Source of the DNA: Octopus sinensis
Lineage: Eukaryota
Reading direction: 5' to 3'
NCBI RefSeq assembly: GCF_006345805.1
Contig: NW_021827041.1
Span: 1 to 11,844, forward strand
Length of the DNA stretch: 11,844 nucleotides
The translations under genes were made by a program, and so were the position numbers. Positions 1-11,844 of this stretch are shown piece after piece. The first letter of the stretch is position 1. Each line of letters begins with the position of its first letter. Below the pieces are notes generated by a model that saw only the letters and a list, made by a program, of their open reading frames with translations, was not told the DNA's origin and made no database searches.

Positions 1-141
1 CATCATCATCATCATCATCATCATCATCGTCGTCGTCGTCGTCATCATCATCATCATCATCACAATCATCATCGTCATCGTCATCAACAACAACAACAAC
101 GACGACAACAGCAACAACAACAACGACAGCAGCAATAACAG
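1..141. repeat. Compound trinucleotide microsatellite (CAT/CGT/CAA/CGA/CAG)
   Basis: Directly visible runs of catcat, cgtcgt, caacaa, cgacga and cagcag. Confidence 0.95.
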
Positions 142-271
142 CCATGAGAACGATTCCAATCCAGCGCTGCTCGAATTAACGAGGCCGTTCTTGCGTGGTC
201 GTCAAATCTGTCCCAAATCACGCTCTCCTGTTTTTAAACGGAGACTTTGTAAATTGTAATAAAAAATGTTT

Positions 272-464
272 CCTTCTCAAGCCATGCCAGGCTCATAAGG
301 TCCGGTTTCCCAGATTCAGTGGTGTATACATTCCCCACCTGGACGAGACGCTAGTCCCTCGCAGGATTAACTCATTTCTGCCAGCTGAGTGGACTGGAGC
401 AACGTGAAATGAAGTGTTTTGCTCAAGGACACGGCGTTGCTCAGTCCAGGAATCGAAACCTACG
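272..464 (-). mobile_element. tRNA-derived SINE, 5'-truncated, with CORE-like and V-like segments
   Basis: Minus strand reads B-box-like GGTTTCGATTCC, then GTGTCCTTGAGCAAAACACTTCATTTCAC (CORE-like), then CCTGCGAGGGACTAGCGTCTCGTCCAGG (V-domain-like). Domain names are from memory. Confidence 0.65.
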
Positions 465-468
465 CCAA

Positions 469-514
469 CAGTAGCAAAAGCAACAGCGTCACTACAACAG
501 CAACAGCAGCAGCA
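469..514. repeat. Degenerate (CAA/CAG)n tract
   Basis: caacagcaacagcagcagcag; this is the source of the polyQ and polyC runs in ORFs 414..623 and 293..754. Confidence 0.85.
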
Positions 515-524
515 GAAAGAACGG

Positions 525-875
525 TTGCAACAAAATTTTAAAATCCCCTGTGACTCCCTAATTGATGTTCGGAGACCAGACATCATTGTAGTGGATAAAG
601 GGAAAAGGAAACTAAGATCATAGATATTGCCATACCTGGGGATGTACAAAGCGTTAGAAGAGGTGGGAAAATAAAAGTCACTAAAAGACGAAATTGCAAG
701 AATGTGGGAAATAAGGAGATTAACTGTTATTCCCGTAGTTGTAGGGGCACTCAAAGCCCCAACAACCAGGTTCGAGAAATATGTCAGAAAAATTGGAATT
801 GATATGAGGACGGAACATGCTTAAAAAACTGCTCTTTGGGGACAGCCAGGATTTTGAGATTGATGCTTGGTGTTG
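525..875 (+). pseudogene. Decayed C-terminal RLE domain of an R4/Dong-like non-LTR retrotransposon
   Basis: Translation across frameshifts and stops: QNFKIPCDSLIDVRRPDIIVVDK / KIIDIAIPGD / KSLKDEIARMWEIRRLTVIPVVVGAL / KTAL-GTARILRLML. The RPD...D catalytic pattern and the terminal 'PVVVGAL' and 'GTARILR' motifs are typical of RLE elements. Confidence 0.85.
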
Positions 876-1173
876 AGTATATTCCAAGATACTTAACACC
901 TTGGCACCAAATCTTATAATTCGTGGAAAGAAAGCCTGTGAAACCTTTGTTTAGCAATAAAACAAAGTGTCTGTCTTCAGTCATATCAATCTTGTTCGCC
1001 ATAGAGTCCCTTTCACCATAGCAACGAGACAAATAGAAATGCTTGATCTTTCTCGGACAAACTACAGAGGCAGCACAACGACTCGCACGACTGAATCGGT
1101 AGATAGTGGGATCGAACAACATCAGCGAAATACCATCAATGCCAATATTGCGACTATACGAAGTGGTGCATTT

Positions 1174-1189
1174 ATGTATACATACGCAC

Positions 1190-1243
<54 letters not shown>

Positions 1244-1307
1244 TATATAGGTACATGTGCGTACATGTATATATATATATATAAGTATATATCTACTACC
1301 TACTATC

Positions 1308-1388
<81 letters not shown>

Positions 1389-1409
1389 GTCTGTCTGTCT
1401 ATCTGTATA

Positions 1410-1476
<67 letters not shown>

Positions 1477-1696
1477 TCATATATATATATATATGTGTAT
1501 GTATGGACATTTATTATTTATATTGCATTTTATATATATATATACATATATATATCTGCATACATACATGCATGCGTACATACAATCATACATGCGTACA
1601 TACATACATACAAATATAGATACATATATATGTATACACACGCACACACACTCACACACACACACACACTCACACTCACGCACACACACACATATT
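1174..1696. repeat. Compound microsatellite block (AT)n, (TATC)n, (TCTG)n, (CT)n, (TACA)n, (CA)n
   Basis: Directly visible; explains ORFs 1106..1918, 1257..1619, 1459..1701 and 1477..1689. Confidence 0.95.
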
Positions 1697-1702
1697 TATG
1701 AG

Positions 1703-1803
1703 CCACCACTGTCTACATTCGCCATATCACAAACAACACTAACACCACCACCATTAGCACCGCTACTCTCACTGCCACCACTATCACAACCACCACCACC
1801 ATT
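1703..1803. repeat. Degenerate (CCA)n low-complexity tract
   Basis: caccaccaccattagcaccgctact...caccaccaccacc. Confidence 0.7.
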
Positions 1804-2377
1804 CTTCACGGTACTTACAGCACAGAGGCCTGTTCCACCCTGCCGTACTTACTCTCCTAGGAGCAAAATCTCTGAAAACATAAAACCTACGGCAATAGCT
1901 CTACATACATGGAAGTAATGTGTTGTTTGTGTTTGTAGAAGCCAACTGGATTACCTCCAATTCAATATTGCGCTTGGCACCGTCGGGCATTTATTGTCAG
2001 GAATTATAAAATCATAAAGCAGGCGTCTGACAACCAGTCTTTTACAGAACAAGGTCGAACTCTTCGTAAGTTCTCTTGGGATTTAGCCTTCATGCCAAAG
2101 TTTTTACCATTTTAAAACTATCTACACGGAACGACGAGACGTTAGTCATAATAAGTCCCAGTTCTTGTCGATATTAAAAAGAATGTTATTTGCAATTTGT
2201 CCCGGGAGTGTGGTTCCGTACCATTATATATGGAAGGTCGATAGCGAAACGCATGGAAATTTACTGCGGCGAACTGCAGTAAACTGTTCTTTTTCTCAGC
2301 CGGTTGGAATTCACTGTTCTTGTGCGTGTGTGTATGTCTGTATGTATGTGCGGGAGTTCTCATTCATTTGTTGTTAC

Positions 2378-2415
<38 letters not shown>

Positions 2416-2450
2416 ATTATTATAATTATTATTATTATTATTATTGTTAT
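2378..2450. repeat. (TAT)n / (TAA)n microsatellite
   Basis: Direct; abuts the 3' end of the RLE fragment at 2451-2603. Confidence 0.95.
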
Positions 2451-2602
2451 TCAGTAGTTTTATTTTTTATAGCGTGCTTTCACTTCACTACCGAGCGCAG
2501 CTCTGTGTGCCTTGGGTATGTGCTGTGATTTGTTGTGATGCTCTGACGGTTATTGTATGGAAAGTGTTCTGCGTAGGATGTGTGCAGTGCCTAGTAGTGC
2601 AA

Positions 2603-2603
<1 letters not shown>
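2451..2603 (-). mobile_element. Severely 5'-truncated R4/Dong-like element (last 17 codons plus 3' UTR)
   Basis: Minus strand encodes IALLGTAHILRRTLSIQ* (stop at 2550-2552), followed by about 100 bp of UTR that runs into (TAA)n. (TAA)n also lies on the 5' side. Confidence 0.8.
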
Positions 2604-2642
<39 letters not shown>

Positions 2643-2718
2643 TTATTATTATTATTATTATATTATTATTATCATCATCATCATCATCATCATCATCACC
2701 ATCATTATTATTATTATA
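2604..2718. repeat. (TAT)n with an internal (CAT)n segment
   Basis: Direct; separates two head-to-tail RLE element fragments. Confidence 0.95.
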
Positions 2719-4298
2719 TATTTGACTTTTGCTTTGTATTTGTACAAGTTGACTCCAAGTTTCACCCAGAGACCTCAAGAGACAACAAGTTGGAAGTTCA
2801 TGTGGGTGTTATGCCTAGGGTGTCATATATTATTGTTCTAGAGAATGTATAAGAAAACATAAGAAAATTATGTTTGTTTTAAAATTTGAGATTACAGAGA
2901 CAGTATTTTACGTAGGATATGGGCAGTTCCCGTGAGCACTATCTTTTGAATTTCTGCCATTTTGGGGTTTCCTGGTGTCTGAGTTAGGTAGGAATCAGCC
3001 CCTTTTGCTATCATTCCTAGGGCACCTATGACAACAAGTATTGTTTTAGCCTTTTGCCAATTTCTCTTTCACGATCTTTATACTTGCTCAGCTTTTGGTA
3101 GGTCTTGACAGATACGTTTATATCGATTGGGACAGTCATATCAATGAGGAGGCATGATTTTTGTCTGATGTCCTTCAATATAATATCTGGCCGATTCGCA
3201 TCTACCTCTGTCAATTTGAACGGTGATGTTCCAGAGGAGTGAGATGTGATAACTTTCAAGCACTGAAGGTGGTTTGTGTTACCACCAGTTTTTATCATGG
3301 GACAGGTCCAGGTTTTTGCAAATTACCCGGTGAATATATTGTGCTGCTCTATCATTCCTGTTGAGATACTCTGTAGACGCTAGAAGACTGCACATGGAGA
3401 CAGCATAATCAATGGTTTCATTTTACTGTTGGCATATACAACATGTTGGGCGGCTGCCGTTCTTTAATATGTTGACCTGGTAGTTCCTTGTAGGTAGGCA
3501 TTGGTCTTGGGCTGCTATGATAAACCCTTTTGGTTCTGATTTTAAGTCAGGAGCCACTAGCCATTGATGGGTAAGGAAGGAGGAAGCACTCCGTCTGTTA
3601 CGACGATGAGGGTTCCGGTTGATCCGAATCAACGGAACAGCCTGCTCGTGAAATTAACGTGTAAGTGGCTGAGCACTCCACAGACACGTGTACCCTTAAC
3701 GTAGTTCTCGGGGATATTCAGCGTGACACAGAGAGTGACAAGGCCGGCCCTTTGAAATACAGGTACAACAGAAACAGGAAGTAAGAGTGAGAGAAAGTTG
3801 TGGTGAAAGAGTACAGCAGGGATCACCACCATCCCTGCCGGAGCCTCGTGGAGCTTTTAGGTGTTTTCGCTCAATAAACACTCACAACGCCCGGTCTGGG
3901 AAAGCACGATCCTATGACCGTGAGTCCGCTGCCCTAACCACTGGGCCATTGCGCCTCCACGCCATTGATGGGTAAGGGCTTGTCAACATCGGTACTATTA
4001 GCTCTTTTGGGGTATTCGCCATTGAGAGGTTTCTCTTGCCATTTATCAGTAAGAACATCTAAGGCAGCACGGGTTTTTCGTACGGGTTTTCATACGCTTA
4101 GCTTTTTCTGTACTTGTTTCCAGTACGTCTAATTCTGGAATTCTGGAATTTGTTGTATTTGGAATTCACTTAGATATTCCTTTGCCTGTTTTGTGACTGA
4201 GTATGATGCTTTCTTGCTTTCATATTTTGAGACAAGTTTTAACATCCAGTCATCAGAGTTTTTCAGGTAGGTGTCTAGGCCAATTGTGGCAATCTTCA
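2719..4298 (-). pseudogene. 5'-truncated, decayed R4/Dong-like non-LTR retrotransposon (post-RT linker, CCHC zinc knuckle, RLE, 3' UTR), interrupted by a SINE
   Basis: Minus-strand translation: MKIATIGLDTYLKNSDDWMLKLV...DKWQEKPLNGEYPKR...[SINE]...THQWLVAPDLKSEPKGFIIAAQDQCLPTRNYQ...TCCICQQ*NETIDYAVSMC (degenerate CCHC)...EYLNRNDR (RHD-like)...ANRPDIILKD...LLIDMTVP...KLSKYKD...GALGMI...EIQKIVLTGTAHILRKILSL* (stop 2892-2894). Several stops and frameshifts; no RT domain in the window. Confidence 0.9.
3577..3960 (-). mobile_element. Near full-length tRNA-derived SINE (384 bp) with a 17-bp TSD
   Basis: Minus strand starts GTGGAGGCGCAATGGCCCAGTGGTTAGGGCAGCGGAC (A box TGGCCCAGTGG; the B box looks damaged). 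Perfect direct repeat GCCATTGATGGGTAAGG at 3560-3576 and 3961-3977. Confidence 0.9.
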
Positions 4299-4320
4299 TT
4301 ATTATTATTATTATTATTAT

Positions 4321-4352
<32 letters not shown>

Positions 4353-4364
4353 TAATATATATAA

Positions 4365-4410
<46 letters not shown>

Positions 4411-4419
4411 TATATATAT
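4298..4419. repeat. (ATT)n grading into (AT)n
   Basis: Direct; abuts the 5' truncation point of the RLE element. Confidence 0.95.
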
Positions 4420-4567
4420 GTTGGTGTGTTAAGAAGTTTGCTTCAAAACCACATGATTTCGGGTTCAGTTCTACCGCATGTCATTTTTGGTGTCTTCTGC
4501 TATAGCCTAGGGCCAACCAAAGTCTTGTGAGTGGATTTGGTAGACGGAAACTGAAAGAAGCCTATCG
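4420..4567 (+). mobile_element. 5' half of a tRNA-derived SINE (same family as 9858-10284)
   Basis: Aligns by eye to 9870-10021: aaccacatg.t.cgggttcagt...gtgtcttctgctatagc...ttgtgagtggatttggtagacggaaactgaaagaagcct. Confidence 0.85.
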
Positions 4568-4627
4568 CATGTATGCATGTATGCATGTATGCATGCATGT
4601 ATATGTGTGTGTGTTTGTGTGTGAGTG

Positions 4628-4670
<43 letters not shown>

Positions 4671-4768
4671 GTACACATATGGCATACATTTATCTACGTA
4701 TATAATATATATTATATATATGTAATATATACATATGCATACATTTTATTACACACACACACACACAT

Positions 4769-4803
<35 letters not shown>

Positions 4804-4822
4804 TATATATATATATATATAC
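4568..4822. repeat. Compound (ATGC/ATGT)n, (GT)n, (AT)n, (AC)n microsatellite
   Basis: Direct; begins where this SINE family carries an internal microsatellite (compare 10022-10070). Confidence 0.9.
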
Positions 4823-5097
4823 CAATCTATTTATCTTACCTTTATGAGATTATGTGTACAAGAGTATTCAATATTCTCCATTTCATGTTTTCTCTTCTAA
4901 TTAAATTTGTTTTATATTCGTCTGTAATTTGCTTCTCCTAATTTTATCTGGTTATTTGTGCATGTTTTTAAAGAATATATATTGATTTTTATCTCCATAT
5001 CAAACTGCAAAATATTTTTCACTCCACAGCGTATCTTTAAATAACATCGTTTTTCAACACTACGCGTCCTTGTAAGCTTCATCTACATACAATAAAA

Positions 5098-5280
5098 AAT
5101 TTCTCCGTTTCATATATTGCATCCGTCCAGCCCTCACGGCGAGGTCACCTTTACCTGTCATCCATTTCAGGCGTCGATAAAATAGACTACAGATCAATCA
5201 GTGTAATTGTTTAATCCTTCTCACTCTCTCAAAAAAAAAAAACAATGCTGGCCTTGAGCCAGAATTAGAAATAACTATAA
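5098..5280 (+). mobile_element. Old diverged SINE copy (array-related family, tail type A)
   Basis: ggcgaggtcacctttacctgtcatccatttcaggcgtcgataaaatag resembles the gccgaggtcgactttgcctttcatcctttcggggtcgat core; tail gctggccttgagccagaattagaaat. Confidence 0.55.
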
Positions 5281-5289
5281 CTTTTATTG

Positions 5290-5376
5290 TCGGTGGTCAA
5301 ACAGAATCGGTGGCGTGTCTCGCAAACAATGTTGCGGTATTTTGTTCAGCTTCTTTGAGCTCCGACTTCAAATTCC
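5290..5376 (+). mobile_element. 5' part of an old SINE copy split by the array insertion
   Basis: cagaatcggtggcgtg...gcggtattttgttc...cttcaaattcc is a diverged version of the array's head; the element resumes at 7828. Confidence 0.65.
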
Positions 5377-7811
5377 TATTTCTTTACTACCCACAAGGGG
5401 CTAGATACAGAGAGGACAAACAAGGACAGACAAACGGCTTAAGTCGATTATATCGACCCCAGTGCGTAACTGGTAGTTATTTAATTAGACCCCGAAAGGA
5501 TGAAAGGCAAAGTCGACCTCGGCGGAATTTGAACTCAGACGTTACGGCAGACGAAATACTTATTTCTTTACTACCCCAAGGGGCTAAACACAGAGAGACA
5601 AACAGGACAGACAAACGGATTAAATCGATTATATCGACCCCAGTGCGTAACTGGTACTTATTTAATCGACCCCGAAAGGATGATAAGGCAAAGTCGACCT
5701 CGGCGGAATTTGAACTCAAGACGTTACGGCAGACGAAATACTTATTTCTTTACTACCCACAAGGGGCTAAACACAGAGAGGACAAACAAGGACAGACAAA
5801 CGCTTCTTAAGTCGATTATATCGACCCCAGTGCGTAACTGGTAGTTATTATTAGACCCCGAAAGGATGAAAGCAAAGTCGACCTCGGCGGAATTTGAACT
5901 CAGGACGTTACGGCAGACGAAATACTTATTTCTTTACTACCCACAAGGGGCTCTAACACAGAGAGGACAAACAAGGACAGACAAACGGCTTAAGTCGATT
6001 ATATCGACCCCAGTGCGTAACTGGTAGTTATTTAATCGACCCCCGAAAGATGAAAGCAAAATCGACCTCGGCGGAATTGAACTCAGAACTAGCGGCAGAC
6101 GAAATACCTATCTTTACTACCCACAAGGGGCTACACACAGAGAGGACAAACAAGGACAGACAAACGGCCTTTAAGTCGATTATATCGACCCCAGTGCGTA
6201 ACTGGTATTATTTAATCGACCCCGAAAGGTGAAAGGCAAAGTCGACCTCCGCGGCGGAATTTGAACTCAGGACGTTTGCAGACGAAATACCTATTTCTTT
6301 ACTACCCACAAGGGGCTAAACACAGAGGGGACAAACAAGGACAGACAAACGGATTAAATCGATTATATCGACCCCAGTGCGTAACTGGTACTTATTTAAT
6401 CGACCCCGAAAGGATGAAAGGCAAAGTCGAACCTCGGCGGAATTTGAACTCAGACGTACGGCAGACGAAATACTTATTTCTTTACTACCCACAAGGGGCT
6501 AAACACAGAGAGGACAAACAAGGACAGACAAACGGCTTAAGTCGATTATATCGACCCCAGTGCGTAACTGGTAGTTATTTATTAGACCCCAAAAGGATGA
6601 AAGGTAGAGTCGACCTCGGCGAAATTTGAACTCAGGACGTTACGGCAGACGAAATACTTATTTCTTTACTACCCACAAGGGGCTAAACACAGAGAGGACA
6701 AACAAGGACAGACAAACGGCTTAAGTCGATTATATCGACCCCAGTGCGTAACTGGTAGTTATTTAATCGACCCCGAAAGGATGAAAGGCAAAGTCGACCT
6801 CGGCGAATTTGAACTCAGAACGTAGCGGCAGACGAAATACCTATTTCTTTACTACAACCCGCACAAGGGGCTACACACAGAGAGGACAACAAGGACAGAC
6901 AACGGCTTAAGTCGATTATATCGACCCCAGTGCTGTAACTGGTACTTATTTAATCGACCCCGAAAGGATGAAAGGCAAAGTCGACCTCGCGAATTTGAAC
7001 TCAGGAAGTTTCGGCAGACGAAATACCTATTTCTTTACTACCCACAAGGGGCTAAACACAGAGGGGACAAACAAGGACAGACAAAAACGGATTAAGTCGA
7101 TTATATCGACCCCAGTTCGTAACTGGTAGTTATTTAATAGACCCCGAAAGGATGAAAGGCAAAGTCGACCCCGCGGCGGAATTTGAACTCAGACGTTACG
7201 GCAGACAAAAATACTTATTTCTTTACTACCCACAAGGGGCTAAACACAGAGAGGACAAACAAGGACAGACAAACGGCTTAAGTCGATTATATCGACCCCA
7301 GTTCGTAACTGGTAGTTATTTAATAGACCCCGAAAGGATGAAAGGCAAAGTCGACCTCGGCGGAATTTGAACTCAGGACGTTACGGCAGACAAAATACTT
7401 ATTTCTTTACTACCCACAAGGGGCTAAACACAGAGAGGACAAACAAGGACAGACAAACGGCTTAAGTCGATTATATCGACCCCAGTTCGTAACTGGTAGT
7501 TATTTAATAGACCCCGAAAGGATGAAAGGCAAAGTCGACCTCGGCGGAATTTGAACTCAGGACGTACGGCAGACAAAATATATTTCTTTACTACCCACAA
7601 GGGGCTAAACACAGAGAGGACAAACAAGGACAGACAAACGCTTAAGTCGATATATCGACCCCAGTTCGAAACTGGTTAGTTATTTAATAGACCCCGAAAG
7701 GATGAAAGGCAAAGTCGACCTCGGCGGAATTTGAACTCAGGACGTTACGGCAGACAAAATACTGCTAAGCATTTCGCCCGGCGTGCTAACGATTCTGCCA
7801 GCTCGACGCCT
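5377..7811 (-). repeat. Tandem array of 13 ~184-bp SINE-body units plus one tRNA-like head (7763-7810)
   Basis: Unit anchor TATTTCTTTACTAC at about 5378, 5561, 5743, 5927, 6109, 6292, 6475, 6659, 6842, 7028, 7216, 7400 and 7581 (spacing 181-188 bp). Minus-strand unit: B-box-like GAGTTCAAATTCC, central GCCTTTCATCCTTTCGGGGTCGAT...TAAGTACCAG (Meta-domain-like, from memory), tail ...GCCCCTTGTGGGTAGTAAAGAAATA. The head GGCGTCGAGCTGGCAGAATCGTTAGCACGCCGGGCGAAATGCTTAGC occurs once in the array. Confidence 0.95.
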
Positions 7812-7953
7812 TCCGGCTTCAAATTCCGCCGAGACCAACTTTTCGTCTCTTAATTATGGTTGTAAAATAAAGTACGAAACAAGTACTGGGAACAATGTAA
7901 TCAACAACACCCCTCCCCTCAAAACTATTGGCCTTAATTAGAAACTATAATTA
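7812..7953 (+). mobile_element. 3' part of the old SINE copy split by the array (includes the right TSD copy)
   Basis: cttcaaattccgccgagaccaacttt...aagtactgggaacaatgtaatcaac...cccctcccctcaaaactattggcctta continues the element begun at 5290. Confidence 0.65.
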
Positions 7954-7964
7954 AAGCAGAATAA

Positions 7965-8107
7965 GGTGGGTGAGCGAGCAGAATTGTTAGCAAGCCGGAC
8001 AAAATGTTTAGCAGCATTTCGTCCGGCTTCACTTTCTGAGTTCTAATTCCACTGGGGTCGACTTTGCCTTTCATCCCCTCGGGGTCGATGGATTAAGTAC
8101 CAGTGAG
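7965..8107 (+). mobile_element. SINE copy with head and central domain but no tail (array-related family)
   Basis: gcagaattgttagcaagccggacaaaatgtttagcagcatttcgtc...ctgagttctaattcc...gtcgactttgcctttcatcccctcggggtcgatggattaagtaccag matches the reverse complement of the array head plus unit. Confidence 0.85.
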
Positions 8108-8164
8108 AAGACATTGCATACTGAGGATTTGTTTTAGAATTTCGGATAAAATATATCCAATCAA

Positions 8165-8420
8165 TACATGCGCGCACGCACACAGAGATACAGACACAGA
8201 CAGACAGACAGACAGACACACACACACACCACACACACGCACACATACATACATATGTACATATATATACGTGTGTATCTATCCATCTACATACATACAT
8301 GCATACATACATATATACATACACACACACATATATATGTACTGTATATATATATATATATAATGTATGTATATATCTACATCAATCTCTCTCTCTTCTC
8401 TCTCTCTCTCTCTCTCTGTC

Positions 8421-8473
<53 letters not shown>

Positions 8474-8481
8474 TTATATAT
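8165..8481. repeat. Compound microsatellite (CAGA)n, (CA)n, (TACA)n, (AT)n, (CT)n
   Basis: Direct. Confidence 0.95.
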
Positions 8482-8604
8482 CGTCAATTCAAATAAATAA
8501 AAAGTTCAAATAAACGAATAAAAAAACGAAAAAAAAACGAAAAACAACGAACGTGAGGGCATGCTCAAGACATGAATTAGCTTGACGCTGGGTAAAAGGA
8601 GAGA

Positions 8605-8640
8605 GTTTAACGTTTCGAGCATTAGCTCTTCGTCGGAAAC
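8605..8640 (-). ncRNA. Minimal type I hammerhead ribozyme-like motif (Penelope-like element type)
   Basis: Minus strand: GUUU-CCGACGA-A-GAGC-UAAU-GCUC-GAAA-CG-UU-AAAC. Stem I GUUU/AAAC, core CCGACGA (U4C variant of CUGANGA), stem II GAGC/GCUC, GAAA, palindromic AACGUU stem III, GUU cleavage triplet. Confidence 0.7.
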
Positions 8641-8698
8641 AAGAAAGGTAAAAGTCCAAAGATGGAGAAGAAATCGCCAACGGCACACGAGTAGTCAC

Positions 8699-8868
8699 AT
8701 ATATGTCTGTATGTATGAATGTGTATATATGTGTATATGCATGTATATATGTATATATGTATGCATGAATGCGTGCATGCATCCACGTATGTATGAATGT
8801 ATGTATGTGTGCGTGCGTGCGTGTGTGAGTGTATGTATGTATATGTATGTATATATATATGTGTGTGA
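8699..8868. repeat. (TATG)n / (GT)n / (GCGT)n microsatellite
   Basis: Direct. Confidence 0.9.
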
Positions 8869-8958
8869 GCGTACTTCAACGCAATACACAATTCCGCGCT
8901 CTAAAGCATGCTTGAAAACTCAATGACGAATCTTACATTTTTTTACAAGATAATATAA

Positions 8959-9170
8959 GGTGGGGGCGGGGAGAAATCACGTAGTAACTCTGGAATAGTT
9001 GTGAGTACACATAACTGGATACCAATATATTATTGATTTCATAAACACGGCGCTGTGTTGACGTAGCTATGACGTGGCTATGACGTAACAATGACGTCGT
9101 TCTGCGAGCGGGAAGAAGTTTGTGAGGAAAAATTAGTGTTTACTTGAAGAGACACACGTGCGCATGCGTA
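8959..9170. promoter_or_regulatory. Putative promoter/enhancer motif cluster (GC box, 4x CRE/ATF-like TGACGT, E-box, NRF1-like)
   Basis: GGGGCGGGG 8963-8971; TGACGT at 9059, 9070, 9081 and 9092; CACGTG 9155-9160 overlapping TGCGCATGCG 9159-9168. Motif evidence only; no linked gene identified. Confidence 0.4.
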
Positions 9171-9371
9171 CAGAGATCCATAAATACAAACATAGATTGC
9201 CGTAGTTATTGCTTAAGCTTTCATGTTACATAAGTGACTCAAGCAACGAGAGTTTCGTGTGCTGTACTTGTTCCATACAATATATGTATGTACATCTTAC
9301 ACCCGTACACACGTCTGAGTGTGTAAAGGCGTGTGGGTGTGTAGGTGTGAGTTTGGGTGTGTGTGCATGTG

Positions 9372-9500
9372 TATTCTTTTATTCTTCTGCTCTTTTATTT
9401 GTTTCAGTCATTTGACTGCGGCCACGCTGGAGCACCGCCTTTACTCGAACAAATCGACACCAGGACTTATTCTTTGTAACCCTAGTACTTATTCTATTGG
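9372..9500 (-). mobile_element. 3' tail of a SINE (same family as 9858-10284), inverted
   Basis: Reverse complement of about 10155-10284: tttgtttcagtcatttgactgcggcca.gctggagcac.gccttta...ggacttattctttgtaa...agtacttattctat. Confidence 0.9.
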
Positions 9501-9575
9501 TATATATAATGAAAAATGTATATTATGTACTTTATTTACATTTGACAAATATTTGTCCTCACCTTGTTTGTTGTT

Positions 9576-9635
9576 AACACAACGTTTCGGCTGAAAACTT
9601 CTGTCCTTTAAACCTTCCACCCTTCACCAGGTGTC
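9576..9635 (-). ncRNA. Hammerhead-like motif, left arm of the foldback (core variant CUGGUGA)
   Basis: GACAC-CUGGUGA-A-GGGUGGAA...UUUCAGCC-GAAA-CG-UU-GUGUU. Stem I GACAC/GUGUU, imperfect stem II with a long loop, palindromic AACGUU. Confidence 0.5.
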
Positions 9636-9719
9636 TTGGAGAATATTTCGAACCTGGGTTCTCGTTCAACATCGAAAAATACCTTAGGAATGAGAACCCA
9701 GGTTCGAAATTTTCCCCAA

Positions 9720-9778
9720 GACACTGGTGAAGGGTGGAAGGTTTAAAGGACAGAAGTTTTCAGCCGAAACGTTGTGTT
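9720..9778 (+). ncRNA. Hammerhead-like motif, right arm of the foldback (core variant CUGGUGA, one C missing in stem I)
   Basis: GACA-CUGGUGA-A-GGGUGGAA...UUUCAGCC-GAAA-CG-UU-GUGUU. Confidence 0.45.
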
Positions 9779-9857
9779 AACAACAAACAAGGTGAGGACA
9801 AATATCCGTCAAATGTAAATAATGAAATATAATATACAATTTTCATTATATATATAT

Positions 9858-10279
9858 AGGCGCAGGAGTGGCTGTGTGGTAAGTAGCTTGCTAACCAACC
9901 ACATGGTTCCGGGTTCAGTCCCACTGCGTGGCATCTTGGGCAAGTGTCTTCTGCTATAGCACCGAGCCGACCAATGCCTTGTGAGTGGATTTGGTAGACG
10001 GAAACTGAAAGAAGCCTGTCGTATATATGTATATATATATATATATATGTATTTGCGTGTGTGTTTGTGTGTCTGTGTTTGTCCCCCTAGCATTGCATGA
10101 CAACCGATGCTGGTGTGTTTACATCCCCGTCAGCTAGCGGTTCGGCAAAAAGAGACCGATAGAATAAGTACTGGGCTTACAAAGAATAAGTCCCGGGGTC
10201 GAGTTGCTCGACTAAAGGCAGTGCTCCAGCATGGCCGCAGTCAAATGACTGAAACAAGTAAAAGAATAAAAGAGTAAAA

Positions 10280-10284
<5 letters not shown>
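9858..10284 (+). mobile_element. Full-length tRNA-derived SINE with an internal (TA)n/(TG)n microsatellite and an (AAAAGAAT)n-like tail
   Basis: A box TGGCTGTGTGG, B-box-like GGGTTCAGTCCC, CORE-like CATCTTGGGCAAGTGTCTTC, tail gtcaaatgactgaaacaagtaaaagaataaaagagtaaaagaat. Three further partial copies occur in the window. Confidence 0.9.
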
Positions 10285-10316
<32 letters not shown>

Positions 10317-10376
10317 CACGTACATACATTCACACATACATACATACATACAGACAGACAGACAGACAGACAGACT
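10283..10376. repeat. (TA)n, (TACA)n, (CAGA)n microsatellite
   Basis: Direct. Confidence 0.95.
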
Positions 10377-11090
10377 GAAATTCATGGCGTAGTGATTGCA
10401 AGTCAAATAACTTTACGGCAAAATGTAAAGAACGTGATGCCTTGGCAAAGCGTTAACTTAATTTCACGTTAGTTTTACGTCTCATTGTTGAAACTTTCAT
10501 TTTTGGAGGTAATTCCTAAGCAGCCGTGATTGGTGTGAGAACAAAATCCGATCGGTCAGATGATGGAGCTTTGAATTGAGACATTTTTTTTTTGCTTCTT
10601 CCTTTCGGTTGACTTCATCCGGTTTGTCGGTTGGTTAACTTCCGGCGGGGCGACAGCTTATGTTTTGCCGAATTAATCCGGTTCGGCTGTTTTCTCATAA
10701 TTATACAGATAAAATTTAGTTTTCTTACGGCGCTTTTCCTGTTTAGAATGTCAGATTTTGTTAATATTTGCAATACCTCCTTCTAACAGCCTCTCTAGAA
10801 AGTTCATCCGTTAATTTATTTGGTGTAGTGTCATTAAACATGTCACGAGTGTTTCTTAAAATTATTGACGTTGTGATAGATGCTATCTGTTTCACAGCTT
10901 CTTCTGGTGGAAAGTGGTCTTGTGATTGGTCAGTCCTCGGCGAAGATGGAGACAGATGGTTATTTAAAGATTAGTGAGATGTGACATGAAGACTTGATTG
11001 CCATTTCAAATTAAAAGCTAATGAAGTTAAATGAAGACAAGGGGGTAGATTTTCGGACACCCAGCTGAGAGGACCGGTGTTCGCGTCGCG

Positions 11091-11322
11091 TCTTTGCTAG
11101 TTTCAGTTAGTAGAGTGTGGCCATACTGGAGCACTGAAGAATTTCTAGAGGAATGAATCAATCTCAAGACTTATCGTTTAAAGCCTGGTACTTATTCTGT
11201 CATTCCTTATTTGCCGAACCGCTAGTTTAAGGGAATGTATACGCGGCAACACAAGTTGTCGAGTGGTGTGGGGGGCAAGCACAGACAAAGACGCACACAC
11301 ACATACACAAATACAAACACAC
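11091..11322 (-). mobile_element. Diverged 3' half of the 9858-10284 SINE family
   Basis: gtttcagt...tggccatactggagcactg...gcctggtacttattct...tttgccgaaccgcta...gttgtc...ggggggcaagcacagaca...(CA)n is the reverse complement of about 10060-10262. Confidence 0.8.
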
Positions 11323-11511
11323 ATTGTACCTTTAGTTGAGGCAGTGTCACACCGATATCACCTGATAATTACATTAAAGTTTTTGGAGTCTTCAGAATTC
11401 TTGGCCTGCTTCGACGTTAATTCAATGAGCTGACATATTAGTTGACCGAAACTCTGATGAACAGCCATGAGTAGACATTCTGAACATGAGGAACATGACA
11501 CACAAATAGAT

Positions 11512-11714
11512 ATACTCTTTTCTACTCTAGGCACAAGGACCGAAAGTTTGGGGGCGGGGGAGCAGTCGATTAGATCGACCCCAGTACGCAACTGGTACTT
11601 AATTTATTGACCCCGAAAGGATGAAAGTTAAAGTCGATCTCGACGGAATTTGAACTCAGAACGTAAAGGCAGACGAAATACGGCCACGCATTTCGCCCAA
11701 CGTGCTAACGTTTC
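11512..11714 (-). mobile_element. SINE copy, array-related family, tail type A
   Basis: Same head and central domain as the array (gaccccgaaaggatgaaag...ggaatttgaactcagaacgt...gcatttcgccc..cgtgctaacg) but a different tail (tactcttttctactctaggcacaaggaccgaaagtttggggg). Confidence 0.9.
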
Positions 11715-11844
11715 TTATTTCTTTACTGCCCACAAGGGGCGAAACATGGAGGGGACAAACAAGGATAGGCAAAGGGATTTAGTCGATAACATCGTCCCCA
11801 ATGCGTGACTGGTACTTAATTTATCGACCCCGAAAGGATGAAAG
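11715..11844 (-). mobile_element. SINE copy with the array-type tail (type B), running off the window end
   Basis: tatttctttactgcccacaagggg...ggacaaacaagga...gtcgat...actggtactt...gaccccgaaaggatgaaag matches the array unit. Confidence 0.9.

Follow-up and report, generated by a model that had tools for sequence, protein, structure and literature searches.

Among described systems, the closest precedent for the elements reported here is that of the crocodilian SINEU families and the Tx1-Mar LINEs, in which SINE and LINE share a target in Mariner (Kojima 2015, PMC4494074). As in the octopus pair, the SINE has its target preference in common with the LINE, there of the Tx1 clade, and follows it less strictly, and there are two fixed target sites, a 16-bp target-site duplication (TSD) and tandem copies that arise by sequential insertion (PMC4494074). 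The crocodilian target, however, is a Mariner DNA transposon, and tandem copies there sandwich a visible TSD (PMC4494074), whereas in octopus the target appears to be the SINE's own head, rebuilt at each insertion, with the head hidden and about 24,000 joints in the genome. Of the hallmarks of SINEU – a head derived from snRNA and a Mariner target – neither is found: an Rfam search gave no snRNA match in the array, and the SINE itself serves as target.

Further target-specific LINEs of the Tx1 clade include Tx1L in Tx1D, Keno in U2, and Kibi and Koshi in microsatellites (PMC4494074). They resemble the octopus LINE described below in having an ORF2 with APE, RT and zinc-finger domains, an ORF1 with a CCHC motif and one fixed site in a multicopy host; the octopus LINE differs in that its host is its own dependent SINE, and its clade is assigned from domains rather than from an RT tree. 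Dewa, which we take to be a Tx1-clade LINE residing in tRNA arrays, belongs to the same comparison. A more distant parallel is R2, which is co-transcribed with 28S rRNA (cited in PMC4494074). R2 is distinguished from the octopus LINE by its restriction-like endonuclease, its ribozyme and its rDNA target. In R2, an RNA that carries homology to the flanks likely allows the 5′ end to be joined precisely and without a seam, target sequence upstream being replaced.

Tandem SINE arrays have been described as SINE-derived satellites in squamates (Vassetzky 2023, PMC10702118) and as tandem SINEs in bivalves (PMC11481361), and were ascribed to unequal recombination or chance re-insertion. They too have units shorter than the SINE, leading and trailing monomers and greater uniformity in longer arrays (PMC10702118, PMC11481361), but the octopus arrays differ from them in being seeded by site-specific insertion at one fixed register. 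Metazoan non-LTR retrozymes, to which the earlier note on this locus had likened the array, form tandem units of 170–400 nt (PMC11722881); the likeness holds for unit size and fails for the hammerhead that the class requires, the octopus array having instead a Pol III-type head, a LINE-like tail and TSDs. L1-Tx1 families figure in a recent annotation of octopus repeats, the main text of which says nothing on targets or nesting (PMC13282606), and neither SINEBase nor two supplements of PMC4824008 gave a family name for the SINE. Neither a self-targeting SINE nor a SINE-targeting LINE in octopus was found in literature searches, although Repbase and Dfam entries and subscription papers (Ohshima and Okada 1994; Kojima and Fujiwara 2004) may name the families. 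What appears to be new here is a target-specific partnership of LINE and SINE in which the SINE is its own target. We are fairly confident that the array analysed below formed in this way: a SINE inserting repeatedly into its own family at column 48/49, likely by means of the enzyme of an L1/Tx1-like LINE, with later lengthening likely due to local duplication.

The window, that is, the whole 11,844-nt stretch of Octopus sinensis DNA analysed here, contains a tandem array for which TRF gave a 184-bp period and 13.0 copies at 5370–7763. Splitting of the array yielded 13 headless SINE bodies of 181–188 bp each (Table 1), which begin at 5377, 5561, 5743, 5927, 6109, 6292, 6475, 6659, 6842, 7028, 7216, 7400 and 7581. 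All 12 joints are without a spacer – that at 7580/7581 is short of two bases – and each links column 232 of the family to column 49, columns being numbered on the natural 232-bp monomer. The A-box-like motif occurs at one place only in the array and 11 of the 13 bodies carry an exact B-box motif, both judged against consensus sequences that we take to be the usual ones. This layout, confirmed by TRF, splitting and motif placement, is the one that the earlier note had read from the letters: 13 headless bodies and one A-box head with no spacer between units. Its further statement that no ribozyme is visible in the unit agrees with an Rfam search (E<=1) and with the absence of the hammerhead core motif from both strands. 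In having 11 middle units of ~184 of the SINE's 232 bp, the array resembles SINE-derived satellites (sSats), for which at least four shorter middle units are required.

Table 1. Coordinates of the array, its flanks and a second fixed joint in the window.
Feature	Position	Strand	Basis
5′ half of older, diverged copy of the array's SINE, columns 2–86	5289..5376	+	beats 500/500 shuffles
TSD copy 1, 16 bp, B-box region of host SINE	5361..5376	+	16-mer comparison
13 headless SINE bodies, columns 49–232, 12 tail-to-column-49 joints	5377..7763	-	TRF and splitting
Four-unit block, units 2–5, copy 1	5561..6291	-	0–2 differences to units 6–9 at 13 informative columns
Four-unit block, units 6–9, copy 2	6292..7027	-	comparison with units 2–5
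Units 10–13, two further shared variants, each with a T4–T5 run on the SINE strand	7028..7763	-	unit comparison
B-box-like motif of head-proximal body	7727..7738	-	motif match
Single SINE head, columns 1–48, 48 bp	7764..7811	-	splitting
A-box-like motif, one place only in array	7790..7800	-	motif match
TSD copy 2, one mismatch to copy 1	7812..7827	+	16-mer comparison
3′ half of interrupted host SINE, columns 87–161	7828..7900	+	beats 500/500 shuffles
Older-family SINE copy, shared head and core, different tail, from column 16	11521..11715	-	family comparison
3′ part of array-family SINE joined to column 16 of older copy; cut by window end	11716..11844	-	second fixed target site

ARAGORN found no tRNA in the unit; the element's box-like motifs, together with its dispersed high copy number, its TSDs and its LINE-like 3′ end, characterise it as a probable tRNA-type SINE. 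Its head has a putative likeness to tRNA-Ala, and the element may resemble MetaSINEs, which have a 66-bp Meta domain after the head. Structure prediction gives the SINE head a long hairpin, and the position of the joint coincides with the 3′ edge of its loop; head and body together fold no better than shuffles (z -1.3). Cleavage in an anticodon loop followed by circularisation, suggested by this position, was considered and dropped once a LINE had been found at the same base.

The 16-mers that bound the array have no other site within two mismatches on the plus strand of the window, and they constitute a true duplication because the SINE family carries that 16-mer only once. On either side of them lie the two halves of an old plus-strand SINE; the founder of the array therefore inserted, in antisense orientation, into the B box of this old relative. 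The 16-bp, one-mismatch TSD reported in the earlier note is therefore confirmed as duplicating the B box of an older copy on the opposite strand, and the real duplication, with the host SINE split at it, supports the single founding retrotransposition that the note had placed behind it. As the joint is remade at a fixed target site, however, the outer TSD marks only the first of several events. The assembly holds no allelic copy that would represent the empty site. TSDs were found in 58 of 96 SINE elements, 39 of the 58 being 14–18 bp long with a mode of 16. Targets outside SINEs preferentially start with GGTATT-, TATA- or AG-type sequence, present in both TSD copies; here, TSD copy 1 read on the minus strand begins GGAATTT, six of seven letters as in the preferred GGTATTT target. 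The antisense B box is not the only such site: insertions of the young SINE were also met repeatedly at an antisense position of the SINE core, with a GGTACTT start (L174, L190, L390, L392). Another older copy of the head and core of the array's SINE, also opposite in orientation to the array, lies at 7955–8105 (+) of the window.

Exact 25-mer searches of the whole genome gave 24,463 copies of the joint, 25,787 of the intact head and 51,559 of the tail, with none for the reversed controls. Placement of the tails agrees with these counts (16 at column 49 among the first 30 tail matches listed, one false match removed): roughly half of the family's insertions lie inside existing SINE copies. For a second fixed joint, at column 16, the count was 2,365 exact copies, one of them in the window at 11716. 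An older SINE family, with head and core in common with the young one and a different tail (8,050 exact tails), also takes part: of 68 chains that carry its exact tail – the first 70 listed places of that tail, with L119 left out – 24 have at least one young unit upstream. The SINE loci fetched by joint, head or tail all come from one contig (C1), mostly from its first 45 Mb. The earlier note's supposition that the joint arose once is not borne out, given the number of exact copies and the young units joined to older bodies of another family; nor is the joint unique to this locus, which the note had named as favouring purely local expansion. Duplication at the DNA level as the sole source of joint and array is extremely improbable: it would explain the length, the family-rare shared variants and the duplicated four-unit block described below, but it cannot give a base-exact joint at about 24,000 places, young-to-old chimeras or a LINE at the same base. 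It is refuted for the joint and stands for late expansion.

Two further observations concern the head. Arrays of the head alone (columns 1–64), with a period of 65–67 bp and up to 11 pattern matches, precede a full SINE at several loci (L094–L102, L109–L113; G000:C3430:1371-2203), some of them bounded by a TSD of their own. A G/C head variant at columns 44/49 is more frequent among uninvaded monomers (22 of 64) than among first units of arrays (25 of 120), yet C and G targets of the young LINE are equal in number (10/10); the pattern possibly reflects a shift in target use.

The LINE in question is ~5.35 kb long and was first noticed at a locus where a LINE end carries the SINE's tail. Its 3′ end is 82% like SINE columns 198–231, and a similar small hairpin is predicted in both. 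It is joined at SINE column 49 in all 30 best matches, and likewise in 30 of 30 copies picked by the tail alone (26 by strict pattern and four at diverged sites); genome-wide, 146 tails and 141 matches to tail plus target were counted, with patterns differing by four bases. All 20 copies that were extended upstream are full length, have SINE columns 1–64 upstream and sit between two copies of SINE columns 49–64 – a 16-bp duplication – with base 49 identical on both sides. Across 19 copies, the 5′ ends of the LINE are 99.6% alike, compared with 86.5% for the SINE heads and 88.3% for the downstream bodies, and these more diverged SINE parts are therefore hosts, not cargo. With 30/30 and 20/20, the target specificity of the LINE lies above the criterion given in PMC4494074 (>20% of flanks). 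The SINE is less site-specific, about half of its tails lying elsewhere.

Several LINE copies have both reading frames open. Pfam searches assigned APE, RT and zf-RVT domains to ORF2 (1134 aa), and ORF1 (520 aa) bears a CCHC knuckle; the best solved relative is human L1 ORF2p (E 2e-64), and a named homologue of the LINE, from Argonauta hians, matches at 62% over part. Judged from its domains and relatives, not from an RT tree, the LINE is provisionally called L1/Tx1-like. Its copies differ pairwise by 0.34%, as against about 4% for the SINE burst; because the LINE is the younger, an older relative of it must have done most of the SINE insertion. A comparison of its lineages with target base 49 gave p=0.053, on five informative columns only.

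Other elements share this kind of 3′ end. A young 1.75-kb element with ORF1 only (L331–L360; e.g. G000:C6:70547416-70558472) has the same kind of tail, forms tandem arrays and contains a 487-aa open frame that is 30% identical to ORF1 of the LINE; among 53 of its tails inspected, 44 are attached to the 5′ end of the element itself, the start of which often resembles SINE column 16, and six to SINE column 16. At L216 and L258, an element that we take from its motifs to be Penelope-like ends in sequence resembling the SINE tail, inside (TATC)n.

The units within an array differ in age. Where arrays end in the old tail (29 arrays), divergence is 8.5% for the last body, close to the value for old monomers (9.2%, n=44), and 4.1% for the first, close to that for young monomers (3.6%, n=66). 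In a set of 74 arrays, first bodies proved younger than last ones (Wilcoxon p=3e-7). When the older tail ends an array, the outer TSD, judged by eye, follows that tail. Intermediates are also visible: a pattern of old head, duplication and complete new SINE has 60 matches, and among the 30 examined, both copies of the duplication have shared variants in L103, L108, L114, L115, L118 and L120, head-duplicated variants being among the remainder. Age order and visible nested copies together indicate that young copies inserted into older ones at column 49. Where an incoming copy has retained its head, a 16-bp duplication can be seen at the joint, a class that is rare (60, against 24,463 joints).

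It is, by comparison, very unlikely that the whole concatemer stems from one reverse transcription, through template jumping or from a circular or processed headless RNA. A single TSD around the array, near-identical units in long arrays and the complementarity of the tail's last bases to columns 51–56, which could bring the RNA ends together, would agree with such an origin; yet last units often belong to the older family, with twice the divergence, nested insertions with TSDs are visible, the LINE uses the same joint without having a SINE body, and neither Rfam nor the hammerhead core motif revealed a ribozyme. The earlier note's derivation of the joint from template jumping or from circular RNA is accordingly not supported, and template jumping or circular RNA is largely refuted as the main route.

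With stepwise insertion at column 49, the fate of the invaded head has to be accounted for. Heads of invaded old copies are 8.7% diverged, between 6.1% and 12.1%, and 6 of 29 carry a young-only head base; this intermediate age suggests that the head is often replaced in invaded copies. Over 74 arrays, head divergence correlates with that of the last unit (rho 0.25, p=0.03) and not with that of the first body (0.10, p=0.37). In columns 50–66, first and last units share private variants in 3 of 26 and 4 of 18 cases, against 0.02 and 0.06 in controls, one run of the hidden-TSD test having included loci selected for visible TSDs. The prediction that the first unit always keeps columns 50–65 of the target was thus only weakly borne out, and the data fit crossover points in 5′ joining that are variable rather than fixed.

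Long arrays have grown in another way as well. Unit-to-unit distance is 0.099 in 59 two-unit, 0.081 in 14 three-unit and 0.113 in six four-unit arrays, compared with 0.107 between loci, and falls to 0.048 in the seven arrays of at least five units, all seven of which contain near-identical units. In the array described here, mean unit distance is 0.043, with several unit types persisting. Its units share variants that are rare in the family – 171G, for example, is found in 9 of 13 units here and in two of about 380 elsewhere. Units 9 to 6 differ from units 5 to 2 by 1, 0, 0 and 2 positions, matching a dip at lag 4 in the unit distances (3.1, versus 4.8–6.0), and units 11–13 are identical at informative columns. 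The private variants and the duplicated four-unit block bear out the later amplification claimed in the earlier note. Some units are mosaics with family-typical stretches, which is consistent with a few added insertions or conversions. We conclude that insertion seeds arrays and that local duplication likely lengthens the long ones, this array included. Ten of the 59 two-unit arrays and six of the 14 three-unit arrays have distances below the 5th percentile of unrelated copies, so that some short arrays, too, may come from duplication or multimeric RNA.

A related possibility, that the joint arose once or a few times and was spread by master RNAs of two or more units, made by Pol III read-through, is very unlikely. 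It draws on a consensus-like body without a T4 run, on close units in some short arrays and on head-duplicated variants that moved with TSDs of their own (L094, L100). In addition, young-type columns 62–64 occur in 9 of 35 last units of the older family, compared with 1 of 45 controls (p=0.002), a hint at RNAs extending beyond the tail. Such masters do not, however, explain why downstream bodies belong to several families and ages or why most arrays of two to four units are as divergent as unrelated copies. Moreover, a private 23-mer of the array, present four times here, recurs at only four other places, none in an array of like units, and the T4–T5 runs in the head-proximal units 10–13 would likely stop Pol III, so that this locus is predicted probably not to be a source.

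The number of units comes from the assembly alone, and an assembly artefact contributing to the length of 13 units is highly improbable. The array stands on a small, unplaced 11.8-kb contig and shows 43 singleton indel columns alongside 25 singleton substitutions. A read search with the right flank was swamped by SINE heads and gave no spanning piece, 7852–7859 being without cover, and left-flank read contigs end within about 30 bases of the TSD. Against an artefact, the left flank is single-copy and was recovered in one piece in three of four runs with 0–1 differing letters (two of the runs may be the assembly's source), the structured pattern of substitutions is unlike random read error, and other arrays, of 7–10 units, occur on a 213-Mb contig.

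Stepwise self-insertion could proceed as follows. SINE RNA would first be inserted by target-primed reverse transcription at a GGTATT-like site, provided at this locus by an old SINE's B box in antisense, and the outer TSD would result. The LINE endonuclease would then nick the new SINE copy at column 49 and again about 16 bp further on. Homology between the arriving SINE cDNA and the head of the target (columns 1–64) could let the 5′ end of the cDNA join by annealing, to give head, new body and old body: one 184-bp body would be added and the target recreated. Homologous annealing of the 5′ end would explain why the bodies are headless and the second TSD hidden; invoked to account for the intermediate age of the heads, it is the least direct step. 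Once at least two tandem bodies are present, unequal exchange and gene conversion would expand and mix the units.

How the target is chosen is a matter for a more tentative suggestion. Possibly, though doubtfully, target choice is inherited through RNA: a source copy transcribed with a piece of its site would pair through that piece with the next target, and lineages of SINE and LINE alike would in this way be led back to the SINE head, in an RNA-guided loop that reinforces itself. Outside SINEs, a T at tail column 220 goes with 37 GG-type and nine AG-type targets and a C with two and 26 (p=3e-10), and tail column 196 predicts TATA targets (p=1e-4). Among loci not selected by the joint, those with T at column 220 (n=27) include 20 at site 49 and none at site 16, and those with C (n=14) one and six, respectively. 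In the old last units with young-type columns 62–64, target bases downstream have been converted to the type of the incoming copy, while these units stay old-type further on, and 3′ TSD copies lean to the guide by 12 to 3 (p=0.035, some alignments being doubtful). The 16-mer upstream of the LINE often differs from its downstream copy, with recurring variants and more difference than the age of the LINE allows. Pairing of read-through RNA with the target would explain the tail–target link, the converted bases and the 16-mer differences; different LINE partners or epochs, or assembly polishing, are alternatives.

The window contains other repeats in addition to the array. At 2720–4290 (-), between (TTA)n runs, and at 540–900 (+) are broken 3′ portions of LINEs, presumably R4/Dong-like, in which CCHC motifs and motifs of a restriction-like endonuclease can be made out. 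The former is interrupted by a 384-bp insert (3560–3977) with a perfect 17-bp repeat (3560–3576 and 3961–3977), likely another SINE family. An inverted repeat at 9532–9822, with 99-bp arms that are 98% complementary, sits inside a larger inverted pair (9367–9501/10155–10289).

Self-insertion likely explains a large repeat class of this genome, and tandem SINE arrays and 'dimeric subfamilies' are accordingly at risk of misannotation. Where the papers on squamate and bivalve satellites, in the parts drawn on here, leave the link from SINE to array to chance recombination (PMC10702118, PMC11481361), the octopus family offers a testable route from a dispersed SINE to a tandem array of fixed register. 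Its young, intact and site-specific LINE is material for studying target recognition and homologous 5′ joining. The usual relation between the two kinds of element is reversed, in that its own parasite offers the LINE a safe place to land, and the SINE, inheriting the LINE's aim, lands in itself.
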